A stretch of 64,000 nt of DNA from a virus. The stretch lies in the UHGV virus genome UHGV-0033085, one strand, 5' to 3'. The notes below the pieces were generated by a model that worked only from the letters and a program-made list of their open reading frames with translations, did no database searches and had not been told where the DNA came from. Made by a program: the position numbers and the translations under genes. How positions within the stretch are numbered: position 1 is the stretch's first letter; each line of letters begins with the position of its first letter. Shown here piece after piece: positions 1 through 64,000 of the stretch.

Positions 1-861
1 AACCTGGCCTCCCGTAATGCAGGCTTTATCAACAAGCGTTTTGACGGCGTGCTGGCAAGCGAACTGGCTGACCCGCAACTGTACAAAACCTTTACTGATG
101 CCGCTGAAGTGATTGGCGAAGCATGGGAAAGCCGCGAATTTGGTAAAGCTATCCGTGAAATCATGGCATTGGCTGACCTGGCTAACCGCTATGTCGATGA
201 ACAGGCTCCGTGGGTGGTGGCGAAGCAGGAAGGACGCGATGCCGATCTGCAGGCGATTTGCTCTATGGGCATTAACCTGTTCCGCGTGCTGATGACGTAC
301 CTGAAGCCGGTACTGCCGAAACTGACTGAACGTGCAGAAGCATTCCTGAATACAGAACTGACCTGGGATGGTATCCAGCAACCGCTGCTGGGCCATAAAG
401 TGAATCCGTTCAAGGCACTGTATAACCGTATCGATATGAAACAGGTGGAAGCACTGGTGGAAGCATCCAAAGAAGAAGTGAAAGCCACAGCCGCACCGGT
501 AACTGGCCCACTGGCTGACGACCCGATTCAGGAAACCATCACCTTTGACGACTTCGCCAAAGTTGACCTGCGTGTGGCGCTGATTGAAAACGCGGAGTTT
601 GTTGAAGGCTCTGACAAACTGCTGCGTCTGACACTGGATCTCGGTGGTGAAAAGCGTAATGTCTTCTCAGGCATCCGTTCTGCTTATCCAGACCCACAGG
701 CACTGATTGGTCGTCATACCATTATGGTGGCTAACCTGGCTCCGCGTAAAATGCGCTTCGGTATCTCTGAAGGCATGGTGATGGCTGCTGGCCCCGGCGG
801 GAAAGATATCTTCCTGTTAAGCCCGGATGCTGGTGCTAAACCAGGCCACCAGGTTAAGTAA
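1..861 (+). CDS. metG: methionine--tRNA ligase MetG, C-terminal part (5-prime end outside window)
   Basis: Frame 1 open from base 1 to TAA 859-861; translation resembles the anticodon-binding and C-terminal tRNA-binding domains of enterobacterial MetRS. Confidence 0.9.
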
Positions 862-883
862 TTAAACAACCTCTCTTCGCAAT

Positions 884-908
884 GCCCGGCAACACGCTGG
901 GCATTTTC
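884..908 (+). terminator. intrinsic terminator of metG
   Basis: GCCCGGC-aacac-GCTGGGC hairpin followed by ATTTT, 23 nt after the metG stop. Confidence 0.6.
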
Positions 909-944
909 ATATAGACACAATCCCTTCTGATTTACACAGTACCT

Positions 945-1010
945 AAAACAATTTGTTTTCTGCCTTTTGTTGTTTGAGATAATAAGCCACATAAGAAAAC
1001 AACTTGTTTT
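945..1010 (+). promoter_or_regulatory. promoter-operator module: palindrome AAAACAattTGTTTT (945-959), -10 GATAAT (about 977-982), palindrome AAAACAactTGTTTT (996-1010)
   Basis: Two copies of a 15-bp palindrome 51 bp apart bracketing a sigma70-like -10 box; RBS and start codon follow within 15 nt. Confidence 0.5.
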
Positions 1011-1022
1011 GGAGTGGTTGAA

Positions 1023-1322
1023 ATGTTGAACATTACCCAAGCCTACCAGGTGGCATTGATCAGTTCATCTCATACATCAGAGGAAGATGCTCGCCGATTC
1101 ATGATCGCAAGCAATGAGCTGGATTGGGTTTCACAAATTGACGGCGGTTGTATTGTCCACGCTGGGTTACAGGATGATGTCTGGAAAGACGACTTGCGTC
1201 GATATGGTATATCCGAAGGCGCGATTGCTAACATTCAGAAAGTACTTGATGTAGGCTTTGACTCTGTACATTTTGATTGTGGTGCACCGGTCGTTGAAGG
1301 GCTTGAGTGCTGGCAATGGTAA
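1023..1322 (+). CDS. hypothetical small protein
   Basis: ORF track 1014..1322; ATG at 1023 directly after operator and GGAG. Confidence 0.5.
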   Translation: MLNITQAYQVALISSSHTSEEDARRFMIASNELDWVSQIDGGCIVHAGLQDDVWKDDLRRYGISEGAIANIQKVLDVGFDSVHFDCGAPVVEGLECWQW

Positions 1323-1358
1323 TCCGGCAATCGCTTCATACTAGATAACGGAGAATTT

Positions 1359-1544
1359 ATGCTTAAAGAAGACTCATATCTACTAAAGGCGCTTGAAATG
1401 CGTGGCGTTGAACCTACAGTGAAAAACGCTCACGATATCTACCTTCAGTTTTCGCCAGAGCTGAAACAGCTCATAAATAAATATGGAGTGAATGACTCCA
1501 GCGTCAAAGCCATGATAGATGATGAATTAGACCATCTCATCTAA
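1359..1544 (+). CDS. hypothetical small protein
   Basis: ORF with GGAG 7 nt upstream of ATG. Confidence 0.5.
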   Translation: MLKEDSYLLKALEMRGVEPTVKNAHDIYLQFSPELKQLINKYGVNDSSVKAMIDDELDHLI

Positions 1545-1656
1545 CCAAACCGTTGATAATGGCGGTCACAATTTGATTCTTTTCTATAAGAATCCGTTGA
1601 TCGCCACTACTCCCCTTCCATGCCTGCAATCACATCCTTAAATATCAATAGGTTAT

Positions 1657-1684
1657 AGTTGTTTATACCAATAAGAAAACAACT
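1657..1684 (+). promoter_or_regulatory. split operator-like inverted repeat AGTTGTTT-N12-AAACAACT
   Basis: Same half-sites as the AAAACA-N3-TGTTTT palindrome but in tail-to-tail arrangement, at the start of the CA-rich unit. Confidence 0.35.
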
Positions 1685-1689
1685 GAATA

Positions 1690-2512
1690 ACAGATCAACG
1701 AAACGTCAACGCTTTCACCCGATTTGGTCTAAAAAATTGACGTTTTCACACATCACTTCTTATACTCGTAATCCTACGCAGCAGACAGCTCCACAGCGTC
1801 CAATTTTCACTACAGACGACTCAACACACTACCAACAAAAACACACGCTCAAAATCGCTCCCGTTACGTTACACAACCATATAAACAACTTATTTTCAGG
1901 CATAACAAAACAACTAAATAACACATATGCCACTCCCCAAAACAACCAACCTCTTTATGGCAGGCTACCGAAAAGACCCACCTCTTCTTCCCAGGCTACC
2001 GGACAGCCAACCTAACTTTCACAGGCAATCCGAAAACATTCATACGCGCGATACCCACGACACGCCATTCCCCAAACAGCGAAGAAACACCAGAATCACT
2101 GAAAACCCAACGAAGCCTGTAACCGCAAGGATTCTCTCAATCCCAAAAGACACGAAACATAACAATCACGGGAAACGCCATTACCCAATACACGAATAAC
2201 TACAAAAGCCCTTCACGCACTCCAGACAAACAACTCAAACACAACAACGAAAGGAATCGCCCACCTGCCATTACTCCATACATGGAGAAGAACAATCACC
2301 AAAACGACGAGAACACCCCATAGAAGAACCACCGCAAAACGAACGAAACCACATACACCGACAGAGAAAACAACACACCCAATTCACCAACAGAAATAGT
2401 CGCCGTATAGAACATTCTGGAAGGAGTGAGCATTAACGCCTATAGAGAGGTTGAGACAGATAAAACACAACATGCATAGCGAAGAAGCCAGGTATGTATA
2501 AGTGGGGAGGGA
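1690..2512 (+). ncRNA. candidate non-coding CA-rich, G-depleted transcript unit
   Basis: About 0.8 kb where the + strand is almost only A and C; lies between an operator-bearing promoter region and a terminator; overlapping ORFs are low-complexity without RBS. Confidence 0.3.
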
Positions 2513-2536
2513 AGGAGGGGTGTCGCCTCCTTTTTC
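2513..2536 (+). terminator. intrinsic terminator
   Basis: AGGAGG-ggtgtcg-CCTCCT hairpin followed by TTTTT. Confidence 0.55.
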
Positions 2537-2596
2537 GTATTTATTCAACTCCTGATTTTGTCCCCCGTAACACCCCTACGGTCAGCCTTCGGTCCA

Positions 2597-2733
2597 TACA
2601 GGGAAAAGGCTGCATCCCGCTACAGAAACGGCTGGGTTGCCTTCGGGGAACGGCTGGAGGTTTTCAGGGAAACGGTCGAGTTGCCTGTGTGGATTTCGGG
2701 AAAAGGCTCGATGCCGGTTCAGGAACGGCGGCG
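2597..2733 (+). repeat. iteron-like direct repeat array (six copies, consensus TTCAGGGAAACGGCTG)
   Basis: Copies starting about 2599, 2623, 2645, 2665, 2695, 2719; spacing 21-30 bp. Confidence 0.6.
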
Positions 2734-3066
2734 TACCGGTATAGCGTGAGGGAGAGTTTCGGCTACCCACCTGCAATGTGCGGGAAGAAGAGAGGCGCTC
2801 ACGTGCAGGCGGACTAACTTACCGTTGGACTCCCTTTGAATGCCCAACTACAGCGTAATTGTGCCAGAGAGTCAGCGGGTCACAATCGATTTCAGTAGGT
2901 TTTCGGGGAGAGGATTATTCTGCCCACCAGCCACCTTCGGCCACTAAATCAGAATAATGTAAAAAGTGTACTCGGTACTGAACCTGAAAACTCACTGCCA
3001 AAACCACATTCACCGGAATAAAATCCTTTTTCACCTGTGCGTTATTACGATAATAACACCAACAAG

Positions 3067-3081
3067 AAAACATGTTGTTTA
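3067..3081 (+). promoter_or_regulatory. operator palindrome AAAACAtgtTGTTTA downstream of a GATAAT -10
   Basis: Member of the AAGAAAACA-N3-TGTTT family; overlaps the first ATG of the downstream ORF. Confidence 0.45.
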
Positions 3082-3422
3082 AGAATTGCTTTATGTTTGC
3101 AAATATCGACATCAACCAAATCAAGAAATTGACTCAAAAAGAGTTTGACCAGTTCTATGAGCTGGAAGGTTGGTCTTCCACTCTGATTAATTCAAGATGG
3201 GTGCTGGAGCTGATGACTCGTGATGATGCACCTGCTTTGATGATCAGCGACCTGGGTGAAGATGCTGACTTTATGGATATGAGCGAATTTTGTGTGGACA
3301 CATACAACCGCAGCCAGAAGTACTACTTCACATGCGATAGCGAGAACGACGTGATTTCTAAGGTCTATCTTCACCTTGTCCAGCATTGGGACGTTCAGGA
3401 GTTTCTTGAAGTATTCGAGTAA
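3072..3422 (+). CDS. hypothetical acidic protein
   Basis: ORF track; start uncertain (ATG 3072 or 3096). Confidence 0.45.
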   Translation: MLFKNCFMFANIDINQIKKLTQKEFDQFYELEGWSSTLINSRWVLELMTRDDAPALMISDLGEDADFMDMSEFCVDTYNRSQKYYFTCDSENDVISKVYLHLVQHWDVQEFLEVFE

Positions 3423-3551
3423 ACCCAACCAAAGCCAGCAATGCTGGCTTAACTTCATCTATAGCCGCAGGGAAGAACCTGCATATCGCTCATGCACCTG
3501 ATCAATATGCTTTGTAGCCGTTTTCTTACTGGTATTATTTACGCCATTGAG

Positions 3552-3566
3552 AAAACAAGTTGTTTA
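3552..3566 (+). promoter_or_regulatory. operator palindrome AAAACAagtTGTTTA
   Basis: Family member 13 nt after a TATTAT -10-like box; followed by GGAG and ATG 3577. Confidence 0.45.
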
Positions 3567-3576
3567 CGGAGTTGTG

Positions 3577-3888
3577 ATGAAAAAATCATTGGTTCTTGGT
3601 CTGGACAAAGACCAGAAGAGAAAAGAGAAGCCTGCACTGGTTGCTCAATTAACTTTGCTGGACATCGTTGCCAATGGGACCTCTATTCGTCTGTTCCGTG
3701 AAACAGCGGTGTCTTTCGATAAAAACACCTTTACTCGTTATGTAATGAATGTTCGTCGCCAGCGTGGAAAAGGCTGGGTGGCATTTCAAAGAATGTGGCC
3801 GGAACATCAGCTCGAACTGGCTTTGATGGAAGTTAACCGCGTGGCCCAGCAAGAGATTCAGAGAGCATCAGTGATGGCAATAGCCTGA
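3577..3888 (+). CDS. hypothetical basic protein
   Basis: ORF track 3547..3888; ATG 3577 preceded by ACGGAG. Confidence 0.5.
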   Translation: MKKSLVLGLDKDQKRKEKPALVAQLTLLDIVANGTSIRLFRETAVSFDKNTFTRYVMNVRRQRGKGWVAFQRMWPEHQLELALMEVNRVAQQEIQRASVMAIA

Positions 3889-3923
3889 TAATGTGCAAGT
3901 GGCAATTAGTCGACAGTACGACA

Positions 3924-3950
3924 GCCCCGCCATCCTTACGGGGCTTTTTT
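3924..3950 (+). terminator. intrinsic terminator
   Basis: GCCCCG-N9-CGGGGC hairpin plus T6. Confidence 0.65.
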
Positions 3951-3955
3951 GTATT

Positions 3956-3971
3956 GTAAGTACATACTTAC
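3956..3971 (+). promoter_or_regulatory. TAAGTA box (GTAAGTACATACTTAC)
   Basis: Member of the recurrent GATAAGTAAGTA / TAAGTA-N-TACTTA family, 44 nt upstream of ATG 4015. Confidence 0.4.
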
Positions 3972-4014
3972 GATCATAGAATAGAAAAATAACCAATACA
4001 CTACGGAGAGTGAA

Positions 4015-4410
4015 ATGACCGTTAAACGCGAAAAACTGACAGTTGATGTTTACTATGCCTCTGAAACCGCCGAAGGTAAGAATGTGGCAAAAATCACCGT
4101 TGTTACGTACAACACCGAAACTGGTGCCGAAGTCCAGGCCAGTACGATCGTGCGTAAAGGTGATGCCTCCGGCGGCGAGTACGCGACTCAATACCAGTCC
4201 ATTCTCGATGCAACTGACCCGCTGCTGCTGAAAATCGAGAACTACTTCCGCCAGGTTGATGAAGAGGTGTTTGAAACCATGATGAGTATGGTTAATTCCG
4301 TATTCACCTCCAGCCTGAACACCAGCACCACCTGGATTGGCCAGTACGGTCTGCGTATTACCTCCGGCATTCCTGCTGACACCTTAATCCCTGAAAGCGT
4401 ATTCGCTTAA
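4015..4410 (+). CDS. hypothetical protein
   Basis: ORF with ACGGAGAG RBS. Confidence 0.55.
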   Translation: MTVKREKLTVDVYYASETAEGKNVAKITVVTYNTETGAEVQASTIVRKGDASGGEYATQYQSILDATDPLLLKIENYFRQVDEEVFETMMSMVNSVFTSSLNTSTTWIGQYGLRITSGIPADTLIPESVFA

Positions 4411-4419
4411 TCCTCTTTA

Positions 4420-4446
4420 AATGGCGCGTAAACCGCGCCATTTTCT
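4420..4446 (+). terminator. intrinsic terminator
   Basis: AATGGCGCG-taaac-CGCGCCATT hairpin followed by TTTC. Confidence 0.6.
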
Positions 4447-4454
4447 TATGCCCG

Positions 4455-4520
4455 ATAACAATTTGTTTTCTGCCTTTATCTTACTGCGATAATTACAACA
4501 ACAAGAAAACAACGTGTTTA
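4455..4520 (+). promoter_or_regulatory. promoter-operator module: ATAACAattTGTTTT (4455-4469), -10 GATAAT (4488-4493), AAAACAacgTGTTTA (4506-4520)
   Basis: Near-duplicate of the 945-1010 module, including the shared TTTGTTTTCTGCC string. Confidence 0.5.
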
Positions 4521-4537
4521 TTAGGTGGTGAAATAAT

Positions 4538-4690
4538 ATGGAATACATTGTTACTGTCGCTTCGTCAGATCGGGAGTCGTTACTTGAGGCTATCAGAAGC
4601 ATGGAAAACATCATCATGTCAGAGCAGGAGCTTAATGGTTATCTTGAGATGGATGATTTTTCTATCAAAATGGAGGTGAAGAATGACTGA
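4538..4690 (+). CDS. hypothetical small protein (50 aa)
   Basis: Not in ORF track (under 60 aa); AGGTGG RBS; stop overlaps next start (ATGA). Confidence 0.35.
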   Translation: MEYIVTVASSDRESLLEAIRSMENIIMSEQELNGYLEMDDFSIKMEVKND

Positions 4691-4964
4691 CTTCACCATT
4701 ACCCCTAAAGCACAAAATGTATTTCTTGAATCATGGCTGGACTTGCCGGAAACAGAACAGCAAGAAATGGATCATGTGGAATATGACGAGCAGGTAAGCA
4801 CGCGATTCTTCCACTTTGAGGGCTGCGTTTACGACATTGCCGACTTCATGCGAGATGACCGCTTCCCTGAATGGCACGCCAGTTATCCACTAAACGCCTT
4901 CGCCATGCTGATGATCCGTGTGGATGATTCAGGGGATACCATCGACATCGGTCTGCTCCACTAA
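4683..4964 (+). CDS. hypothetical protein
   Basis: ORF track; start overlaps upstream small ORF. Confidence 0.5.
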   Translation: MTDFTITPKAQNVFLESWLDLPETEQQEMDHVEYDEQVSTRFFHFEGCVYDIADFMRDDRFPEWHASYPLNAFAMLMIRVDDSGDTIDIGLLH

Positions 4965-4969
4965 AGAGT

Positions 4970-4993
4970 AAGGCCACCAATGCTGGTGGCCTT
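4970..4993 (+). terminator. conserved GC-rich hairpin AAGGCCACCA-atgc-TGGTGGCCTT (terminator-like, no U-run)
   Basis: Perfect 10-bp stem right after the stop codon; near-identical copy at 6039-6062. Confidence 0.4.
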
Positions 4994-5064
4994 AAATGAC
5001 AACACTTTGCCTTACTTCCTGATAGTAGCCTTATAAATCTTCTTTTTAGCCTATTTCATTCAGC

Positions 5065-5086
5065 GATAATTATCACATCGAAAACA
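5065..5086 (+). promoter_or_regulatory. GATAAT -10 plus AAAACAA half-site
   Basis: Same GATAAT-N10-AAAACA spacing as the other modules but only one half-site. Confidence 0.35.
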
Positions 5087-5101
5087 AACGAGGAATTAAA
5101 A

Positions 5102-6034
5102 ATGAAACCAGTATTTTTGGGACAAATTGACATTAGTGAATTGTTTTCAGTTAAAGATGGGTCCCAATATGACTGTGATTGCCTTGAACTTAATGGTCTT
5201 GAATATGAATACAGATTGGCTATTGTGAATGATGGTAAGAAGACATTTTCTGTCGAATGTTTTAAAAATACTTACTTTAAGCATGTGTTGAGAATAAGAC
5301 AGCGTGTGGAGATGTCAATTCGGGAAAACATCAAAAATAAATGTGAGTTTCTTGCGATTAAAAATGAAATAGATGCAATAAACTTTGTTACGTTCACTGA
5401 TAGTGGTCGATTGGCTATGCTGGAGCTATTTCATCTGATCGTTTCTAATAACAGTATAACAGAAGCCTTGATCAGTCTTTCAACTATAGTATCAAAAGAA
5501 AGAGAACACACTGGCGCTTTAATTGTAGAGAAGCTAGGTGGAATACTCGAGAAGATCAAAAATAAAGAGTTGATTATAGAATATGGCAAGGAAAGTAGAA
5601 AAAATAATTTACATTCAGCTTTTCGTTCCCCATATGTTGAGCGTTTAAATGGTTCGGCATCTTTTGTTAATTTAGAGTTTAATAGATTCTTTAGTTCTCT
5701 TTTTACAGAGTATGGAATTGTTATTGTGGAGGTAAATAATGAGAATGATGTGCCAAAAATCATAGTGCATTCGATGCCGGATATCCCTTTCAATGAGATT
5801 GAGAACAAACTGGAGATTTTAGACGATATAAATACAAAAAGCATGGAAGAACTCATAGAGTATCTGGCCGTAGATGCGGTAGCTATGGCTGATAATGATG
5901 TGTTTGGGGTTGGTGCACTGCATGAAGGCTATCTTGACGCCCTTGAACTTTACGGGACTGCTCGCTGGTTTCTGTCAGGATTAGTGGATGATGCGCCTTT
6001 ACTCATCAATACAGATTATTCTTATTCCAGTTGA
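5102..6034 (+). CDS. hypothetical protein (310 aa), AT-rich gene
   Basis: Long ORF with GAGG RBS; base composition clearly more AT-rich than flanks. Confidence 0.55.
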   Translation: MKPVFLGQIDISELFSVKDGSQYDCDCLELNGLEYEYRLAIVNDGKKTFSVECFKNTYFKHVLRIRQRVEMSIRENIKNKCEFLAIKNEIDAINFVTFTDSGRLAMLELFHLIVSNNSITEALISLSTIVSKEREHTGALIVEKLGGILEKIKNKELIIEYGKESRKNNLHSAFRSPYVERLNGSASFVNLEFNRFFSSLFTEYGIVIVEVNNENDVPKIIVHSMPDIPFNEIENKLEILDDINTKSMEELIEYLAVDAVAMADNDVFGVGALHEGYLDALELYGTARWFLSGLVDDAPLLINTDYSYSS

Positions 6035-6038
6035 AAAC

Positions 6039-6062
6039 AAGGCCACCAGCAGTGGTGGCCTT
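6039..6062 (+). terminator. conserved GC-rich hairpin AAGGCCACCA-gcag-TGGTGGCCTT
   Basis: Second copy of the 4970-4993 hairpin with a different loop. Confidence 0.4.
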
Positions 6063-6203
6063 AAATGACCATCCTGTTTCCCGCAGGCTAAAAACACCAA
6101 CCTCTTACCTCCAGGCAACCGACAAACCCACCTGTTCCCGTCCGGCTACCGCAACTTTCCACTTTGACGCCTTATTCGTACAACGATAATTAACACAAAC
6201 AAG

Positions 6204-6218
6204 AAAACAATTTGTTAT
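6204..6218 (+). promoter_or_regulatory. operator palindrome AAAACAattTGTTAT downstream of GATAAT -10
   Basis: Family member; TTGACG -35-like and GATAAT upstream; GAGGA RBS downstream. Confidence 0.45.
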
Positions 6219-6237
6219 TTACGATGAGGAATTAATC

Positions 6238-6720
6238 ATGAACTTTATCGCTACTGTAAACGCACCCGCACATGGCAATATCGCTGTAACGTTCTCTGAC
6301 ATTGAAAAACGAGTACTTGGTGCATGGCGCGACAATGAGACGGTAGAACTGTCAGCACAAGAAAAATGCATTATTGCACGCGACATCATTGGCAATCGTC
6401 GTTACTCGCGGGTATTTGAGAAAGCGTATGTGGTAAATTCTGGATTCGGAACGTTCGTCTTTCCGGTGCGCTCCGGGCGATTCTGCCAGTCCAAGCTGAT
6501 TGAGTTCGCTACGCAGATTTCTGTCTGGATTAAAACTCAATCGTCGTTCAAATTTTCCGACGATGAAGCAGTATCGCAGGGGATGCGGATCGCCAACAAT
6601 GCGATTAAATGCAAAAACATTACGTATACCGCTGGCGTTGACACATGGAAACTGTTTTGCGCTAACTTTATGCTGAATGTATACGCAAGCAACCGCATCC
6701 ACATCCTTGATGGCGTGTAA
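6238..6720 (+). CDS. hypothetical protein
   Basis: ORF track with RBS. Confidence 0.55.
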   Translation: MNFIATVNAPAHGNIAVTFSDIEKRVLGAWRDNETVELSAQEKCIIARDIIGNRRYSRVFEKAYVVNSGFGTFVFPVRSGRFCQSKLIEFATQISVWIKTQSSFKFSDDEAVSQGMRIANNAIKCKNITYTAGVDTWKLFCANFMLNVYASNRIHILDGV

Positions 6721-6729
6721 CTGAGAAGA

Positions 6730-6750
6730 GGGCCAGAAACGGCCCTTTCT
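6730..6750 (+). terminator. intrinsic terminator
   Basis: GGGCC-agaaac-GGCCC hairpin plus TTTCT. Confidence 0.5.
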
Positions 6751-6769
6751 CTATAGCCACCAGCTGCCG

Positions 6770-6890
6770 CAGGGAAATTTTCAGAAACGGCGAGGAACGT
6801 ATTCATGAGCCGACGGGGAACGGCCAGGATTTTTTCGGGAAACGGCTGCATTCGCCTTTATGTAGAAAAACATCGGGAAGCTGGTGGAAT
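6770..6890 (+). repeat. second iteron-like array (CAGGGAAA / CAGAAACGGC / GGGGAACGGCC / GGGAAACGGCTG / GGGAAGCTGG)
   Basis: Same repeat family as 2597-2733. Confidence 0.5.
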
Positions 6891-6972
6891 CCAACCAGCG
6901 GTTGTCGGACAGGTGAGCGGGGAAAATCATGATGACTTTCGTCGCCTGAGACATCCAGATTTCTTTCGTAGC

Positions 6973-7017
6973 ATAATCACATACGTGATTAAGTGGTGTG
7001 ATTATGTGAAAAATCAC
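6973..7017. repeat. cluster of inverted GTGATT / AATCAC hexamers
   Basis: ATAATCACATACGTGATTAAGTGGTGTGATTATGTGAAAAATCAC; five hexamer copies in 45 bp. Confidence 0.4.
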
Positions 7018-7311
7018 GCGCACATAATACGCGAGCGGATACGGAACAAAACAAAATGCCGATCCGCGCCGACAAATAAACGCGGATCATAAAGCAAGAC
7101 TAAAAGCCAATGATTAACCATACTCTATAGCGCAATATAACGCGTTTTAAGCGCGTTAATATGTTAAGTAATGGGTATGTACTGGTAAGGATATAAAAGC
7201 GCGTCTATGGCGTTATTTTGGCGCTTATTTTTATGTTGTTGGAGTGAGTTAAAGACAATAAAAAACGCGCTAATGATGGCGCGTTATGGTGGGAGTATTG
7301 GAAACGAAAAA

Positions 7312-7330
7312 AGCGCCCATAGTGGGCGCT
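7312..7330 (-). terminator. terminator hairpin AGCGCCCA-tag-TGGGCGCT for the leftward operon
   Basis: Hairpin flanked by A-run and T-run just past the stop of 7336..7566; identical copy at 7820-7838. Confidence 0.55.
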
Positions 7331-7335
7331 CGATT

Positions 7336-7566
7336 TTATTTGTGTAAACTGATTTTAAATCCCATTTCTACAAACGCTTTTAACATTAAAAATATATCAG
7401 CGTCGTTCACGTCTGCTTTTTTTCGCTCCTGGTCGCTCAATAAGTCAATTTTGCGCGTCGTTTCATCTATAAGCTCGACTGCGCGCCCAGCGTAACCAGC
7501 GATCCCAGCGATGCGATTAACATAATATTCATTATGGACGTTAACGCCAGCGATAAGAACAAACAT
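7336..7566 (-). CDS. hypothetical protein
   Basis: ORF track; AAGGAG RBS. Confidence 0.5.
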   Translation of the reverse strand: MFVLIAGVNVHNEYYVNRIAGIAGYAGRAVELIDETTRKIDLLSDQERKKADVNDADIFLMLKAFVEMGFKISLHK

Positions 7567-7586
7567 GATTAAGCTCCTTAAAAAAA

Positions 7587-7802
7587 TTAAATAGAATTTT
7601 GAAGTTTTCCGATTAATGCGCTTAAACGTAAGTATTCACGTTTGCGCTTGCAATCTCGCTTGCTGTTAAGCAAATCAGAAAACGTAAAATTTAATTGGTC
7701 GCGTTGCGCGATCAAATCATCGATTAATTCCAGTTTATAAGCGCGATACTTTGCGCGATACTTTGCGCGATACTTTGCGCGGATCTTGTCATAGCTGACC
7801 AT
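7587..7802 (-). CDS. hypothetical basic protein with AKYR tandem repeat
   Basis: ORF track 7587..7847 shortened to the ATG at 7800-7802, which has an AAGGAG RBS; upstream codons would read through a terminator hairpin. Confidence 0.45.
   Translation of the reverse strand: MVSYDKIRAKYRAKYRAKYRAYKLELIDDLIAQRDQLNFTFSDLLNSKRDCKRKREYLRLSALIGKLQNSI
7741..7782 (-). repeat. 12-bp tandem repeat GCGCGATACTTT x3.5 inside CDS
   Basis: Encodes the AKYRAKYRAKYR segment. Confidence 0.6.
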
Positions 7803-7819
7803 TTTTAAAGCTCCTTTAA

Positions 7820-7838
7820 AGCGCCCATAGTGGGCGCT
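7820..7838 (-). terminator. second copy of hairpin AGCGCCCATAGTGGGCGCT
   Basis: Immediately past the stop of 7851..8501. Confidence 0.5.
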
Positions 7839-7850
7839 TGATTCCATTAA

Positions 7851-8501
7851 TTACGCTTTAAAAGCATCAGCTAAATAATTGTAGAAATCATTCTTGATAA
7901 AGCGATATTGCTGTGTACCAGCTTTGGCGCTTCCCATTCCTTTGACTTTCTCAACAAGTCCGAGACGTTCGCAAAGATTGATTAGCTGGTTAGCTTGAGT
8001 ATAGCCAGCGTCCAATTTAATTTCACACGCTTTTTTAGCTTCATTCATTAAATCGAAAACAGCGCCATTCGTGAACGTGTCGATCTCGTCGTTAATCATA
8101 TCGATTAAAGCGAATACACGAGATCCAGACATATCAGCGATGGAATAAACGCATTTACCAGATTTAATTGATTTAACCAGATAAACCAGTTTTTCCAGTG
8201 AATAACTATTAGTCATAGCATCACGAAAAAATACTTCTGGCGCTTGTTTGCTTGCTTTAATCGCATAGTAGAAAACAGAGCACAATTTTTCGTCTTCTAC
8301 AGCGTTTACAACGTTGTTGATGAAGTAAGCAAGTTTAGTGGTCGCAGCTTGCATATTTGCTTTGTCTGCTTTAGTGTGCGTACCATTTTTATAATGTTCG
8401 TTATATGTTTGAGTTGCTAGATCTGCTTTTTCGCGCAGCTCGTCGGATACAATAGATGCAGCTTCAATGATGGACTTTTTAGAAATGATAATGTTAGCCA
8501 T
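7851..8501 (-). CDS. hypothetical protein (216 aa)
   Basis: ORF track; AAGGAA RBS. Confidence 0.55.
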   Translation of the reverse strand: MANIIISKKSIIEAASIVSDELREKADLATQTYNEHYKNGTHTKADKANMQAATTKLAYFINNVVNAVEDEKLCSVFYYAIKASKQAPEVFFRDAMTNSYSLEKLVYLVKSIKSGKCVYSIADMSGSRVFALIDMINDEIDTFTNGAVFDLMNEAKKACEIKLDAGYTQANQLINLCERLGLVEKVKGMGSAKAGTQQYRFIKNDFYNYLADAFKA

Positions 8502-8763
8502 GATTTTATTCCTTAGTATAAATATTAAAATTTAACTCAAGAAAGAAAGTGTTTTGCACTCGTTCCTGATGCGTTCAATTATCGACACGCGAAAAAAGAT
8601 TGCAAGTATTTTTTTAAGTTTTTTGCAGGGATGAAAGTCCTAGAAATAAAAGCGAGATCGTCGAAGGTGTTCCCTAAATAAATAATAAATTCCGGCTTTT
8701 GACCTTATATATTTATACGGGGGAGAATTGAATGAGTGTTAAACGAATGGCATGTAAAATAAT

Positions 8764-8781
8764 AACCGGACTTAGCCGGTT
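8764..8781 (-). terminator. terminator hairpin AACCGG-acttag-CCGGTT
   Basis: Hairpin with T-run on the minus strand, just past the stop of 8798..9316. Confidence 0.5.
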
Positions 8782-8797
8782 ATTACCCTTATAGAAA

Positions 8798-9316
8798 TTA
8801 AAACGGAAGGATTCGTTCAACCCAATCGAAGAAAATAAGTATTTTTCTGCCGTCTTCCAACTTAAGTGTGACTAGACAGGCGTCAACGCCATCTGACGTT
8901 CCCTCAATTTCGCGACCGTCTGCCATGTAGACCCTTATAGATTTGCCGTTTTGGTAAGCCTGACGACATATCTTAAAAAAGTCACGACGTGATGGCTGAT
9001 TAACCATCTGTTCATTGTTTAGCGTTAGTCGACCTGTGAATGAAGTGTCAACCTCTTCTATGCCCGACTCAATTGTGCTAATGCGCTCAAGAGGGAGCCT
9101 TACACGATTTGTGTTGCTAAACGGATCTGGTGTGAGGTTCAGCTTATTTCTTGCGCTCAACAGCCCGTAGACATACATGCAAAACACTTGGCCGTCTTCG
9201 AGAGTGACTCTTACAGGAAATTGAGCACTCCGCCAGAAGAGCAAGGTGCGCTCAGCATGTTCGTAGTCTCGCGGCCAGACTTCAGCCGGTATGCCGTAGG
9301 TGATGTCTTTAACCAT
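8798..9316 (-). CDS. hypothetical protein
   Basis: ORF track. Confidence 0.5.
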   Translation of the reverse strand: MVKDITYGIPAEVWPRDYEHAERTLLFWRSAQFPVRVTLEDGQVFCMYVYGLLSARNKLNLTPDPFSNTNRVRLPLERISTIESGIEEVDTSFTGRLTLNNEQMVNQPSRRDFFKICRQAYQNGKSIRVYMADGREIEGTSDGVDACLVTLKLEDGRKILIFFDWVERILPF

Positions 9317-9418
9317 AGTCTACCTTTTTAAGTCTTTTTTGGTCATTATATACATCTCTATGATGCGTAGACAGACTAACCGTACATTCCACCAAAAATT
9401 GATTATGGAATAAGTTTC

Positions 9419-10219
9419 ATGAAGAATGGGGTGAATAAAAAATACTCATTAGCATTGTTAATAGCGGCTTTACTATTAACAGGTTGTGATTCTGATGAAG
9501 AGCGAGCCATAGATCTAGTTGAAAAGGATATTCGCTCTACACTGCCAGATCCTGATGCTGGTCGGTTCACGAATATGCGAGCTATTCAGTTAGGTGAAAA
9601 TAGCTATTCATATATGGTATGTGGAGAGGTGAATGGTAAAAACGTCTTGAACGCCTATACAGGTGCGACCGCATTCAATGCACACATCTTTGATGTTCGT
9701 GAACGTAACCCGATTGTATTCGTTGCAATGGATAAAAGTACCAACTCGGCAAGAGAACGATTACGTTTTGAACGCCAAAATCTAGCATGTAAAGAAAATG
9801 GTGTGAAACTTTATCTGGAAAACGAATCTAAAATCAGGAAGGAAAAAGAGAAAATAGATGATTTAAAAAAAACTCCATTAGGTCAGGCTGTGTTTGATGC
9901 TGCAAGTGATTCGACATATGTGAGTAGAGAGTTGGGCGAATCGAGAGGTGTTAGTGAAGTGTATGCAAGAGAAAATGATAAATATGCTCTTGTTAGCGTC
10001 ACCAATTATGACACTCCTGACTTTTACAAATTTAGGAAAAAAGACAACGGTGAACTAGAACCTGTTAGGGGACTGTCTTATACCGGCTATCCATTCGCGG
10101 TTACACTGTGCCATTCTGAACAAACAGATTATGACAAATGTATAACAGAAGAAGAAATCAAGTTGCTTCGAGACGAAAAGAATAAGCTCGATGATTTTGT
10201 CGTGCCACCAGAAGAATAA
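9419..10219 (+). CDS. putative lipoprotein
   Basis: N-terminal signal with lipobox LLTGC. Confidence 0.6.
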   Translation: MKNGVNKKYSLALLIAALLLTGCDSDEERAIDLVEKDIRSTLPDPDAGRFTNMRAIQLGENSYSYMVCGEVNGKNVLNAYTGATAFNAHIFDVRERNPIVFVAMDKSTNSARERLRFERQNLACKENGVKLYLENESKIRKEKEKIDDLKKTPLGQAVFDAASDSTYVSRELGESRGVSEVYARENDKYALVSVTNYDTPDFYKFRKKDNGELEPVRGLSYTGYPFAVTLCHSEQTDYDKCITEEEIKLLRDEKNKLDDFVVPPEE

Positions 10220-10280
10220 TATATACAAAATATTTAATTGCTGTTAATATTTAATTGTTCAGACATAGGGAAAGCCCGAA

Positions 10281-10312
10281 CCCTCGACAAATCTTTCTGA
10301 TATTGTCGAGGG
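10281..10312. terminator. bidirectional terminator hairpin between convergent genes
   Basis: CCCTCGACAA-N12-TTGTCGAGGG, perfect 10-bp stem. Confidence 0.55.
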
Positions 10313-10331
10313 TATGCTTCCAAGTGATGAG

Positions 10332-10706
10332 CTACTTATACCCTAATTCTTTACAGCTTTCTTCAAAAACCTCTTTAGGTAGGATATTTAGATCTACAAT
10401 AGTGTTGCTGTTCTTGGTTAACACGTCATTGTAAGGAATTTGTACCCATCTGTAACCTGTATACCCACCATATGAGTTAGTCGCATTTAGTTTGAAACAA
10501 TATGTATTGCTACCTTCAACGTGATCTGGGAATTTGTATTTAGCTGCATCCGGGGCCAGTAATTGTTTTTCTATAATATTTTTAATGTAATCTTGCTGAA
10601 CGGGCGTTAAAGGTTTGGCTACTGTATTTCCTATATAGAATGCCAAGAATGCCATAGAAAAAAATTGAATTTTTTTAGACTTCATCTTTTTAACCGTCTT
10701 TGACAA
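10332..10706 (-). CDS. secreted hypothetical protein
   Basis: Predicted N-terminal signal peptide; AT-rich. Confidence 0.5.
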   Translation of the reverse strand: MSKTVKKMKSKKIQFFSMAFLAFYIGNTVAKPLTPVQQDYIKNIIEKQLLAPDAAKYKFPDHVEGSNTYCFKLNATNSYGGYTGYRWVQIPYNDVLTKNSNTIVDLNILPKEVFEESCKELGYK

Positions 10707-10713
10707 TGAGAGT

Positions 10714-11289
10714 TTATGAGCGTTTGTTGAGCAGATCTACAATCAGCTTTTGAGGTGTATTTTCCTCTTTTGTCTTAGGTAATCCATTCTGAGGTAGCGT
10801 CGATAGTCTGTTCTTATCTCCTCTAGGTAACTCAAGCCTTTTCTTGATCTGCACAATAAGTTCCCATAGACTGTCTTCGTTCTCAACCTTTATAGAGTAG
10901 CCTACGCCACAATATGAATCACTTTTTAAGCGATTGTGAATTTTGAACGTATTGAAGTTTGAGCTTAACTGAATATATCCAGGGGTAATACCATCTATAT
11001 TTTCGATCACAGGGAGTATTTCTTTTATCTGGAAAGGGAAAATGACCAATGAATAATCATCTCGTCTTTCCTCATTGTCTGGTGAAATTAAATAAATGTA
11101 GTAAGGGTTGTTTTTTGAATAAGATTCTCGTAATGCTGAACTCTTTCCGAAGTAGAAACCTTTAGCGTGAATTTTATCTTTCGTTTCTTTCCCCCGTTGT
11201 ATCTGAATGTTACTTTCGCTAAGTGTCCCATTTGATACATATGAAGCTTTATCCAATATCGTGTGAAGTTGTGTATTTGAAAGAGCCAT
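10714..11289 (-). CDS. hypothetical protein
   Basis: ORF track; same leftward operon. Confidence 0.5.
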   Translation of the reverse strand: MALSNTQLHTILDKASYVSNGTLSESNIQIQRGKETKDKIHAKGFYFGKSSALRESYSKNNPYYIYLISPDNEERRDDYSLVIFPFQIKEILPVIENIDGITPGYIQLSSNFNTFKIHNRLKSDSYCGVGYSIKVENEDSLWELIVQIKKRLELPRGDKNRLSTLPQNGLPKTKEENTPQKLIVDLLNKRS

Positions 11290-11433
11290 TAGCTATCCCT
11301 TCGACCAAACTCAGCGATGAAGCCTACAAATATCATTCAGCCAATCAAGAATTTTTTTCAGCCGGAGGTGTGCACTTCAAAAAATGTGATGAATGTCACA
11401 TGCAGGTGCTCTCATACACCTGCATGTAGACTA

Positions 11434-12000
11434 TTAATCATTCAATAATCTATATTTTCTTTTGATTAAATCTTCACCTTTTTTGGTGAACACAAAACCA
11501 AATTGCGATTTTTTGTTCAGCCTAAGGACTCTGTTATCCAACGCATCGGTTGATGGAATCAATGTTTGATCATCTATCCAATTTAGTAGCGTAAGAAAGT
11601 TCAACAGCCTCAACGTTGTTGTGCGAAGCTCTTTCGATATATTTTCAATGCTGGCAATTCGTCTTTCTTTTTTCTCAGGTGGTACAGATAATTGTTCTTG
11701 AGGTTTCGTGGATAGATAATCAATTTCGTTTGCAGCATCGAATGATATGTGTGGCGTTATTTTGCTAAAAAAGCCTTTCGCTGACTCACTTGATAATAAA
11801 CCAGACCTATTCATATCGTTTGTTATTCTGTACAGGAGTGGACTGTGTTTCATTTCAGGATAACGTTGATAAAAGTTAAGCAATTCAAAAGCAGCATTAG
11901 CGCCAACAAGAAAATCAGAAGGATCGCTGACTTTCCAGAAAGAATGATTTTTCTTAGCGCCAGTGGTGTCAACAAATGATAATTCTTTTAACCAACTCAT
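11434..12000 (-). CDS. hypothetical protein
   Basis: ORF track 11434..12033; ATG at 12000 has an AAGGAG RBS. Confidence 0.5.
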   Translation of the reverse strand: MSWLKELSFVDTTGAKKNHSFWKVSDPSDFLVGANAAFELLNFYQRYPEMKHSPLLYRITNDMNRSGLLSSESAKGFFSKITPHISFDAANEIDYLSTKPQEQLSVPPEKKERRIASIENISKELRTTTLRLLNFLTLLNWIDDQTLIPSTDALDNRVLRLNKKSQFGFVFTKKGEDLIKRKYRLLND

Positions 12001-12065
12001 GATGTGCTCCTTTCTAACAAGTGAGCACATCATAGAATTAGTAGATAGGGGGTAAATATGAAATG

Positions 12066-12344
12066 TTACGGCAACCTGCTCAGTATTTCCTCTAAATCTT
12101 TTTTTGTCATATTGGAGTTTTCATAGATGCGCATGATTTTCTCACGCGTCTTAGCGGAAACCCCAACGGCAGATGTGACTTTGTCAAATTCAGCCATAGT
12201 CATCGTCTCCAGAATGGCATTGATAACTTCAGCCTTAGACATCTTGATTTTTTTCTCTTTGAGTTTTATTTGAAATTTTCCAAGTTTTTCATTGGCCTTA
12301 TCAGACAATGCCACTTGGCAATAAGTTGTTTTTTTTTCGCTCAT
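12066..12344 (-). CDS. hypothetical small lysine-rich protein
   Basis: ORF track; immediately downstream of the helicase gene. Confidence 0.45.
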   Translation of the reverse strand: MSEKKTTYCQVALSDKANEKLGKFQIKLKEKKIKMSKAEVINAILETMTMAEFDKVTSAVGVSAKTREKIMRIYENSNMTKKDLEEILSRLP

Positions 12345-12346
12345 AA

Positions 12347-13906
12347 CTAATCTCGTTTCAGAATTCCAAAATCGAATGCGCCATCAATAGGCAATACACC
12401 TTCCGCAAAGCCAGGTGTGGTGTCGATGATGTGTTTTCGCTCATAAGAGTGAGACAACAGGTATTTGTTGCTAGTGTCAATGAAATCAGTGATAAAACAC
12501 ACGTTTGCCTGATTCTTCTTGGCTCGTAAGCCACGACCGACACGCTGCCTCATTTCAACTTCTGCTTTCCCACCACCAGCAAGAATGACCGCACCAACGC
12601 TTGGCACATCAACACCGACATCCAGAATAGTCGAGCCTATTAAAACATCTATTTCTCCAGACGCTAAACTGTTCAGCTTTGCTTGCCTTGTCGCCTGGTT
12701 AGATTCCCCATAGATGAAATCAACTCTAAGACCTGACTCCTTCATCATCTCCATCAGGATTTGCCCGTGGCGTTTAAGACGAACCAGAGTCATGCAGTTG
12801 AGTGAATGTTGCTTATAAAGCAATGCCTCGCGCACTATGGCCTCGTTACGTCCCAAATTATACACGATCCCCAACTGATAAGCCTTTTGGTAGGCGGTGC
12901 TCATACCAACTCTAAAATTGAGGTGTTTGTTGGCAAGTTCGGCCTTGATTCTGGTCTCGTCTGGCTTGTAGGCAACTTTATGATAAAGGAAGTACGGCTT
13001 TGCCAGAATGCCTCGATCAATCAGGTACTTTTCTGTGACTTTAATTTCAATTCGACCGGCCACAGCCATCAGACGCATGTTGGCTTCTGTAGAATCCTTC
13101 ATGAACGGCGTGGCCGTAAGCGCCAGACGATAGTCTGCGTTCACACATAATCTGGCAATGTCATAGAAATTAGAGCCTGAAGACTCATGCGCTTCTTCCA
13201 GAATAAGTAGAGACACACTTGAAAGGAAGCGTTTCACTAGCTCCCGACGTTTGAGGTGGTAGCTCTTTTTATCTGGTGTTGCATCGCGTGGTGGTTCTTC
13301 AAGGAAACTTGCCAGAGTTTGAACTGTAGCGACGTTGATATGTCGTGATACCTGGAACTCACCCGAGCCAATGACTCCAACCTTTTGGTCCTTTAACCAC
13401 GGTTCGCCATTTTCGGCGCGGTAGTCGATGGATCTCTGGAAGTTTTCGGCCATTTGAAACATCAGAACAGAGCGGGTTGTTAAAAATAATGTCATTCGAC
13501 CGATACGTGCAGCTGCTTTGCAGGCAACGTTAGATTTCCCACCACCAGTAGCGATCTGCGCAATCATCATTCCCTCGCGAACTAGTGTTTCCACAGTCTG
13601 ATCCTGATACGCATAATCAGGATTGTATGGGAATGGGTTAACCGCCGGATTTGGCTTTCCAAGCGCCGGGGCTTTGTCTTTGCGGATATGAACACATTTG
13701 ATGCCCGCCTTGTTCAAGTTCGCCGCTACAGGCTTGGCAAATCCAGCAGGGAACGAGTTTTTACTCCAGTTGAACATCGTGCTTGTGCCCTTCCAGTCGC
13801 CAGTCTCGACTTCGTAGCTCAACATTTGCTGCACCAGTTGCTTTACCTTGTCATCTGCGCCAGAAATAAGCGCATTTACTGCGTTAGATACAATCCGAAC
13901 AGTCAT
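12347..13906 (-). CDS. superfamily 2 DEAD/DEAH-box helicase
   Basis: Motif I ATGGGKS, motif II LEEAHE, motif III TATP, motif VI QRVGRGLR. Confidence 0.8.
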   Translation of the reverse strand: MTVRIVSNAVNALISGADDKVKQLVQQMLSYEVETGDWKGTSTMFNWSKNSFPAGFAKPVAANLNKAGIKCVHIRKDKAPALGKPNPAVNPFPYNPDYAYQDQTVETLVREGMMIAQIATGGGKSNVACKAAARIGRMTLFLTTRSVLMFQMAENFQRSIDYRAENGEPWLKDQKVGVIGSGEFQVSRHINVATVQTLASFLEEPPRDATPDKKSYHLKRRELVKRFLSSVSLLILEEAHESSGSNFYDIARLCVNADYRLALTATPFMKDSTEANMRLMAVAGRIEIKVTEKYLIDRGILAKPYFLYHKVAYKPDETRIKAELANKHLNFRVGMSTAYQKAYQLGIVYNLGRNEAIVREALLYKQHSLNCMTLVRLKRHGQILMEMMKESGLRVDFIYGESNQATRQAKLNSLASGEIDVLIGSTILDVGVDVPSVGAVILAGGGKAEVEMRQRVGRGLRAKKNQANVCFITDFIDTSNKYLLSHSYERKHIIDTTPGFAEGVLPIDGAFDFGILKRD

Positions 13907-13949
13907 AAACCTCTTTCCTTAGTGCCTTTTGTATGTTATTTGGCTATTA

Positions 13950-13969
13950 TAATAAGTAAGTGATTACTT
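13950..13969. promoter_or_regulatory. TAAGTA box (AATAAGTAAGTGATTACTTA) in divergent promoter region
   Basis: Palindromic family member between the leftward helicase operon and the rightward ParB-like gene. Confidence 0.4.
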
Positions 13970-13970
13970 A

Positions 13971-14669
13971 GTGGATTGTAGCAATAAAATGGACGTAAAA
14001 ATCACGATTTTGCAGGTTGATGTTGCCAACCTTCGCCCGAATACCTGGAACACAAATTCGGTTGGTGCGCAGAATTTTGAAAAACTGAAAGGTTCTATCG
14101 AAAAATTGGGCTTTTTTAAGCCAATTTTGGCTCGTGAACTTGAAGATGGATTTTTTGAAATCCTCGGCGGCGAACATCGCTGGCGTGCTGCTATTGAGCA
14201 AGGAATTTCAACGGTTCCGGTACTTTCTGTGGGCAAAATTAGCGATGTCGTGGCAAAACAGATGTCACTGGTGGACAACGAGCGATACGGTGAAGACGAC
14301 CAAATCGCATTGCAACGCTTCATTGAAGAAATTCAGTCAGAACTTGACTATCAACTGTCTGAAATCGCCCCGTATGACGACGAAATCTCGATGGTTTTAG
14401 CAAAAGAGGCTGCAATCGACCTTGAAGTACTGGAGGCGTTGTCTCGTGGTAGTGATGAGCCTGTCGATACCGACAAACGAGAGAAAACCGAACGTGTGGG
14501 GGCGGAACATCAGACCATGCGCTTCAAAGTAACTTTCGATGCGTCAGATCGTGTTGCAGAAACCATAAAAAACATCATCAAAGAGCAGGCTATTAACACC
14601 GGTAATGAAATGGAGAACGCTGGTGAGGCTCTGGTGTGGCTGGTCGACTACTACAAGGAGCGTATGTAA
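13971..14669 (+). CDS. ParB/Srx N-terminal domain protein
   Basis: GGEHRWRAA motif; start may be ATG 13989. Confidence 0.65.
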   Translation: MDCSNKMDVKITILQVDVANLRPNTWNTNSVGAQNFEKLKGSIEKLGFFKPILARELEDGFFEILGGEHRWRAAIEQGISTVPVLSVGKISDVVAKQMSLVDNERYGEDDQIALQRFIEEIQSELDYQLSEIAPYDDEISMVLAKEAAIDLEVLEALSRGSDEPVDTDKREKTERVGAEHQTMRFKVTFDASDRVAETIKNIIKEQAINTGNEMENAGEALVWLVDYYKERM

Positions 14670-15337
14670 TGACCAAAAAGTTTGAAATCGTATATCGCGA
14701 CCCGGCAGATCTTATTCCCTATGAGATGAATGCCAAAAAGCATGATGAACAGCAGATCAGAGATCTGGCCGCAGCCATTAAAAAGCGTGGATTTGACCAG
14801 CCAATTACGGTCGATAAGAACGACGTAATTATTACTGGCCACGGCCGCCGTGAGGCTGCAATTTTTGCTGGACTTGAGCGCGTACCGGTTATTGTTCGCG
14901 ATGATCTCAGTGATGACGAGGTTCGTGCGAAGCGCCTTGAAGATAACCGACTTGCCAGCATTGATTACGATGCAATTAAGCTACAGAAAGAGCTTGAGTC
15001 GCTTGTTCTGGACGATATCGAGGTTTTCGGCTTTGAAGAGCGTGAGTTGAATGTTCTCGTTGGCAGTATGACAGAAGAAATGGACACCGACTCGCTAGTT
15101 ATCGATCTTGGCGAAGAAACTAAACGACAGAAGGATGAACACACCGAGATCAGTCGTGAAGTTGCAGCGGAAGAAGTACGTGTTGTCGACGTATTGGGCT
15201 TTAAAACGCTCCCTGCTGGCTCTGCCATTGTTGTTGGTGATTTGCTTGCCCACATGGAAGAAATGACAGGAGAAAGCGGGGTAGACGCATTTGTGGCATA
15301 TGCGGAGAAGATCTCTTCCGGGGAGATGGCTGCATGA
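14669..15337 (+). CDS. ParB/Srx N-terminal domain protein (second copy)
   Basis: GHGRREAA motif; ATG overlaps upstream stop. Confidence 0.65.
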   Translation: MTKKFEIVYRDPADLIPYEMNAKKHDEQQIRDLAAAIKKRGFDQPITVDKNDVIITGHGRREAAIFAGLERVPVIVRDDLSDDEVRAKRLEDNRLASIDYDAIKLQKELESLVLDDIEVFGFEERELNVLVGSMTEEMDTDSLVIDLGEETKRQKDEHTEISREVAAEEVRVVDVLGFKTLPAGSAIVVGDLLAHMEEMTGESGVDAFVAYAEKISSGEMAA

Positions 15338-15972
15338 GCAAATACATCATCAACGTATCGTTTCAGACACGCGTAAATAAAACCACGCGCACGTTGGAAA
15401 TCGCTGAGTCGTTCGGGCTTGGCCTGGACGAAAAAGAGTGGACGCTTTACGACAATCTGGAGCTGGAAGTGAAGCAGGGCGATGTGGTGTACATCACCGG
15501 CCAATCCGGTTCCGGCAAATCCGTTGTGCTGCGCGAGTTGCAACGACAGATGAAGGATGAAGGGCTGTCTGTAGCCTCCATCGATGATTTTACCTTCGAT
15601 AATGAGGTTAACGTCATCGATCAGTTGGGCAAAACGACCAGTGATGCGCTTGGGTTGTTATCTATGGCTGGTCTGAACGATGCATATCTGTTTGTTCGCA
15701 AGCCTTCTGAAATGTCAGACGGTCAGAAATATCGTCTCAAGATTGCCAAACTGATTGAGTCAGGCGCTAAAGTGTGGGCTGCTGACGAGTTCGGTGCTGT
15801 TCTAGACCGTGTAACCGCTCAGGTTGTGGCATCTAACCTCCAGCGTGCCGCTCGAAAGGTTGGTGCGACGGTAATGGTGGCGACGACTCACGAAGACCTG
15901 AAGAACGCGCTGCGCCCGGATATGCAGATCACCAAGCACTACAAAGAACGCGTGAAGGTGGAATATGCCTGA
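15334..15972 (+). CDS. ABC-type ATPase domain protein
   Basis: Walker A GQSGSGKS, signature-like MSDGQKYR, Walker B VWAADEFG, H-loop ATTHE. Confidence 0.65.
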   Translation: MSKYIINVSFQTRVNKTTRTLEIAESFGLGLDEKEWTLYDNLELEVKQGDVVYITGQSGSGKSVVLRELQRQMKDEGLSVASIDDFTFDNEVNVIDQLGKTTSDALGLLSMAGLNDAYLFVRKPSEMSDGQKYRLKIAKLIESGAKVWAADEFGAVLDRVTAQVVASNLQRAARKVGATVMVATTHEDLKNALRPDMQITKHYKERVKVEYA

Positions 15973-16219
15973 TTTGAAAATTGTAGAGCTGAAGCCATCG
16001 AAAGAGGATGACAATAACAATGTTGAGGTCATCCGCTTGCTGGAAGAAGCACTCCAGTACGCCAGAGAAGGCAAATCCCAGAGTCTGGCGCTGCTGATGA
16101 TCAATAGCGACGGCAGTGTTATGGATTGCTGGCATAACGGTGGGCGTCCATACGTCATGGTTGGGGCGATGGAATCGCTTCGCCTGGACTTCATCAATGC
16201 CAATATAGAGCGCAGGTGA
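15965..16219 (+). CDS. hypothetical protein
   Basis: ORF track; translationally coupled. Confidence 0.45.
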   Translation: MPDLKIVELKPSKEDDNNNVEVIRLLEEALQYAREGKSQSLALLMINSDGSVMDCWHNGGRPYVMVGAMESLRLDFINANIERR

Positions 16220-17115
16220 TCGACATGACAGACATCATCATCAAACGCTACCGCCCGGAAGAGTTCCCGCGTCATCTGGACTTTCTGGAGCGTATGACCG
16301 TTGCCAAAGGTACGGTTGAAGACTGGCACGCTCTTAAGTCTCTTCACTACAAAACAGACGGCAAACCTTTCGCACCAACTTATTATCGCTGCGAACTGGA
16401 TGGCCGTCTGGTGGGCGTCGTGGTAATGGCTTACCCGAAACTTTTGCTGGCACCTCGCCATCGCATGTTTCCTAAGTTGAAACCAACCACCAACACCACC
16501 GTGGCGAACCAGTACTGGGGGCGATACGTGAATAACAACTTCGCGGTGATCAGTCGATCAGTTGTGGATACCCAGTACCGTGGCGTAGGCGTCTCTTATC
16601 GAATGATTAACCTGGTTAGCAGGATGCATGACCGGCCAATCATTGAGATCCAGTCCTCGATGAGCAAATACAACCCCTTCGCCATGAAAGCAGGGTTCAG
16701 GTTCATCCGCCCTGAGCGACCGAAGAGCTATGAAAGTGCACTGCGTGTGTTCCAGCGCCATTTCCGCTCCGACCCGGGTGATAACGAAGCGATCGTCAAA
16801 GAGTTGTTCGCTATGAGCGATGCTCGTCGTCGCCGTGCACTGCGTGATCTGGTGGCGGACTACCACAAGAACAGTTCTCTGGCAAAAGCTGGGCGGAATC
16901 GTGGCACGACGATTCAGGACATTGCCGACAGTCTGGTGGACGAGGCCAGCATTGTGAAGCTGCTCAAGGACATTCACAACCTGAGCTTTACGTCTCCGTT
17001 GTATGGCGTGTACCGAAACCCTGACTTTGGTCGTCGACTGCCTGACACGCTGCCACTGCTGGCATTCGACAAACAACCTTTGGATAAACCGTTAGAAATT
17101 GCTTTACCGGCATAA
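16216..17115 (+). CDS. GNAT-like acetyltransferase-fold protein (tentative)
   Basis: QYRGVGVS and later KAGF motifs resemble GNAT motifs A and B. Confidence 0.45.
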   Translation: MIDMTDIIIKRYRPEEFPRHLDFLERMTVAKGTVEDWHALKSLHYKTDGKPFAPTYYRCELDGRLVGVVVMAYPKLLLAPRHRMFPKLKPTTNTTVANQYWGRYVNNNFAVISRSVVDTQYRGVGVSYRMINLVSRMHDRPIIEIQSSMSKYNPFAMKAGFRFIRPERPKSYESALRVFQRHFRSDPGDNEAIVKELFAMSDARRRRALRDLVADYHKNSSLAKAGRNRGTTIQDIADSLVDEASIVKLLKDIHNLSFTSPLYGVYRNPDFGRRLPDTLPLLAFDKQPLDKPLEIALPA

Positions 17116-17124
17116 GGATTTGCC

Positions 17125-17391
17125 ATGACGTTAACCGATAAACAAAAGGACATCATCAAAACGCTCAATCTCGGTTATGAGCGAGGTCATCTACTTGATC
17201 TGGACGAATTGCTTGAAGTTTTGCCGTACAAGACAACCAAGCAAAGTATCCAGTTCTCAATTCGTGCTCTGATAAAAAAGGGGCTGGTGGAGAAAGGGCA
17301 TACGCGCCAACGCAGTGACAATCGCTATCACCGCCGAACTCTTGGGTTAACCACTTTAGGTCGAGCCAAAGCGAAGTTACTGGTGATGTAA
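17125..17391 (+). CDS. hypothetical protein, possible winged-helix
   Basis: ORF track. Confidence 0.45.
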   Translation: MTLTDKQKDIIKTLNLGYERGHLLDLDELLEVLPYKTTKQSIQFSIRALIKKGLVEKGHTRQRSDNRYHRRTLGLTTLGRAKAKLLVM

Positions 17392-17415
17392 TCGGTCTGG
17401 GAGCTTATTTAAAGA

Positions 17416-17470
17416 CCTGCTTCTGTATATATAAATAATAAGTAATTTATTAAATATATACGGAAGCAGG
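17416..17470. repeat. 55-bp AT-rich palindromic element, copy 1
   Basis: CCTGCTTCTGTATATAT...ATATATACGGAAGCAGG; 54 of 55 identical to 49613-49667. Confidence 0.7.
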
Positions 17471-17508
17471 CTTAATAAGACATGCCCAGACCTAATTAAA
17501 CACCCCAG

Positions 17509-17548
17509 AAAACAAGTTGGTTAGCAGATGCAGTAAACAAGTTGTTTT
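17509..17548 (+). promoter_or_regulatory. two adjacent operator-like palindromes AAAACAagtTGGTTA and TAAACAagtTGTTTT
   Basis: AAAACA-N3-TGTTTT family, 40-80 nt upstream of the small terminase gene. Confidence 0.45.
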
Positions 17549-17587
17549 AGAGCGCATGGACGCGCTCTGTGTGTTTTAGAGGGATCT

Positions 17588-18220
17588 ATGACGGTCGAAA
17601 AAGACGAGGTAAAAACTCGCCTGACACCAGCGGAGTGGGCCGAAGCTGAAGCCAAATGGACGTCAGGCGAATATACACTCTCAAAGCTGGAGGAAGAGTA
17701 CGGCATTCGTCGTGAAACACTCTCCAGACATTTCAAAAAGCGAGGATTAGAGAAAGGCGCGGACTCTGTTGGGAAGATGGTTCGTGAGTCTCTTAAATCT
17801 GACGCAGAGCTTCGCGCTAAAGCCCGTGCGGAAAAGATAGAAGAACGTCGTACACGTTATGACGGCTGGGCGTATGCGTTGGGGCAGATGGTGATGGTCG
17901 AAGTCACTACGGCCAAACGTGATGGTAAGCCTTTAGGGGCGATTGAGGATTCTCTCAAGAGCTTACAGAGAGCCAGTAATACCCTTGCAAAATGCTTTGA
18001 AGTTTCGTCCAAAGCATTGGGCATGGATCATGCGGAAAATGACGAGGAAGAAATTCCGAACCTGGTATTTGGTGAGCTTACGCCTTCCCAGGTGGCGAAA
18101 TTACGTCAGGAAGACGACGAGCCTGAAATCATCGATGACGAATTGCTTGAGACGTTGGAAGAAGAAGCTCTAAGCGAATTTGATGCGACAGATGATGGAA
18201 GTGAAGGGGAGGACGAATAA
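17588..18220 (+). CDS. terminase small subunit (putative)
   Basis: HTH-like N-terminus, acidic C-terminus, directly upstream of the large terminase. Confidence 0.6.
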   Translation: MTVEKDEVKTRLTPAEWAEAEAKWTSGEYTLSKLEEEYGIRRETLSRHFKKRGLEKGADSVGKMVRESLKSDAELRAKARAEKIEERRTRYDGWAYALGQMVMVEVTTAKRDGKPLGAIEDSLKSLQRASNTLAKCFEVSSKALGMDHAENDEEEIPNLVFGELTPSQVAKLRQEDDEPEIIDDELLETLEEEALSEFDATDDGSEGEDE

Positions 18221-19476
18221 TGGCAATCCCGTCCTCGCTCAGTCTTGTGCAACTGCATTCTGGACAGATGAAAGTCTTCCAGTCTCCGCATCGATTTAAA
18301 GTTGTTTGTGCTGGTCGACGCTGGGGAAAATCCCGGTTGTCGATCTCCACTATTATTCGTGCGGCGGCAAAGGAAAAAAAGCAAAGGGTCTGGTATGTCG
18401 CTCCTACTTACCAGATGGCTCGCCAGATTTTGTGGGACGATCTACAGGAAGTTCTGCCTCGTAAGTGGGTTAGGAAAAAGAACGACACCACGATGACAAT
18501 CGTGTTGAAGAACGGTTCGGAGATCGCCCTCAAAGGTGCTGATAAGCCTGACACTCTGCGCGGCGTAGCGTTGCATTTTGTAGTGCTTGATGAATTTCAG
18601 GATATGAAGGCTGACACCTGGTACAAGGTGTTACGACCTACTCTTTCATCGACACGCGGCGGTGCACTGATCATTGGTACGCCAAAAGGCTTCTCGGAAT
18701 TTCACAAACTGTGGACTATAGGCCAGAACGTAGAGCTGCAAAGAAAGGGACAGTGGAAGAGCTGGCAGTTTGTAACTGCCGATTCTCCGTTTGTGCCTAC
18801 GGCGGAAATTGAAGCTGCTAAGAACGATATGGACCCGAAATCGTTCGCTCAGGAGTACCTGGCGAGCTTTGAGAACATGTCCGGGCGCGTTTACTACCCG
18901 TTCGATCGTAACGTGCATGTAAAACCGCTTCAGTTCAACCCTCGGTTGCCTATATGGGTAGGGCAGGACTTCAACATTGACCCGATGTCTTCAGTAATTT
19001 TGCAACCTCAGCCAAATGGTGAGCTATGGGCAATTGATGAATTGGTGCTCTTTTCCTCTAACACGGCAGAGGTTTGTGATGAGCTTGAGAGACGCTTCTG
19101 GCGCTGGAAATCACAGATAACGGTATTTCCAGATCCGGCAGGTGCTTATCGCCAACATGCTCGCGGGGAGTCTGACGTCGACATTTTCAAAGAGAAGGGA
19201 TTCTTACGTGTCGATTATTCGAAAAAGCACCCGCCAATTGCGGATCGTGTTAATGCTGTTAACCGAATGCTGATGACCGCATCTGGAGATATCCGGTTGT
19301 ATATCGATCCGAAGTGCAAGCATTTGATTGATTCACTGGAAAAAGTCATCTACAAGCCTGGAACACGAGATATGGATAAGACAGGTGGCATTGAGCATAG
19401 TGCAGACGCATTGGGCTATCCAGTACATCGTAGGTATCCAGTCAAAAACCGTGTTATTCTTGGTGGTTCTCGATAG
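18220..19476 (+). CDS. terminase large subunit
   Basis: Walker A-like VVCAGRRWGKSR, Walker B VVLDEF; position before portal. Confidence 0.85.
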   Translation: MAIPSSLSLVQLHSGQMKVFQSPHRFKVVCAGRRWGKSRLSISTIIRAAAKEKKQRVWYVAPTYQMARQILWDDLQEVLPRKWVRKKNDTTMTIVLKNGSEIALKGADKPDTLRGVALHFVVLDEFQDMKADTWYKVLRPTLSSTRGGALIIGTPKGFSEFHKLWTIGQNVELQRKGQWKSWQFVTADSPFVPTAEIEAAKNDMDPKSFAQEYLASFENMSGRVYYPFDRNVHVKPLQFNPRLPIWVGQDFNIDPMSSVILQPQPNGELWAIDELVLFSSNTAEVCDELERRFWRWKSQITVFPDPAGAYRQHARGESDVDIFKEKGFLRVDYSKKHPPIADRVNAVNRMLMTASGDIRLYIDPKCKHLIDSLEKVIYKPGTRDMDKTGGIEHSADALGYPVHRRYPVKNRVILGGSR

Positions 19477-19494
19477 GTAGGTAATTATCTAAGG
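19472..19494 (+). promoter_or_regulatory. TAAGTA box (GATAGGTAGGTAATTATCTAAGG)
   Basis: Family member 9 nt upstream of portal ATG. Confidence 0.4.
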
Positions 19495-19502
19495 TTATTC
19501 AA

Positions 19503-21077
19503 ATGGAATTGAACGATAAACAAATTAAGGATCTGGTGGCGCGACGCCACCCGGAATACGAAAAGAAAAAAGAACATTGGGACTTCCTCGCCAGCACTTA
19601 TGCTGGCGGGCGTGGTTGGTTTACAGACAATATCTTTCGTTACTTTAAAGAGGGAGATCAGGAGTTTAAGGAGCGAGTTGAGCGTGCTTATCGTTTCAAC
19701 CACACTCGTGAGGTGGTAAACCTCATCAACAAATATCTCTTTAAAGAAGACATTCATAGAAATATCGAAGAGGCACCAGAGCAGATCCGCAATTTCTGGA
19801 AACGTGCGACTCGCCAGAATGCCTCTATTGACTCATTTATGGCCGCTATTGATTTGCAGTCGTCTATTTACGGTCGCATATGGGTTGTTGTCGATAGCAC
19901 GATGAGTGGTGATGTTGAGTCAGTAGCTGACGAGAAAAAGAAAGATGCTCGCGCCTACGCCTACTGGATTTCACCTCAGCAAATGCTGGATGTGGCATGG
20001 GACGACGACGGGAATATGTTGTGGGCGTTAATTGTGGAAGTCGCTCGTGATGACGCAGATCCTTTTACTTCTACAGGTCAGGAATACCAACGTTATCGTC
20101 TGTGGACACAAAACGAGTGGTATCTGTTCCGTGAGGAAGTGAAGAAGGGCGCTGGTGGAGCAGGTCGCCGTCAGGCAAAAGTTATTTTAGAGGATAGCGG
20201 TGAGCATAATCTCGGCGTAGTTCCTGTGTTTCCTGTTGATTGTATTGGAGAAAGTGAATCACCGTATTTCAGCCCATCGTTGATCGATGATATCGCTTAT
20301 CTTGATCGTGCGGTTGCAAACTATCTGTCAAACCTTGATGCCATTATTCAGGATCAGACATTTAGCCAGTTGGCTATACCGGTACAGTCGCTTTTACCTG
20401 GTGATGAAAACCACACTAAAGTGCTTGAAATGGGCACAAAGCGAGTCTTCACCTACGATTCTGAAGGTGGAAACCAGCCGTTTTATCTGTCACCAGACCC
20501 GAAACAAGCTCAGATGATCATCACTACAATTAAGACGGTGATTAACGAAATCTACCATTCAGTTGGTGTAGCTGGTGAGCGAACGAAGCAGGACAACGCA
20601 CAGGGAATCGATAATTCATCTGGTGCCGCAAAAATGTATGACTTCCAGCGTGTAAATAGCTTGCTTGTCACAAAAGCAGAGCGTCTGGAAAGGGCTGAAC
20701 GCCAAATCATGCTACTGGTTGCGAAATGGATGGGGGTAGATCTGGACGAAGACCACTCTTTAATTGCGTATCCAGAAAGTTTCGATATTCGTGGCCTTAC
20801 TGATGAATTTTCTGTTGCCGAGAAACTGTCATTACTTCAGGCACCGGACTCTGTACGTCGTCACCAGATGGAAATGCTTATTGAGAAGATTTTCCCGAAC
20901 ATTACTGAGGCGATGAAAAAGGAATTTGATAAAGATCTCTTGAATTTTCCTCCAAAAAATGATCTAAATACCCTTGAAAATAAGTCAGTACTTACTTATG
21001 ATCGTGGTGCAGCCCAAGAAAGCGGGCAAGATCAACCCCGAGGGAATGGGGACTCATCTACTCAAGAGAACGAGTGA
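19503..21077 (+). CDS. portal protein
   Basis: 524-aa ORF between terminase and scaffold. Confidence 0.8.
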   Translation: MELNDKQIKDLVARRHPEYEKKKEHWDFLASTYAGGRGWFTDNIFRYFKEGDQEFKERVERAYRFNHTREVVNLINKYLFKEDIHRNIEEAPEQIRNFWKRATRQNASIDSFMAAIDLQSSIYGRIWVVVDSTMSGDVESVADEKKKDARAYAYWISPQQMLDVAWDDDGNMLWALIVEVARDDADPFTSTGQEYQRYRLWTQNEWYLFREEVKKGAGGAGRRQAKVILEDSGEHNLGVVPVFPVDCIGESESPYFSPSLIDDIAYLDRAVANYLSNLDAIIQDQTFSQLAIPVQSLLPGDENHTKVLEMGTKRVFTYDSEGGNQPFYLSPDPKQAQMIITTIKTVINEIYHSVGVAGERTKQDNAQGIDNSSGAAKMYDFQRVNSLLVTKAERLERAERQIMLLVAKWMGVDLDEDHSLIAYPESFDIRGLTDEFSVAEKLSLLQAPDSVRRHQMEMLIEKIFPNITEAMKKEFDKDLLNFPPKNDLNTLENKSVLTYDRGAAQESGQDQPRGNGDSSTQENE

Positions 21078-21087
21078 TAAGTAACAA
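21076..21087 (+). promoter_or_regulatory. TAAGTA box (GATAAGTAACAA)
   Basis: Family member 12 nt upstream of ATG 21099. Confidence 0.35.
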
Positions 21088-21098
21088 AAGGAATTTTT

Positions 21099-21986
21099 AT
21101 GAATCTGTGGCAAATGCTTTTGGCCCGTCGTGGTCTGATGGATGTCGCTGAAGCGCATGAGCGTGGAGGCGCTGGCGGTGTAGCTGCTGATGATGAGCAG
21201 AGTACACAAGATCCTGACAAACAGGGTGAACAAAAAGAGCAGCCGAAGGGCGATGACGAATACGCTGGCATGACTCAGGAAGAGTTACTGGCCGAACTTC
21301 GTAAAACCAAGAAAGCTGGTGCTGAACTGCTGAAGGAGAACATGAAGCGCAAAGAGAAAGAGCGCACATTGGCCGATCAGCTTGCTCAGTACGGTGAAAT
21401 CGACCCGGCGCGTGCTCGCCAGCTTTTAGAAGCTGAACAGGCCGCAGAAAACGCACGTCGTGAGGCGGAGCAAGCTGAACTGGAGCGTCGTGGTGAGTTC
21501 GATGCTGTTAAAAAACAGATGATCGAAGCACACCAGGCAGAGCTGGCACAGCGTGACGAACGTTATGCAGCACTGGAAAGTGAAAACGCATCACTGAAAT
21601 CTCAATTAGTCGAGATGACCGTGGGCGCTTCCTTCAGTAACTCTCTCTTCCTACGTGACAAAGTTCTGATGACTCCGGCAAAAGCCCGCGTGATCTACGG
21701 TTCTCATTTTGAAGTGGGTGAAGACGGTAGCGTAGTGGGTTATGACAAACCGGCAGGTCATAAAGAACGAGCTGTTCTGGTTGACGGTGAAGGTAAGCCG
21801 TTGCCGTTTGAATCCGCGATTGAACGCATTGTGCGGGCAGATCCGGAAGCTGACGCATTGATGCGTAGCGAAGCCAAGCAGGGTGTAGGCTCACATTCCA
21901 AATCGACCTACACAATATCCCGACCGAAGAACAAGTCGACTATGGATAAGTTGGCCTCCGGTCTGGGGAAAATTGGACTTAAGTAA
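21099..21986 (+). CDS. head scaffolding protein
   Basis: Charged coiled-coil-like protein between portal and capsid. Confidence 0.6.
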   Translation: MNLWQMLLARRGLMDVAEAHERGGAGGVAADDEQSTQDPDKQGEQKEQPKGDDEYAGMTQEELLAELRKTKKAGAELLKENMKRKEKERTLADQLAQYGEIDPARARQLLEAEQAAENARREAEQAELERRGEFDAVKKQMIEAHQAELAQRDERYAALESENASLKSQLVEMTVGASFSNSLFLRDKVLMTPAKARVIYGSHFEVGEDGSVVGYDKPAGHKERAVLVDGEGKPLPFESAIERIVRADPEADALMRSEAKQGVGSHSKSTYTISRPKNKSTMDKLASGLGKIGLK

Positions 21987-22011
21987 CATCTAAATCAAAG
22001 GGAATTGATAG

Positions 22012-22890
22012 ATGCCATTACTGCGTGAAGAAGCTGAAAAGCTGTCTAACAACGAACTCGAACAGGGTGTGATCGAAACCATCATTGATCGCGATGACCT
22101 GTTTGCCATCCTGCCTTTCATGAAGATCAATTCGAAGGCATATCTTTATAACCGCGAAAAAACCCTGAGCGAAGCTACTTTCATTGATGTGAACGACACC
22201 ATCACCGAAGGTGCAGCAACCTTCGAAGAGAAAGTTGCGAAGCTGCGCATTCTGGCTGGCGACGTTGACGTCGACAAATTCCTGGCTACCACTATGGCTG
22301 ATACCAACAACCAGCTGGCTATCCAGGTTCGTCAGAAAGTCAAAGGTCTGGCTCGTGCCTTCCGTCGCAATCTGATTGTTGGCGACTCCACCACTAACAA
22401 CAAAGCCTTCGACGGTATTCCGAAGCTGATGCATGACGATCAGAAGATCGACATCTCCGGCGCATCCATGACTTTCTCTATGTTCGACGAACTGGTCGAC
22501 GCAGTTAAAGATCTGGGCGCAGACTGCATCATGATGCGTTCTGAGCATCTTCGCGCATATCGTGCGCTGCTGCGAACTGTAAACGTAGGCCCGTCCGAAA
22601 TCATGATGGAAAACTTCGGTCGACCAATGCTGTGCCATAACGGCGTTCCGTTTATCGTAAACGACTTCATTCCGGTTGCGGACTCCACCAAAGCGGATAT
22701 CTACTGTCTGCACCTTTCTGAAGAAAACGGTGTAACTGGTCTGTACGGCGGCGAAAACGCCGGTATCGTTGTGGAAAACATCGGCACTGTTCAGAACAAA
22801 GACGCAGTACGTACTCGTGTGAAGTGGTACTGCTCTCTGGCCAATAAGCACGATAAGGCTATCGCTGCACTGACCAATGTAAAAATTTAA
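22012..22890 (+). CDS. major capsid protein
   Basis: 292-aa ORF after scaffold; strong GGAA RBS. Confidence 0.75.
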   Translation: MPLLREEAEKLSNNELEQGVIETIIDRDDLFAILPFMKINSKAYLYNREKTLSEATFIDVNDTITEGAATFEEKVAKLRILAGDVDVDKFLATTMADTNNQLAIQVRQKVKGLARAFRRNLIVGDSTTNNKAFDGIPKLMHDDQKIDISGASMTFSMFDELVDAVKDLGADCIMMRSEHLRAYRALLRTVNVGPSEIMMENFGRPMLCHNGVPFIVNDFIPVADSTKADIYCLHLSEENGVTGLYGGENAGIVVENIGTVQNKDAVRTRVKWYCSLANKHDKAIAALTNVKI

Positions 22891-22899
22891 TCAGTGCAG

Positions 22900-22917
22900 T
22901 AGATAAGTAATTATCTA
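22900..22917. promoter_or_regulatory. TAAGTA box, palindrome TAGATAAGTAATTATCTA
   Basis: Near-perfect 18-bp palindrome right after the capsid stop. Confidence 0.4.
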
Positions 22918-22924
22918 TGTTAAA

Positions 22925-22951
22925 GGGTGGGCTATACGCCCACCCTTTTTG
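22925..22951 (+). terminator. intrinsic terminator after capsid gene
   Basis: GGGTGGGC-tatac-GCCCACCC plus T5. Confidence 0.65.
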
Positions 22952-22963
22952 TAGGAGCGAGAA

Positions 22964-23884
22964 ATGCCAGAACAAAAGATGAAGATTACGGAAGAGGCAT
23001 TTTCGGATTTTACGGGGCATATGTGCCGTGCCGGATTTACCAATTCTATCTCCGATGAACCTTTAACCGAGCGACAACAAAGTCAGCTATCTGCTTGTTT
23101 GCAGGCGGTTCCCTTCTCCCAATCCGTAAACATAACCCCGGCTTCACCGTCAGTTTTGGTTGGGAAAACTGTTCAACTTAGTGCAGGTATTACTATGGGT
23201 AAGAGTGCCAGTTCATTCACCTGGAAGTCAGCCAATGATCAAATTGCAACCGTCAACGGCACTGGATTAGTAACTGGCGTAGCACCAGGCAAAGTGGAAA
23301 TTACCGCAACTGATCAGGAAACCCAGCTTTCCGCATCAGTGGAAGTCACCGTAAATCCGGTAGCCGTTCAATCCGTAACGGTAACGCCAGACTCAACCTC
23401 TGTTGAGAAAGGGAAATCAGTCAGTCTGAAAGCGAATGTTCAGCCGTCAAATGCGACGAATAAGGCAGTTACCTGGTCTTCCAAAAATGAAGACAAGGCA
23501 ACGGTAGACCAGAGCGGGAACGTTACTGGTGTAGAAGTTGGCACTGCGACGATTGAGATCGTTTCCCAAGATGGCAGCAAAAAGGCAACTGCAACGGTGG
23601 AAGTAACTGCGCCTGTTGTGGCTGTTACCGGCGTCGAAATCGACCCAAATAGCACAACCGTTGAGGCAAACAAAACTGTTCAGCTGACCGCAAATGTCGA
23701 GCCGGCAGGAGCCACAAATAAAACCGTTACTTGGGAATCCAAAAATACCGAGTTTGCAACGGTTGACAGCGAAACCGGTGTTGTAACTGGTGTTGCGGCT
23801 GGTACTGCCACAATCGAGGTTACTACCCAAGATGGTAGCCACAAAGCGACAGCAACTGTAGAAGTAACTGCCGCACAGGAATAA
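22964..23884 (+). CDS. Ig-like (Big_2-type) domain protein, likely head decoration
   Basis: Three tandem Ig-like repeats of about 85 aa. Confidence 0.65.
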   Translation: MPEQKMKITEEAFSDFTGHMCRAGFTNSISDEPLTERQQSQLSACLQAVPFSQSVNITPASPSVLVGKTVQLSAGITMGKSASSFTWKSANDQIATVNGTGLVTGVAPGKVEITATDQETQLSASVEVTVNPVAVQSVTVTPDSTSVEKGKSVSLKANVQPSNATNKAVTWSSKNEDKATVDQSGNVTGVEVGTATIEIVSQDGSKKATATVEVTAPVVAVTGVEIDPNSTTVEANKTVQLTANVEPAGATNKTVTWESKNTEFATVDSETGVVTGVAAGTATIEVTTQDGSHKATATVEVTAAQE

Positions 23885-23928
23885 CCGATATTGGGCGGCT
23901 TTCGCCGCCCAAGTGGAGAGAAAGCGTT

Positions 23929-24363
23929 ATGAAACCAGCAAAAATTGTTTTATTAGAACCGCAATTTTCCGGTTATTCGGGAATGTTGTGCGGCGTTCAG
24001 TTCGAGAACGGGGTGTCCGTAGCGGAGTTGCCTTTTATCGATCAGCAAAGGATTTGTGCCTCAATGCGAGCATCAACAGTCGAGGGCAAAAATGTTTCTC
24101 CGTCTGCCGCATACAGTGATCGTGGCGAGTTGACCGCAGACCTGATTACCGAGCCAGCAGCACCTAACATTGTACCAATGAAACGTGGGACACCAGATGA
24201 ACCGGCCAAACAGATCCAGACTTTCACACGAGAAGAGCTGGAGTCAATTGCAGACAACGAAGGTATTGCCGGTCTACGAGTTATTGGTAATCAGGTTGGT
24301 GTCAAAGCGAAAGGAATTGTCGAAATGATTGACGGCATCCTGAAAGCACAAGGCGGTGAGTAA
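23929..24363 (+). CDS. hypothetical head/neck protein
   Basis: ORF with RBS; synteny. Confidence 0.45.
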   Translation: MKPAKIVLLEPQFSGYSGMLCGVQFENGVSVAELPFIDQQRICASMRASTVEGKNVSPSAAYSDRGELTADLITEPAAPNIVPMKRGTPDEPAKQIQTFTREELESIADNEGIAGLRVIGNQVGVKAKGIVEMIDGILKAQGGE

Positions 24364-25196
24364 TGGCGCAGATCGACTCGTATCGTAGCGGTGAAGCTGT
24401 TTCCCTTTCATTTGCCTTCAACGTGCTGGATATCGAATCTGCTACCTACACAGTAAAGGACAGCACCGGGGCTATTCTCGTTGATGGCGAGCCGCTAGAA
24501 ATTACCAGCGGTCAAATGTCGATTCCGGTTGTCGTGTCGGCTGAATATAACCAGCTCTCTGAGAAAGAACGCGATCTGCGGTACGTCATTGTGAAGGCTG
24601 TTGCATCGGGTCTGACGCATGAAGAGCGGCAAATGTATGTTCTGCTGAATAGTTTTGAACTGTCGATACCAGAACAGTCGTTTGCAACTGTCGCTGATGC
24701 TCAAATGCAGGCGATCGATATGCTGAATGGGGACACTTTGCTGTCGGATGGTGAAGGCTTAATGCGCAAGCGTCTCATTGAGGCTACCAGACGAATTAAA
24801 ACTTTACCGTTCTCAATCCGCAAAATTCTACGTATCGACTTTGACCGATACGATCGCCCTCAAAATATGCTGAATGTGTATGACATTCCGTGGGGAGCAG
24901 ATGGAGCGTACCGGCATGATTTAGTCGATTGGGAAAAGATGACGCAGGAGAAGTTTGAAGAGTTCCCTGACTACTTCAAAGAAGCGTTGATGCTTGCCGT
25001 TGTCAACGAAGCGTGTGAGATCGCAAATGGCAATGATGTAGCCGCAGCACGAGAGGATGGCATTTTGTCAGAGTCCATCGGTGAAACAACCAACATGTAC
25101 CGTACCGGTAAAGCTGCAAACGTGCATGTGGCTCGTAGTACCTGGCGCTTGCTGGTCAGTTACATCAACAACCGTATGATTGTTCGCCGTGCGTAA
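24363..25196 (+). CDS. hypothetical head-tail joining protein
   Basis: ORF; start overlaps upstream stop. Confidence 0.45.
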   Translation: MAQIDSYRSGEAVSLSFAFNVLDIESATYTVKDSTGAILVDGEPLEITSGQMSIPVVVSAEYNQLSEKERDLRYVIVKAVASGLTHEERQMYVLLNSFELSIPEQSFATVADAQMQAIDMLNGDTLLSDGEGLMRKRLIEATRRIKTLPFSIRKILRIDFDRYDRPQNMLNVYDIPWGADGAYRHDLVDWEKMTQEKFEEFPDYFKEALMLAVVNEACEIANGNDVAAAREDGILSESIGETTNMYRTGKAANVHVARSTWRLLVSYINNRMIVRRA

Positions 25197-25275
25197 CGCC
25201 AGTCGCATTATTTACTTTTGGTCTAAAGGGTTTTTGGCCAGTAATGAGAGCGACCGACAACAACAGGGAGAGAGC

Positions 25276-25620
25276 ATGAATATTTCATGGCAAACAGAAA
25301 TTGCGATCTACCGCTTTGGCGCAAAGAATGTTTACGGCGAGGCGCAATTGCAATTCGTCAGGAAGACGAATGTCGGCGTGGTTAAGTTCGAACAGAGTAA
25401 TGAGAAATCGTCAGTTCGTGCTGATAGCTCTGGTAGTCGTGGTAAGGCGAGCCTGGAACTGTTTGATGCTGTGTTAGTTGTCCCTTTGGAAGCGGCTGTA
25501 CAACTTGATGATGTACTGATCCTTGAAGGTCAAAAATTAAAGGTGTCCAGTGTTCATCGCCGCTGGGGGCTACGAGGAAGACCAGGGCATCTTGAAGTGG
25601 GGGCGAATATATGGGTCTGA
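25276..25620 (+). CDS. hypothetical head-tail connector protein
   Basis: ORF track 25180..25620; internal ATG 25276 has a GGGAGAG RBS. Confidence 0.45.
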   Translation: MNISWQTEIAIYRFGAKNVYGEAQLQFVRKTNVGVVKFEQSNEKSSVRADSSGSRGKASLELFDAVLVVPLEAAVQLDDVLILEGQKLKVSSVHRRWGLRGRPGHLEVGANIWV

Positions 25621-26084
25621 AATACGATGCGCATCAGTTCAAACGTGCGGGGAATAGACTCAACAACAGCCAGAAAGCATTTAAGCGATATCTTATTCGG
25701 GACATGGAAAAGCTGGCGCGTTTGGTTGAGCGCCTCAGCCGTGCAATGGCCCCGCTGGAAACCGGATCTCTGGAGACAGCCATCTTTGCCAGGGTGATTA
25801 AAGAAGGTTATTCAGGGCTGCGCATTGAGCTTTCTGTGTCTGGAGCAAAACCACGTCAGGGGCATCCGGGCGTAGAAGTAGGTGACTATGCTAAGTACAT
25901 GGAGCTGGGTAAATACCGACTCGGTTATCTTTCTCGAATGAAGAACGTGACAAACCCACCAATTGCCGGTGTTAAACCTCGTGTTGGGCCGCACTTTCTG
26001 GAAAGAGCGGTGGAAATTAGCGAGAAGCAGTTCTCAGAAGCGATTCTTGAGGCTGCAAGAAAAGCCGGTTTTACGAGAGGTTAA
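25611..26084 (+). CDS. hypothetical tail completion protein
   Basis: ORF; overlapping start. Confidence 0.5.
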   Translation: MGLKYDAHQFKRAGNRLNNSQKAFKRYLIRDMEKLARLVERLSRAMAPLETGSLETAIFARVIKEGYSGLRIELSVSGAKPRQGHPGVEVGDYAKYMELGKYRLGYLSRMKNVTNPPIAGVKPRVGPHFLERAVEISEKQFSEAILEAARKAGFTRG

Positions 26085-26085
26085 T

Positions 26086-26469
26086 GTGTTTATTGAAGCG
26101 TTTGCAAGTTTGATGCAGAAGGCAAAGATTGGCACGGTCGGGACTGACATTTTCTGTCACTACTTGCCTGCCAATGTGAAATCTGGCGTCCTGCTTATTA
26201 ACCCAAATACCGGTATCAGCATCGATCATGAGCTACAGGGCTTTTACCACGAATCATTCACAATAATTGTGCGTGGTTCGTCAATTACTACGACGGTTGA
26301 GAAAGCCAATAAAATCATTGAGATGTTTCCAGTAGAGGAAACGGAATCTGGTGGTGTTTATTTTCGACTGGTACGACCGATTGCGATGCCAATCATTTAT
26401 CCCAAAAATGATGGAGCATTAATAGAAGCAGGCATTCCTGTTGAATTTGCTGGCTATTTATTGAATTAA
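26086..26469 (+). CDS. hypothetical tail terminator-like protein
   Basis: ORF track 25963..26469; GTG 26086 follows GAGAGG and the upstream stop. Confidence 0.45.
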   Translation: MFIEAFASLMQKAKIGTVGTDIFCHYLPANVKSGVLLINPNTGISIDHELQGFYHESFTIIVRGSSITTTVEKANKIIEMFPVEETESGGVYFRLVRPIAMPIIYPKNDGALIEAGIPVEFAGYLLN

Positions 26470-26476
26470 GTTAATT

Positions 26477-26494
26477 GGTAAGTATATACTTACT
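26477..26494. promoter_or_regulatory. TAAGTA box, palindrome GGTAAGTATATACTTACT
   Basis: Palindrome 50 nt upstream of the major tail gene. Confidence 0.4.
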
Positions 26495-26543
26495 ATTAGC
26501 GCAATGAATGCGTAGAATTAACGGAAAAAGGAGTTTTCCATCA

Positions 26544-27290
26544 ATGTCTAATACCCATGTAAAAAACATCAAACTTGGTGCCTGTAAGGTGTCGTTTGGT
26601 GGTGTGGATTTGGGTTACACCAAAGGTGGTGTTCAGGTTGAAGTAGCCACTGAAACGCTGAAAGTCACTGTCGACCAGCACGGCCAGACAATTATGTCCG
26701 AGCTGGTGCAGGGTCGTAACATTACCATTACTGCGCCGCTGGCCGAGTCTGTGTTGAAAAATATGGTTGATCTGATGCCGGGGTCTACTCTGAACGAAGA
26801 CGACAACGCTGTGACCATCACTTCCGCACAGGGTGTCAACCTGATCGACGTAGCCAAAGAGCTGGTTCTGACTCCGCAGGACACTACCGACTACGTTCTG
26901 ACCATCCCGAAAGCTGCGACCGCAGGTAACTTCACCATGACTTACCAGTCTGATGATGTTCGTGTGTTCTCTGTTCAGTTCAGTGCGTACCCTGATGACG
27001 AAGGCGTTCTGGGAAGAATGAGCGGCCCTAAACCGGTAAAAACCGTGTCGATCAAACCGGAATCTCCAACTGTAAAAGCAGGGGAGACTGTGCAACTGAC
27101 AGCAGAAATCACTCCAGATGATGCCGCAGATAAAACCGGTGTTTGGGAATCCGAAGACCAGGAAAAGGCCACGGTAGATCAAACGGGTCTGGTACGTGGT
27201 GTGGCGCAGGGTACTGCAAACATCTCCTTCACCAGCAATAGCGGCGCTAAGAAGGCAACTAAGTCAGTAACGATTAACTCCGCAGATTAA
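26544..27290 (+). CDS. major tail protein with C-terminal Ig-like domain
   Basis: ORF track 26508..27290; ATG 26544 with AAAGGAG RBS; C-terminal Big_2-like domain as in lambda gpV. Confidence 0.7.
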   Translation: MSNTHVKNIKLGACKVSFGGVDLGYTKGGVQVEVATETLKVTVDQHGQTIMSELVQGRNITITAPLAESVLKNMVDLMPGSTLNEDDNAVTITSAQGVNLIDVAKELVLTPQDTTDYVLTIPKAATAGNFTMTYQSDDVRVFSVQFSAYPDDEGVLGRMSGPKPVKTVSIKPESPTVKAGETVQLTAEITPDDAADKTGVWESEDQEKATVDQTGLVRGVAQGTANISFTSNSGAKKATKSVTINSAD

Positions 27291-27303
27291 TCAGTAACTA
27301 AGC

Positions 27304-27330
27304 AGAGGCTCAGGATGAGCCTCTCTTTTA
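27304..27330 (+). terminator. intrinsic terminator after major tail gene
   Basis: AGAGGCTC-agga-GAGCCTCT plus T4. Confidence 0.6.
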
Positions 27331-27345
27331 AAAGGATTTAAACCA

Positions 27346-27663
27346 ATGACCAAATTACTCGATCTCGACTCCATTCTGCCGCCGAAAAAAAGCATCAAAT
27401 TTGGCGGTCAGGAATATCCCATCGTTGAAATGACGGTAGGTTTGTTCGTTTCCATCAAGCAGATGGAAGGCAAAGATCTCATGAACATGTCTCCTGTTGA
27501 GCAAGTGACAGCTTATGCAGATCTGGTTCGTAAGGTTATCCCTTCAGTACCTGACGAAGTTCTTGAAAAACTGACTGTTCCGCAACTCCAGCAGATCTTC
27601 ACCTTCGCTATGGAAGTGATTGATGAAGAAAACGAAAAAGCGGCTGGCGAAGGGGCAAAGTAA
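27346..27663 (+). CDS. tail assembly chaperone (lambda G-like)
   Basis: Small acidic ORF between major tail and tape measure genes. Confidence 0.7.
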   Translation: MTKLLDLDSILPPKKSIKFGGQEYPIVEMTVGLFVSIKQMEGKDLMNMSPVEQVTAYADLVRKVIPSVPDEVLEKLTVPQLQQIFTFAMEVIDEENEKAAGEGAK

Positions 27664-28016
27664 TTTCCCGCGATGAATCCGGGACAAGGACCGTCTCAAT
27701 AGATCTCGGATTCTATTTCAGTCGTGTAGTTGCTCACTACGCCGTGTCGCCATTAGAGCTACTGAACGTTCCTCTCACGATGTTCTGGATGCTCAGTCGC
27801 AATATAGACCGTCTGCGTGCGGAAGAGGATGTCCGCAACTTACAAGTCGCTCGTGCGTCCCAGGCGGATGGCGAGGCTGTGAAGGCGTTCATGGAGGGTT
27901 TGCAACTCAGGATTGGAAGACCAGTCGTAACAGATAAAGTCTACGATCCAAGCCAGGATAAGGCAGACCCTGACGCCAAAGAGCAACTGATGCAAATATT
28001 TGGCAGAGGATGACAA
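27627..28016 (+). CDS. tail assembly chaperone extension (GT-like, via programmed -1 frameshift)
   Basis: -1 frame open from 27627 across the G stop; candidate slip site GAAAAAG at 27634-27640. Confidence 0.5.
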
Positions 28017-28020
28017 GGGA

Positions 28021-31000
28021 ATGTCACAAAACGTAGAGTTTATCCTGTCGCTGGAAGACAAACAGTTTACAGCGTCAATCGATCGTGCGGGGAAACTGCT
28101 TACTCGATTTGGTGAGCAGGTAACAAAGCCTGCTCAAAAAATCCAAACCTTTGAACGCTCTTTGGGTTCGGTCGCCCGTATCATTGGCGTTCTGGAAAGC
28201 AAGCTCGATTCTACGGCAGATAAACTACAGGATGTAGCTGCCGGTTTTGAGCTTGCTTCAGATGCTACGCGTAAAATGCGTGGCAACATCACCAGCCTCA
28301 ATTCTGGTCTTAAAGCCCTGATTGAGCGCGTCGATACGACAACTTCTTCAGTAGATAAACTCACCGCGTCATTACGTAAAGTGCAATCAGAGCTAAATGA
28401 TTTCTCTGATTGGGCGACCTATGCAAGCAAAAGCGCAAGCCGCTTTGGTACGGAGGTCAAAGAAGCCTCTGCGTCCGTGAGTGGCATGAATACGCGCCTT
28501 AATACCACGACGAAGCGACTCAGTAATTGGGGTGTCACAACGAGTCAGGCTGCCGAGGGACTGAAAAAGGTTCGTGAGCAGATGGACGAAGTTATCGGAC
28601 GTCAGCAACTGATTAGCAAGCCGGTACGCGTTCGTACATCTGGAAGTGGCGATGGTGGCAGCGGGCGGCGTAGCGGCTCTGGCCATAGCGGTAAAAGTAA
28701 CGAAGGAGGTATGTTCTCTGGCCTTCGTGGCAACATTTTCCTGCTTGGCGAGATCGGAGATGCAGCCAGAACGGTTACTGACATCATGTTTGGGTGGCAG
28801 AAGCCTATTGTTGAAGCTGCGGCCGAAATGGAACGTATGCGGGTGATGCTTCGAGGGTTGAATAAGGAGAAGTCCAACCCGGGCCAGGCTGCCGCTGATG
28901 ATATGAAGTACATCGTGGATATGGCTAAGAGCGCCCCATTTGCGATGAAAGCTCTAACCGATTCGTTCGTTAAATTCCGCTCAGCAGGATTAGATCCAAC
29001 AGATGGCTCTTTAAAGACTCTTGTCGATTCCGTTGCTCGTTTTGGTGGGGATAGCGAACTTCTGAAGCGTGCATCCATTGCTGTTCAGCAGATGTCTGGT
29101 AAGGGTGTTGTATCGATGGAAGAGCTTCGCCAGCAATTAGGTGAAGCCGTTCCTAACGCGATGCAGGCAATGGCAGACGCCGCAGGCATCACTATGGGGG
29201 AACTGACTAAAGCCGTTACCAGCGGTACGGTTGAGGCAAAACAGGCGTTGTCTCTGATGTTTGTTGGTCTGCGTGCGGAGAATGAGAACGCAGCGAAAGA
29301 CATGATGCAAACCTACACAGGTGCGCTGGCGCAACTTCAGACGTCATTCACGTTATTTGCTGATCGGGTTGGTCAGGCCGGATATCTGGATTCTCTATCG
29401 AAGGGGATGAAAGAACTGGCTTCAATCATGAATAGCGCCGAAGGGATTTCGTTTGCCAATTCTTTAGGTTCGGGGTTAACAACGGCAATCGATGGGTTGC
29501 GTCAGCTTGCTCAATGGTTAGCAAAGAACCAAGAGCTGGTAATTAATCTCGGTAAGGTCGTGGCCGCGATGGTTGCGTTCAAACTGATGCGAGCAGGGAT
29601 CATGGGGGTAGTTGGCGCTGGGAGCCAGATGGTTAGCACCTTTGCCACGATGGCGACCGCCATACAGACTCCATTTAACCTCGGCGCTACAGCAGTAACT
29701 CGATTCAATCGTGCGGCACGTATGGGGCTGGCTCCGATCCCCTCTCTTATTTTCGCCATCCGTGGGGCGATTACGGGGCTTAAAGGCGCTTTTGCTGGCC
29801 TGACTGCGTTTATTGCGGCGAATCCGATAGGTTTTGTTTTCACTGCTGCAATGACCGCTGTTGCTGGCTTAATCACGTATATGACCATGCTTCGTAGCGA
29901 AACTTCAAAGGTCGTTGACGAGATTAGGAAAATACCAGAAGCGATGACGGCGGCTAAACGTGCACAGATGGCCGAGTATAAAGCGCGTCTTGAGCAACAA
30001 ATCACGCAAAAGGAACAAGAGTTAAAATCTGGCGAAAAGGTGGTTTATGGGCCGGGTATGGCCGGAACTACAGTAAAGATTAATCAGGATGAACGTAAGC
30101 GTATAGAAAATGAGCTAAATGACCTTCGTAAGAAACGCGATAAAACTACTGGGGCAATTGAACGCGGAGACATTGCTGTAGCCAAACGTCTTGCAAAAGA
30201 TGCGGCAGAATCACAGATAGAGAAAATACTCGAAGAGAATAGAGACTTTGCGGCAACGTTCGTGAAAGCTCGTCAGGAGGCTCTGGAGAAAATCCAGAAA
30301 ATCAAGGATGACGGTTCACTTTCGGATGACGAAAAGAACAAGCTATTGGCACCGTTACGTGAAACGGTAAACAAAAGCTATCTGGAGCCTGCGCAAAAAC
30401 TGGTTGATTCACTTTCTTCTCGTAAGAATGCGACCGAGAAGCAAATCGCGACTCTTAATGATCAGCTTGAAAAAGCGAAAAAGGAAGGAAATACCGAGCA
30501 GATTCAGAAACTGCAAGGAAGTATTCGTGGCTATCAGGAGCATTTGGAAGTCGTTGCTCAGGAACTGACTCAGGCAGAGTTTAAGAGGGATAACGCGGCC
30601 AAAAGTGGTAATGGCTTAGTGTCAATCAATGGAGATGTTCTTGGGTTAGGTACAACTGATAAAGCTGCTCAGAAGGCGCTGGCGCAATATATGCGAAACC
30701 AGATGGATTCTGCGACTTATCAGCGTACTCTGCCTGACGGCACTCCGATGATGGACTTCGAAGGTAAGCCGATTATTGGGCCTAAACAACTCAAGACGCA
30801 GCTTAATTTGCAGAAAGCATCCAGCGCCAGCTCTCTGGAGAAAATGAGCGATGAAGAGCGTGCCGCAGCCATTGCTGCACTAACTAAAGCTCGTGAACAG
30901 GATGCAGCAGCTGCCGAGAAAGCAGCCCAACGATCAGCTAACGCCTCGCAGCGTGCGGCCAAGAAGGAACAGGCAGCGCAACAGAAACTGGCAGCCGGAT

Positions 31001-32577
31001 ACCAGAAGGCTCTGGACAAAGCCGATCAGCTTATGGGGCAAATGGGTGAAAGCTCTAAGGCTACGGTATCGTTTGATCAGTCTCTTCGCGATACAACGAA
31101 ATCGCTGTCAGATTTGGCTAATGCGGTTCCTAACGAGTTCATCACTCAAGAGATGATCGACAAGGCGAAAAAACGTCTTGAAGACCTCAAAAATGCGACA
31201 CCTGAATATCGCGAGATGTTTAATCGCCGCAATGTTGAGCAGATGATCTCCACTTGGGCACCGGAGGCGGATTCCATTATTAGTGCTGGCTATACGCCGT
31301 CTCGCGAAGAGAAAGTTGCTGATTTCGAAGACACCTACAACCGCAATCTCAAAGCGTTGATAGAACTTCGTGATAAGGCGTCTGATCCTAAAGTTGTGGC
31401 GCTTTATACAAAGAAAATCAATCAACTGATTGCTGCTGGCAATACCGCGCTCATTAAAGAGACGGGGACTGCGACGCAGAAGTTGGCACTGGAATACGAA
31501 AACTTGGCAGAGCAGATCGAAAGCACCTGGACTGATTTGTTTAGTGGCTTAACTGATGTCCTGACTGATTTCGTTATTAACGGGAAGATGAGCTTCTCCA
31601 GCCTATCTCAGTCCATTTTGAAAGATATCACCAATATGGTCGTGAAGTCGCAGATCACGCTGCCTCTAATGAACATGTTGGGGATGGGAACCACCGCAGC
31701 TGGTAGTTCACAGAGTGGTAATTTGCTGACCGGGGTTGCTTCCGCCGTTGCCAATCAAGGGGTACGAATGGGCAACACTGTTAACGGCGACAAGTCGGTA
31801 GGAGAAGCCACGAAGGAGACGTCCAGTTCGGTAACTGGATTGGGGCAAACAACACAGCAGACCACCAGCGCAATTGGCACTGCAACAAATGCGATTGGTA
31901 GCTGGGTATCAGGGCTATTTGATAGCACTGAAGCCAAAGATGCCGAGACAAAAGCCGTGAAGGACTCCATCTTTTCGATGCAGAACCTCAGCTCTGTTAC
32001 CGGCGCGTTGTCTGCCGCGTTTGCAATGCTTGGAGCTAATGCTTCTGGCTCTGGTAATAAGTGGTTGAGTTTTGGAGCAACGGTTGCATCTGGTCTTGTT
32101 TCAGCTTGGGCTGGCGGTGGTTTCGACAGCGTGACATCAAGCTCTGCTAAAACCGCAACCAGCAGTGTGGCTGACGGAACTAAAGGCATTCCTGCAATCC
32201 CGAAGTTTGCAAATGGAGGAATATTCGGAAAAGACGGCGTGATCCCACTCCGGGCATACCAGAAAGGCGGTATTGCTAACTCGCCTCAATTAGCGTTATT
32301 TGGGGAAGGTTCTATGAATGAGGCGTATGTTCCATTGCCTGATGGTCGAACAATCCCTGTAACGCTCAGTACCGATGGTATGAGTGGAGGAGGAAATGTT
32401 CTTTCTCCGGTATCAATTGAGATCAACGTCCATAGTGACGGTAGCACAACTGAATCCGGCGATACAGAAAGCATATGGAACAATGCCGCTCAACGGATGA
32501 AAGCAATCGTGCTTGAGACTATCGCTCAAGAAAAACGCCCTGGCGGATCACTCAACCCAAACACTCAACGTAACTAA
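28021..32577 (+). CDS. tail tape measure protein
   Basis: 1518-aa helical and Gly/Ala-rich protein; ATG 28021 with AAGGGA RBS. Confidence 0.85.
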   Translation: MSQNVEFILSLEDKQFTASIDRAGKLLTRFGEQVTKPAQKIQTFERSLGSVARIIGVLESKLDSTADKLQDVAAGFELASDATRKMRGNITSLNSGLKALIERVDTTTSSVDKLTASLRKVQSELNDFSDWATYASKSASRFGTEVKEASASVSGMNTRLNTTTKRLSNWGVTTSQAAEGLKKVREQMDEVIGRQQLISKPVRVRTSGSGDGGSGRRSGSGHSGKSNEGGMFSGLRGNIFLLGEIGDAARTVTDIMFGWQKPIVEAAAEMERMRVMLRGLNKEKSNPGQAAADDMKYIVDMAKSAPFAMKALTDSFVKFRSAGLDPTDGSLKTLVDSVARFGGDSELLKRASIAVQQMSGKGVVSMEELRQQLGEAVPNAMQAMADAAGITMGELTKAVTSGTVEAKQALSLMFVGLRAENENAAKDMMQTYTGALAQLQTSFTLFADRVGQAGYLDSLSKGMKELASIMNSAEGISFANSLGSGLTTAIDGLRQLAQWLAKNQELVINLGKVVAAMVAFKLMRAGIMGVVGAGSQMVSTFATMATAIQTPFNLGATAVTRFNRAARMGLAPIPSLIFAIRGAITGLKGAFAGLTAFIAANPIGFVFTAAMTAVAGLITYMTMLRSETSKVVDEIRKIPEAMTAAKRAQMAEYKARLEQQITQKEQELKSGEKVVYGPGMAGTTVKINQDERKRIENELNDLRKKRDKTTGAIERGDIAVAKRLAKDAAESQIEKILEENRDFAATFVKARQEALEKIQKIKDDGSLSDDEKNKLLAPLRETVNKSYLEPAQKLVDSLSSRKNATEKQIATLNDQLEKAKKEGNTEQIQKLQGSIRGYQEHLEVVAQELTQAEFKRDNAAKSGNGLVSINGDVLGLGTTDKAAQKALAQYMRNQMDSATYQRTLPDGTPMMDFEGKPIIGPKQLKTQLNLQKASSASSLEKMSDEERAAAIAALTKAREQDAAAAEKAAQRSANASQRAAKKEQAAQQKLAAGYQKALDKADQLMGQMGESSKATVSFDQSLRDTTKSLSDLANAVPNEFITQEMIDKAKKRLEDLKNATPEYREMFNRRNVEQMISTWAPEADSIISAGYTPSREEKVADFEDTYNRNLKALIELRDKASDPKVVALYTKKINQLIAAGNTALIKETGTATQKLALEYENLAEQIESTWTDLFSGLTDVLTDFVINGKMSFSSLSQSILKDITNMVVKSQITLPLMNMLGMGTTAAGSSQSGNLLTGVASAVANQGVRMGNTVNGDKSVGEATKETSSSVTGLGQTTQQTTSAIGTATNAIGSWVSGLFDSTEAKDAETKAVKDSIFSMQNLSSVTGALSAAFAMLGANASGSGNKWLSFGATVASGLVSAWAGGGFDSVTSSSAKTATSSVADGTKGIPAIPKFANGGIFGKDGVIPLRAYQKGGIANSPQLALFGEGSMNEAYVPLPDGRTIPVTLSTDGMSGGGNVLSPVSIEINVHSDGSTTESGDTESIWNNAAQRMKAIVLETIAQEKRPGGSLNPNTQRN

Positions 32578-32619
32578 CTATCGACTGCCCCGGTCGGGGC
32601 AGTCTCACAAGGATGTGAG

Positions 32620-32955
32620 ATGGAAAGACAAACGTTTAATTGGTATCCAGATTACGAATCTGAGAAAAGCGTAAAACCGAATGTAACGGTACTTAATTTT
32701 GGTGATGACTACGAGCAACGACAGGCTCAAGGTCTTAATCGTATTAAAGAAGAATGGTCGTTAACCTTTACCAGATCATACAACGAAATTAATGCAATCG
32801 ATGACTTCCTGACTGAGCGAGCAGGTGTTGAGTCGTTCTATTGGGTTAATCCAAGAGGAAAACGGATTGTAGTTGTATGCGACAGTCATACGGTCAAGCG
32901 ATATCAAGGGTACGCAGTATTAACCGCTCCATTCAGACAAGTATTTGAGGCTTAA
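32620..32955 (+). CDS. minor tail protein (lambda M-like)
   Basis: Size and position after tape measure. Confidence 0.7.
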   Translation: MERQTFNWYPDYESEKSVKPNVTVLNFGDDYEQRQAQGLNRIKEEWSLTFTRSYNEINAIDDFLTERAGVESFYWVNPRGKRIVVVCDSHTVKRYQGYAVLTAPFRQVFEA

Positions 32956-32962
32956 GCATCTG

Positions 32963-32974
32963 GATAAGTAAGTA
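32963..32974 (+). promoter_or_regulatory. TAAGTA box (GATAAGTAAGTA)
   Basis: Consensus copy followed by a GGCGCT...AGCGCC hairpin, RBS and ATG 33038. Confidence 0.4.
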
Positions 32975-33037
32975 CTAATTTACTATTATTGTGGCGCTGA
33001 CAGGATGTTAGCGCCTACTTATTTCAAGGATGAAACA

Positions 33038-33736
33038 ATGGGAATTAAAGCTGATATTCAGAGCTTATCTCCCTCTGCACTCATTGAGTTGTTCGTACTG
33101 GATATGTCGAACACAACTTCAGGGGGGAAGCTATTCTTCCACGCCGGAACAAACGAACTGATGCAACCGGTCGTCTGGCAAGGAGTGACATATGAGCCGT
33201 GGCCAATCAAAGCATCAGGTTTTGACAAAACGGGCCAGGGAACGTTGCCACGTCCAAAAATTCAGGTGTCGAACTTTGCCGGAACCGTCTCTGCGGAAGT
33301 TCAGGCAAACGACGATCTTGTTGGCTGCCGCATTATTCGCAAGATGACGCTGGCTCGCTTCCTCGATGCCGTTAATTTTAAAGACGGCAACCCAACAGCA
33401 GATCCAAACCAACATTTCCCGGATGAAATGTGGTTTATCGAACAGAAAACTCTCGAAACTCATCAGGTTGTCGAGTTTGAATTGTCTAGTGTGTTCGATT
33501 TGATGGGGGTGCAACTGCCGTATCGTCAGATCATTAAAAACACCTGCCCGTGGAAATACCGAGGGCCAGAATGCGGCTATACCGGTCCATATTTCGACAA
33601 AAATAACCAGCAGACGTCTATGTCTGGTGCGGATTACTGCACAAAACGTTATGACGCCTGTAATGCGCGTCGGAATTATTTTGCCGACGGTGTGATCCAT
33701 TTTGGCGGATTTATTGGAGCTACGCGGTATGGGTAA
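33038..33736 (+). CDS. minor tail protein (lambda L-like)
   Basis: Conserved CPWKYRGPECGY cysteine motif. Confidence 0.75.
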   Translation: MGIKADIQSLSPSALIELFVLDMSNTTSGGKLFFHAGTNELMQPVVWQGVTYEPWPIKASGFDKTGQGTLPRPKIQVSNFAGTVSAEVQANDDLVGCRIIRKMTLARFLDAVNFKDGNPTADPNQHFPDEMWFIEQKTLETHQVVEFELSSVFDLMGVQLPYRQIIKNTCPWKYRGPECGYTGPYFDKNNQQTSMSGADYCTKRYDACNARRNYFADGVIHFGGFIGATRYG

Positions 33737-34526
33737 TAAAGCAATCCCTGAGCTTGGCTCTGACGTTATGCAGCAAATCTATCTCTGCGCCATAAATCGC
33801 TACCCTAATGAAGCGTGTGGCTTTCTGGTGAGAACTAATGGCGACAAATATCGCTTTATGGAAGCGCGAAATGTTTCGGAGAACCCGCAGAGCACTTTTG
33901 TAATGCATGTTGACGACATTATGGCGGCAGAGGATGCAGGTGACGTAATCGCAATCTGGCATTCACATACTGATGAATCAGCAGAAGCATCTGATGCCGA
34001 TCGTGCAGGCTGTGAAGCGACGGAAGTTCCGTGGATGATTCTGGCTATTCGCAAGAATGTTGAGGGAGATGCCCCTTTCCATTTTAGCGAGATGAATGTG
34101 ATCACACCTGATGGTTTCGAAATGCCATACCTGGGCAGACCGTATGTATTTGGCGTATTCGATTGCTGGATGTTGTGTCGGGACTATTTGAAGCGTGAGT
34201 TTAACGTCGAACTAAACTCGAACGCACACCTGCATATTCCATCGTGGTACACCGGCGATAACGACATTCTCGATCAGAACTACCGTAACGAGGGATTGGT
34301 GCGTCTTGCGCCCGGAACAGAGCCTCAACGTGGGGACGTATTCTTTATCCAATACGGGAAAATGCCTGACCACTGCGCGGTTTATATCGGCGATGGAATG
34401 ATTCTTCATCACCAGATCGACCGCCTAAGTTGTCGTGCTTATTACGGCGGAATGTATCAGAAACATACGACGCATCACTTGCGTCACAGAGACTTGCTCA
34501 AGGGAGATGAGACGTGTCTGAGTTAG
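33729..34526 (+). CDS. tail assembly protein (lambda K-like, MPN/JAB plus NlpC/P60)
   Basis: JAMM-like HSHTDESAEASD and NlpC/P60-like Cys/His region. Confidence 0.75.
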   Translation: MGNKAIPELGSDVMQQIYLCAINRYPNEACGFLVRTNGDKYRFMEARNVSENPQSTFVMHVDDIMAAEDAGDVIAIWHSHTDESAEASDADRAGCEATEVPWMILAIRKNVEGDAPFHFSEMNVITPDGFEMPYLGRPYVFGVFDCWMLCRDYLKREFNVELNSNAHLHIPSWYTGDNDILDQNYRNEGLVRLAPGTEPQRGDVFFIQYGKMPDHCAVYIGDGMILHHQIDRLSCRAYYGGMYQKHTTHHLRHRDLLKGDETCLS

Positions 34527-35107
34527 TTCATGTGCAGCTTGGCGGCCCTATGGCTAAACATTTTGGCCGCCACTGGCATCTAAAGGTGCGCAATACAAAA
34601 CAGGCTCTGGATTTAATTGAGGCCAACAAGCCTGGGTTTAAAGCATGGATGAAGCGCAACATCAAAACCTATGACAGATACCACATCCAGATCACCAATA
34701 AACAGGGCCACAAGTGGTCTGTGGACGAGAGTGAATATCAGATGATGGGGCAGTCTGACAACATAGCCAAAATCCGCATTACCCCTGTTCCGCGAGGAAG
34801 CGGCGGTTCTGCTTTTGGGTGGTTTCAGACGGTAGTAGGAGCCGCTTTGTTGGTTGTATCGGCGGTAATGATGCCCGCTCTTGCGCCTCTCGGTTTGTCA
34901 CTGATGATGGGCGGTATAGCGCAAATCATATCTCCGCAAGCCACTAACGAAAGTGTGAGGCAGGCGGATAACTCGAACTCTTATTACTTTGATGGACCTC
35001 AAAACACAACAAACCAGGGGAACCCTGTACAGCTTATCTATGGCGAGGAAATTTTAGTTGGCTCACAGGTCGTGAGTTCTTCTATCACCATCGACCAGCT
35101 TATGTAA
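34514..35107 (+). CDS. tail assembly protein (lambda I-like)
   Basis: Hydrophobic Gly-rich segment; position between K-like and J-like genes. Confidence 0.65.
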   Translation: MSELVHVQLGGPMAKHFGRHWHLKVRNTKQALDLIEANKPGFKAWMKRNIKTYDRYHIQITNKQGHKWSVDESEYQMMGQSDNIAKIRITPVPRGSGGSAFGWFQTVVGAALLVVSAVMMPALAPLGLSLMMGGIAQIISPQATNESVRQADNSNSYYFDGPQNTTNQGNPVQLIYGEEILVGSQVVSSSITIDQLM

Positions 35108-35124
35108 TCAAGGATTTTTTGGAC

Positions 35125-38100
35125 ATGGAACAGTTCAAGAAGAAAAAATTACCGCTTCTTATTGCCGGTGCTGGTGGCAAGAAAAGTAAAAGCTCCAGCC
35201 GTACCCCGGTTGAAGCTGATGATACTGTCAATTCTCGTGCTATGGCAGCCATCCTCGACCTTCTTGGCGAGGGGGTTATCGGTGGCCTGGTAAATGGCGC
35301 AAAGTCGATCTTCATCGACGATTTACCGATCTTGAATGAAGATGGCTCTTCCAACTTCAGCGGTATTACATGGGATTTTCGTGACGGCTCACAAGACCAG
35401 ACGCCAATGGCTGGTTTTGATTTTGTTGAAACGCCTAAGTCCGTAAATATTCAGCTTAAAAAAACACACGACGTTACGGTTTCAATCGATAACGATGAAT
35501 CTGATCGCGTTCGTGTCATCATGAAATTCCCCTCTTTACGTAGCGTTGATAAAAGCTCTGGCGATACAAATGGCACTACGGTGAAGTACAAATTCCAGAT
35601 CGCCAACGGAGACGCAACATTTTCTGATGTGGTTGCAGAAGGTGAGAAAAGCGTTGATATCACGCTAACGGCAAAGAAAACAGGCGTGTATTACCGTAGC
35701 TATGAGCTGAAACTACCTAAGCCTGGTCGTGCATACAAGGTTAGGGTGATTCGCCTTACAGATGATAACAGTAGCCAGTACCTCTACAACGACACATGGG
35801 TTGATTCCATCGGTGAGATTGTCGACACGCCAATGAACTACCCTAACTCTGCTCTTGTTGGCTTGAAGGTCAATTCAGAGCAGTTTGGTAGCACAATGCC
35901 TTCCCGTTCGTATTTGGTGCGCGGTATCAAAATCCGAGTACCGTCAAACTACAACGAATACACCAATACTTATGTCGGCGTATGGGACGGTACTTTTAAG
36001 CTGTTGTCTTCTTCAAACCCTGCGTGGATTCTCTACGATTTGCTTACCAATACTCGGTATGGTCTTGGGCAATTTGTGTCGGAATCCATGATTGACCTCG
36101 GCCAGCTCTACCAGATTGGTCGATATTGTGACGAAGAGGTCGATGATGGCTTTGGGGGTAAAGAGAAACGCTTTGCAATCAATACGCAGATCACCAGTCG
36201 ACAAGACGCATACCGATTAATTCAGGATATTGCCGGTGCATTCCGCGGCATGGTGTTTTGGGCTGGTGGCATGGTTAACATCATGCAGGATAGCCCATCA
36301 GATCCGGTAATGATGTTTACCAACTCCAACGTCAAAGATGGACTGTTTACCTATAAAGGTTCTGCGCGTAAAGATCGCCCATCCGTTGCGCTCGTAACCT
36401 ACAACAACAAGGAGGACGGTTATAAGCAAAATATCGAGTACGTTGAAGATCAGGACGCAATGCGCCGTTATGGTGAGCGTAAAACAGAAGTCGTAGCATT
36501 TGGATGTACAAGCCGAGGCCAGGCTCACCGAGTTGGTTTGTGGCTTTTGTATACCGCCAGAATGGAGTCGGATGTAATTACATTTACTGCCGGCTTAGAC
36601 GCCTCATTTCTGATGCCCGGTGAAACCGTTCTGATTCAGAACAAATATCGTGCAGGTAAACGTAACTCCGGTCGAATTGTGGAGTTTACCAAAAACAGCA
36701 TCACTCTCGATGCGCCTGTGTCGTTAGCTAAAAGCGGCAGCTTTATTCGGATATTGAATCAGGAAGGCAAAATCGTTGAACGCGATGTTCTTGAAACTGG
36801 CGAAAACATAACAAAGGTTACGTTTTCAAAAGCCCTGTCGTCAGCGGAAACGCCTGTTTTGAACGGTGTCTGGACAATTACAGAACCAGATCTCGAACCT
36901 ATGCGCGTTCGCATCGTTAACATCGCGCAGGGGGAAACGCCGGGTAGCTTTGACATCACCGCTGTTGAGAACAATCCGTCTAAATATGAGGCAATCGACA
37001 ATGGTGCAACGCTGATCCCGCAGAATACGACGGTATTGGACCCAACTTACTCCAAGCCATCTAATCTGCAAATCACTGAAGGGACTTATCTCTCAAGCCC
37101 GGGCAACCTGTCAGTAAAACTGACTGCAACATGGGAAGGAAAATCTCCAGAGTATTGGATCAGTTGGCGACGTTCTGATGAAAACAATGTATCGAACTGG
37201 CAATCGGCGCGTGTAACCGAAGAGCAATACGAAATCGTTAATGTCGCGGAGAATGGACGCTACGACTTCCAGCTGTATGCGGTTTCATTCAACGGTAAAA
37301 AAACAGAGATTATCAGTACCGTTTATCAGGTGTTGGGCACAATGACACCGCCGGATGCCCCAACGTCATTAACGGCCGTTGGAGACTATCGTAATGTGAT
37401 ACTGAATTGGGTTAATCCAGATTCGGTAGACCTTGATCACATTAATGTTTACGCATCCCAGACCAACAATCTGGATACGGCGAAACTGATCGCAGAGTCT
37501 GCAAGCACCACCTTTACACATGCTGGTCTTGGGGATAGCGAAACGTGGTATTACTGGGTTCGAGCATCGAACAAGCGAGGTATGTTAAGCCCTCCGAACT
37601 CAAACTTGGGTACAGAGGCGACAACTCGCGATGTACTGTCGTTCCTGGCTGGCAAAATTACATCTTCCGAGCTTGGTCAGGCTCTGCTTGAGGACATCAA
37701 CAGTAAAGCCTCTCAAGAAGCAGTTGACGAGTTAAATGAGCATATCAACCAGAGCGTCGAATCTTTGGAGGGGTCGGTAAACGACGTTAAGGAAGATATA
37801 GCTGAATTAGATAAGCAGTTCAGCGATAACCTCGCGAATTTTGAAATAAAATTCAACGAGCGTAGCGATGCTTTGGAGAACGCACAAACCGAGCTTAAAG
37901 GTGAGGTTTCGGCAACGATCGACAAGGTCAATGAAGCGTTTGAAAAAATTGATGCTACTGATGCTGCAATTGTTGAAATCGAAAACACCGTATCTGAACA
38001 CGATAAAGCTCTCGCTAATACAGTCGAGGCAATAAAGGCTGCAAGAGATGAAGCGGCGGCTCTTATTGCTAAGGAAAGCGAGGCTCGTGTAGAAGGTGAT

Positions 38101-39849
38101 GCCGCAAACGCTAAACAACTGGAAGTGTTGCAGTCGACGGTAGAGGAAAGTTCCGCAGCTGTTGAAGAAATGAAAAAGACGGTTGCAGAGGTCGATCGTG
38201 CCAGTGCAGAACTGACTACGAACATTGAGGCGTTAGCCAAAACAAATATTGACCTGGCTCTTCGTCAAGATGAAGACCAGCACAAGCAGATGGTCAATAA
38301 CGCGAAGATCGCAACAACACAGAAAACCTTTGCTGATGATATGTCTGCAATGGCCACGAAGGTTGAGGAAATTCGCGTAGAAATTGGCGAAGACATTAAG
38401 GCCAGTATTCTGGAAGAGTCCACCGCTCGTGCCGATGGCGATGAAGCGTTGGCAAAGCGTGTCACTCAGCTGCAATCTAAGTTTGAAGGAGATATCAGCG
38501 CGGCGATTAGTACAGAACAGGAGGCTCGTACATCTGCCGATGAAGCTTTGACGAAACAAATAACTCAGCTTGAGTCGAAAGTAAGCAACGATATTGTCGC
38601 AGCCATTAAGGAAGAGCAAGAAGCCCGAGCAACGGAAGATTCGGCTCTGGCAAGCCAGATCACCCAACTTCAGGCAAAAGTTGATGATGATATTTCTGCT
38701 GCAATACGCAGTGAGCAGGAGGCGCGTGCGAGCGGAGACTCTGCGTTAGCTAAACAAATAAACCAGCTTCAAGCAAAAGTTGACGGTGATATATCCGCCG
38801 CCATCACTCAGGAGCAGGAGGCCAGAGCAAGTGCTGACGAGGCGCTCTCACGAGAAATTAACAGCCTGCGAGCACAGACCGGAACTGATATTGCCGCAGC
38901 GGTTGCTGTAGAGACAAAGGCAAGGACTGATGCCGATAGTGCATTGTCCACTCAGATTACGTCTCTTACAGCAAAAGCTAATGATCTCGAGGCATCTCTT
39001 GCCAGAGAAACAACGGCTCGTGCTGATGGTGATACCGCTTTAACAAAAGAGGTTTCAAGTTTAAAAGCACAGACTGCGAAAGATATTAGTGCGGCCGTTG
39101 CAGTTGAAACGCAGGCTCGAACTGATGCTGACTCGGCGTTATCATCTCAGATCACCAAACTGACCTCTCAATACAAAGAGGATATTAAAGCGGCTGTAGC
39201 AACCGAAACGAAAACGCGTACAGAGCAAGATGCGGCACTGGCGACTCAAATCACAAACTTAGAGTCTCAAACAGCAGCCAACATTTCTGCGGCGGTCACA
39301 ACTGAAACGACAGCGAGAACGCAGGCAGATAATGCTCTAAGTGGGCGAATCGACACTCTGAAAGCAGAGGTGGATGGAAATACCGCGACAATTCAACAGC
39401 AGGCAACAGCTATTGCTGATACCAACAAAAAAGTGTCAACCGCGTGGACGTTGAAAATGGAGACTTCAACGAGCGGAGGGCAGAAGTATGTTGCTGGTAT
39501 TGCGCTTGGTATCGACACCACTGGCCTTTCTCAGTTTTTGGTGCAGGCTGACAGGTTTGGTTTGGTCAACTCTGTTAACGGGAAGATCACCACGCCATTT
39601 GTTATCGAAAACAGTATCGCCTATATGAATGGTGCGTATATCAAGGATGGCACAATCACCAATGCAAAAGTAGGCGATCTGCAATCTACCAATTTTGTTA
39701 GCGGTAGATCTGGATGGCGGTTCGGCAAAAATGGAACGCTTGAGATCAACGGTAATAGCGGGGGTAATGGGCGACTGGTCATAAATGGTCAGCGGATTGA
39801 CGTTTATGACGATAACAACGTCCTACGAGTAAGAATTGGCCTTCTGTAA
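35125..39849 (+). CDS. tail tip / host specificity protein (lambda J-like) with C-terminal coiled-coil repeats
   Basis: 1575-aa ORF after the I-like gene; degenerate 27-aa repeats in the C-terminal half. Confidence 0.8.
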   Translation: MEQFKKKKLPLLIAGAGGKKSKSSSRTPVEADDTVNSRAMAAILDLLGEGVIGGLVNGAKSIFIDDLPILNEDGSSNFSGITWDFRDGSQDQTPMAGFDFVETPKSVNIQLKKTHDVTVSIDNDESDRVRVIMKFPSLRSVDKSSGDTNGTTVKYKFQIANGDATFSDVVAEGEKSVDITLTAKKTGVYYRSYELKLPKPGRAYKVRVIRLTDDNSSQYLYNDTWVDSIGEIVDTPMNYPNSALVGLKVNSEQFGSTMPSRSYLVRGIKIRVPSNYNEYTNTYVGVWDGTFKLLSSSNPAWILYDLLTNTRYGLGQFVSESMIDLGQLYQIGRYCDEEVDDGFGGKEKRFAINTQITSRQDAYRLIQDIAGAFRGMVFWAGGMVNIMQDSPSDPVMMFTNSNVKDGLFTYKGSARKDRPSVALVTYNNKEDGYKQNIEYVEDQDAMRRYGERKTEVVAFGCTSRGQAHRVGLWLLYTARMESDVITFTAGLDASFLMPGETVLIQNKYRAGKRNSGRIVEFTKNSITLDAPVSLAKSGSFIRILNQEGKIVERDVLETGENITKVTFSKALSSAETPVLNGVWTITEPDLEPMRVRIVNIAQGETPGSFDITAVENNPSKYEAIDNGATLIPQNTTVLDPTYSKPSNLQITEGTYLSSPGNLSVKLTATWEGKSPEYWISWRRSDENNVSNWQSARVTEEQYEIVNVAENGRYDFQLYAVSFNGKKTEIISTVYQVLGTMTPPDAPTSLTAVGDYRNVILNWVNPDSVDLDHINVYASQTNNLDTAKLIAESASTTFTHAGLGDSETWYYWVRASNKRGMLSPPNSNLGTEATTRDVLSFLAGKITSSELGQALLEDINSKASQEAVDELNEHINQSVESLEGSVNDVKEDIAELDKQFSDNLANFEIKFNERSDALENAQTELKGEVSATIDKVNEAFEKIDATDAAIVEIENTVSEHDKALANTVEAIKAARDEAAALIAKESEARVEGDAANAKQLEVLQSTVEESSAAVEEMKKTVAEVDRASAELTTNIEALAKTNIDLALRQDEDQHKQMVNNAKIATTQKTFADDMSAMATKVEEIRVEIGEDIKASILEESTARADGDEALAKRVTQLQSKFEGDISAAISTEQEARTSADEALTKQITQLESKVSNDIVAAIKEEQEARATEDSALASQITQLQAKVDDDISAAIRSEQEARASGDSALAKQINQLQAKVDGDISAAITQEQEARASADEALSREINSLRAQTGTDIAAAVAVETKARTDADSALSTQITSLTAKANDLEASLARETTARADGDTALTKEVSSLKAQTAKDISAAVAVETQARTDADSALSSQITKLTSQYKEDIKAAVATETKTRTEQDAALATQITNLESQTAANISAAVTTETTARTQADNALSGRIDTLKAEVDGNTATIQQQATAIADTNKKVSTAWTLKMETSTSGGQKYVAGIALGIDTTGLSQFLVQADRFGLVNSVNGKITTPFVIENSIAYMNGAYIKDGTITNAKVGDLQSTNFVSGRSGWRFGKNGTLEINGNSGGNGRLVINGQRIDVYDDNNVLRVRIGLL
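38410..39380 (+). repeat. degenerate tandem 81-bp (27-aa) repeats inside the J-like gene
   Basis: About 12 repeats of the pattern ...TEQEARASADEAL..QI.QLQAKV..DISAAI... Confidence 0.6.
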
Positions 39850-39879
39850 TGTAGAAAAAAATATTTATATCGGTAAAAA

Positions 39880-39897
39880 TAAGTAGGTACATACTTA
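39880..39897. promoter_or_regulatory. TAAGTA box (TAAGTAGGTACATACTTA)
   Basis: Palindromic family member, then GGTGGGC...GCCCACC hairpin, AAGGAG and fibre ATG. Confidence 0.4.
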
Positions 39898-39941
39898 ATG
39901 GTGGGCAAGGATAGCCCACCAAATCAAGGAGCATATTCAAC

Positions 39942-42900
39942 ATGTGGTACAGGGAAGGTACTATCACATTTACACAGGGCAGCAATACTCTGGTTGGGGC
40001 AGGGACAGCCTGGAACGTAACAGCTAATGGTGTGTTGCCGGGGATGATCGTCATTGGCCCCGACAACAAGCTGTATGAGATCAAGCGCGTAACCAGTGAT
40101 ACGAACATTGTTCTCTCAGAACCTTATACCGGCGAAACTCAGTCTGAAGTTCCGTGCCGAATCATTACGACCTATGAAGGCGACTTAACACAGTTTAGCG
40201 CGCGCTTTACTGCACTAATGTCGCGTATGTCGGCTGATTCAAAGTCCATGCGCAGTTGGTTGACTGCTCTGGATGAGGTGACAATCGAGCGTGAAGACGG
40301 TACAGAAGTGACCGTTAAGCCGCTAATGCAGATCGTCAACGAGCACAACGAAAACGTTGAGTGGTATAAAAATAACACTGACGCGATTAATGCTGCTGGC
40401 GACAAAGCTCGTGAGGCGGCGGCCAGTGCTGCCGCAGCAGCCGAAAGCGCCAATACCGCTGGAGAAAAAGCCTCTCAAGCGTCTCAAAGTGCATCCGCTG
40501 CGGCATCTTCACAAAGTGCTGCAAGTGCGAGTGCAACTGCTGCGAAAAAATCTGAAACGAACGCAGAATCAGCACATCTAGCGGCAGCAGAATCAGCGTC
40601 TGTAGCGTCGACCAAAGCATCGGAGGCAGCAACATCTGCGTCCAGTGCCTCTGCATCTAAGGATGCAGCCAAAGCATCAGAGACTAACGCTTCATCGAGT
40701 GCAAACGCGGCTGCATCATTTGCAACAGAAGCTGAAAATTCGTCTAAGGCAGCAAAAGCGTCAGAGACAAACGCAAAAGCATCTGAAACGGCAGCCGGGC
40801 AGAGTGCATCGTCTGCAAACAGTTCGAAATCTGCGGCAGAAGCGTCAGCAAGCGCAGCCTCAGCAAGTGCGGATAGTGCTTCATCAAGTGCAACTGCGGC
40901 AGGAAAATCTGCGGATAGTGCATCGTCATCAGCGACAATAGCTACCACAAAAGCGACAGAGGCGACAAGTCAGGCTACAGCTGCTAAAAATTCAGCATCG
41001 GCAGCAAAAACCTCTGAAACAAATGCAAAGGTCTCAGAAGACAATGCGGCTTCCTCTAAGGCGGCAGCTGCTGAATCTGCAAGTTCTGCGTCTGCATCAG
41101 CCACCTCAGCATCCGCTTCAAAAGATGAGGCGACCAAGCAGGCATCAGCAGCGAAGGGTAGTGCTTCAACGGCATCCACGAAAGCAACAGAGGCGGCAGG
41201 TAGTGCGACGGCTGCATCTCAGAGCAAAGCTGCTGCTGAATCCGCTGCGACCCGTGCAGAAGCTGCCGCTGATCGTGCTGAAGAGATCGCCGGTGCAGTT
41301 GCGATGGAAGACGCAAGCCTTACCACCAAAGGTGTTGTGAAACTTAGCAGTGCTGTCGATAGCACCAGTGAATCGCTGGCCGCAACGCCAAAGGCAGTTA
41401 AAGCAGTCAATGACAATGCGAACAGCAGGGTGCCATCTAACCGAAAAATTAACGGGAAAGCACTGACTGCGGATATCACATTAACGCCGAAAGATATTGG
41501 TACTTTAAATTCAATAACGATGTCTTTCTCTGGCGGGGCCGGGTGGTTCAAACTGGCTACTGTTACAATGCCACAAGCGAGTTCCATCGTTTACATCGCA
41601 TTGATTGGTGGCGCTGGTTACAACGTCGGCTCCCCACATCAGGCAGGCATTTCAGAACTGGTTCTACGAGCAGGCAATGGAAACCCCAAAGGGATTACAG
41701 GTGCTTTGTGGAAGCGTACAGCTGTCGGATTAACGAATTTCGCCTGGATCAACACATCCGGCGATACATATGATATTTACGTTGAAATTGGCAATTATGC
41801 GACGAGTGTAAATATCCATTGGGATTGTACTGCAGATGCGTCAGTTTCTATTTATACATCGCCAACATATTCAGCGAGTAAGCCTTCCAGCGTTACCGAT
41901 GGTGTTGTTTATACGATGTATAGCACACATCAGAAACCTACACCATCAGATATTGGAGCACTGCCAACAACCGGAGGAACAGTTTCAGGTCCGTTGTCTG
42001 TTACAGGTGGATTAACTGGTTCATTGAATGGTAATGCAAGTACAGCCACGAAATTGCAGACGGCAAGATCTATCGGTGGAGTTGTTTTCGACGGTTCTGC
42101 AAATATTAACCTTCCAGGTGTAAACACTACGGGTAATCAGAACACTACTGGTAATGCTGCAACTGCTACAAAACTTCAGACTGCAAGAAAAATATCCGGT
42201 GTTCCATTTGATGGTTCTACTGATATCACTTTAACCGCTGCGCATGTTGCCGCTTTCGCAAGAAGGGCAACAGGGTCATATGCGGATGCTGATGGTGGCG
42301 TTCCCTGGAATGCCGAATCAGGCGCTTACAATGTCACCAGCTCTGGCGAAAGCTATATTCTGGTTAACTTCTATACCGGAGTCGGAAGTTGCCGCACCCT
42401 GCAGATGAAGGCACATTACAGAAATAGAGGTCTGTTCTACCGTTCTTCAAGAGACGGTTATGGTTTTGAAAGTGGTTGGGAGCAGGTTTACACGACTGGA
42501 TTTATGCCTCAGCCGGCTGATATAAACGCACCAACCGCTGCCGCTGGATGGTTAAATAGTGGTAACGGAACGGCATTTACGACTGCTCAATTTATAACTT
42601 GGCTAAATAATCAGGGGGCATTTACAAACAAACATTGGATCGCACGGTGCTCATGGACTTACGCCAACAATAATTATATAGACGACACTGGTTGCGGTAG
42701 GATCGATCTATCTGGTTCCGTGATTGAGGTGTTTAGTAATAAGGCAACAAGCCACTACACTATTCGTGTTACAACGACAACAACATCAGGTCATGGTGGT
42801 GTTAATAATGCGGAATTTATTTATGTGTACAATGGGAGTGATTATGCGCCAGGCTGGCGTCGTTCTTATAACACTAGAAACAAACCAACAGCTTCTGATG

Positions 42901-43841
42901 TAGGAGCATTACCGCTTTCAGGTGGCACATTATCTGGAGGGTTGACGTCTTCTGGTGAGATCGTTTCAAAATATGCAAATGGTTTCCGCATTGCTTACGG
43001 TAACTATGGGTTCTTTATCCGTAATGACGGCGGAAGCACATATTTCATGCTAACAGCATCAGGAGACACATTAGGTTCATGGAACGGTTTGCGACCTATT
43101 ACAATTAATAATACCAGCGGTGCTGTATCAATTGGTAATGGACTAAATGTTACTGGTGGCGTAAATGGTAGTTTGAACGGTAATGCTTCAACAGCCACAA
43201 AATTGCAGACAGCAAGGAAAATTGCTGGTGTGGCGTTTGATGGCTCTGCCGATATTACTTTGACTGCGGCTAACCTTAATGCTTATACGAAAACAGAGGT
43301 AACAAACCTTCTAAGTTCCTATGCAAGCAGATCATCACTGACAGGCTATAGTGGCAACCTGGATATTATTGCTGAAACACTGGTTGTCAAATCAGGCGGT
43401 AGTGGAGGGTTTGCTATATGGGATATTGGCACAACTACTAGCGGTGCCAATATGTACATTGATCCAAACCCAGGTATCAATACAGTTTGGCGTTCAACAT
43501 CTTCAAGGCGCTATAAAAAGGAAATTGAAACATTACAAGATCGATATGCTGATGAACTTTTGTCATTAAGACCTGTTTGGTATCGTTCAATTTGTCGAGG
43601 TGACCGAAAGGATTGGGGGTATTACGGCCTTATTGCTGAAGAGGTTGGTGAGATTGCCCCGCAATATGTCCATTGGCGTGAACCAACAAATAATGATTCT
43701 CCAGAAGATATTTCCTCAAATGGTATGGTCGCTGAAGGGGTGATGTATGAGCGTTTGGTTGTACCACTCATTCATCATATTCAGCAATTGACCAAAAGGG
43801 TTGAGGAGCTTGAAACGAAGTTAAATTCACCTAAAGAATAA
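39942..43841 (+). CDS. tail fibre protein with Ala/Ser-rich repeats and C-terminal intramolecular chaperone (peptidase S74-like)
   Basis: Low-complexity A/S/E/T/K repeat region; C-terminal ...YGLIAEEV... block typical of self-cleaving chaperone domains. Confidence 0.8.
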   Translation: MWYREGTITFTQGSNTLVGAGTAWNVTANGVLPGMIVIGPDNKLYEIKRVTSDTNIVLSEPYTGETQSEVPCRIITTYEGDLTQFSARFTALMSRMSADSKSMRSWLTALDEVTIEREDGTEVTVKPLMQIVNEHNENVEWYKNNTDAINAAGDKAREAAASAAAAAESANTAGEKASQASQSASAAASSQSAASASATAAKKSETNAESAHLAAAESASVASTKASEAATSASSASASKDAAKASETNASSSANAAASFATEAENSSKAAKASETNAKASETAAGQSASSANSSKSAAEASASAASASADSASSSATAAGKSADSASSSATIATTKATEATSQATAAKNSASAAKTSETNAKVSEDNAASSKAAAAESASSASASATSASASKDEATKQASAAKGSASTASTKATEAAGSATAASQSKAAAESAATRAEAAADRAEEIAGAVAMEDASLTTKGVVKLSSAVDSTSESLAATPKAVKAVNDNANSRVPSNRKINGKALTADITLTPKDIGTLNSITMSFSGGAGWFKLATVTMPQASSIVYIALIGGAGYNVGSPHQAGISELVLRAGNGNPKGITGALWKRTAVGLTNFAWINTSGDTYDIYVEIGNYATSVNIHWDCTADASVSIYTSPTYSASKPSSVTDGVVYTMYSTHQKPTPSDIGALPTTGGTVSGPLSVTGGLTGSLNGNASTATKLQTARSIGGVVFDGSANINLPGVNTTGNQNTTGNAATATKLQTARKISGVPFDGSTDITLTAAHVAAFARRATGSYADADGGVPWNAESGAYNVTSSGESYILVNFYTGVGSCRTLQMKAHYRNRGLFYRSSRDGYGFESGWEQVYTTGFMPQPADINAPTAAAGWLNSGNGTAFTTAQFITWLNNQGAFTNKHWIARCSWTYANNNYIDDTGCGRIDLSGSVIEVFSNKATSHYTIRVTTTTTSGHGGVNNAEFIYVYNGSDYAPGWRRSYNTRNKPTASDVGALPLSGGTLSGGLTSSGEIVSKYANGFRIAYGNYGFFIRNDGGSTYFMLTASGDTLGSWNGLRPITINNTSGAVSIGNGLNVTGGVNGSLNGNASTATKLQTARKIAGVAFDGSADITLTAANLNAYTKTEVTNLLSSYASRSSLTGYSGNLDIIAETLVVKSGGSGGFAIWDIGTTTSGANMYIDPNPGINTVWRSTSSRRYKKEIETLQDRYADELLSLRPVWYRSICRGDRKDWGYYGLIAEEVGEIAPQYVHWREPTNNDSPEDISSNGMVAEGVMYERLVVPLIHHIQQLTKRVEELETKLNSPKE
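40390..41300 (+). repeat. low-complexity Ala/Ser-rich coding repeats in tail fibre gene
   Basis: Reiterated SETNAKASE-like units; source of many spurious overlapping ORFs. Confidence 0.6.
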
Positions 43842-43853
43842 ACAACTTCAATC

Positions 43854-43881
43854 GGGGCTGGAACTAAACCAGCCCCTGCTT
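43854..43881 (+). terminator. hairpin after tail fibre gene (weak terminator)
   Basis: GGGGCTGG-N7-CCAGCCCC followed by TGCTT. Confidence 0.4.
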
Positions 43882-43901
43882 AAAAGTATAAGGATATATT
43901 T

Positions 43902-44156
43902 ATGAGCTATGGTGCACAGGTATGGTCGCCATCAAGACAGGAGATGGTCGATGCGTTGGCCCCTGTTTATTACCTCGATTATTTTACTCCCTCTGGTTCT
44001 GGAAGTAGAACATATGAGGTTGAGGCGGGATTGGGAATCGACTATTACATAATGGACGTAACCAATGGGAAATACACAAGTCTTACGGTTTCTGGAAATA
44101 CCATTTCATGGTCTGGAGCTAGTGGCAATTTAAACATATTGGTTTTTCAAAAATAA
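43902..44156 (+). CDS. hypothetical small protein
   Basis: ORF with AAGGA RBS; first of three coupled small genes after the fibre. Confidence 0.4.
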   Translation: MSYGAQVWSPSRQEMVDALAPVYYLDYFTPSGSGSRTYEVEAGLGIDYYIMDVTNGKYTSLTVSGNTISWSGASGNLNILVFQK

Positions 44157-44458
44157 TGTACGGAAGCAAGATATATCGATCTGACGGGAAGGTCTGGATG
44201 TCTCCTTCTTTGTCTCCTATCGTTTTTCAGAGAAAGCAGGTTGTTTCTTTGTCTGGCGGGACAGAGTTTAACACCCAAATATCTCCAGATCGTTCACCGA
44301 TGATTTTTGTTGCCTATTCGAAAGCTGTTTCATTAATAGCCAACAGAATAGTGCGTAACAACCAGGTGATTTACAGTTTCGGAGGTCAGGGTAGCGACTC
44401 TAGTGCCACGATATACGTATTTTCGAAAGGTATAGCCAAAAAGAAACTTGGGGCATGA
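44156..44458 (+). CDS. hypothetical small protein
   Basis: ORF; start overlaps upstream stop. Confidence 0.4.
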   Translation: MYGSKIYRSDGKVWMSPSLSPIVFQRKQVVSLSGGTEFNTQISPDRSPMIFVAYSKAVSLIANRIVRNNQVIYSFGGQGSDSSATIYVFSKGIAKKKLGA

Positions 44459-44763
44459 GTTTTTTCAATGCGCGAGGAGAGGAGATCTATAATACGGCAA
44501 ATATCCCACTTTCATTTACCTTTCTTAATAATACGGAGTGGAACAGTTCTGGAGGGCATGTTTTTGATTACCCGCCAGCGATAATCCCAACATATGCAAA
44601 TGTGTTCGCGGTTCCAGTACCGGGCGGGGCCATGACAATGGTTTATGGATATGCGGCATATGGAAATACTGTTAGTTCCATATTCGTAAACCAACTTAAT
44701 GGCGGCCATAGTTTTAGCGTAAATGGCAGAGTACCGGTAATAAATAGAAATCTGTATAACTGA
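44455..44763 (+). CDS. hypothetical small protein
   Basis: ORF; ATGA overlap with upstream gene. Confidence 0.4.
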   Translation: MSFFNARGEEIYNTANIPLSFTFLNNTEWNSSGGHVFDYPPAIIPTYANVFAVPVPGGAMTMVYGYAAYGNTVSSIFVNQLNGGHSFSVNGRVPVINRNLYN

Positions 44764-44773
44764 TGAGTAAACG

Positions 44774-45004
44774 ATGAAAAGATTATTTCTAACAATAGCT
44801 GTTGTTCTCTCTCTTACTGGCTGTCAGAAATTGCCGACACCCATATGTTATGGTGAGGCTATCATTGGTGGACAGGAGACAGTCATACCTATATATGCTG
44901 TTAAAAAGGTTAACGGCTATACCTTATACAAAGCGGGTAGCATCTATAACTGGCGATGGGTTGGAGTAGGTGCTTTCTCATCAGTGCGTTGCAATGCTGA
45001 ATGA
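44774..45004 (+). CDS. small lipoprotein
   Basis: Signal peptide with lipobox LSLTGC; 76 aa. Confidence 0.55.
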   Translation: MKRLFLTIAVVLSLTGCQKLPTPICYGEAIIGGQETVIPIYAVKKVNGYTLYKAGSIYNWRWVGVGAFSSVRCNAE

Positions 45005-45014
45005 TAAGTAAGTA
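45003..45014 (+). promoter_or_regulatory. TAAGTA box (GATAAGTAAGTA)
   Basis: Consensus copy overlapping the lipoprotein stop, 70 nt upstream of the lysis cluster. Confidence 0.4.
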
Positions 45015-45085
45015 CACACCTACAACAAAAGGGTGAAATGTGATATAAATCCGCCATCCCGATTTGACTTTTCATGGAGGAAAAC

Positions 45086-45409
45086 ATGTCGAACGAGATG
45101 GCGGGCGTTACAACAGAGCAAGTTGAGCGTATTGCCGCGATCGTTGCTCGGGAGGTTGTTGGCAAATTAGGTAAAGAGCTACGTGAAGAAATTGGCCAGG
45201 AGGTCAACGACCAGCTCAAAACCTACTTTGGCGATATGACGCCTTCGCAACACAGCATTCAGCACTCCAACCTGGACAAACTACTTAATCGGCTAGACGC
45301 CATCTCCAGCGGGTTCTTTGGCGGCATTATCTCAAAGATAACGTCGTTCCTGATTACCGCGCTGCTGCTGGGTCTGGCCGCTTATGGCGTGAAGAATGGA
45401 CTGCAATAA
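45086..45409 (+). CDS. tail-anchored membrane protein, possible holin
   Basis: ORF track 45074..45409; ATG 45086 with GGAGGA RBS; single C-terminal TM helix. Confidence 0.35.
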   Translation: MSNEMAGVTTEQVERIAAIVAREVVGKLGKELREEIGQEVNDQLKTYFGDMTPSQHSIQHSNLDKLLNRLDAISSGFFGGIISKITSFLITALLLGLAAYGVKNGLQ

Positions 45410-45422
45410 CAGGAGATCAAGG

Positions 45423-46115
45423 ATGAAAACTCCGAGAGGCATTCGTAATAACAACCCTGGCAACCTCGACAAAGGTTCGCCGTGGCAGGGGCTAATCGAC
45501 AACCCTGCCGAACCGCGCTTTTGCACGTTTAAAGACCCTGTTTGGGGGATTCGTGCGCTGGCGGTGACTCTAATTACCTACCACGATAAACGTCGCGCAA
45601 AAGACGGCACAAGTATCGATACCATTCGTGAAGTTATTGAACGCTGGGCACCGCCGAATGAAAACAATACTGACGCCTACATTAATGAGGTGTCTAAAGC
45701 CGTTGGTGTAACCGCAGACATGATCATCGATCTGCATGATTACGACATCCTTCGACCTTTGGTTGAGGCAATCATTCGCCACGAGAATGGCCGAGGCCCG
45801 CTAAAAACGCTGAACACCTGGTATGCGGCAGAAGTTATTGAGGAAGGTCTGCGTCGAGCTGGCGTTGTTAAGCCGGTGAAAACCGTGAAGGCTGTTCCTG
45901 TAACTAAAGAAACCGCAGGCGCAACTGTTACAGCAGGTATTGGTCTGGCGCAGCTGGCCGATGTTATGCCGCAGGTTTCCGCTGCTATGGATAAAGCACA
46001 AGGTCATATCTCTAGCGGGGATACAGTACGCATCATCTTCGGTATTGCCACTATTGTTGTGGCAGGATTCATTGCCTGGTCGCAGGTAAGAAAACACCAG
46101 AAAGGGATGGTCTAA
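45423..46115 (+). CDS. membrane-anchored protein, possible endolysin
   Basis: ORF track 45396..46115; ATG 45423 with AGGAG RBS; C-terminal TM helix; role inferred from position only. Confidence 0.35.
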   Translation: MKTPRGIRNNNPGNLDKGSPWQGLIDNPAEPRFCTFKDPVWGIRALAVTLITYHDKRRAKDGTSIDTIREVIERWAPPNENNTDAYINEVSKAVGVTADMIIDLHDYDILRPLVEAIIRHENGRGPLKTLNTWYAAEVIEEGLRRAGVVKPVKTVKAVPVTKETAGATVTAGIGLAQLADVMPQVSAAMDKAQGHISSGDTVRIIFGIATIVVAGFIAWSQVRKHQKGMV

Positions 46116-46116
46116 T

Positions 46117-46368
46117 ATGCTAGGCAGCCTGATGACAAAGCTAAAAGTTGCTTTGATTACGCTGGCTGCCGTTCTTTTCGTTCTTGTCGGCGCTTACACG
46201 ATGGGCGGGAATGCGGCGCGACGAGCAATGGAAGAGAAGGCAAAACAGGAAGACAGAAAACGACTTCAAAGCACAGTGGAAGTGGTGAATGAGACGAGCA
46301 ATAAAATACGTCAGAAAGATGCTTCTGCCGTTCATCGTGAGTTGTATGATAAGTGGGTGCGTCATTAA
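46117..46368 (+). CDS. i-spanin-like protein (Rz-like)
   Basis: N-terminal TM helix then charged helical region. Confidence 0.45.
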   Translation: MLGSLMTKLKVALITLAAVLFVLVGAYTMGGNAARRAMEEKAKQEDRKRLQSTVEVVNETSNKIRQKDASAVHRELYDKWVRH

Positions 46369-46504
46369 ACCACAAACAGCCAGCGTGTTGTTCTGCGATG
46401 GGGCTGAGCCTATCTATATCAGCAATAATGATGTAATGACTGAAGAAACCGAACGCCAAATCCTTTTTCACAATACGATGGGAGAGAGGGTTTGTGGTTG
46501 GTGA
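46289..46504 (+). CDS. o-spanin-like lipoprotein (Rz1-like), out of frame with upstream gene
   Basis: Lipobox MISGC; overlaps the 3-prime end of the Rz-like gene; true start may be ATG 46319. Confidence 0.45.
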   Translation: MRRAIKYVRKMLLPFIVSCMISGCVIKPQTASVLFCDGAEPIYISNNDVMTEETERQILFHNTMGERVCGW

Positions 46505-46536
46505 TGTCGAAGTTCCCCTCAAATGAGGGGAACACA

Positions 46537-47058
46537 TTATTCTTCGAACAATTTTTCGATAGATTTTGTAGGATAGAACAAAGAACGCTCGTTGTTACCA
46601 ACCAGCTGGATAAAGTCTAAACTTTTATAAAACGCCTTGGCTTTGTCATTTAACGCCTCAACGAAAAGTCCATGAATGCCTACAGCAAGAGATGCATTGT
46701 ACACAACGCGCATTGCATGTGTTACAAGCATTGAGCCAAATCCTTGACCTTGAAGGGACTTGTCCAAAGCCAGCCTACCCAAAGTAACACTTGGAACATT
46801 CCGATAAGGTACCTTCTTTTGCTGGCTTCTTGAAGGTAAGGACTCCTTTTCAAAGCAGCTACCTGACAAAGTGTAATACCCTAACACTTTTGGTCTGCCT
46901 TCTTTCGTGCAGAGCACATAAGCGCGAAGAATTTTTCCCTCATGCTGCCTTTTTAAGTGGTTGGTTAAAAAGGCATTTAGTGATTCTTCACCGCAATCAA
47001 AACCATTCAAATCATAATCTTTCTCTCCAGAGAAAATTTCTATCTTTATATTATCCAC
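46537..47058 (-). CDS. GNAT-family toxin (TacT-like)
   Basis: GNAT motifs; paired with DUF1778-like antitoxin. Confidence 0.8.
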   Translation of the reverse strand: MDNIKIEIFSGEKDYDLNGFDCGEESLNAFLTNHLKRQHEGKILRAYVLCTKEGRPKVLGYYTLSGSCFEKESLPSRSQQKKVPYRNVPSVTLGRLALDKSLQGQGFGSMLVTHAMRVVYNASLAVGIHGLFVEALNDKAKAFYKSLDFIQLVGNNERSLFYPTKSIEKLFEE

Positions 47059-47065
47059 GAGTAAA

Positions 47066-47335
47066 CTACTCCATGCTTTTCAGACGATCAGCAGCTCGTT
47101 TCAGCTTGTCGTTCGGTGCCGGAGGATTGCTTATAGCGTCCATAACCAGATTCCAGGATTCTTCATTCAGAACTAGTCTACGGTGTTGCTCTATAACTTT
47201 CACGGCACGTTCAGATGCACTGCTAACCATAAACTGAGTAATGCTCTGGTTAGACATTGCGGCAGCTTCCTCGATGATGCTTTTATCGTCATCGGTTAAT
47301 CTCAAATCGATGCGCTGCTTTTTTAGTGCTGACAT
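47066..47335 (-). CDS. DUF1778-type antitoxin (TacA-like)
   Basis: N-terminal RIDLRLTDDDK...SITQFMVSSA motif; ORF track 47066..47374, ATG 47335 has AGGAGG RBS. Confidence 0.8.
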   Translation of the reverse strand: MSALKKQRIDLRLTDDDKSIIEEAAAMSNQSITQFMVSSASERAVKVIEQHRRLVLNEESWNLVMDAISNPPAPNDKLKRAADRLKSME

Positions 47336-47604
47336 GTATTCCTCCTGATGGCCGTGATGTAGGAAGGCCATCAATCTCCTCTGTTCAAACTGAGTTTTCG
47401 ACTCAAAAATTACTTTAAAAGGCTATAGCCCATTACGTGTGCATTATCAAATTGTGTACGGCATATCACCGTACTTGTAATATAGAGGTCATTGTTACTT
47501 TTTTCAACAGACAAATACAAGCTATGTTTGCCAATTGTTAATCACAACCTACCATTTAACCTTTACACCGCAGCCGTAGGCATTTAGGCTATATCACATA
47601 TAAG

Positions 47605-47619
47605 AAAACAAATTGTTTC
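47605..47619 (+). promoter_or_regulatory. operator palindrome AAAACAaatTGTTTC upstream of parA
   Basis: AAAACA-N3-TGTTTT family; GATAAT 5 nt downstream. Confidence 0.45.
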
Positions 47620-47653
47620 AGACGATAATTATATACGCAAAGGGAACTCTCCA

Positions 47654-48322
47654 ATGACCAAGATCTTTGTGGTTGGCGGCACAAAGGGCGGGCCTGGCAA
47701 ATCCACCGTTGCCCAGCAAATTGCCGTTTGCCTGAAAGTCAAAAAGAAGAAGAAGGTTTATATCACTGATATAGATATTCAGCGCACGACAACGAGCTGG
47801 TGTGAAGACCGTCGACAGAACGAATACCTTGAGCTGATTCCTTTTGCATACGTTCAGGATGACATCATTAAGCACCTAAAATCGCTTCAGGGTAGAGCTG
47901 AGTTTGTAGTGGTAGATGCTGGTGGCTTCGACTCCGAAATTCAGCGACAAGCGATGCTGATGGCCGACGTTATCATTATCCCGCTTCGTCCTAAGCGTCG
48001 TGATTTGAAATCTCTGCGTGACATCGATCCTATTATCGACAATGTTCGCAATGTAAACGATAAAGTGAAGGTCCGCGCGGTCATGAACCAGTGCCCGGCT
48101 TTGCCATCACAAGTGTCTCGCATTCTGGCGGCTAAAGAGATTGTTGAGACGTTTGGAATCGAGTCTGCGCCAGTCAATCTATATAACCGCAACGTCTATG
48201 ATGATGCGGAAGAGTCTGGTCGTTCTATCTTTGAAATGACCGGTAGCGAGCGCGACAAAAAGGCGGAAGCCGAGTTTGAAGAATTTGTAGATTATCTGTT
48301 GAGTCTGGAGGAAGAAGAATAA
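47654..48322 (+). CDS. parA: ParA-family partition ATPase
   Basis: Deviant Walker A GGTKGGPGKST; small type Ib-like ParA. Confidence 0.85.
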   Translation: MTKIFVVGGTKGGPGKSTVAQQIAVCLKVKKKKKVYITDIDIQRTTTSWCEDRRQNEYLELIPFAYVQDDIIKHLKSLQGRAEFVVVDAGGFDSEIQRQAMLMADVIIIPLRPKRRDLKSLRDIDPIIDNVRNVNDKVKVRAVMNQCPALPSQVSRILAAKEIVETFGIESAPVNLYNRNVYDDAEESGRSIFEMTGSERDKKAEAEFEEFVDYLLSLEEEE

Positions 48323-48681
48323 TGTCCATGAAAATGGGTGACCTAGCAAAGCGCAAAGAGCCTGATGCACCGGCTAAGAACACAACTCCTTTGCGCCAAC
48401 CAGTCAGACCACAGGGACGCCCGACTCGTGGCAAAGAGAAAATTAAAAGCCGCACAATGTCACTGGAGGACGAATACTTCGAACTGCTGGAGATGATGAA
48501 GTTCATCCCTCGCTTCGAGAAGTTCACTCGTTCTGACGTGATTCGAGCAGCCATTTTCCATCTGGCAGAGAAGTCACCGCAGGAAATCGAGGACATCGTG
48601 AAATTGAATGAGGCGATCACCGCTGCCGATGTCACGATGCGTACCGATGAAATCAAACGAGAGTTGATGAAGAAAGGTTAA
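48322..48681 (+). CDS. ParG-like partition partner (putative)
   Basis: Small basic protein coupled to parA. Confidence 0.45.
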   Translation: MSMKMGDLAKRKEPDAPAKNTTPLRQPVRPQGRPTRGKEKIKSRTMSLEDEYFELLEMMKFIPRFEKFTRSDVIRAAIFHLAEKSPQEIEDIVKLNEAITAADVTMRTDEIKRELMKKG

Positions 48682-48733
48682 AAATTATGCATTGGCGCAA
48701 TGTACGCGCCAATGCATAACTACAGTGTCAGCT

Positions 48734-49501
48734 TTATGCCGCGCTAACACTATGTTCAGTCCTAACCACCCCAACCTTCACAAAAGGGCTACCGTAGCTT
48801 GGTGGCTTCTTGATTAATTTGCCTACATACAGTTTTCTAATATGCTCATCGGCTATTCTGCCAACAAATTCATAACGTTTTGTGTCGGGGCCAAGAGCTA
48901 TATCCCTTGTAAAGTACTGCTGAGAACCGGCTTTGACCCAGCATTCAATCTGATAAACTTCCATTATCAGCCCACCATATGTAGCGTAGGCATATTTGAG
49001 ATTCTCGTCTCTTGGAACCTTTGCCCATACGCCACGCGTAGCTTCATATAATGCCAGAGCGGACATTCCTGACTTGTAGGTGCTGTTTAGCAGGAAGGCA
49101 AGACCGGCGTGCTCAGGAGCAATTTCAGTTTCCTCTTGCAGCACTAAGTGATGGTAGGCGTCCAGTGATATTCTGCCCATCATGGAACCACTTCCTCGTA
49201 CCTTATTCGTAAGCTCTCCGACCCCCATAAGGTCGATGCATGTCGCCTCAACAAGTTTGGCTGTGGTTTCATCCATACCATGACGAAGTATATCTATGCC
49301 TAATTTTTTATTAGCCAAAAGTTCTTTGATCCGCATGGATTTGGGAGAGTCATCGGGATACTTGATGTGATCGAGACAACGAGTCGATTTGCCTTTTCCT
49401 ATGTAAAACGGTCTTTTCATCTTGTCTTCTGTATCATAGAGACAGTAAACATAGTATTTAGCCTTATCCAATGATCTCGCGTATACCGATAAATCGTCCA
49501 T
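48734..49501 (-). CDS. GIY-YIG nuclease domain protein
   Basis: N-terminal YYVYCLYD...PFYIGKGK motif. Confidence 0.6.
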   Translation of the reverse strand: MDDLSVYARSLDKAKYYVYCLYDTEDKMKRPFYIGKGKSTRCLDHIKYPDDSPKSMRIKELLANKKLGIDILRHGMDETTAKLVEATCIDLMGVGELTNKVRGSGSMMGRISLDAYHHLVLQEETEIAPEHAGLAFLLNSTYKSGMSALALYEATRGVWAKVPRDENLKYAYATYGGLIMEVYQIECWVKAGSQQYFTRDIALGPDTKRYEFVGRIADEHIRKLYVGKLIKKPPSYGSPFVKVGVVRTEHSVSAA

Positions 49502-49612
49502 TATTGCATCTCTTAGCTACTGACTAATGCGTTCTATTTTACACATAAGTTTTTAATCAATTTAACAGGCTCAAAGTGTAGAGCTTCTGGGCGTCTAAGA
49601 CGACAAGTTATG

Positions 49613-49667
49613 CCTGCTTCTGTATATATAAATAATAAGTAACTTATTAAATATATACGGAAGCAGG
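49613..49667. repeat. 55-bp AT-rich palindromic element, copy 2
   Basis: One mismatch to 17416-17470; followed by TCTTTT; in a divergent intergenic region. Confidence 0.7.
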
Positions 49668-49750
49668 TCTTTTAAAAGACACCACCAGAACAACTCCCTT
49701 CCGTTTCCACTTCCAAAAACTGCCACCAGTCGCTATCATCCGCTCATTGT

Positions 49751-49762
49751 GATAAGTAAGTA
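49751..49762 (+). promoter_or_regulatory. TAAGTA box (GATAAGTAAGTA)
   Basis: Consensus copy 22 nt upstream of ATG 49784. Confidence 0.4.
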
Positions 49763-49783
49763 ACTACCTACTAGGTGAGCCAC

Positions 49784-50524
49784 ATGAGCCAAATCTTTTT
49801 CGATACCATCGACAACGACCAGTACGACTTCATGACAGAGTGGAATACCGCTGTTATGGACAAGTGGGTCGCTGAAAACATTGGTTTGTCGCGCTGTAAA
49901 GACGAGGCTGAACTCTTCGAGACGAAGTGGTTTGATTACCGCGACATGCATCCTCTCATGGCCACCTGTCTTTTTACGGAGGCATACAAACGTCAGTACT
50001 CAAATATCATGCTGACGCACGGTCGCGAACACTTTGAAACAGCTCCGTTCACCACCGGGTTAAAACGCCTGCCTTATCAGGAGTTGTCGACTGCCAATAA
50101 AACGTCGCTATGGAAAGCACGCCAGTTTGCGGATCGCTATTGCTGCTCATACGACTACTTTATCTCCACCGTTCTTTCCGCAGCTGCACGACGGCTGTGG
50201 GACAAGCTGCCGCGCCCACAGCATTTGTGGCAGCCAGAACTGATTGAGATATTTGAAGAGAAATTAGCCAGACGCGCAACAACCCGTCTGGATGACTCTC
50301 TTGTTAGCTTTAAGCATATGGGAGACATGCAGTTCAACCCGATTCAGGAAAGCTATTTTGAGTGGATTCTGGAGCGTTTGCGCACCATCCCTCGCAGCAA
50401 GCGCATACGCGCAATTTTCTCCGCTATCTGGCTAATGGAAATCGTTCCAGAGCGCCTTATTTCCGCCCACTTTCCAGAAGAACTGGAAGAAGCACGGCGG
50501 TTTATTGATCCCCTATCTAATTAA
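49784..50524 (+). CDS. hypothetical protein, first gene of replication module
   Basis: ORF track 49775..50524; ATG 49784 after AGGTGA. Confidence 0.5.
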   Translation: MSQIFFDTIDNDQYDFMTEWNTAVMDKWVAENIGLSRCKDEAELFETKWFDYRDMHPLMATCLFTEAYKRQYSNIMLTHGREHFETAPFTTGLKRLPYQELSTANKTSLWKARQFADRYCCSYDYFISTVLSAAARRLWDKLPRPQHLWQPELIEIFEEKLARRATTRLDDSLVSFKHMGDMQFNPIQESYFEWILERLRTIPRSKRIRAIFSAIWLMEIVPERLISAHFPEELEEARRFIDPLSN

Positions 50525-50534
50525 CTAATACTAG

Positions 50535-50549
50535 AAAACAATTTGTTTA
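50535..50549 (+). promoter_or_regulatory. operator palindrome AAAACAattTGTTTA upstream of helicase gene
   Basis: Family member followed by AAGGAAA RBS. Confidence 0.45.
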
Positions 50550-50567
50550 AAAAACAAAGGAAAGCAC

Positions 50568-51908
50568 ATGACCGAACTTTGCCATACAGGACGCGGGCTG
50601 TCCGAAGAGTTTGATGAAGATTTCCAGAACAGACTGACGGCATATTTTTGTCGTGATCACGAGTTTCTTACTCGTGCGGGAGATCTGGTTGTGCCTAGCC
50701 AATTTGCCAATGCGGCCAATGCCATATTGGTTAATATGGTTTCGGGCTATTACCGTATGTACAAGAGCGCGCCCTCTTCATCTGCAATTCTTGATATGCT
50801 TAAGCGTGCGAAACGCGATAAGACTATCCGTGAGGAACTATTCGCCGATGTTGTTGCTGCGTTTAAGCGCATTCTTGCAGAAAAATTGTCCGATACCTCG
50901 TACATGGTTGACCAGGTATCAACCTTCGCAAAAAGTGTAGCGTTTGATGATGCTCTGATTAAGGCTGCTGAACTGAAAGAGAAAGGCGACTTTCAGGGGG
51001 CGATGGCAATCATGGCCAAGGTTCAGCAGATTGGATCGAACGAAGCGACCGGAATCTATGACTACTACACCTCCGCAAGTGAGCGATTGAAAGCGCGTGA
51101 ATATGAGGCTTCAGAGGAGTATGTGCCAAACAGCATTACAACTGGACTCCCTCTGCTCGATAGGTTGCTGTACCAAAAAGGCTGGGCGAAGCGTGAAATG
51201 GTGCTCTTCATGGGGTTCGCTAAATCCGGTAAATCGACTGCAATGGGTGAATTTTCCATAAACGCAACGCTTGCTGGCTACAATGTTCTGTATCTCTCGC
51301 TGGAGGTTCACACCACCATTTTATCCGACCGTTTTGATGCAAGATTGTCGGAGACAGAAATGTCCAAGCTGGTGGAACGGCGCGATGAGGTTCATCGTAA
51401 GTTGGCAGAGTTGGGAGCCACGAAGGGGATTGGTAGTTTGTGGGTGGTTGAGCGTCCGTCAGGAAGTATGTCACCGGCAGATCTGGACCGTATGCTTAAC
51501 AGCATGAAAGCCAACGGCATGGTGCCTGACATGGTTGTTGTCGACTACGCAGATTTGATGCGTGCCAGTTATGACCTTCGTGATGATCGCGCCAACATTC
51601 GTAGTATCTACACCGATTTACGTGCTCTTTATGACAAGCATAACGTTGCTGGGATCACGGCATCGCAGACAAACCGTGAAGGTGGCGCGTCAGAAGTTGC
51701 CACAATGATGCACGCCGCCGACAACATCGAAAAAGTACGTATTGCTGACCTGGTAATAACGATCAACAAAACCGAAGAAGAAGAAGCGAAAGGAGAGGCT
51801 CGTCTCTACTTTGCCGGTTCACGTAACCAGCAGGGAGGGATCAGCATTCGCGTTAAACAAAACCTCGAACAAATGCGCTTCATTGAGCGAATCTTAGACG
51901 TTACCTAA
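50568..51908 (+). CDS. DnaB-like helicase (RecA-fold ATPase)
   Basis: Walker A GFAKSGKST, Walker B VVVDYADLM; upstream of primase. Confidence 0.7.
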   Translation: MTELCHTGRGLSEEFDEDFQNRLTAYFCRDHEFLTRAGDLVVPSQFANAANAILVNMVSGYYRMYKSAPSSSAILDMLKRAKRDKTIREELFADVVAAFKRILAEKLSDTSYMVDQVSTFAKSVAFDDALIKAAELKEKGDFQGAMAIMAKVQQIGSNEATGIYDYYTSASERLKAREYEASEEYVPNSITTGLPLLDRLLYQKGWAKREMVLFMGFAKSGKSTAMGEFSINATLAGYNVLYLSLEVHTTILSDRFDARLSETEMSKLVERRDEVHRKLAELGATKGIGSLWVVERPSGSMSPADLDRMLNSMKANGMVPDMVVVDYADLMRASYDLRDDRANIRSIYTDLRALYDKHNVAGITASQTNREGGASEVATMMHAADNIEKVRIADLVITINKTEEEEAKGEARLYFAGSRNQQGGISIRVKQNLEQMRFIERILDVT

Positions 51909-51914
51909 AAAATA

Positions 51915-51937
51915 AGCGTGGAGAACACCTCCACGCT
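51915..51937 (+). terminator. hairpin AGCGTGGAG-aacac-CTCCACGCT (attenuator or terminator)
   Basis: Perfect 9-bp stem after helicase stop, weak U-run. Confidence 0.4.
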
Positions 51938-51989
51938 TGATTCATTGGTGAAACAACTTTTCTTTTGCCAAACCACAAAAGAAAAACAC

Positions 51990-53171
51990 ATGAGCCTTTA
52001 TGTTATATCAACATTTAGGTTGGTCACAATATTGCCTGTTAAAAGTGGAATTATCGTGAGCGAGCTGAAAGAGCTAATTACCGAATTAGATTTTGAACAA
52101 TGGTTGGATACTGAAGGTATCGTTTATCGACGTGGAGGCGTGAGTACTCGCGGTCGTGAAGTGAATATCAAGGAGTGTCCGGTATGCGGCAGCTCCAACT
52201 GGAAGGTATATTTCAATCTGACCAGTGGCGTCGGTAAATGCTTCGCTGGTGATCATCCCGAAGAGATTCAGTTCAATAAGCTGGTCTTCCTCAAGCACTA
52301 CAGCGGCAAATCACGACGACAGTTCGAGGAATATGTGCAGAACGCCCTTCTTTCCCAGGGGTGGGCACCAAAGAAAGAAGAGCTAGTGCTTGCAAGCACA
52401 GTCGAGTTAGAGGGGCCAGTTGCACTCCCTCGTCATTACGAGCTTCCTATAGATGGCCGTCTTCCAGACTATCTGGTTGAACGAAACATATCGCCTGAAA
52501 TGGCAAAGTATTTTGACCTACGATACTGCGTCGAAGGCAAGCACGCCTATGTAGATCCGTATACAGATCAGGTTAAAGGACAGATATTCGATATGCGAAT
52601 ACTGATACCGGTTTACGATCTGGATGGGGTAATGAAGACATTTCAGGGACGAGACATTACCGGTACAGCTGAACGTCGCTACCTCTTTCCTATGCAGCTT
52701 CCAGCTTCAGGTAAGTTTCTCTACAACGGCCATAATGCGGTCGGCAAACAGACTGTAGTTGTCTGTGAGGGGGCGTTCGATGTTATGGGGGTTAAACGAG
52801 CTATTTTTGATGAAGAAACATTACGTGATTACGTGGAACCGATAGGAACGTTCGGGATGCATCTATCTGGTAACACCACTCAGGATGCAGAAGATCAGTT
52901 AGGCGCGTTCCTGACGCTCAAGGCGCGTGGGTTACGTAATGTGATCATGATGTGGGATAGTGAAAAGCAAGCTATACGCAACACTATGGCCGCAGCCAGG
53001 CGACTGACCAGTATCGGTCTTAATGTCAAAGTTGCGTGTTTGGGGGAGGAAGGACTCGACCCGGGCGGTGCAACGCCAGAACAAATTATCAAAGCCTATT
53101 ATCGGGCAAAACCGTATACCAAACAGTTGGAGTTGCAAAGCAAGGTTTTGGGCATTAAGGCTATATCGTAA
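51990..53171 (+). CDS. DNA primase (zinc-ribbon plus TOPRIM)
   Basis: CPVCGSSNW...C zinc ribbon and VVVCEGAFDVMGV motif; ORF track start 51918 lies inside the hairpin, so ATG 51990 is preferred. Confidence 0.7.
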   Translation: MSLYVISTFRLVTILPVKSGIIVSELKELITELDFEQWLDTEGIVYRRGGVSTRGREVNIKECPVCGSSNWKVYFNLTSGVGKCFAGDHPEEIQFNKLVFLKHYSGKSRRQFEEYVQNALLSQGWAPKKEELVLASTVELEGPVALPRHYELPIDGRLPDYLVERNISPEMAKYFDLRYCVEGKHAYVDPYTDQVKGQIFDMRILIPVYDLDGVMKTFQGRDITGTAERRYLFPMQLPASGKFLYNGHNAVGKQTVVVCEGAFDVMGVKRAIFDEETLRDYVEPIGTFGMHLSGNTTQDAEDQLGAFLTLKARGLRNVIMMWDSEKQAIRNTMAAARRLTSIGLNVKVACLGEEGLDPGGATPEQIIKAYYRAKPYTKQLELQSKVLGIKAIS

Positions 53172-53185
53172 CAAGTGCCGCCAAA

Positions 53186-53206
53186 ATAAGTAGATGATTA
53201 CTTATC
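53186..53206. promoter_or_regulatory. TAAGTA box, palindrome ATAAGTAGATGATTACTTATC
   Basis: Palindromic family member 40 nt upstream of ATG 53247. Confidence 0.4.
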
Positions 53207-53246
53207 TTTCTGTAAGAATACTTTCATCTGTTAGCTAGGAGTTGGT

Positions 53247-54023
53247 ATGAAAGACGAAATTCACAAATTAGCCTGCGACATCATTGATAAAACTGGTTTA
53301 GAAATCAGCGAGAGCAATCGACTAGACATCATTGAAAAAGCGGTAAAAACAGCAATGGATCATATCGCCACTCGTTTGGTTGAGATCCCGCTACCAGGGC
53401 TACCTTATCTGAAAGTTGAGTTACACGTATGGGGTGAACCTTCTTGTGCACGACGTTCTGCATTAGTTGTTTTTATTAGCAAAGAAAACCCGCTCAGTCT
53501 TAAAGTGCAGGTTGGAGCATGGCTTGATGGCAGAGTGATCTACACAAATACCGTTTTTTGTCTTTCAAACGACGAAACTATTGAAGCGGCCATTCAAGAA
53601 GCAGTTCTAGCAATGCGCAGCAGCGGTTTGATGAAGAATAACTACGAAGAGTACTTGCGTTCGATAAGTGGTGAAAAGACATTATCTCTGAAAGCAGATT
53701 TCGTTACCCCGAAAAATCTGTTGGAAGTCTTGCTTAATAAAGGGGCTAATGATGCCGTAAATGTAATCAGAGAGAGTGAGTATGCGTCTCTTTGCGACAT
53801 GTGCAAAAGCCAGTTGGATCTGGTGCATATCGTTATTGATGCTGGGAAGGCATGTGATGGCGTAATGGCGGAATTTGCTTGGAAGGTGGTCAGGATTGCT
53901 AACGAATTACCGATGATAGAGCAAGAGGCTAAATCATACGCCACCAATCATATCACAGAGCTTCTTGCCCCCTATCGCTTAGAAAGCAATCAGCGCAAGA
54001 TGATTAGCTGGGGAAGTTGGTAA
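53247..54023 (+). CDS. hypothetical protein
   Basis: ORF with GGAG RBS. Confidence 0.5.
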   Translation: MKDEIHKLACDIIDKTGLEISESNRLDIIEKAVKTAMDHIATRLVEIPLPGLPYLKVELHVWGEPSCARRSALVVFISKENPLSLKVQVGAWLDGRVIYTNTVFCLSNDETIEAAIQEAVLAMRSSGLMKNNYEEYLRSISGEKTLSLKADFVTPKNLLEVLLNKGANDAVNVIRESEYASLCDMCKSQLDLVHIVIDAGKACDGVMAEFAWKVVRIANELPMIEQEAKSYATNHITELLAPYRLESNQRKMISWGSW

Positions 54024-54055
54024 TCTCTCCGCGCGTCGTTTTTTACGCAAATAAC

Positions 54056-54067
54056 GATAGGTAAGTA
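54056..54067 (+). promoter_or_regulatory. TAAGTA box (GATAGGTAAGTA)
   Basis: Family member 12 nt upstream of ATG 54079. Confidence 0.4.
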
Positions 54068-54078
54068 CAAGATTATTT

Positions 54079-54561
54079 ATGGCGGTAGTTGTGAAAGCTG
54101 ATTTGTCAAAAATCCCCTCTATTTCAGGAAATAATGGTTATTCACTTCGTTGTGAGGAAGTAAAGATAAACGGTGAGTCGGCATATTGCAGCTACTCCGT
54201 TTGCCAGCACACCATTCTTGCCTTCAAAGAAAACCGTCTTCCTCGAACTTCATTCCAGTCGTGCGCAACCGCTATCAAAGCAGGCAAATGCAAGGCGTTA
54301 AAAATGATGGTTGAAGAGATTCGTAAAGGAGAATCTCTGTATTTCGAAGATATGACCGCGCTCATTAAGGAGGTTGAAGAACAGAATAAACAAGCCAGAA
54401 CTTTAAAACGAAAACGTGACAGTGTAACGATTAATAGCATGGTTAAGAAGAGCACCACATCACAAACAGCGATCACTGACGTGTATGCGGCGTTGCTTGA
54501 AGAAACAACAAAAGAAACACATGAGCAAATCGATCAACATATGGAGGTAAAACAACAATGA
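54079..54561 (+). CDS. hypothetical protein
   Basis: ORF track. Confidence 0.5.
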   Translation: MAVVVKADLSKIPSISGNNGYSLRCEEVKINGESAYCSYSVCQHTILAFKENRLPRTSFQSCATAIKAGKCKALKMMVEEIRKGESLYFEDMTALIKEVEEQNKQARTLKRKRDSVTINSMVKKSTTSQTAITDVYAALLEETTKETHEQIDQHMEVKQQ

Positions 54562-55880
54562 AAAAGTTGATCGCACTTAAGCATAAGCTGGACGAAATGA
54601 AAGCTATGGGCACCAATGCAAAAAAAGAGGCATTGGCCAACATGGATGACTTTGAACAAAGCATGGTTTCATTGATGCTCAACCCTTTCATCCGTTTTGG
54701 GGTAAAGAAATACAAAGTGGCAGAGCCGCTTAGTGAGTCCATCCCAAGTGACGAAAAAGCCATTGATGTACTGAATAAGCTGGCCTCTCGCGAGCTAACG
54801 GGGAACGCAGCAATAGCAGCTGTTGAGTCTATCGTGGCGTCAATGTGCGCCGATGGGCAGGACGTGTTCCGTCGTTTCCTCTTAAAAGACCCGAAAGCTG
54901 GCGTTGGGATTAGCCTATGCAACAAGGTTTTTGAAAATCCCATTCCGAAATTCGAGGTGCAGCTGGCGTCACCGTATAAAGAAAAAGGCGACAAATACCC
55001 CTTCAAGCCAAATCCTAAAGCAAAATGGCCGATGATTGGCAGTCTTAAGCTCGATGGTTTGCGAGTAATTTGCGAGGTTATTGTTGACGAGGAAGAGGTT
55101 AACTTCCTTTCTCGTACTGGTAATCCAATCACGTCTCTCGATCACCTAAAGCCAGCCATGCTCGAATTAGGCAAACTTTCAGGCCACAAACACATCTTCT
55201 TCGATGGTGAAGGAACTGCCGGTTCATTTAACCAGTCCGTATCTGCATTGCGCAAAAAGAACGTGCAGGCAATTGGCGCTATTTATCATGTTTTCGACTT
55301 CTTCCTACCGGAATGGCGAGCACAGGCTAAATCCAAAGAGTATGCAAAGACAGGTATGAAGCTGAAAGAGCGCCTGGCTATGCTGGTGGCGTTGTTCAAA
55401 AACGATCGCAGTGAAGGCTACACACAAGACATTCACCTGCATCCGTTCTATATCATCCATAGCCACGAAGACTTCATCGAACGCTTCATGAAACGCCTGG
55501 ACGATAACGAAGAAGGGGAGATGGGCAAAGATCCGAACTCTGTTTACGAGTTTAAACGTACCCGCAGCTGGTGGAAGTTAAAAGACGAAGATTCAGAAGA
55601 TGGTGAAATTATCGACTTTGAGCCGGGCGACCCGGACTCTGGTTTTGCCAACACACTTGGAAAAATTGTTATTCGTCTTGAAAACGGCGTCATCGTTCGT
55701 GCGAGCGGCATTAAGCATAAATATCTGGATGAGATCTGGAACAACAAAGAGAAGTACCGTGGTCGTATTGTCGAGGTTCATTGTCACGAGAAAACACCGG
55801 ACGGCAGCTTACGCCACCCACGACTGAAATGGCCGCGTTGCTTACGCGATACAGAAGATCGAATCGGAGATAAAGAATGA
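54558..55880 (+). CDS. ATP-dependent DNA ligase
   Basis: Adenylation motif I KLDGLR in GSLKLDGLRVICEV. Confidence 0.8.
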   Translation: MKKLIALKHKLDEMKAMGTNAKKEALANMDDFEQSMVSLMLNPFIRFGVKKYKVAEPLSESIPSDEKAIDVLNKLASRELTGNAAIAAVESIVASMCADGQDVFRRFLLKDPKAGVGISLCNKVFENPIPKFEVQLASPYKEKGDKYPFKPNPKAKWPMIGSLKLDGLRVICEVIVDEEEVNFLSRTGNPITSLDHLKPAMLELGKLSGHKHIFFDGEGTAGSFNQSVSALRKKNVQAIGAIYHVFDFFLPEWRAQAKSKEYAKTGMKLKERLAMLVALFKNDRSEGYTQDIHLHPFYIIHSHEDFIERFMKRLDDNEEGEMGKDPNSVYEFKRTRSWWKLKDEDSEDGEIIDFEPGDPDSGFANTLGKIVIRLENGVIVRASGIKHKYLDEIWNNKEKYRGRIVEVHCHEKTPDGSLRHPRLKWPRCLRDTEDRIGDKE

Positions 55881-56056
55881 TGCTCGGCTGGATGATTGCA
55901 TTTTTAGCAGTTGGTTTTTTCATAGGTATTGTGGTGATGTCCAGTTGCATCAATGACTACATTAAAAGCGGTGTTATAGAAAGACGCGGTCGTATTTATC
56001 GCATTGTAGAAATAACCAACACCCTGAAGGAGATTAAGGATGATCGTATTAAGTAA
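55877..56056 (+). CDS. small single-TM membrane protein (59 aa)
   Basis: Not in ORF track; ATGA overlap with ligase stop; paralogous to 56252..56404. Confidence 0.4.
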   Translation: MMLGWMIAFLAVGFFIGIVVMSSCINDYIKSGVIERRGRIYRIVEITNTLKEIKDDRIK

Positions 56057-56255
56057 ACGGGAGAAGGAAACGCTTCATGAAATCAGTAAGTGGCCGGAGT
56101 TCCCTGAGTACTGGAAGCCTAAAACGCGAGCTAAGTTAGAGCGTTTAGGGTTGGTTGCAAACGTTTCTGAAACGTGGTGTTCGGCCAACTACCAGTTAAC
56201 TGATAAAGGGAAAGTATTGCTACAGCAATTAGTAGAATCAGGAGCGTTAAAATGA
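56040..56255 (+). CDS. hypothetical small protein
   Basis: ORF track; GGAG RBS; translationally coupled. Confidence 0.45.
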   Translation: MIVLSKREKETLHEISKWPEFPEYWKPKTRAKLERLGLVANVSETWCSANYQLTDKGKVLLQQLVESGALK

Positions 56256-56404
56256 TTCCATACATCTCATTAGCTTTTATGGGTGGCTTCCTTATCGGCT
56301 TCGGCATCTGTCGTGATTTAATTAAGCAGGAACTTAAAACCAAAACACTGTGCATCGGAAAGCGTGTGTATCGGGTAGTTCATGAAACAAAGGTGAAAAA
56401 ATGA
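56252..56404 (+). CDS. small single-TM membrane protein (50 aa)
   Basis: Not in ORF track; ATGA overlaps at both ends; shares the G(K/R)R(I/V)YR(I/V)V motif with 55877..56056. Confidence 0.4.
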   Translation: MIPYISLAFMGGFLIGFGICRDLIKQELKTKTLCIGKRVYRVVHETKVKK

Positions 56405-56691
56405 GCAATTTAACTTCTTGGGAATGGTGGTTGGCCACCTATTTCTTAGCGGCCGGAGTCGCATTCGCCTTTTACGTAGGTCAGTTAGTCGTAAAACTGT
56501 TGCTGATTAAATTTGCTAGTCATAAACGTATCGATGATGGTCTGTGGCGTCTTGGCACCCTGGTGGAAACTCGCTACGGGCAACTTAAGGAGAACGAAAC
56601 CATTACTATCCAAGCGAAACGATTCACTGCCACCATTACAAGAACACCTAGTCGTAGAGTGGCCTTGATCAAAAAAGTCACAACCGAATAA
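56401..56691 (+). CDS. membrane protein (N-terminal TM helix)
   Basis: ORF track; ATGA-coupled. Confidence 0.45.
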   Translation: MSNLTSWEWWLATYFLAAGVAFAFYVGQLVVKLLLIKFASHKRIDDGLWRLGTLVETRYGQLKENETITIQAKRFTATITRTPSRRVALIKKVTTE

Positions 56692-56700
56692 AAACATATT

Positions 56701-56722
56701 GATAAGTATTTACTTACTTATC
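56701..56722. promoter_or_regulatory. TAAGTA box, palindrome GATAAGTA-tttact-TACTTATC
   Basis: Perfect 8-bp arms at the start of the non-coding tRNA region. Confidence 0.4.
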
Positions 56723-56896
56723 TTTTGTGTATAAGATGACTTTGTTTTCGTTGAGACGCGACTGTTTGAACTTAAATACAAGTGCAAACGAAGAAGTCTA
56801 TCTGGCAGTAGCCTAATAAGCCAAACACCAGCGAGGTCAGTTTCCAGCCTCGTTACCGAAATGGGACACACTGAGCGAGTGTGATTGCAGAACGCA

Positions 56897-56920
56897 GGAG
56901 GGAACATTCATGTTCCCTCC
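56897..56920. repeat. perfect 24-bp palindrome GGAGGGAACATtcATGTTCCCTCC
   Basis: 11-bp perfect arms; contains SD-like AGGAGG plus ATG in both orientations. Confidence 0.7.
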
Positions 56921-57081
56921 GATGAAGTAACAGAATGGGCGGTTGGTATATTTTCAACTCCATATGACTCCCGGATTCTTAGCCACTGACCGCCCATCCT
57001 GTTACGTCATTTTGTTCAATTATGTCGTTTATACTGGGTTAAAAAGCGGCGACGTAGCCCGGCTGGTATGGTTAGCCAGCA

Positions 57082-57203
57082 CACAACGTTGAGGCCATTA
57101 CATTTTTATCAATTCTAAGGTTCTATTCACAGAGATACCGGCGAGCGTTGATATGTAACATGTTGGGCAAACATTCAATCGGAGTAGTGGCCTCAACGTT
57201 GTG
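57082..57203 (+). repeat. long stem-loop element A (CACAACGTTGAGGCC ... GGCCTCAACGTTGTG)
   Basis: 15-bp perfect inverted repeat around about 92 nt, upstream of tRNA-Asn. Confidence 0.6.
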
Positions 57204-57469
57204 AAGACAGGATTGTTGTGTAGGTTTAACCACTGTTGCCATTGGTGCCTGTTTTCACAACAAATGATTCCATACATCACATTGTATAAATTACAAAGTA
57301 GGTGCTGTCCTCAGAAACATCATCTACTTAAAGATTTTGCCTTCTACTATTGAGCGAAGTCGAAAGCGTCTGGCACTAACGAAAAGTGCAAGTAGCGGTG
57401 CGTTTCCTGGCAGAAACTAAACCGTCGCGATTGGCACTGTTGAGTAATAAATACTGGCAGTGCTGAATT

Positions 57470-57544
57470 GATGGTGTAGCTCAGCGGTAGAGCAGTTGGC
57501 TGTTAACCAACTGGTCGGTGGTTCGAATCCACCCACCATCGCCA
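57470..57544 (+). tRNA. tRNA-Asn (anticodon GTT)
   Basis: Cloverleaf folded by hand: 7-bp acceptor, GCTC/GAGC D-stem, GTTGG/CCAAC anticodon stem, loop CTGTTAA, TTCGAAT T-loop, encoded CCA. Confidence 0.85.
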
Positions 57545-57549
57545 ATTTA

Positions 57550-57636
57550 GGGGAGTTAGTCCGTAGAGGTAGCGGTGTAGACTGTAAATCTACTGTCATG
57601 GCGACTCGGGTGGTTCGACTCCATCACTCCCCACCA
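57550..57636 (+). tRNA. tRNA-Tyr (anticodon GTA), type II
   Basis: Acceptor GGGGAGT/ACTCCCC, anticodon stem GTAGA/TCTAC with loop CTGTAAA, long variable arm, TTCGACT T-loop, encoded CCA. Confidence 0.8.
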
Positions 57637-57640
57637 AATT

Positions 57641-57716
57641 GCCGGTTTAGCTCAGTTGGTAGAGCGCCTGCCTTGTAAGCAGGATGTCAGCGGTTCGAGT
57701 CCGTTAACCGGCACCA
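57641..57716 (+). tRNA. tRNA-Thr (anticodon TGT)
   Basis: Acceptor GCCGGTT/AACCGGC, GCTC/GAGC D-stem, anticodon stem CCTGC/GCAGG with loop CTTGTAA, TTCGAGT T-loop, CCA. Confidence 0.85.
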
Positions 57717-57717
57717 A

Positions 57718-57806
57718 CACAACAGGTAAGTGCATTGGGCGAATCGGCGATACTGACCCACAAGCCCGTAAATCGATAGAGTCAGACCAGTGCTCTTACC
57801 GTTGTG
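57718..57806 (+). repeat. long stem-loop element C (CACAACAGGTAAG ... CTTACCGTTGTG)
   Basis: 12-bp arms around about 64 nt, immediately after tRNA-Thr. Confidence 0.55.
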
Positions 57807-57857
57807 AGGAAGTGCAGCTCTTTGAGGCAACCAGAAGATAAGCATCTGGCTTCACAA

Positions 57858-57936
57858 CACAACGATAAGATCATTACGGTTAATCGTCGTTCATGTGCAC
57901 AATGACTGGTCGAAAGGTAGTGATCTTACCGTTGTG
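57858..57936 (+). repeat. long stem-loop element D (CACAACGATAAGA ... TCTTACCGTTGTG)
   Basis: 13-bp arms with one mismatch around about 53 nt. Confidence 0.55.
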
Positions 57937-58080
57937 GTGGATTCGCAGACTGATGCGATAGCTTTCTTGGATGTTAGGGAAATGCGGCCGCAAATCTTCC
58001 CTTTCGCGAGCGGTGATCGTCCGTAGTCCTAATTGGCTGCACCGTATGCCGGAGATTCAGTACCGGCCACCACAACGGCC

Positions 58081-58167
58081 GGAGAGTAGGGAGCATGGTG
58101 CTCAAGCGGTCTTGAAAACCGTCCCATTGCGCAAGCGATGATGGTTCGATTCCATTACTCTCCGCCA
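58081..58167 (+). tRNA. tRNA-Ser (anticodon TGA), type II
   Basis: Acceptor GGAGAGT/ACTCTCC, anticodon stem GCGGT/ACCGT with loop CTTGAAA, 17-nt variable arm, TTCGATT T-loop, discriminator G, CCA. Confidence 0.8.
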
Positions 58168-58169
58168 GA

Positions 58170-58247
58170 CACAGCGTTGAGCGGTTTGGCCTTTTAATCA
58201 CCCAGATTAAGACTCCGCTAACATAAACCAGACCGCTCAACGCTGTG
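58170..58247 (+). repeat. long stem-loop element B (CACAGCGTTGAGCGGT ... ACCGCTCAACGCTGTG)
   Basis: 16-bp perfect arms around a 46-nt loop, directly after tRNA-Ser. Confidence 0.6.
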
Positions 58248-58389
58248 ATAGACAATTACGGCAGACGTTCTTAACCATAGCTTGCTAACATCCTAGCAAC
58301 ACTTTTTTTCAGCGCAAAATTCAAAGGGGCTTCGGCCACTTTTTTTGCAACTGAAAGAGTCAAGTCTACGAACTTTGTAGGAAGAAATA

Positions 58390-58740
58390 ATGACCAGCAA
58401 AGAGAACACACCACTAAAAGTCACCCCTGAACACATTGAACAACTCATTCAAAGTGAACATTATTTCACTGCATATGATGCCAGCCACGGGGATAACTTC
58501 ATCTCTGTTTACAATTCAAAAACAGATATCGACAAAGGTCATGAGTCGTTAAAACTCTTAACGTTCTGCGTTATGGTTCTCAAAAATGGATATACCGTAA
58601 CGGGAAAATCTGCGTGCGTAAGACCAGAAATCTTCAATTTTGATGTTGGTCGCGAGTACGCTCGAAAAGATGCTATCGATCAAATCTGGCCCCTGGAAGG
58701 CTATCTCCTGAAGCAAAAGTGGCATGAGGCAAAGCAATGA
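58390..58740 (+). CDS. hypothetical phage protein (N4 gp49-like, tentative)
   Basis: ORF with GGAAG RBS; C-terminal ...IWPLEGYLLKQ block. Confidence 0.45.
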   Translation: MTSKENTPLKVTPEHIEQLIQSEHYFTAYDASHGDNFISVYNSKTDIDKGHESLKLLTFCVMVLKNGYTVTGKSACVRPEIFNFDVGREYARKDAIDQIWPLEGYLLKQKWHEAKQ

Positions 58741-58982
58741 CGATCACTATCTACGGATGAGATAACTGCTCATACTGCAAACGTGCGGTCGAGCTGGCGA
58801 AGCAACTAAAGGGACATGGCTACGGTGATTATGAGTACATCGACATCACCACTGCCGGTATCAACAAGGAAAAACTAAGTGAAATTGTTGGTAAACCGGT
58901 AGAGACTATCCCCCAAGTGCTGATCGATGGCCAACCGATTGGCGGATACACAGAACTGGCTGCATACGTCAGCACCCTCTGA
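58737..58982 (+). pseudogene. Grx1-like glutaredoxin interrupted by in-frame TGA at codon 8 (58758-58760)
   Basis: Translation MTITIYG*DNCSYCKRAVELAKQL...GKPVETIPQVLIDGQPIGGYTELAAYV has the glutaredoxin fold signature; the stop sits where Grx1 has the Arg of GRSGCPYC. Confidence 0.6.
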
Positions 58983-59061
58983 TTTTAACGGCTCACAGGA
59001 GCCGTTTTTATTCCCACCAAACTCACTCCCGTTTCCCTTAAAATTCAAAAAACAACGTCAA

Positions 59062-59094
59062 AATGATTCCATACCTACTATGTATGGAATCATT
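59062..59094. repeat. inverted repeat AATGATTCCATAC-ctactat-GTATGGAATCATT upstream of integrase
   Basis: Perfect 13-bp arms; left arm is one of three direct copies of ATGATTCCATAC (56252, 57264, 59063). Confidence 0.6.
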
Positions 59095-59192
59095 ACTGAA
59101 AATGAGTTACTTTTACTCTTGATCCTATAAGAATCTATGCCTAATATACTGTTTACTTATACAGTGCATCGGCGTAACTCGGTGATTGTCAT

Positions 59193-60296
59193 ATGAAAAA
59201 TAGCTTTGACAGAGCACGCGCTGCGGAGAACACCTCAAAAGAGGCGATTGAGTATCTCGAAAGAGCATCTCAAATGCAGGCCGTTATGATCTCCCAGGTC
59301 AGCAATGACATGAGATTCTCGGACGCATTCATGTTATTCACTCGCTTATCTCTGCTGATAACAAGACGTCGGCCAGAGATCGCTGTTCATTGTATTTTGA
59401 TACATGTTTTGCCGCACATTGCCGATGTAAAAGTAAGTGACATTAATAGGTTCATGGTGAACCAACTGGTCAACCCACTAATACTGGATGGCAAAATTGT
59501 TATGGGCCGCCGCGTTTTCTCTCTGATGAAGCAGTTCCTTAGCTGGTGCGCCTTCCAGGGGATGATAGACGTGTCACCGTTAAACGATATGTCACTTAAC
59601 AAAGTTGCCGGTGGCGCAAAGCCCACACCTCGCGAGCGGAAGCTGACCGACGCAGAGGTATGGGTGTTCTGGAATATATGGGACTACTTCAATGTGTGCG
59701 CTGGTACAAAATGGGCGGCCAGGCTGTGTCTTGTATCCGCAAGACGACCTGACGAAGTACTGCGTGCTAAAAAAAGTGAGTTCAATCTTAAGCGTGGGGT
59801 TTGGAATCAAGGCAAGAGGAACAAATCTGCCCGTGAGCATTCGCTGCCTTTAAGCACATTAATGCGCACATGTATTGAAGAGTTGTTCGAATACGGTAAA
59901 GGCAGCCAGTGGCTCGTGCCTTCGAATAAAAAAATCGGGAAAGACCTTCCTATGTCTAAAGTGGCAATAGCCCAGGCATTACGTCGTATTCTGGAACGAC
60001 CAGAACTGATGGAGCTTGAGCCATTTACACCCCGAGACTTGCGCCGTACTGCGCGTAGTTACTTCCCAGCATTAGACATAAGCCAGGAGGTATCACGCAA
60101 AATCATGAACCACAGTCTTGAGGGGATAGATCGAGTCTACGACCGGCACGATTATATGGACGAGATGCGAGACGCCTTAGAAAGTTTCTCGACGTACATC
60201 GCATCAATCGTAGAGCAACCGGATTTAGACGAAATTGACCACAAATTCAAGGGAGATCGTCTATCAACAGAGCTTATTCGTGTAAATTTTTCATAG
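59193..60296 (+). CDS. tyrosine recombinase / phage integrase
   Basis: Conserved LVSARRPDEV, TPRDLRRTA and VYDRHDYMDE blocks consistent with the R..H-x-x-R..Y catalytic signature. Confidence 0.8.
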   Translation: MKNSFDRARAAENTSKEAIEYLERASQMQAVMISQVSNDMRFSDAFMLFTRLSLLITRRRPEIAVHCILIHVLPHIADVKVSDINRFMVNQLVNPLILDGKIVMGRRVFSLMKQFLSWCAFQGMIDVSPLNDMSLNKVAGGAKPTPRERKLTDAEVWVFWNIWDYFNVCAGTKWAARLCLVSARRPDEVLRAKKSEFNLKRGVWNQGKRNKSAREHSLPLSTLMRTCIEELFEYGKGSQWLVPSNKKIGKDLPMSKVAIAQALRRILERPELMELEPFTPRDLRRTARSYFPALDISQEVSRKIMNHSLEGIDRVYDRHDYMDEMRDALESFSTYIASIVEQPDLDEIDHKFKGDRLSTELIRVNFS

Positions 60297-60677
60297 AGAC
60301 TTTATGGCCTCAACAACCTTTTGTGATGCGCCTTTCTCTTTACCGAATCGCTCGTTATATGCAGCAAGAACCTGTTTTTCGTCCTCGTTAAGAGGAGCGG
60401 TGCCTTCTTTGTATAAAAATGCTGCGAGTTCAGGTTGGCGTTCTTCCAGCACCATCATCATAAGACGACTTGGCTCAATACCCAGCGCCAGCGCCAACGG
60501 ACGAACCTTATCGATAGGCAAAGGAATTTTGCCACTTTTAATTAAAGAAAGGTTGTTGGCATTTTTATAACCAATAAGTCTGGCTATTTGGGCCTGACTC
60601 ATAGGTGAGGATTCAATCAGCCCTGCGATAAAAGCAGCATAGCGACTTTCTATAAATTCAATCTTGTTGTCAGACAT
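60291..60677 (-). CDS. XRE-family helix-turn-helix regulator
   Basis: HTH segment MSQAQIARLIGYKNANNLSLIKSGK; convergent with integrase. Confidence 0.7.
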   Translation of the reverse strand: MSDNKIEFIESRYAAFIAGLIESSPMSQAQIARLIGYKNANNLSLIKSGKIPLPIDKVRPLALALGIEPSRLMMMVLEERQPELAAFLYKEGTAPLNEDEKQVLAAYNERFGKEKGASQKVVEAIKSL

Positions 60678-60708
60678 TGTTACAACCTTTGCGCGTTCAA
60701 TTCTCTCT

Positions 60709-60722
60709 GGTAAGTGCTTACC
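60709..60722. promoter_or_regulatory. palindrome GGTAAGtgCTTACC upstream of the XRE regulator gene
   Basis: Perfect 6-bp arms 32 nt upstream of the regulator start; further GGTAAG / CTTACC copies follow in the AT-rich divergent region. Confidence 0.4.
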
Positions 60723-60927
60723 GATATTACATCAAAGGTTAGGGTTGTAAAGCTATTATCATTTTTTCGATAGGCACTTAAAAGACCGGTTAAAGGCCAT
60801 TGCACGGAGAAAAATTAGCCCAAAACAGGTAAGAAAATTAACTTGCATATGATATGAATGTATTCAGTATTGATATAAATTTTAGTAGTATTCCTTACCA
60901 TAGTATAAGTTAGAATGGATTGATTGA

Positions 60928-61140
60928 ATGAACACCACTATTTCCAGCCTAATCGCTCTTGAGATCGGACACGTACAGAAATTAGCTGATGAGTGTGTAG
61001 CTGACATCCTCACCGATCTACCGAATGAGCAGATTCAGGTTGGTGTGAATGACACAACTGGCTTTATATTCGAACTTAACAACAAACGCTTCACGCTTCT
61101 CAATATCGGCTCCGGGTCTTTAGCCGTCAGAATCTGTTAA
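60928..61140 (+). CDS. hypothetical small protein
   Basis: ORF track; no clear RBS. Confidence 0.3.
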   Translation: MNTTISSLIALEIGHVQKLADECVADILTDLPNEQIQVGVNDTTGFIFELNNKRFTLLNIGSGSLAVRIC

Positions 61141-61152
61141 CCCCTCTTCTCC

Positions 61153-61185
61153 CTGCGCGAATGGCTTAGTTCCCTGTTCGCGCAG
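61153..61185 (+). terminator. hairpin CTGCGCGAA-N15-TTCGCGCAG (possible terminator)
   Basis: 9-bp perfect stem, no U-run. Confidence 0.35.
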
Positions 61186-61206
61186 TGCTACATTAAACAC
61201 AGTAGT

Positions 61207-61221
61207 AAATAATTTGTTTTC
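61207..61221 (+). promoter_or_regulatory. degenerate operator AAATAAtttGTTTTC upstream of vWA gene
   Basis: Right half-site matches the AAAACA-N3-TGTTTT family; followed by AAGGA RBS. Confidence 0.3.
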
Positions 61222-61238
61222 ATAACAAAGGATTAGCC

Positions 61239-63347
61239 ATGTCTAAAAAACGTTCCATCAAAGAGGTTCAGGACTTCCGTGACAGTGTAAAACGAGTAGT
61301 CGCTCTCCTTTCAGGTAAAAACATCCCTGTTGCAGAACGAGGGGACGACGCTTATGTACGCTATAACGATGATGGAGAGCCAATTCTCGTAAACATCCCA
61401 TCAATCCCGGATAACGCAACACCGGCATTGATGAATGCTGTGCGCGGATTTCTCGATCATGAGGTTGCTCACATTTTGTTTACCGATATTCGTGTGTCCA
61501 ACAAAATGAGAGAAAAAGGACGCGTTCCTTCCTGGTCGCTATGGAATGCCTTAGAAGACGTGTTCATCGAGCGAAAAATGGGTCAGGTCTTTAACGGAAC
61601 AAGACGTAATCTGATGGCAACTCAGCGCCTTATAATCGAAAAAGTCTTTAAACCAAAGGCTTCAGAGGCTATTGCTTATTGTGGCAAAGATCAGCGCGCG
61701 CTTTTTCTAAACTTCTTTCTCTGTCCGGTTGTAAGAGCCTGGGATGGCCAAGCACCGTTCGTAGATTTCATGGATGAACATTGGCCTGTCATTGAGAAAC
61801 CAATTTCATTATTAAAAGAACATGGTATCGATGTGGCCGTGCGTAACATGTCTTGCACCGAGGATTGTGTAAAGGTGGCTGCGACCATAGCTAAGATCCT
61901 CAAAGACACTGAAAGTGAAAGCAAAGGTAAGGAGTCAGCTCCGGGAAAAACTTCCGATCCTTCAGACGCTGACCAGACGGATGCCTCTGGAGAAAACAAT
62001 GAAGACAACGAAGATCATGAGACACCCTCAGCGTTAGATAATCACAAATCTATCAAATCAGAATCACATAGTAAGTACAAACATGATAATAACGACAGTG
62101 ATGATTCAGATAATTCTGAATCATCAGAAACAATATTCGATGATACAGAAAATGATAAAGAGGTATCAGATTCTGATGCTTCTGATAACGCGGCGTCAGA
62201 ATCATTAACCGCTGACCACGAAAAAAGAAAAACGACAGAAGACGGCTCTTCAGATATCCCAACTCCGTCAAAAATGAGTCTGGAAGAGGCTTTAGAGGAG
62301 TTGGATAGCATGGAAGATGAAGTCGGAGGCATGACAGAAGATGCGCTATCCGAAACGATTAAAAGCGAGTTAACAGAAAGCTCGAAAAGCGAATACAGGC
62401 CATACAATCGCTCATACGACTTCATCGGCTCGATTGATCAGGCAGAAGCCCATATCAAACGGCTTATTAAAACATTCTCCGATATTGATTTGGGAGGATA
62501 TCCAATCAGCCGCTATCGCATCGTTCCTGAAGGCAACCAGCTCTTCGACAAATATATTGAAAAGCATCTTTCGTCAGGTGTTTCGTCGACGCTGGCAAAA
62601 GACCTGGAGCGAGCAATAGCAAGCAGAAACAGAGTTCAGTTTATACCGGGCCAGCGTCGGGGGCGCATTCATGGTTCTAGTATCTACAGATTAGCAATGA
62701 ATGATGCTCGCGTGTTTCGTAAAAAAGAAGAATCTAAAGCCGTTAACGCCTGTGTTCAACAAGTGATTGATTTATCAGGTTCAATGAGTGGTATAACGAT
62801 TAAACTGGCTCTTGCAAGTGCATATACCATCGCCGATGCCCTTGATCGAATAAATGTTCCCAACATTATCACCGGCTTCACTACATTTGGTAGTCATATG
62901 GCGGCAGGAGAACTTAAGGCTGTCAAGTATGAGTTCTCTCGCTTTGAATCTTTAATGCTACCTATCATCAAAAATTGGAATGAAAAGGTAAATTCTCGCG
63001 AAGTTCGCTCACGTATGGGGTGCGTAGGCTACACATTCCCACTTCTTAATAACGTGGATGGTGAAAGCATAGCCAGCCTTGCATCGTTATTTTCCGGTCG
63101 CTTGGAGGACAGGAAGATCATGCTTGTTCTGAGTGATGGCGCGCCGTGGGCTGTTGGGAGAGGTTTTGACGCTCATTTGCGTTCAGTTGCGAAGCAAATT
63201 GAAACGCAGACTGATATTGATTTGATGGCAATTGGCATCATGACTGACGCACCGGAGAGATTTTACTCAAATCATGCCCTGGTAACGAGCGTTGATAGTC
63301 TTGGTTCATCTGTAGTTACTGAACTATCTCGTATCATTTTAAAGTGA
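61239..63347 (+). CDS. von Willebrand factor A domain protein with acidic linker (CobT-like)
   Basis: MIDAS-like DLSGSMSG motif; long D/E/S-rich acidic segment. Confidence 0.7.
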   Translation: MSKKRSIKEVQDFRDSVKRVVALLSGKNIPVAERGDDAYVRYNDDGEPILVNIPSIPDNATPALMNAVRGFLDHEVAHILFTDIRVSNKMREKGRVPSWSLWNALEDVFIERKMGQVFNGTRRNLMATQRLIIEKVFKPKASEAIAYCGKDQRALFLNFFLCPVVRAWDGQAPFVDFMDEHWPVIEKPISLLKEHGIDVAVRNMSCTEDCVKVAATIAKILKDTESESKGKESAPGKTSDPSDADQTDASGENNEDNEDHETPSALDNHKSIKSESHSKYKHDNNDSDDSDNSESSETIFDDTENDKEVSDSDASDNAASESLTADHEKRKTTEDGSSDIPTPSKMSLEEALEELDSMEDEVGGMTEDALSETIKSELTESSKSEYRPYNRSYDFIGSIDQAEAHIKRLIKTFSDIDLGGYPISRYRIVPEGNQLFDKYIEKHLSSGVSSTLAKDLERAIASRNRVQFIPGQRRGRIHGSSIYRLAMNDARVFRKKEESKAVNACVQQVIDLSGSMSGITIKLALASAYTIADALDRINVPNIITGFTTFGSHMAAGELKAVKYEFSRFESLMLPIIKNWNEKVNSREVRSRMGCVGYTFPLLNNVDGESIASLASLFSGRLEDRKIMLVLSDGAPWAVGRGFDAHLRSVAKQIETQTDIDLMAIGIMTDAPERFYSNHALVTSVDSLGSSVVTELSRIILK

Positions 63348-63363
63348 ACAAAACAGCCTTAAC

Positions 63364-63380
63364 GATAAGTAACCACTTAC
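63364..63380 (+). promoter_or_regulatory. TAAGTA box (GATAAGTAACCACTTAC)
   Basis: Family member 60 nt upstream of ATG 63443. Confidence 0.35.
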
Positions 63381-63442
63381 GATATATAATGATATATTTA
63401 TATAAGAAGTTGAACGCTCATTAGAGAACAAAGGAAAAACGC

Positions 63443-64000
63443 ATGACGACTACTGCACTGCAAAATGAAAAAAATCCTTCTGATTACCTTGTTTGCAAGT
63501 GGTGCGGCAAATCATTTCACTATTTTAAGTCCCATGTAGCCAATGGTAATTGCGAGGGCATTCCTGAGTCAGTAAAAGATGCCGATCCTGACACCGTACT
63601 GAAAATGTACACAACGCAGTTTCCAGATGAACCAACGCTATCGAAAAAGGCACTTGATGCAATTCAAGCTAAACGTGCCGAGCAAAAAAGCGAAATGGCC
63701 AAATCTTCTGGCTTGACCAGTAGCCCTGGCTACACAGGCACAGTTGAGTACAAGACAGATCTGGTCGCAGCTCACGAACTGCTAAACGTAACAGTGGAAG
63801 AACTCGGAACAAAACGTGGGACGCCGCTCATGGTTAGCGTCAACGTCAATACGCCGTATCCAGAGTTCGTTCCCGAAGTGAAGAAAGGCTACGTATATGG
63901 CGACTTCGAACTGATCAAAGATATTTTCATGATGCTTGAACTTGGCATACCTGGCTATTTGTGGGGTCATGCAGGAACAGGCAAATCGTCATTGCCTACA
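63443..64000 (+). CDS. AAA+ ATPase, MoxR/CobS-like (3-prime end outside window)
   Basis: Open to window end; N-terminal CxxC...C motif then Walker A GHAGTGKS; absent from ORF track because no stop in window. Confidence 0.7.
   Translation, partial: MTTTALQNEKNPSDYLVCKWCGKSFHYFKSHVANGNCEGIPESVKDADPDTVLKMYTTQFPDEPTLSKKALDAIQAKRAEQKSEMAKSSGLTSSPGYTGTVEYKTDLVAAHELLNVTVEELGTKRGTPLMVSVNVNTPYPEFVPEVKKGYVYGDFELIKDIFMMLELGIPGYLWGHAGTGKSSLPT

Follow-up and report, generated by a model that had tools for sequence, protein, structure and literature searches.

A conserved helicase gene pair followed by a probable cargo hotspot in an SSU5-type phage-plasmid

Organization of the locus

The window, that is, the whole stretch of 64,000 nucleotides that was analysed, belongs to an SSU5-type phage-plasmid and is 98% identical to Escherichia phage PhiR41_1. 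Between positions 10332 and 13906 it harbors five co-oriented ORFs on the minus strand, which diverge from two genes encoding ParB_N domains (Pfam), as the initial annotation had described. The protein sizes given there (519, 92, 191 and 124 residues) are also correct, with the exception of the third ORF, for which 189 residues had been stated. Its longest form (11434–12033) encodes 199 residues, and the ATG at 12000 gives 188, as RefSeq annotates; this ATG, with the ribosome-binding site AAAGGAG upstream, is most likely the true start. In what follows, gene content is compared across 91 related loci, and prevalence in E. coli refers to 5,426 complete genomes.

The SF2 helicase

The first gene (12347–13906, minus strand) encodes the 519-residue DEAD/DEAH-box helicase that had been annotated. 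Its ResIII, DEAD and Helicase_C domains all score above the Pfam cut-offs, and motifs I (GGGKS, residue 121), II (EEAH, 237), III (TAT, 264) and VI (QRVGRGLR, 454) are intact. The N-terminal extension, formerly put at about 130 residues, spans only some 95–100 (about 98, the Pfam match starting at residue 99). The protein matches the PHROG family 'DNA helicase' (phrog_16, 1.5e-93) and hundreds of helicases from phage replication modules, and a PDB sequence search retrieves XPBII (1.9e-12), Rad25/XPB (1.3e-8) and T4 UvsW (3.1e-8) as the closest solved structures, which fits the UvsW-like recombination or repair helicase that had been offered as an alternative reading. It is most likely an XPB/UvsW/D10-type branch-remodelling enzyme. 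From its homology with T4 UvsW and T5 D10, it would be expected to remodel branched DNA, such as forks, D-loops, Holliday junctions or R-loops, and this activity would serve phage replication, recombination or DNA maturation.

The helicase gene occupies the same position in all 91 related loci and in 472 plasmid records, Y. pestis pMT included, and in the 233 E. coli genomes that carry it, it is located on plasmids every time. A homologue that is 40% identical over its full length is found in Rhizobium phage RHph_X66; there, the helicase gene, followed by a small ORF, diverges from a group formed by a terminase, an ABC-ATPase and two ParB genes. The GC content of the gene in the window (0.472; z = +0.24 relative to the 59 window ORFs) is the value of the backbone. 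Therefore, both its composition and its universal synteny place the helicase outside the acquired island, and it appears to belong to the core DNA metabolism of SSU5-type phage-plasmids, as an enzyme of the replication/recombination type.

p92 and the divergent control region

Directly 3' of the helicase lies the gene of p92 (12066–12344, minus strand; phrog_1466), a small basic protein with a pI of 9.5. Its ATG is located 2 nt past the helicase stop codon, a junction that measures 2–5 nt across the loci, and the two genes are thus probably translationally coupled. p92 adjoins the helicase in 89 of the 91 loci, and it is called a 'partner' here for this invariant adjacency. The protein evolves rapidly, its identity falling from 100% to 36% while that of the helicase goes from 100% to 82%. 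A profile search recovers only 49 clusters, all of them from Enterobacterales phage-plasmid contigs, and the remotest relatives keep the same synteny. p92 has no Pfam or PDB match, and profile and PDB comparisons detect no similarity to UvsW.1, to ribbon-helix-helix (RHH) proteins or to the small ORF of the Rhizobium phage. It may act as a lineage-specific accessory or regulatory partner of the helicase. As helicase and p92 are conserved in synteny, they are the two of the five genes that fit the view of ordinary functions kept in syntenic positions among relatives; the other three do not.

The helicase gene is separated from the first ParB-like gene by what reads as a divergent control region (13907–13988). 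This region contains the palindrome TAAGTAATCACTTACTTA at 13953–13970, directly upstream of a TATAAT box on the minus strand (13946–13951). Every lineage keeps the palindrome arms, TAAGTA and TACTTA, 2–6 nt apart, irrespective of the p92 type. It could be argued that p92, rather than being a helicase cofactor, is an RHH-type protein that controls transcription of either the leftward operon or the ParB/packaging operon diverging from it. In that sense, its alignment can be read as an N-terminal strand (CQVxL), a helix, a loop (IKxSK) and another helix, which together with the basic pI fits the RHH pattern, and a conserved palindrome overlapping the helicase promoter is compatible with a regulatory role. 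However, no family or structure is matched by either the single sequence or the profile, and the putative DNA-facing strand residues vary while the palindrome arms are invariant, so that the two do not covary. This role for p92 is tentative and, on balance, less likely than not.

The hotspot between p92 and the FljA-like gene

The cargo region extends from p92 to a gene of the repressor of phase-1 flagellin family (FljA-like; 8798–9316, minus strand; PF03614, 6.7e-69), which has a backbone GC content of 0.468, is found in nearly all of the 91 loci and is the conserved distal anchor. The gene of p216 (7851–8501, minus strand; phrog_1513), a conserved backbone gene of unknown function, is located 3' of it. 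Across the loci this region varies from 107 to 2,935 bp, with about 20 architectures and nine loci that hold no cargo, and breakpoints recur at 12062–12096, 11967–11982, 11319–11321, about 10320 and 9307–9326. Three modules occupy it in the window.

Module A consists of p188 (family F2; 11434–12000, minus strand; phrog_13473), a cytoplasmic basic protein with a pI of 9.3, and a hairpin. The p188 family is very narrow (10 clusters among 5.8 billion proteins) and is present in 31 of the 91 loci and in 87 of the 233 helicase-bearing E. coli genomes; a hint of KilAC is seen in only one of 11 members, and the structure model is unusable (pLDDT 38.8). The hairpin (11398–11427, minus strand), directly 3' of the p188 stop codon, has an 11-bp perfect stem and an 8-nt loop (dG −25.4 kcal/mol, z = −4.3), with a T6 run 13 nt downstream. 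It marks the end of the module; the recurrent recombination breakpoint is at 11319–11321, and the breakpoints are common to five relatives. Since this is a second strong hairpin, placed after p188, the five genes probably do not form one simple transcription unit.

Module B comprises p191 (family F3; 10714–11289, minus strand; phrog_29155), another cytoplasmic basic protein (pI 9.0), and p124 (family F6; 10332–10706, minus strand; phrog_2320, 4e-24). The p191 family is also very narrow, with seven clusters among 5.8 billion proteins and five matches among 1.84 billion representatives. For both p188 and p191 the structure models are poor; neither protein has a catalytic motif, and neither matches a family, a model in the defence catalogue or, reliably, any fold. 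One relative (L025) probably fuses a p191-like N-terminus to an HNH nuclease domain (PF01844, 27.7 bits, the cut-off being 21.4); the link has an hhalign probability of 69.5% with a diverse profile and is not significant with a narrow one. p124, of 124 residues, or 117 from the second ATG, the start annotated in PhiR41_1, is predicted to be exported: its N-terminus is Lys-rich, with a hydrophobic core and the sequence TVA/KP, a signal-peptide-like pattern that agrees with the secreted protein first proposed. It occurs in nine of the 91 loci, and the module in eight of the 5,426 E. coli genomes.

Module C is an inverted gene for the lipoprotein lp266 (9419–10219, plus strand; phrog_20234), with the lipobox LLTGC. 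The N-terminal part also hits phrog_2320 (8.6e-20), the PHROG of p124, and a direct BLASTP comparison of the two proteins is not significant. lp266 is present in 13 of the 91 loci, on the opposite strand every time. The boundary between modules B and C, in the convergent gap between p124 and lp266, is formed by a very stable hairpin (10280–10313; 11-bp perfect stem, 12-nt loop; dG −26.4 kcal/mol, z = −5.9), next to the breakpoint at about 10320. A bidirectional terminator had been annotated at 10281–10312; the hairpin is real, but a U-tract is missing from both strands, and a scan for terminators makes no call there.

Composition follows the same division. The low GC content ascribed to the whole block is a property of the cargo, the AT-rich part covering only about 9.3–12.0 kb, and not of the helicase. 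Within this part GC is 0.34–0.39 (p188, 0.356; p191, 0.363; p124, 0.341, the lowest in the window; lp266, 0.390) and GC3 0.31–0.34 (0.307 in lp266), with z-scores from −1.6 to −2.1 against the window ORFs. The modules also assort independently, with 233 E. coli genomes having the helicase, 87 p188, and eight p191 and p124. No cargo-bearing variant has a hotspot without a gene for an exported protein or a lipoprotein; these genes come from at least three unrelated families (phrog_890, phrog_18942 and phrog_2320), and in most architectures the exported gene is the last before the FljA-like gene.

Interpretation of the locus

The supposed operon is two things placed end to end, and not a single acquired island; exchanged DNA of deviant composition does exist, as initially proposed, but helicase and p92 lie outside it. 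The locus is quite probably a composite, with the backbone pair of helicase and p92 followed by a cargo hotspot. The backbone would comprise the divergent promoter region, the SF2 helicase and the small basic p92, which in the ancestral order would have continued directly into the FljA-like gene and then p216. The intergenic space between p92 and the FljA-like gene would act as a recombination hotspot where AT-rich, self-contained cassettes are swapped at fixed intergenic breakpoints, with no cargo module dependent on the helicase. A limited literature search found no description of this hotspot. The cargo is best regarded as moron-like genes for conflict or surface conversion. As exported genes of several unrelated families recur, a role as envelope proteins, of the lysogenic-conversion or superinfection-exclusion type, is suggested for them by analogy, and p188 and p191, basic orphan proteins of the cytoplasm, may be products of nucleic-acid-directed conflict genes, either defensive or anti-defensive.

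A more specific proposal unites p188 and p191 in a conflict cassette complete in itself and so far undescribed, of two genes, or of three if p124 is included, which would serve defence against phages or plasmids, or anti-defence, and would be carried in the hotspot independently of the helicase. About 22 loci, from lineages whose helicases are 71–100% identical and with a Salmonella element among them, have F2 and F3 side by side, so that a two-gene system is conceivable; both proteins are basic, and the cassette is AT-rich, narrow in range and quickly turned over. In addition, Klebsiella is reported to take up phages and plasmids less readily when it carries an SSU5-like plasmid, with no mechanism assigned (PMC8969562). 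However, F2 occurs without F3 in nine loci and F3 without F2 in five, p188 and p191 have a hairpin and a recurrent breakpoint between them, and neither protein has a catalytic motif, a family or fold assignment, or a good structure model. The proposal is thus unlikely, and the same holds for its extension, in which the p191-type domain would be a nucleic-acid or trigger-sensing module joined to an HNH nuclease in some relatives, as the L025 variant suggests, with PADLOC HNH and mREase_IV matches on its HNH domain.

The initial annotation had also considered the four small genes as partners of the helicase in a defence or counter-defence system. In a single acquired system, the small proteins would be the effectors of a helicase serving as motor or sensor, and the five ORFs are indeed co-oriented and tightly spaced. 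The helicase partially matches defence helicase models (PbeA, 6e-23; type IV mREase; DpdF) and TIGR04095 (dnd_restrict_1), but what they share with it is only the generic SF2 core, at scores far below the family cut-offs (59.9 against 600 bits), and its GC content is that of the backbone. Most relatives, among them SSU5, Y. pestis pMT and the nine loci with no cargo, have the helicase without p188, p191 and p124, which come and go independently as separate cassettes with their own breakpoints and hairpins, and module B is missing from 225 of the 233 helicase-bearing E. coli genomes. No small protein fits any PADLOC model, and a DefenseFinder screen of 1,227 SSU5-group contigs reported no ubiquitous system. 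The distribution data largely refute the five-gene system, which is very improbable; the architecture overall is ordinary, with no helicase-based defence system.

It is equally hard to credit that the AT-rich ORFs are decaying filler in a tolerant intergenic region, since, despite degraded relatives (lp266 split in L020, the F1 lipoprotein with an internal deletion in L047, p188 3'-end remnants in L007), p191 homologues at 45–57% identity retain full length and 57 invariant columns, p188 relatives at 24–44% identity retain both conserved segments, RBSs are present, and members of these families turn up again in elements of Escherichia, Salmonella, Klebsiella, Cronobacter and Enterobacter.

Comparison with known systems

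The helicase resembles T4 UvsW and T5 D10 in having an SF2 core of about 500 residues with an N-terminal accessory region, and many large phages have annotated relatives of it in their replication modules. D10 is a biochemically characterised branch-migration helicase for which the same closest solved trio, archaeal XPB, Rad25 and UvsW, has been reported (PMC5180179). In T4, uvsW is directly followed by the small uvsW.1 ORF (PMC1524935); likewise, the conserved p92 ORF, small and of unassigned function, comes immediately after the helicase gene here. However, only residues 231–491 resemble UvsW (E = 3e-8), p92 shows no sequence similarity to UvsW.1, which is not among its PDB profile hits, and the helicase gene has ParB-like and packaging genes of a temperate phage-plasmid as its neighbours, not a T4-type replication cluster. 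XPB proteins give the best PDB sequence matches (Rad25, and XPBII at 1.9e-12) and partial matches to Pfam ERCC3_RAD25_C and to the NCBIfam XPB model, but these fall far below the cut-offs (22.7 against 27 bits and 50.9 against 610 bits), and the setting is a phage, with no Bax1-type nuclease partner.

Variable 'plasmid-like' regions have been described for phage-plasmids (PMC7969092). The cassettes of the hotspot are inserted between conserved backbone genes, have a GC content below that of the backbone, are present or absent among near-identical relatives, are flanked by hairpins and are rich in exported proteins and lipoproteins. All these features recall the morons of temperate phages, of which bor and lom of lambda are examples, although the cargo families are uncharacterised and the promoter scan of the cassettes does not exceed shuffled expectation. 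Phage lipoproteins for superinfection exclusion or receptor masking include Llp of T5 and Cor of phi80 and N15. Small exported proteins or lipoproteins, an accessory position in a temperate element and unrelated families in one slot are traits that the exported cargo shares with them, and a comparable function, proposed purely by this analogy, may be envisaged for it.

The element and its relatives

The region under study shares 98.3% identity with Escherichia phage PhiR41_1 across 4.5 kb. For phage Cyrano and for phage-plasmids of E. coli the figure is about 97%, and the match to Salmonella phage SSU5, at 79% identity, is confined to the helicase and ParB genes. On these identities, the window is classified as an SSU5-type phage-plasmid, a group frequently seen in clinical E. 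coli, Shigella, Salmonella Typhi, Klebsiella and Y. pestis (pMT). In a plasmid collection, 472 records from Escherichia, Enterobacter, Yersinia (pMT), Salmonella, Citrobacter and Cronobacter match part of positions 8700-14000, and only 36 of the 472 cover at least 80% of this query, which reads as the first sign of conserved segments mixed with variable ones. The loci compared had two sources: 80 came from IMG/VR, with the helicase as anchor, and a further 13 were drawn from annotated phages, plasmids and assemblies.

The initial annotation described five minus-strand ORFs here, and all of them were found in place: the gene of a 519-aa helicase (12347-13906), p92 (92 aa, 12066-12344), p188 (11434-12000), p191 (10714-11289) and p124 (10332-10706). 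The third is present, but its start is probably the ATG at 12000, which an AAAGGAG ribosome-binding site precedes; the product is then the 188-aa p188, and RefSeq annotation of its homologues agrees with this start.

Base composition separates backbone from cargo

The 59 window ORFs of at least 100 aa, taken as reference, have a mean GC of 0.461 (sd 0.046) and a mean third-position GC (GC3) of 0.466 (sd 0.077). The helicase gene is ordinary for the window (GC 0.472, z +0.24, GC3 0.487). In p92, overall GC is low (0.376, z -1.86) and GC3 is normal (0.441), so that the low GC reflects a lysine-rich composition rather than a foreign origin. The genes p188 (GC 0.356, z -2.29, GC3 0.317), p191 (0.363, z -2.15, GC3 0.344) and p124 (0.341, z -2.62, GC3 0.336), together with the plus-strand lipoprotein gene lp266 (9419-10219; 0.390, z -1.57, GC3 0.307), are all within the six lowest-GC ORFs of the window, and this cargo range (GC 0.34-0.39, GC3 0.31-0.34) deviates from the backbone in the manner of a moron or cassette. 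From these values, the AT-rich block extends over ~9.3-12.0 kb; the low GC reported in the initial annotation is true of this stretch, which leaves out the helicase and takes in lp266, a gene omitted there. Likewise, the proposal of a horizontally acquired island holds for the AT-rich accessory DNA but not for the helicase, which has backbone GC, is fixed, and lies outside the island.

A hotspot between p92 and the FljA-like gene

The AT-rich block occupies the gap between p92 and a FljA-like gene (8798-9316, minus strand; PF03614, Flag1_repress, 6.7e-69). The distance between both genes ranges from 107 bp, in nine cargo-free loci, to 2,935 bp, and the gap holds six recurrent cargo families in about 20 architectures. 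The families are a lipoprotein (F1, phrog_890, 41 loci), which is the sole cargo in SSU5 and Y. pestis pMT; the p188 family (F2, 31 loci); the p191 family (F3, 27 loci); a secreted protein of ~196 aa (F4, phrog_18942, 18 loci); lp266 (F5, 13 loci), inverted in every case; and the p124 family (F6, nine loci). Of the sampled loci, PhiR41_1 alone shares the architecture of the window. A survey of 5,426 complete E. coli genomes found the helicase in 233, always plasmid-borne, p188 in 87, and the module formed by p191 and p124 in eight.

Pairwise alignment of the window to 14 representative relatives placed breakpoints that recur at identical intergenic positions: at the 3' end of p92 (~12062-12096), just upstream of p188 (~11967-11982), between the p188 hairpin and the start of p191 (11319-11321), between p124 and the 10280-10313 hairpin (~10320), and at the start of the FljA-like gene (~9307-9326). 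Judged by this recurrence, the locus reads as backbone, module A (p188 and its hairpin), module B (p191 and p124), module C (inverted lp266 and hairpin) and backbone again. Cargo is thus present in some genomes and missing from others that are almost identical, its site between conserved genes staying fixed, as in a moron or cassette.

A bidirectional terminator had been proposed at 10281-10312. The hairpin is real and very stable (10280-10313, 11-bp stem, dG -26.4 kcal/mol, z = -5.9), but it has no U-tract on either strand and was not called by the terminator scan. A second hairpin directly follows p188 (11398-11427, dG -25.4); the hairpins behind modules A and B are strong, yet without canonical U-tracts. 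The 19 promoter-like sites seen are no enrichment over the 16.3 +/- 4.2 expected from shuffles.

Signs of cargo decay are seen in some IMG/VR relatives: lp266 is broken into two ORFs in L020, and the F1 lipoprotein of L047 carries an internal deletion (100 aa). A third, L007, lacks p188 and keeps a remnant of its 3' end with the hairpin (window 11320-11446, 80% identity). Elsewhere in the window, a plus-strand ORF of 310 aa (5102-6034) is strongly AT-rich (GC 0.358), encodes an acidic product (pI 4.8) and has no match in Pfam, PHROG or PADLOC; possibly the element has a second site for accessory cargo here.

The FljA-like gene is a conserved backbone gene of SSU5-type elements, kept in those of Y. 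pestis (pMT), and Klebsiella yields p92-family relatives within the same block. Yersinia pestis and Klebsiella are non-motile. Because the elements of non-motile hosts keep this block, a role of the FljA-like protein other than flagellar phase control is suggested, such as post-transcriptional control of genes of the element itself.

The helicase as a backbone enzyme

The helicase belongs to superfamily 2 (SF2), since the Pfam models ResIII (54 bits, cut-off 22.5), DEAD (53.7, cut-off 26) and Helicase_C (49.8, cut-off 23.5) all match above their cut-offs, and motifs I (GGGKS at 121), II (EEAH at 237), III (TAT at 264) and VI (QRVGRGLR at 454) are intact. The core begins at about residue 99, and the N-terminal extension is hence ~100 aa long, shorter than the ~130 aa first estimated. 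Its best PDB matches are archaeal XPBII (1.9e-12), Rad25/XPB (1.3e-8) and T4 UvsW (2oca_A, 3.1e-8). The UvsW match spans residues 231-491 only, and XPBII and Rad25 score the same or better; residues 1-98 lie outside every sequence alignment.

Relatives of the helicase were found by tblastn in 906 phage records, mostly as "DNA helicase" genes in the replication modules of large Staphylococcus, Bacillus, Listeria and Enterococcus phages, and also as UvsW-annotated genes of Klebsiella and Salmonella phages. Rhizobium phage RHph_X66 encodes a full-length homologue with 40% identity; there, the terminase, an ABC-ATPase and two ParB genes lie on one side, and the divergent helicase gene, followed by a small ORF, on the other. 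This shared arrangement argues that the position of the helicase beside the ParB/packaging block is ancient. In all sampled loci, the length of the protein stays at 519-522 aa. The helicase is best described as a backbone DNA-metabolism enzyme of the XPB/UvsW/D10 kind, for which we infer a branch- or fork-remodelling role.

Two other assignments were weighed. Membership in the XPB/Rad25 families proper falls far short, with 50.9 bits against 610 for NF045503 (XPB) and 26.7 against 328.7 for TIGR00603 (rad25), and the XPB-type C-terminal model PF16203 (ERCC3_RAD25_C) reaches 22.7 bits for a cut-off of 27. The initial annotation had also raised the possibility that the helicase and its small partners form a defence system. 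The best PADLOC helicase match is PbeA, whose 672-position model is matched with 79 bits along its C-terminal two-thirds, and the remaining defence-helicase matches are confined to the Helicase_C region; none of the models for the Dnd/Pbe, type IV restriction, Dpd, Druantia, DISARM and BREX helicases is matched over its full length, and TIGR04095 gives 59.9 bits against 600. Defence partner genes are not seen alongside either, as p92, p188, p191, p124, lp266 and the backbone gene p216 (7851-8501, minus strand) have no significant PADLOC match, the lone match among the small proteins being SspC (E = 0.007, 12 bits), and neighbouring genes give generic ParB-like and P-loop matches only. The defence reading fails because the helicase is fixed and its supposed partners are swapped as cassettes, and the defence models fit none of them. 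The UvsW-like alternative suits the helicase half of the region, and the reading as acquired AT-rich accessory DNA suits the other half.

p92 and the divergent control region

The ATG of p92 lies 2 nt past the helicase stop codon, and a p92-family gene stands within a few bases of the helicase end in 89 of 91 loci. The protein is basic (pI 9.5) and diverges far more than its neighbour, its identity falling from 100% to 36% across loci while that of the helicase falls from 100% to 82%; where helicase identity is down to 71%, clustering alone recovers p92. The family comprises 49 clusters, restricted to SSU5-supergroup contigs, and its most distant members keep the same synteny. A ribbon-helix-helix (RHH) assignment was considered, as the alignment pattern is suggestive, but Pfam searches with 12 diverse members gave no RHH family, and RHH structures are absent from the PDB matches of p92 in both sequence and profile searches. 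The 61-aa ORF of RHph_X66 was rejected as a p92 homologue (hhalign probability 1.4%).

In the divergent region between the helicase and ParB genes, a palindrome, TAAGTAATCACTTACTTA, lies directly upstream of a TATAAT box (13946-13970), and a second one, ATACAATCCATTGTAT, is additional in SSU5-type lineages. The arms TAAGTA/TACTTA, with a spacer of 2-6 nt, are kept in all lineages down to 71% helicase identity and are invariant whichever p92 type is present, with no covariation between the two that would support the RHH assignment. The palindrome is likely the operator of a conserved regulator. The operon on the other side (13989-17115, plus strand) encodes two ParB_N proteins, an ABC-type ATPase and ORFs of 84 and 299 aa, with the terminase next in relatives, and is kept as far as RHph_X66. 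The PADLOC model matched by its ParB-like proteins is a type II methyltransferase, and those matched by the ATPase, via the P-loop region, are MADS mad3 and mad8.

Cytoplasmic cargo

Searches of Pfam, NCBIfam, PADLOC and the PDB gave no significant sequence or profile match for p92, p188, p191 or p124. The proteins p188 and p191 are both basic, and their families are limited to Enterobacterales phage-plasmids; p188 forms 10 clusters among 5.8 billion proteins, and p191 forms seven, while an exhaustive HMMER search through 1.84 billion representatives yielded only five hits for p191. Homologues of p191 at 45-57% identity keep the full length and 57 invariant columns, and relatives of p188 down to 24% identity retain two conserved segments, a pattern that points to selective constraint on both genes. 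A KilAC/ANT DNA-binding domain at the C-terminus of p188, seen in one of 11 family members (E = 0.04), is unsupported. The idea of acidic DNA-mimic anti-restriction cargo was rejected, p188 and p191 being basic.

In one relative (L025, IMGVR_UViG_3300015177_000008), the p191 slot is filled by a 377-aa protein, encoded at 1057-2190 in hotspot-region coordinates, which start at the first base beyond the helicase match (locus position 8558). Its C-terminus carries an HNH nuclease domain (PF01844, 27.7 bits, cut-off 21.4), which also has weak PADLOC HNH and type IV restriction matches. Its N-terminus is probably p191-like, as it matches the diverse profile of the p191 family (hhalign probability 69.5%, E = 4e-5) and a single member of it (BLASTP 3.5e-5), the match to a narrow p191 profile not being significant. 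The fusion hints at a nucleic-acid-directed role. The p188 and p191 families are adjacent in ~22 loci, and each is also found alone. It appears rather unlikely that the p188-p191 pair and the probable p191-like/HNH fusion make up a previously undescribed nucleic-acid-targeting conflict system of SSU5-type phage-plasmids, for defence (against competing phages and plasmids) or anti-defence, exchanged as hotspot cassettes beside a position that is never without an exported, probably surface-modifying protein.

Exported cargo

Both lp266 and p124 are predicted to be exported on their sequence patterns: lp266 has a lipobox (LLTGC, residues 19-23), and the N-terminus of p124 shows K-rich, hydrophobic and TVA|KP segments, which bears out the signal peptide proposed for the last ORF of the block. 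The exported families F1, F4, F5 and F6 represent at least three unrelated PHROGs. Every cargo-bearing architecture has at least one exported family member, whose gene usually directly precedes the FljA-like gene, and this position could be reserved for conversion or exclusion proteins that act on the envelope. The genes lp266 and p124 are convergent, and the N-terminal parts of both products match phrog_2320, so they may be distant paralogues with a common exported domain; direct homology between them is not significant by BLASTP.

Significance and comparison with known systems

The description of helicase and p92 as a fixed backbone, and of the gap between p92 and the FljA-like gene as an exchange site, aids annotation and typing, and the helicase is thereby not miscounted as a defence gene. 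The hotspot also provides a short, clearly delimited set of candidates to screen for superinfection exclusion, surface conversion and new defence or anti-defence activities, namely p188, the p191 types with the HNH fusion among them, and three exported families; the main lead is a possible new conflict system made up of p188, p191 and the HNH variant. A published DefenseFinder screen of 1,227 SSU5-group contigs reported no ubiquitous system. In the searchable literature, no description of the helicase, p92, this hotspot or the orphan cargo families was found. Moron hotspots within a backbone are a known and conventional arrangement, and no long-standing question is opened by the finding.

Phage helicases of the UvsW/D10 type have been reported to trigger type III-A3 retron defence, and an anti-retron Rad system has been reported in 16-22% of Escherichia/Shigella SSU5-group elements (PMC12746101; bioRxiv 10.1101/2025.09.12.675607); it might be speculated that the window helicase is such a trigger. 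In T4-like phages, a small conserved ORF of unknown function, uvsW.1, always follows uvsW (PMC1524935). This pair is the closest precedent for helicase and p92, in architecture only, since homology between p92 and UvsW.1 was not detected in a PDB profile search. For T5 D10, a biochemically shown branch-migration helicase, the reported relatives are the same XPB/Rad25/UvsW set (PMC5180179): the window helicase and D10 have the same closest solved relatives.

Follow-up and report, generated by a model that had tools for sequence, protein, structure and literature searches.

A conserved ParB–ABC–GNAT gene cluster ahead of the terminase genes of an SSU5-like phage-plasmid, a candidate module for ParB-assisted, ATP-dependent DNA acylation

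Directly ahead of the terminase genes of virus genome UHGV-0033085, six tightly coupled genes, all on the plus strand, combine two ParB-like proteins with an ABC-type ATPase domain and a GNAT-like protein, raising the question of what this combination does for its carrier. The window, i.e., the whole stretch of 64,000 nucleotides that was analyzed, represents an SSU5-like phage-plasmid. For the cluster at 13971–17391, a first-pass annotation had offered three roles, packaging accessory, second segregation module or DNA modification, and chosen none. The six ORFs it had listed are all present, and they precede the terminase genes as it had described:

12347–13906, minus strand: SF2 helicase (ResIII/DEAD + Helicase_C), divergent from the cluster
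13989–14669, plus strand: ParB1, 226 aa (232 aa with the GTG start at 13971)
14669–15337, plus strand: ParB2, 222 aa
15334–15972, plus strand: stand-alone ABC-type ATPase domain, 212 aa
15965–16219, plus strand: p84, small acidic ORF of 84 aa, variable cargo
16225–17115, plus strand: GNAT-fold acyltransferase half, 296 aa (299 aa with the GTG start at 16216)
17125–17391, plus strand: p88, small basic protein of 88 aa, last gene ahead of the terminase genes
17392–17587, no strand: spacer between cluster and TerS, 196 nt
17588–18220, plus strand: TerS, context gene
18220–19476, plus strand: TerL, context gene; ABC-GNAT genes recurrently neighbour terminase

The translational coupling proposed earlier is real, with a TAATG junction between ParB1 and ParB2, ATGA between ParB2 and ABC, an 8-nt overlap of ABC and p84, a gap of 5 nt (or a GTGA overlap) between p84 and GNAT, 9 nt between GNAT and p88, and a Shine-Dalgarno-like sequence at each junction of the cluster. 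ParB2 starts at ATG 14669 and not at GTG 14636, since AAGGAG is found 9 nt upstream and the annotations of SSU5 and Cyrano agree. For GNAT, ATG 16225 is probably the start because homologues open with MTDI, and ParB1 may start at ATG 13989. The spacer holds an imperfect AT-rich palindrome of about 60 bp (17414–17474), a second inverted repeat (17509–17548) and a terminator-like hairpin (17548–17569), and the deposited linear genomes of SSU5 and Cyrano stop within it, 62 nt past the p88 stop codon. Matches of the flanking genes are phrog_867 (1.1e-100), Terminase_6N (3.1e-9), phrog_2 and phrog_10250 for TerS/TerL as well as Pfam ResIII (2.4e-14) and Helicase_C (4.8e-13) for the helicase.

Both ParB-like proteins are members of the ParB/Srx superfamily. 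The ParB N-terminal motifs noticed in the first-pass annotation are corroborated by the Pfam profile ParB_N (PF02195, cutoff 26.3 bits), which is matched by ParB1, carrying GGEHRWRAA, with 49.9 bits (E 3.4e-13) and by ParB2, carrying GHGRREAA, with 35 bits (E 1.5e-8). ParB1 is found in all related loci and matches phrog_723 (8.5e-79) as well as Spo0J/ParB/Noc entries of the PDB (E 6e-9 to 1e-5). ParB2 matches phrog_930 (1.2e-112) and belongs to a family with the motifs PYxxNAKxH, GHGRR, VPVxVRDDL and RLxDNR; its AF2 model (pLDDT 81.7) shows the ParB nucleotide-binding fold followed by long acidic helices and resembles ParB-CDP, Noc and KorB over about 130 residues (Foldseek, E 1e-7 to 1e-5). 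Both proteins are strongly acidic (pI about 4.5; ParB1 4.55), with net charges of –14 and –20 in the C-terminal halves of ParB1 and ParB2, respectively. Judging from the alignments, the canonical CTP-binding motifs are not intact in either protein, the arginine patch GERRxRA being degenerate (GEHRWRA in ParB1, GHGRREA in ParB2) and the counterpart of ENxxR reading DNER, shifted by one position, in ParB1 and DNR in ParB2. Family profile searches gave no HTH match for ParB1 or ParB2, and the ParB2 model likewise has no HTH. The label of ParB-like nucleases is not supported, as no nuclease feature was found for these proteins. ParB2 also matches the N-terminal 150 residues of ParB_N-DNA methyltransferase fusions (phrog_498, 5.3e-32; PADLOC MTase_II PDLC03229, E 2.7e-17), which shows this ParB type to be habitually joined to DNA-modifying enzymes. 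In contrast to these fusions, there is no methyltransferase domain here, and the partner is the separately encoded ABC-GNAT.

The third protein is a member of the ABC ATPase superfamily, as had been claimed from its motifs: it matches Pfam ABC_tran (E 5.3e-13) and phrog_293 (2.5e-58) and shows, in this order, Walker A (GQSGSGKS), signature (SDGQKYR), Walker B with the catalytic Glu (VWAADEF) and H-loop (TTHED). A function as ABC transporter was rejected, with neither a membrane-spanning partner nor a substrate-binding protein in the operon and no hydrophobic protein among the translations of 13971–17391. The database label 'ABC transporter' derives from the ATPase domain alone.

By fold and motifs, the 299-aa protein belongs to the GNAT acyltransferase superfamily, and acyl transfer is predicted. 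What had been described as GNAT-like is a true GNAT fold at residues ~25–165, with motif A (Q/R-x-x-G-x-G/A) and motif B conserved, followed by a conserved helical/beta domain at 170–299; the whole protein is very basic (pI 9.8, net charge +15). Among its structural neighbours are Mom, TmcA and NAT10, GNATs that modify nucleic acids. However, protein and small-molecule acetyltransferases score on par with Mom, and these generic matches therefore do not indicate a DNA target by fold alone. The protein was rejected as a member of the clade of phage Mu Mom, a GNAT-fold DNA adenine N6-carbamoylmethyl transferase, as the PDB profile search gave no sequence-level match at E ≤ 1; moreover, Mom has no ATPase or ParB partner, whereas the GNAT protein of the window adds the conserved C-terminal domain of about 130 aa.

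The two small proteins differ in their standing. p84 matches a family of unknown function (phrog_796, 7.5e-47), is missing in Cyrano, PhiR41_1, L004, L009 and L011, and has its slot filled by unrelated small ORFs in L003 (Phage_gp49_66, RyR), nickie and RHEph10 (DUF2829); it is dispensable cargo between the split ABC and GNAT halves, outside the core. p88 (phrog_900, 1.9e-45) has a homologue at this position in 24 of the 30 genome-contig loci plus L003 and L004. It is probably a winged-helix DNA-binding protein, as had been considered before: a pI of 10.2 and weak NCBIfam matches to the wHTH regulators Sta1, Lrs14 and LexA (E 0.0025–0.05) point in this direction, whereas no homologue was found in the PDB.

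The ABC and GNAT proteins are the split form of an ABC-GNAT fusion family (COG2401). The profile of the 299-aa protein matches the C-terminal halves of 450–500 aa ABC_tran proteins (E 1e-24 to 1e-29), the ABC protein is colinear with residues ~1–210 of the fused proteins and shares their ELSDGQKYR signature, and both together are colinear over their full length with single ABC+GNAT proteins, including the terminal Y..W.NP motif. A tblastn search with the fused family member P0173 covered ABC and GNAT in both SSU5 and Cyrano as two separate segments. Some relatives pass the Pfam GNAT thresholds (Jace gp86, Acetyltransf_1, 35.9 bits; cutoff 20.7). Fusions extend further, with ParB_N-like, Zn-ribbon, ABC and GNAT parts united in single proteins of 664–699 aa (in hhalign, the ParB2 profile aligns to the N-terminal part of fusion P0210 at 95.2%, and fusion P0246 matches Pfam ParB_N at 7e-5), with PolB+ABC+GNAT proteins, and with some fusions bearing an N-terminal P-loop NTPase. 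COG2401 is described as 'MK0520, ABC-type ATPase fused to a predicted acetyltransferase domain', and the Cyrano record is already labelled MK0520/COG2401. A GNAT + ABC-ATPase system was predicted by Aravind's group to acylate a DNA base, on purely computational grounds (Iyer, Zhang, Burroughs and Aravind, NAR 2013, as summarised in PMC7824862). Tenacibaculum phage pT24, cited for this system, is matched by P0173. The cluster belongs to a computationally predicted kind of system, one that is "known" as a prediction only. Compared to the COG2401 fusions, the enzyme of the window is divided between two genes with a cargo ORF in between, and two ParB paralogues and the wHTH protein flank it.

Within the SSU5-like lineage, the module belongs to the conserved core. 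The order helicase (minus strand), then ParB, ParB, ABC, variable ORFs, GNAT and wHTH, then TerS, TerL and portal is kept in all 31 phage records with a TerL of at least 53% identity, so that a check on relatives as proposed in the first-pass annotation found the cluster absent from none of them. GNAT identity falls as low as 36% among the 30 proteobacterial genome loci that keep the same order, and at least 80% of the module is present in 720 of 772 matching plasmid records. As a neighbour in divergent orientation, the helicase occurs in every full-length related locus, but is absent beside ABC-GNAT in the Gordonia, Pseudoalteromonas and Komp_PAO1_1 phages and in prophage L200; it is thus a conserved neighbour within the SSU5-like lineage and unlinked to ABC-GNAT in other lineages.

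In small phages (34–62 kb), a ParB2-type gene accompanies ABC-GNAT, being located directly 5' of the fused gene in the unrelated phages SL25, Jace and Sisko (ParB2 profile in hhalign: Pseudoalteromonas SL25 ORF 99.7%, Gordonia Jace gp85 96.6%, Sisko gp1 92.4%). In a large clade from IMG/VR, 79 of 80 loci have no ParB within 6 kb of the fused ABC-GNAT, and ParB is therefore not a universal partner. Other neighbours of the fused gene fit small-group chemistry: an aspartate decarboxylase (2e-33) and a CoA-transferase (2e-8) in Jace, and a formyltransferase (5e-10 to 3e-17) in Sisko, AnClar and Pseudomonas phage Komp_PAO1_1, which may build or extend an acyl group. No donor-synthesis gene was found in the SSU5-type cluster, and the literature searched holds no report of a modified base in SSU5-like phages.

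A phage ParB-like protein without DNA-binding domain has been found to activate a post-replicative DNA-modifying dioxygenase, specifically on double-stranded DNA (PMC13229309). In this 5mYOX176/ParB176 pair of the thymine dioxygenases, the ParB-like protein consists of a nucleotide-binding and a C-terminal domain with no obvious DNA-binding domain, is encoded beside the modifying enzyme and is required for its action on dsDNA; the dioxygenases comprise ParB-dependent and ParB-independent subclasses (PMC13229309), as is seen with ABC-GNAT here. ParBs (27%) and terminases (19%) rank right behind glycosyltransferases among the neighbours of such enzymes (PMC13229309). The likeness has its limits, as 5mYOX176 is an Fe/2OG dioxygenase unrelated to ABC-GNAT, and the window has two ParB paralogues.

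Taken together, the cluster may well be a ParB-assisted, ATP-dependent post-replicative DNA acylation module, a reading to which we give about an even chance. DNA modification is favoured by the split form of a fusion family predicted to acylate a DNA base, by the ParB_N+ABC+GNAT and PolB+ABC+GNAT fusions, by the putative acyl-building or -extending enzymes flanking the fused gene elsewhere, and by the experimental precedent of a phage ParB-like protein activating a DNA-modifying enzyme (PMC13229309). Among the three roles offered at first, it is the best supported, with DNA as the substrate we infer.

A packaging accessory, in which the ParB-like proteins and ABC help terminase to recognise, cut or hold the genome end while GNAT modifies a packaging component, appears unlikely, albeit the terminase linkage on which this earlier proposal was based does recur. 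The cluster borders on TerS/TerL and on the end of the deposited genomes. In 62 of the 80 IMG/VR loci, ABC-GNAT lies 3' of TerL with the same orientation (with a gap of at most 100 nt in 45 of these 62); it overlaps TerL in prophage L200, and precedes terminase in the Gordonia Sourvirus phages and Pseudoalteromonas SL25; in addition, the N-terminal P-loop NTPase of some fusions weakly matches the packaging ATPase Pox_A32 (E 0.017). However, among 901 phage records sharing the TerL family only the 31 closest have the module, leaving about 870 without it, and this terminase family therefore functions without the module. In Komp_PAO1_1, ABC-GNAT comes after tail-fibre genes, with no annotated terminase anywhere near it in the displayed part, no terminase follows the cluster in L004, and TerL already possesses an RNaseH-like nuclease domain of its own. 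Nor is there an obvious place in packaging for aspartate decarboxylase, CoA-transferase and formyltransferase neighbours. The tight coupling of TerL and ABC-GNAT in the IMG/VR loci is, for its part, equally compatible with a packaging role.

Similarly improbable is acylation of a protein for host takeover or anti-defence, comparable to phiKMV Rac acting on RNA polymerase, with ABC and the ParB-like proteins as regulators. A nucleic-acid substrate agrees better with the basic GNAT, with the fusions to ParB_N and PolB and with an ATPase partner that is obligatory, and PADLOC and anti-defence families gave no match beyond the generic P-loop. Moreover, the module is a strict lineage core, whereas accessory takeover genes are usually variable.

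Acetylation of RNA or tRNA, by analogy to the ATP-dependent RNA cytidine N4-acetyltransferases TmcA and NAT10, would invoke the same logic of an NTPase, a GNAT and a C-terminal nucleic-acid-binding part, where NTP hydrolysis presents the base. Foldseek indeed aligns GNAT over long stretches with TmcA (2zpa, E 3e-4) and NAT10, the neighbouring formyltransferases share their fold with Met-tRNA formyltransferase, and the phage has tRNA genes and one for a MetRS-like tRNA-binding protein. Yet we regard this possibility as very unlikely: the TM-score to TmcA is low (0.31), the tRNAs are 40 kb away and none is tRNA-Met, Rfam gave no RNA within 1–22000, and the ParB, PolB and terminase linkages indicate DNA. 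Membership in the TmcA/NAT10 family, with its RecD-helicase-like ATPase and RNA substrate, was rejected, as an ABC-class ATPase from a separate gene is found instead and DUF1726 is missing.

A defence or exclusion system of the phage-plasmid against other mobile elements has just as slim a chance. ParB/Srx proteins and ABC ATPases are known from conflict systems (DndB, DpdB, OLD-type ABC), and PADLOC gave weak matches to mad3/mad8 and PtuA-type ATPases; however, these are limited to the P-loop region, neither an effector nuclease nor a toxin domain turned up, and the module stays invariant, with conserved synteny, throughout a deep phage lineage, in a virion-gene neighbourhood and not in a variable island. 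Scarcely credible and largely refuted, finally, is the proposed second segregation module with centromere-binding ParB-like proteins. The element is maintained as a plasmid and its two ParB_N proteins share their fold with ParABS, but a canonical partition ParB was rejected for want of an adjacent cognate ParA (the neighbours are the helicase and the ABC domain, and the sole ParA-type gene in the window, 47654–48322, forms a pair with a small partner at 47654–48681), of an HTH in the family searches and the ParB2 model, and of intact CTP motifs; the C-termini are acidic, and the ParB2 type adjoins ABC-GNAT in other phages and is also found fused to it. The cluster is thus neither a plasmid-partition nor a transport system.

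For DNA acylation, the split ABC-GNAT enzyme would form the catalytic core, acting most likely on the phage's own double-stranded DNA. On ATP, the ABC domain would dimerise and perform the conformational work by which the substrate is clamped or a base exposed, and the basic GNAT subunit would move an acyl group from acyl-CoA, the presumed donor, to the exocyclic amine of that base. The acidic ParB paralogues, probably as a heterodimer, may load the enzyme onto dsDNA or activate it there instead of binding a centromere, and the small basic wHTH protein could target or regulate the system. The cluster is located at the end of the replication/early arm, right before terminase, and marking would therefore take place after replication, before or during packaging. 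Such a mark would protect or identify virion DNA.

Immediately 5' of the terminase genes, six tightly coupled + strand ORFs are found, as already read in the first-pass annotation. Their junctions are, in order, TAATG, ATGA, an overlap of 8 nt and gaps of 5 and 9 nt, and every one is accompanied by a Shine-Dalgarno-like sequence. Promoter and terminator scans within the cluster gave chance level only. The cluster and its flanking genes are:

12347-13906, - strand, divergent SF2 helicase
13989-14669, + strand, first ParB-like protein (ParB1)
14669-15337, + strand, second ParB-like protein (ParB2)
15334-15972, + strand, ABC-type ATPase
15965-16219, + strand, 84-aa ORF
16225-17115, + strand, GNAT-like protein
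17125-17391, + strand, 88-aa putative wHTH protein
17588-18220, + strand, small terminase subunit (TerS)
18220-19476, + strand, large terminase subunit (TerL)

Both ParB-like proteins score above the Pfam ParB_N threshold, the third protein is a complete ABC nucleotide-binding domain according to Pfam, and the GNAT motifs A and B proposed for the 299-aa protein are conserved across its family. Less clear-cut is the winged-helix call for the 88-aa protein, which is indeed basic and shows a weak resemblance to winged-helix regulators. The better start for ParB2 is the ATG at 14669 and, for the GNAT protein, probably the ATG at 16225. NCBIfam gave nothing specific for the cluster proteins, a family match for the 299-aa protein was absent in Pfam, NCBIfam and PADLOC, and its C-terminal domain (about residues 170-299) found no structural match in two PDB searches.

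A profile of the 299-aa family retrieved 997 cluster representatives, many of them proteins of 450-500 aa that are matched across their C-terminal halves and carry ABC_tran at the N-terminus. When 17 fused proteins were aligned, they proved colinear with the ABC protein followed by the GNAT protein of the window, from the ELSDGQKYR signature to the terminal Y..W.NP motif. Moreover, a fused member used as tblastn query covers both genes in Salmonella phage SSU5 as well as in Escherichia phage Cyrano. Judged by this homology, the ABC and GNAT proteins of the cluster represent one enzyme in two pieces. The architecture is that of COG2401, described as [quoted passage not shown], a label present in the Cyrano record and among JGI names. 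Tenacibaculum phage pT24, the example phage given for a predicted GNAT plus ABC system in a passage of PMC7824862, is among the tblastn matches of the fused protein, and more than 570 stretches in IMG/VR match the fused form. An ABC transporter is ruled out, the cluster having no membrane partner; likewise, the PHROGs label "ABC transporter ATP-binding subunit" for the 299-aa protein is wrong, as this protein is the GNAT half and does not contain the ABC domain. In one fused family member (P0170), the ABC domain is interrupted by an intein that bears a LAGLIDADG domain.

Over the 3.4-kb cluster stretch, identity reaches 97-98% with Escherichia phages CMS-2020a, Cyrano and PhiR41_1, 86% with SSU5 and 81-82% with Klebsiella phage-plasmids. 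Matching plasmids in PLSDB number 772, their genera including Klebsiella, Escherichia, Enterobacter, Yersinia and Salmonella, and 720 of these plasmids possess at least 80% of the stretch. These phage identities and plasmid matches mark the window as an SSU5-like phage-plasmid. Recorded hosts are E. coli K-12 for PhiR41_1 and Salmonella LT2 for SSU5. The cluster is followed in the window by TerS, TerL, portal and structural genes and, farther along, by replication genes, four tRNAs, an integrase-family gene and a ParA-type ATPase. Besides, the element encodes a MetRS C-terminal-like tRNA-binding protein with Anticodon_3 (methionyl-tRNA-synthetase anticodon-binding) and tRNA_bind domains (ORF 49-861), a FljA-like "repressor of phase-1 flagellin" (8798-9316, - strand, 6.7e-69), a LEM-3-like GIY-YIG nuclease (48734-49501, - strand) and a CobT-like VWA protein (61239-63347, + strand).

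The order helicase (- strand), ParB1, ParB2, ABC, zero to three small ORFs, GNAT, wHTH, TerS, TerL and portal is conserved in loci fetched from the genomes of 30 alpha-, beta- and gamma-proteobacterial species, checked where the contig was long enough, with GNAT identities down to 36%; many of these loci sit on contigs of 96-118 kb, the size of phage-plasmids. The same order occurs on two further contigs and in the annotated regions inspected of Pseudomonas phage nickie and Rhizobium phage RHEph10, and the GNAT gene is present in Stenotrophomonas and Xanthomonas phages. The 31 phage records with the GNAT gene coincide exactly with the 31 that have a TerL of 53% identity or more to the one in the window; hence, absence from close relatives, which the first-pass annotation had named as evidence against its reading, was not observed (31 of 31 records). 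The gene is absent from the next TerL relatives (at most 46% identity) and from some 870 other records that belong to this TerL family; the module is thus dispensable for the terminase family as a whole. Enlarged TerL ORFs of about 750-840 aa in Xenorhabdus hominickii (locus L009, 11944-14193) and Novosphingobium (locus L018, 12024-14540), versus 418 aa in the window, suggest inteins.

The 84-aa ORF, missing in Cyrano, PhiR41_1 and three of the compared loci (L004, L009, L011), does not belong to the core, and the site where the ABC and GNAT halves adjoin is an insertion hot spot; in its place, unrelated small ORFs are found there in other genomes, namely Phage_gp49_66 plus RyR (L003), DUF2829 (RHEph10) or a 111-aa ORF (nickie). 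Junction inserts are located as follows:

window, 15965-16219, 84-aa ORF
locus L003, 6961-7999, Phage_gp49_66 and RyR
locus L115, 5646-5981, junction insert
locus L116, 6405-6907, junction insert

The spacer between the wHTH gene and TerS (17392-17587) contains an AT-rich imperfect palindrome of about 60 bp at 17414-17474 (CCTGCTTC...TATATAAATAATAA / TTATTAAATATATA...GAAGCAGG), and it is inside this palindrome, 62 nt past the wHTH stop codon, that the SSU5 and Cyrano genomes, deposited as linear sequences, come to their end. This palindrome may be a cos/pac region, or the common genome end may be a mere annotation convention. Just 5' of the TerS start, a second inverted repeat with 15-nt arms (17509-17523 and 17534-17548) and a terminator-like hairpin (17548-17569) are located.

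In other lineages, a ParB2-type gene lies directly 5' of the fused ABC-GNAT gene in three unrelated phage cases. The deposited genome of Pseudoalteromonas phage SL25 has, immediately upstream of the large terminase, two ORFs that lack annotation, one for a 184-aa protein of this type (hhalign 99.7% with ParB2, E 2e-25) and one for a 356-aa ABC-GNAT protein (locus L204, 3315-4918); the counterparts in Gordonia phage Jace and in Gordonia phages Sisko and AnClar reach 96.6 and 92.4%, respectively. Single proteins of 664-699 aa even combine a ParB_N-like domain, a zinc ribbon, ABC and GNAT. A ParB does not, however, accompany every fused ABC-GNAT, as only 1 of 80 sampled IMG/VR loci has one within 6 kb; therefore, ParB-associated and ParB-free subclasses both exist. 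Upstream and on the same strand of the fused gene, TerL is found in 62 of these 80 loci, 45 of them with a gap of at most 100 nt, and in one prophage both genes overlap, with ABC-GNAT being the last phage gene. Further fusions join PolB, ABC and GNAT, providing a link to replication. Three ABC-GNAT proteins of 878-908 aa (P0196, P0209 and P0239) start with a P-loop NTPase, for which Pfam gave a weak Pox_A32 packaging-ATPase match in P0196 (E 0.017) and no match in P0209, followed by a stretch resembling, by eye, a PD-(D/E)xK nuclease; if these assignments hold, this would be a terminase-like pair fused to ABC-GNAT. The fusions P0196 and P0246 (ParB-ABC-GNAT) lie on contigs whose shortness or poor annotation leaves them without informative gene context.

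Metabolic genes also occur beside ABC-GNAT. In Jace, gp85-88 (locus L118, 4471-7236) encode in a row ParB_N, ABC plus GNAT, an aspartate decarboxylase (2e-33) and a family III CoA-transferase (2e-8), and the latter two suggest to us a custom supply of beta-alanyl-CoA as donor for the GNAT. A formyltransferase is encoded near ABC-GNAT in Sisko and AnClar, where gene 3, mislabelled "tRNA-methyltransferase", is a Formyl_trans_N protein, and after ABC-GNAT in Pseudomonas phage Komp_PAO1_1:

Sisko, locus L117, 1814-2464, formyltransferase
AnClar, locus L202, 2312-2962, formyltransferase
Komp_PAO1_1, locus L203, 5044-5661, formyltransferase

ParB1 and ParB2 are both acidic (pI 4.5, with net charges of -14 and -20 in their C-terminal halves), their arginine patches are degenerate (GEHRWRA and GHGRREA, respectively), and in the ParB2 model the nucleotide-binding fold typical of ParB leads into long helices, with no HTH. 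ParB2 bears a strong resemblance to the N-terminal portion of phage proteins in which ParB is fused to a methyltransferase. The closest working precedent is a phage ParB-like protein of the same make-up, retaining the nucleotide-binding and C-terminal domains and lacking the DNA-binding domain, which was found by experiment to activate a post-replicative thymine dioxygenase specifically on dsDNA (PNAS 2026, PMC13229309). ParBs and terminases are among the commonest neighbors of such enzymes, and ParB-dependent and ParB-independent subclasses coexist there (PMC13229309).

From the observed folds, split/fusion homology, conservation, fusions and neighborhoods we infer a DNA substrate, an acyl donor, a role for the ParB pair and a benefit, and we give about even chances to an ATP-driven ABC-GNAT enzyme that acylates a base of the phage DNA, assisted by ParB, before or during packaging. 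The ABC subunits would dimerize on ATP, the basic GNAT subunit (pI 9.8) would transfer an acyl group from acyl-CoA to the base, the ParB pair would load or activate the enzyme on duplex DNA, and the wHTH protein might target or regulate the system. The position just 5' of the terminase genes would fit a mark that is set once the DNA has been replicated, either ahead of packaging or in the course of it. In its logic the scheme is similar to TmcA/NAT10, where an NTPase and a GNAT work together on a base, and to Mom, a GNAT with DNA as its substrate, although the module lies outside both families. Literature searches on SSU5 with ParB/ABC, on COG2401 and on SSU5 DNA modification returned nothing useful.

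A packaging helper would equally explain the terminase linkage but is unlikely in view of the many TerL relatives lacking the module, the Komp_PAO1_1 and L004 loci and the metabolic neighbor genes. Generic as they are, the GNAT fold matches would also suit acylation of a protein, which we consider unlikely as well. Acetylation of RNA or tRNA is less probable still: Rfam found no RNA element in 1-22000, and the tRNA genes are far off at 57.4-58.2 kb, where Asn-GTT, Tyr-GTA, Thr-TGT and Ser-TGA cluster (57470-58167). About as improbable is defence or exclusion, as known defence systems were rejected, PADLOC matches being confined to the P-loop level and, in the case of ParB, to the corresponding portion of a methyltransferase model. 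The second segregation module considered in the first-pass annotation can practically be dismissed given the ParB features described and a ParA elsewhere, since a 222-aa ParA/MipZ-type ATPase and an overlapping 119-aa ORF at 47654-48681 likely form the true plasmid-partition module of the element.

More specifically, with somewhat less than even probability, the DNA acylation would leave SSU5-like phage-plasmids with a chemically undescribed, post-replicative N-acyl mark on an exocyclic amine, set on duplex DNA by an ATP-driven ABC-GNAT dependent on a ParB heterodimer. This mark could be acetyl or aminoacyl, possibly added in step with packaging, and elaborated marks such as beta-alanyl or N-formyl-aminoacyl might be produced by those relatives that encode a formyltransferase or the pair of aspartate decarboxylase and CoA-transferase.

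The ABC-GNAT family, spread across many phage lineages, and its predicted role are already in the literature, DNA acylation being a computational prediction more than 10 years old (2013); membership of the cluster is new, its kind known only by prediction, and what sets the cluster apart is that its enzyme is split and that a pair of ParBs and the wHTH protein accompany it. Misleading labels ("ABC transporter", "ParB-like partition protein/nuclease" and the "tRNA-methyltransferase" of Gordonia phages) are thereby corrected. Of practical value is that this is a conserved core module of very common enterobacterial phage-plasmids that can be grown in laboratory strains, SSU5-type elements being common in clinical Enterobacteriaceae and widespread in Escherichia, Klebsiella, Salmonella, Yersinia and Enterobacter. 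Both the 2013 acylation prediction and the more recent concept that ParB serves DNA-modifying enzymes as a cofactor can be put to a direct test in these elements. If true, the proposal would establish a new class of DNA modification chemistry and a second enzyme class dependent on repurposed ParB proteins, and it might account for restriction evasion by SSU5-like phage-plasmids.

Follow-up and report, generated by a model that had tools for sequence, protein, structure and literature searches.

The closest described systems are the three-gene cassettes that lie next to the gene of the central tail-tip protein J in phages N15, T1 and KarlBarth. In N15, gp22, gp23 and Cor (gp24), which belong to the protein families PHROG 557, 425 and 1119, stand in this order beside a J protein that has a tip of the Pfam PF09327 type and no Ig-like domain. 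T1 has the same three families in the same order next to J (gp32, gp31 and Cor, gp30), and the FhuA-dependent Dhillonvirus KarlBarth has J, a gp22-like gene, a gp23-like gene and cor in succession (bas17_0025-0027). It has been argued in the BASEL papers that the locus downstream of gpJ encodes dedicated receptor-binding proteins (RBPs) with cognate exclusion proteins (PMC8594841; bioRxiv 10.64898/2026.04.02.716166), and the 'small Ig-like' (~11 kDa) proteins of PHROG 557 and the 'hand-like' (~21 kDa) proteins of PHROG 425 have been proposed to cap Ig-less tail spikes (PMC12309495). On this literature basis, which consists of genomic correlation and modelling, members of both families are candidate virion receptor-binding proteins. 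The exclusion mechanisms of the lipoproteins Llp and Rtp45 have been solved (PMC9586334; bioRxiv 10.1101/2025.07.07.663478), and Cor and Llp have been placed in one structural family (bioRxiv 10.64898/2026.03.26.714494).

We analysed a locus of this kind in a 64-kb stretch of DNA (hereafter the window) from an E. coli phage-plasmid of the SSU5-like group. The locus is part of the late operon, which encodes, from left to right, a J-like tip protein, a side fibre, four small ORFs, holin, endolysin and Rz/Rz1, followed by a GNAT-toxin/antitoxin pair and a ParA-like gene:

35119..39849, plus strand: J-like protein of the central tail tip (1576 aa), on which the small-gene module is proposed to dock
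39942..43841, plus strand: long side tail fibre (1299 aa), which separates J from the module and is not counted as part of it
43854..43876, plus strand: perfect 8-bp GC-rich hairpin (GGGGCTGG / CCAGCCCC, loop of 7 nt), downstream of the fibre stop codon and ahead of the first small gene
43902..44156, plus strand: gp22-like protein, 84 aa, PHROG 557
44156..44458, plus strand: gp23-like protein, N-terminal half, 100 aa (residues 1-96 plus 4 out-of-frame residues), PHROG 425
44438..44442, plus strand: A5 run, site of a 1-bp deletion (A6 in relatives, from alignments with ij001 p2, SSU5 and pTLYA-2)
44455..44763, plus strand: gp23-like protein, C-terminal half, 102 aa (residues 101-202), PHROG 425
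44774..45004, plus strand: cor, phage exclusion lipoprotein, 76 aa (MKRLFLTIAVVLSLTGC...), with lipobox LTGC, Cys17, Gln at +2 and Cys25/Cys73
45074-45409: holin
45396-46115: endolysin
46117-46368: Rz
46289-46504: Rz1 lipoprotein embedded in Rz, lipobox ISGC
46537-47374, minus strand: GNAT acetyltransferase toxin and TacA-like RHH antitoxin, annotated as KacT-type in phage Cyrano
47654-48322: ParA/MipZ-like partition ATPase, adjoining the GNAT toxin/antitoxin pair

The cassette is built like the post-J cassette of N15, T1, phi80/HK022-type and Dhillonvirus phages, and the Cor proteins of N15, T1 and KarlBarth share with that of the window the lipobox and two conserved cysteines. In contrast to these three phages, J and the gp22-like/gp23-like pair are separated in the window by a side-fibre gene of 3.9 kb, the gp23-like gene is split, and the sequences are divergent (23-28% identity for the pair and 28-43% for Cor). 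The window cor is co-oriented with the pair and begins 10 nt downstream of it, whereas the gap is 111 nt in N15 and cor is on the opposite strand in T1 and KarlBarth. In the Warwickvirus tonijn, the pair is convergent with J. We consider it likely that the cassette provides a tip receptor-binding pair for an N15-type J together with its cognate exclusion lipoprotein, probably directed at FhuA; the occurrence of the same trio next to J in T1 and N15 argues for this reading.

The J-like protein lacks the lambda-type Ig-like receptor-binding domain and instead carries an N15 gp21-type C-terminus, identified by Pfam PF09327 (Phage_Tail_Tip) over residues 1424-1558 with E 1e-41, and over its final ~200 aa it shares 32% identity with the terminal part of N15 gp21. 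Pfam also detects FNIII-A_GpJ and Phage-tail_3 domains, and the match to the NCBIfam model lambda_TipJ stays under the cut-off. Between the FN3 region and the PF09327 tip, residues ~860-1420 form a stretch of ~560 residues of coiled-coil-like repeats ('DISAAI..EQEAR..AD.AL..QI..L'), which make this J far longer than N15 gp21; TRF found no DNA-level tandem repeat in this region. The side fibre matches Pfam Gp34_trimer (E 1e-29) and the intramolecular chaperone Peptidase_S74 (24.8 bits, cut-off 22). It is 1299 aa long here, as against 1432 aa in a neighbour of 99.5% identity (the two differ in frame, in the distal repeats), and contains a long Ala/Ser-rich stretch that aligns poorly between relatives. 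The hairpin downstream of the fibre gene is not followed by a T-run and was not called by the terminator scan; it may be an RNA-stability or attenuation element.

The first-pass annotation of this locus had drawn three coupled small ORFs of 84, 100 and 102 aa and a 76-aa lipoprotein. All four are present where it placed them, with overlaps of TAATG between ORF1 and ORF2 and of ATGA between ORF2 and ORF3. Its count of three small genes before the lipoprotein was mistaken, as the ORFs of 100 and 102 aa belong together as the halves of a single gene. This gene is one uninterrupted 202-aa ORF, with A6 in place of the A5 of the window, both in SSU5 and in near-identical plasmids; the start of the 102-aa ORF is an internal Met codon of the intact gene, and its ATG overlaps the new upstream stop codon. 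All gp23-like homologues that were aligned (29 of 29) are single proteins of ~200-230 aa; the window copy does not encode a single polypeptide. In the predicted structure, the break falls into the loop between two beta domains, i.e. into the inter-domain linker.

A possible explanation of the split is a homopolymer sequencing or assembly error, with a true gene of intact 202 aa. Only one A of an A5/A6 run is concerned, ~99% of contigs with the gp23-like gene have an intact copy, and the samples that have the deletion in common belong to a single study. The intact 202-aa sequence occurs in the protein collection on 547 contigs and variants of it on 199 and 20 more, as compared with 7 contigs for the split 100-aa product and 19 for the 102-aa product. 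However, two metagenome scaffolds, independent of each other and derived from different samples, have the same A5 deletion, one of them with N gaps as in read-pair-joined scaffolds, and the 100-aa product recurs on the above-mentioned 7 contigs. Furthermore, in the comparison of the 64-kb window with pTLYA-2, the A5 run is the sole uncompensated 1-bp indel inside a coding region, the others located being intergenic, which is not the pattern of error-prone reads. Since the deletion recurs in two scaffolds and is the only indel of its kind, it is probably real, and we regard an error as rather unlikely. A role of the A-run as a phase-variation switch or slippage site was considered and set aside: A5/A6 is short and the split form makes up ~1% of contigs.

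The small ORFs are real genes rather than chance ORFs, as each of them matches a phage protein family and their divergence from SSU5 points to purifying selection (synonymous change saturated, with pS of 0.76-0.81, and pN/pS of 0.28, 0.21 and 0.32 for the three genes). PGAP places the start of the gp23-like gene at Met15 (window 44156-44200), which gives a product of 188 aa. Since the N-terminal motif conserved in the family (Y/W-G...G..W.SP) starts at the first Met, the 202-aa form is probably the true product.

The 84-aa protein belongs to PHROG 557 (E 1.3e-24), the family of N15 gp22 and T1 gp32, and is 28% identical to N15 gp22. The two halves of the gp23-like protein match PHROG 425, the family of N15 gp23 and T1 gp31, at profile positions 3-102 (E 1e-22) and 107-223 (E 3e-18) of 224, so that the two ORFs together account for the whole profile. 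Conversely, a profile made from the window protein's own family, with N15, T1 and KarlBarth left out, recovered over their full length N15 gp23 (E 2e-20), KarlBarth bas17_0026 (E 2e-20) and T1 gp31 (E 1e-15), even though the identity to N15 gp23 is only ~23%. The single-sequence, word-indexed protein search yielded near-identical proteins only, and an exhaustive search and an alignment query were needed to go beyond them. A 1611-aa 'homologue' with 10 matched stretches (P0055) was discarded as a low-complexity perfect repeat. An hhalign comparison (probability 96.4%, E 1.4e-9, 87 columns) further showed the gp22-like family to be homologous to the gp23-like protein's N-terminal half; the two halves of the gp23-like protein have only a short N-terminal motif in common. 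The structural model of the gp23-like protein is a soluble all-beta globule with the predicted fold of a solved tip RBP that binds LptD. This virion RBP is the only strong structural relative of the model; sequence searches of the PDB gave no real matches for the module proteins.

By analogy with N15, T1 and KarlBarth, the upstream genes are best read as a J-tip receptor-binding pair and not as fibre helpers, which would place their products in the virion and in contact with a receptor. The PHROG 557 partner is encoded beside the gp23-like gene, and J is Ig-less with a PF09327 tip, though the fibre gene intervenes. The first-pass annotation had suggested fibre accessory or assembly proteins, i.e. 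chaperones or adhesins of the adjacent long fibre. The position of the ORFs directly downstream of the fibre gene and their translational coupling are consistent with such a function, and in SSU5 an extra gp38-like adhesin gene occupies the corresponding place, between the fibre and the pair. Several observations point away from it, nevertheless. Fibre chaperones are not needed, because the side fibre bears the S74 intramolecular chaperone of its own; homologues of the pair follow J, not a side fibre, in N15, T1, KarlBarth and the Stx2-converting phage 86; Cyrano has a similar fibre without such genes beside it; and the modelled fold of the larger protein is that of a tip RBP. No match to fibre-assembly or adhesin families was found for the upstream ORFs in Pfam, NCBIfam or PHROGs, Pfam giving nothing but one sub-threshold chance match for the three, and none of the three proteins matched PADLOC defence-system models. 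A fibre-accessory role thus appears highly unlikely.

According to another explanation, the products of the pair would be host-conversion (moron) proteins of the membrane, acting with Cor in the cell envelope. Such a role is implied by their database names, 'outer membrane protein' and 'membrane associated protein'; the PHROG category of family 425 is 'moron, auxiliary metabolic gene and host takeover', and the pair lies among non-structural genes in Cyrano and outside the J operon in tonijn. These names, which go back to the uncharacterised N15 annotation, look unfounded, because neither sequence shows a signal peptide, a lipobox or a transmembrane (hydrophobic) segment. The computed membrane affinity of homologues is negligible (PMC12309495), and the soluble globule of the model, with a virion RBP as its one strong structural relative, also speaks against an envelope location. 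We consider a moron function of the pair very improbable, and only slightly less so than that of a fibre accessory.

The 76-aa lipoprotein is a member of the Cor family, an identity already present in public annotation, as RefSeq calls the identical protein Cor. In the region of the plasmid pTLYA-2 record NZ_CP137164.1 (19524-19847), the cor ORF is present but unannotated, whereas other RefSeq records annotate it. The homology search that had been proposed as a check returned the NCBIfam equivalog NF047972 with 79.5 bits (cut-off 31; residues 1-74 on profile positions 1-77 of 78) and PHROG 1119 with E 7.8e-30; the protein is 42% identical to N15 Cor and 28-43% identical to the tested Cor proteins. 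The lipobox LTGC was found as claimed. The N-terminus, read directly from the sequence, consists of MKR, a hydrophobic stretch, L-T-G-C17 and Gln18, from which lipidation is predicted, and the Pfam model LPAM_1 scores 17.3 bits, under its cut-off of 20. According to the Lol rule, Gln (and not Asp) at +2 predicts sorting to the outer membrane. C25 and C73, a pair corresponding to the disulphide shared with Llp, are invariant in five reference Cor proteins and in 50 homologues, and the lipobox Cys is invariant in the 50 homologues. T5 Llp has no detectable sequence match to the window Cor; the predicted structure is an Llp-like small beta fold whose best match is T5 Llp bound to FhuA. Matches of Cor to 'Pizza' designed-repeat PDB entries are spurious, as no stretch passes alone. 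The proposal of a lipoprotein acting like Cor or Llp next to receptor-binding genes has thus held up in family membership, conserved cysteines and predicted fold. Its mechanistic part, the masking of the receptor from outside, does not agree with the solved Llp, which closes the receptor allosterically from inside.

The promoter/terminator scan found two promoter-like sites in the region, with 3.9 expected; near cor, neither a promoter-like site nor a terminator exceeded chance, and TRF detected no tandem repeats. As cor starts 10 nt after the preceding stop codon and has no promoter-like site above chance, it looks co-transcribed with the late genes, which would result in 'lytic conversion' of the Llp type. 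Elsewhere, cor appears to move independently of the pair: in the Stx2-converting phage 86, a Cor homologue 58% identical to that of the window follows a collagen-like long fibre and an unrelated 181-aa ORF, and a separate gp22-like/gp23-like pair stands after the tip fibre. The gene adjacent to cor in this phage (orf22) was tested as a gp23-like candidate and is not gp23-like.

From these comparisons, the following mechanism may be proposed. The gp22-like and gp23-like proteins would be virion components docking on the C-terminal tip of the J trimer, which is Ig-less and of the N15 type, the former as an accessory or adaptor and the latter by its conserved N-terminal domain, the paralogue of the gp22-like protein. 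The more variable C-terminal domain of the gp23-like protein would contact an outer-membrane beta-barrel receptor, probably FhuA, once the long side fibre has bound the cell surface. The cor product, a lipoprotein with a predicted outer-membrane sorting signal, would, as in the FhuA-Llp complex, sit in the inner leaflet of the outer membrane, bind the periplasmic face of the receptor and fold its extracellular loops into a state that the RBP cannot bind. Phages using the same receptor would thereby be blocked, and progeny would not be lost on debris. In the lineage with the 1-bp deletion, either the phage would be adsorption-defective by this route and keep an intact cor, or the two translationally coupled halves would still assemble.

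The assignment to FhuA relies on the occurrence of Cor homologues in FhuA-dependent phages. For the BASEL phages that appeared in a sampled tblastn list of Cor homologues (Bas05, Bas15, Bas16 and Bas17), the measured receptor is FhuA in each case (4/4), and, together with T1 and N15, every phage of known receptor that was found with a Cor homologue uses FhuA. With the same architecture and mechanism, it is also conceivable that a different outer-membrane protein, e.g. another TonB-dependent transporter, and not FhuA is the target of the RBP and of Cor. The gp23-like protein is just 23-31% identical to its homologues in FhuA phages, the best structural match of its model binds LptD, and the Cor identities to tested proteins are likewise low (28-43%). 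A PHROG 425 homologue in Stx phages has been associated with BamA and not FhuA (PMC12309495), so that the RBP family alone does not name the receptor, and Llp-like exclusion is expected for many TonB-dependent transporters (PMC9586334). On the other hand, Cor scores far over the curated equivalog cut-off, the phages with Cor homologues and known receptors are without exception FhuA users, and LptD-type loci have a different exclusion lipoprotein (bioRxiv 10.1101/2025.07.07.663478): that of Oekolampad (Bas18) is Rtp45, which acts on LptDE and belongs to a family different from Cor, and the RBP of this LptD-dependent phage has 13% identity to the gp23-like protein and no sequence-level match. 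The RBP of T5, pb5, is another and larger protein, and the tail tip that carries it is also different. A receptor other than FhuA is, in our opinion, unlikely, to about the same degree as a sequencing error in the gp23-like gene. Our literature search found no report linking SSU5-like elements to FhuA. The published receptor work on SSU5 concerns the LPS core only, which is reported to be the receptor bound via the fibre adhesin (cited in PMC12312913); a need for the LPS core is compatible with two-step adsorption and says nothing on FhuA.

The Salmonella phage SSU5 contains the direct counterpart of the module, SSU5_023, 024 and 025, in the same order and the same position before the holin gene, with protein identities to the window of 69%, 75% and 59%, respectively; SSU5_025 is annotated as Cor-like and SSU5_024 is intact. 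In the SSU5-like phage Cyrano, by contrast, the equivalent fibre is directly followed by the holin gene, and its single pair (CYRAN_88/89) is located ~55 kb away among non-structural genes, with no adjacent cor. SSU5, too, has one gp22-like/gp23-like pair. The pair of an SSU5-like element is found at either of two positions, behind the fibre and with cor or ~55 kb off and without it, at about equal frequencies: among plasmids, the Cyrano-type gp23-like gene was counted ~120 times and the window/SSU5-type ~124 times, nearly always one per plasmid. The gp23-like gene was found at 257 places in 246 plasmid records, again nearly always in single copy, and one copy per element fits a structural role of its product.

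We considered co-variation of the J tip with the RBP type, which was refuted by the comparison with Cyrano, as the J tips are 99% identical and the gp23-like proteins only 26%. This, together with the odd location of the pair in Cyrano, weakens the argument for a structural role. Also against a receptor-binding pair with a cognate Cor stand the 3.9-kb fibre gene that separates the pair from J, the frameshift in the RBP gene of the window, and the lack of a promoter-like site of cor's own, so that its expression during the plasmid state is not apparent. Docking of divergent gp23-like proteins on one J tip could be due to the conserved N-terminal motif. A further, speculative extension would be that the split is tolerated: three small proteins would be made, the N-type paralogues capping the threefold J tip and breaking its symmetry and the free C-domain binding the receptor, as a natural two-chain RBP, in SSU5-like elements that are FhuA-dependent and swap whole RBP pairs between two sites with one J tip. 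We regard this combined scenario as improbable, if a little less so than a moron function of the pair.

At the DNA level, the small-gene module is known from plasmids only. In a megablast search of phage genomes with the 1.3-kb region, the holin flank alone matched; at the same level, 249 plasmids carried the region, with a coverage of 80% or more in 72 cases. Among 5426 complete E. coli genomes, 206 have part of the region and 66 the whole, always on plasmids and never on the chromosome. SSU5-like phage-plasmids are common elements, and some members of the group carry resistance genes (PMC9600943). If Cor is active, FhuA-dependent traits of the host would change, including sensitivity to T1-, T5- and phi80-like phages and ferrichrome uptake. 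Sensitivity to colicin M, microcin J25 and albomycin, which also depends on FhuA, would then change likewise. The cassette further predicts the terminal receptor, and hence the host range, of SSU5-like elements, and the 'hypothetical proteins' beside cor deserve annotation as RBPs.

The reading of the lipoprotein was right, yet the cassette is of a known kind and the feature an ordinary one; nothing is conceptually new, and the N15/T1 cassette is extended to another phage group. Four points are modestly new: the modelled fold that links PHROG 425 to the solved LptD RBP, the apparent paralogy between the gp22-like protein and the N-terminal domain of the gp23-like protein, the two alternative RBP sites in SSU5-like elements with one J tip, and a rare lineage with an intact cor and an RBP gene that is interrupted at a domain boundary.

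Directly 3' of cor, the lysis cassette is complete (45074-46504), and its Rz1 is a second small lipoprotein near the Cor lipoprotein that had been flagged in the first-pass annotation. The plasmid-maintenance genes (GNAT toxin/antitoxin and ParA/MipZ-like) abut these lysis genes.
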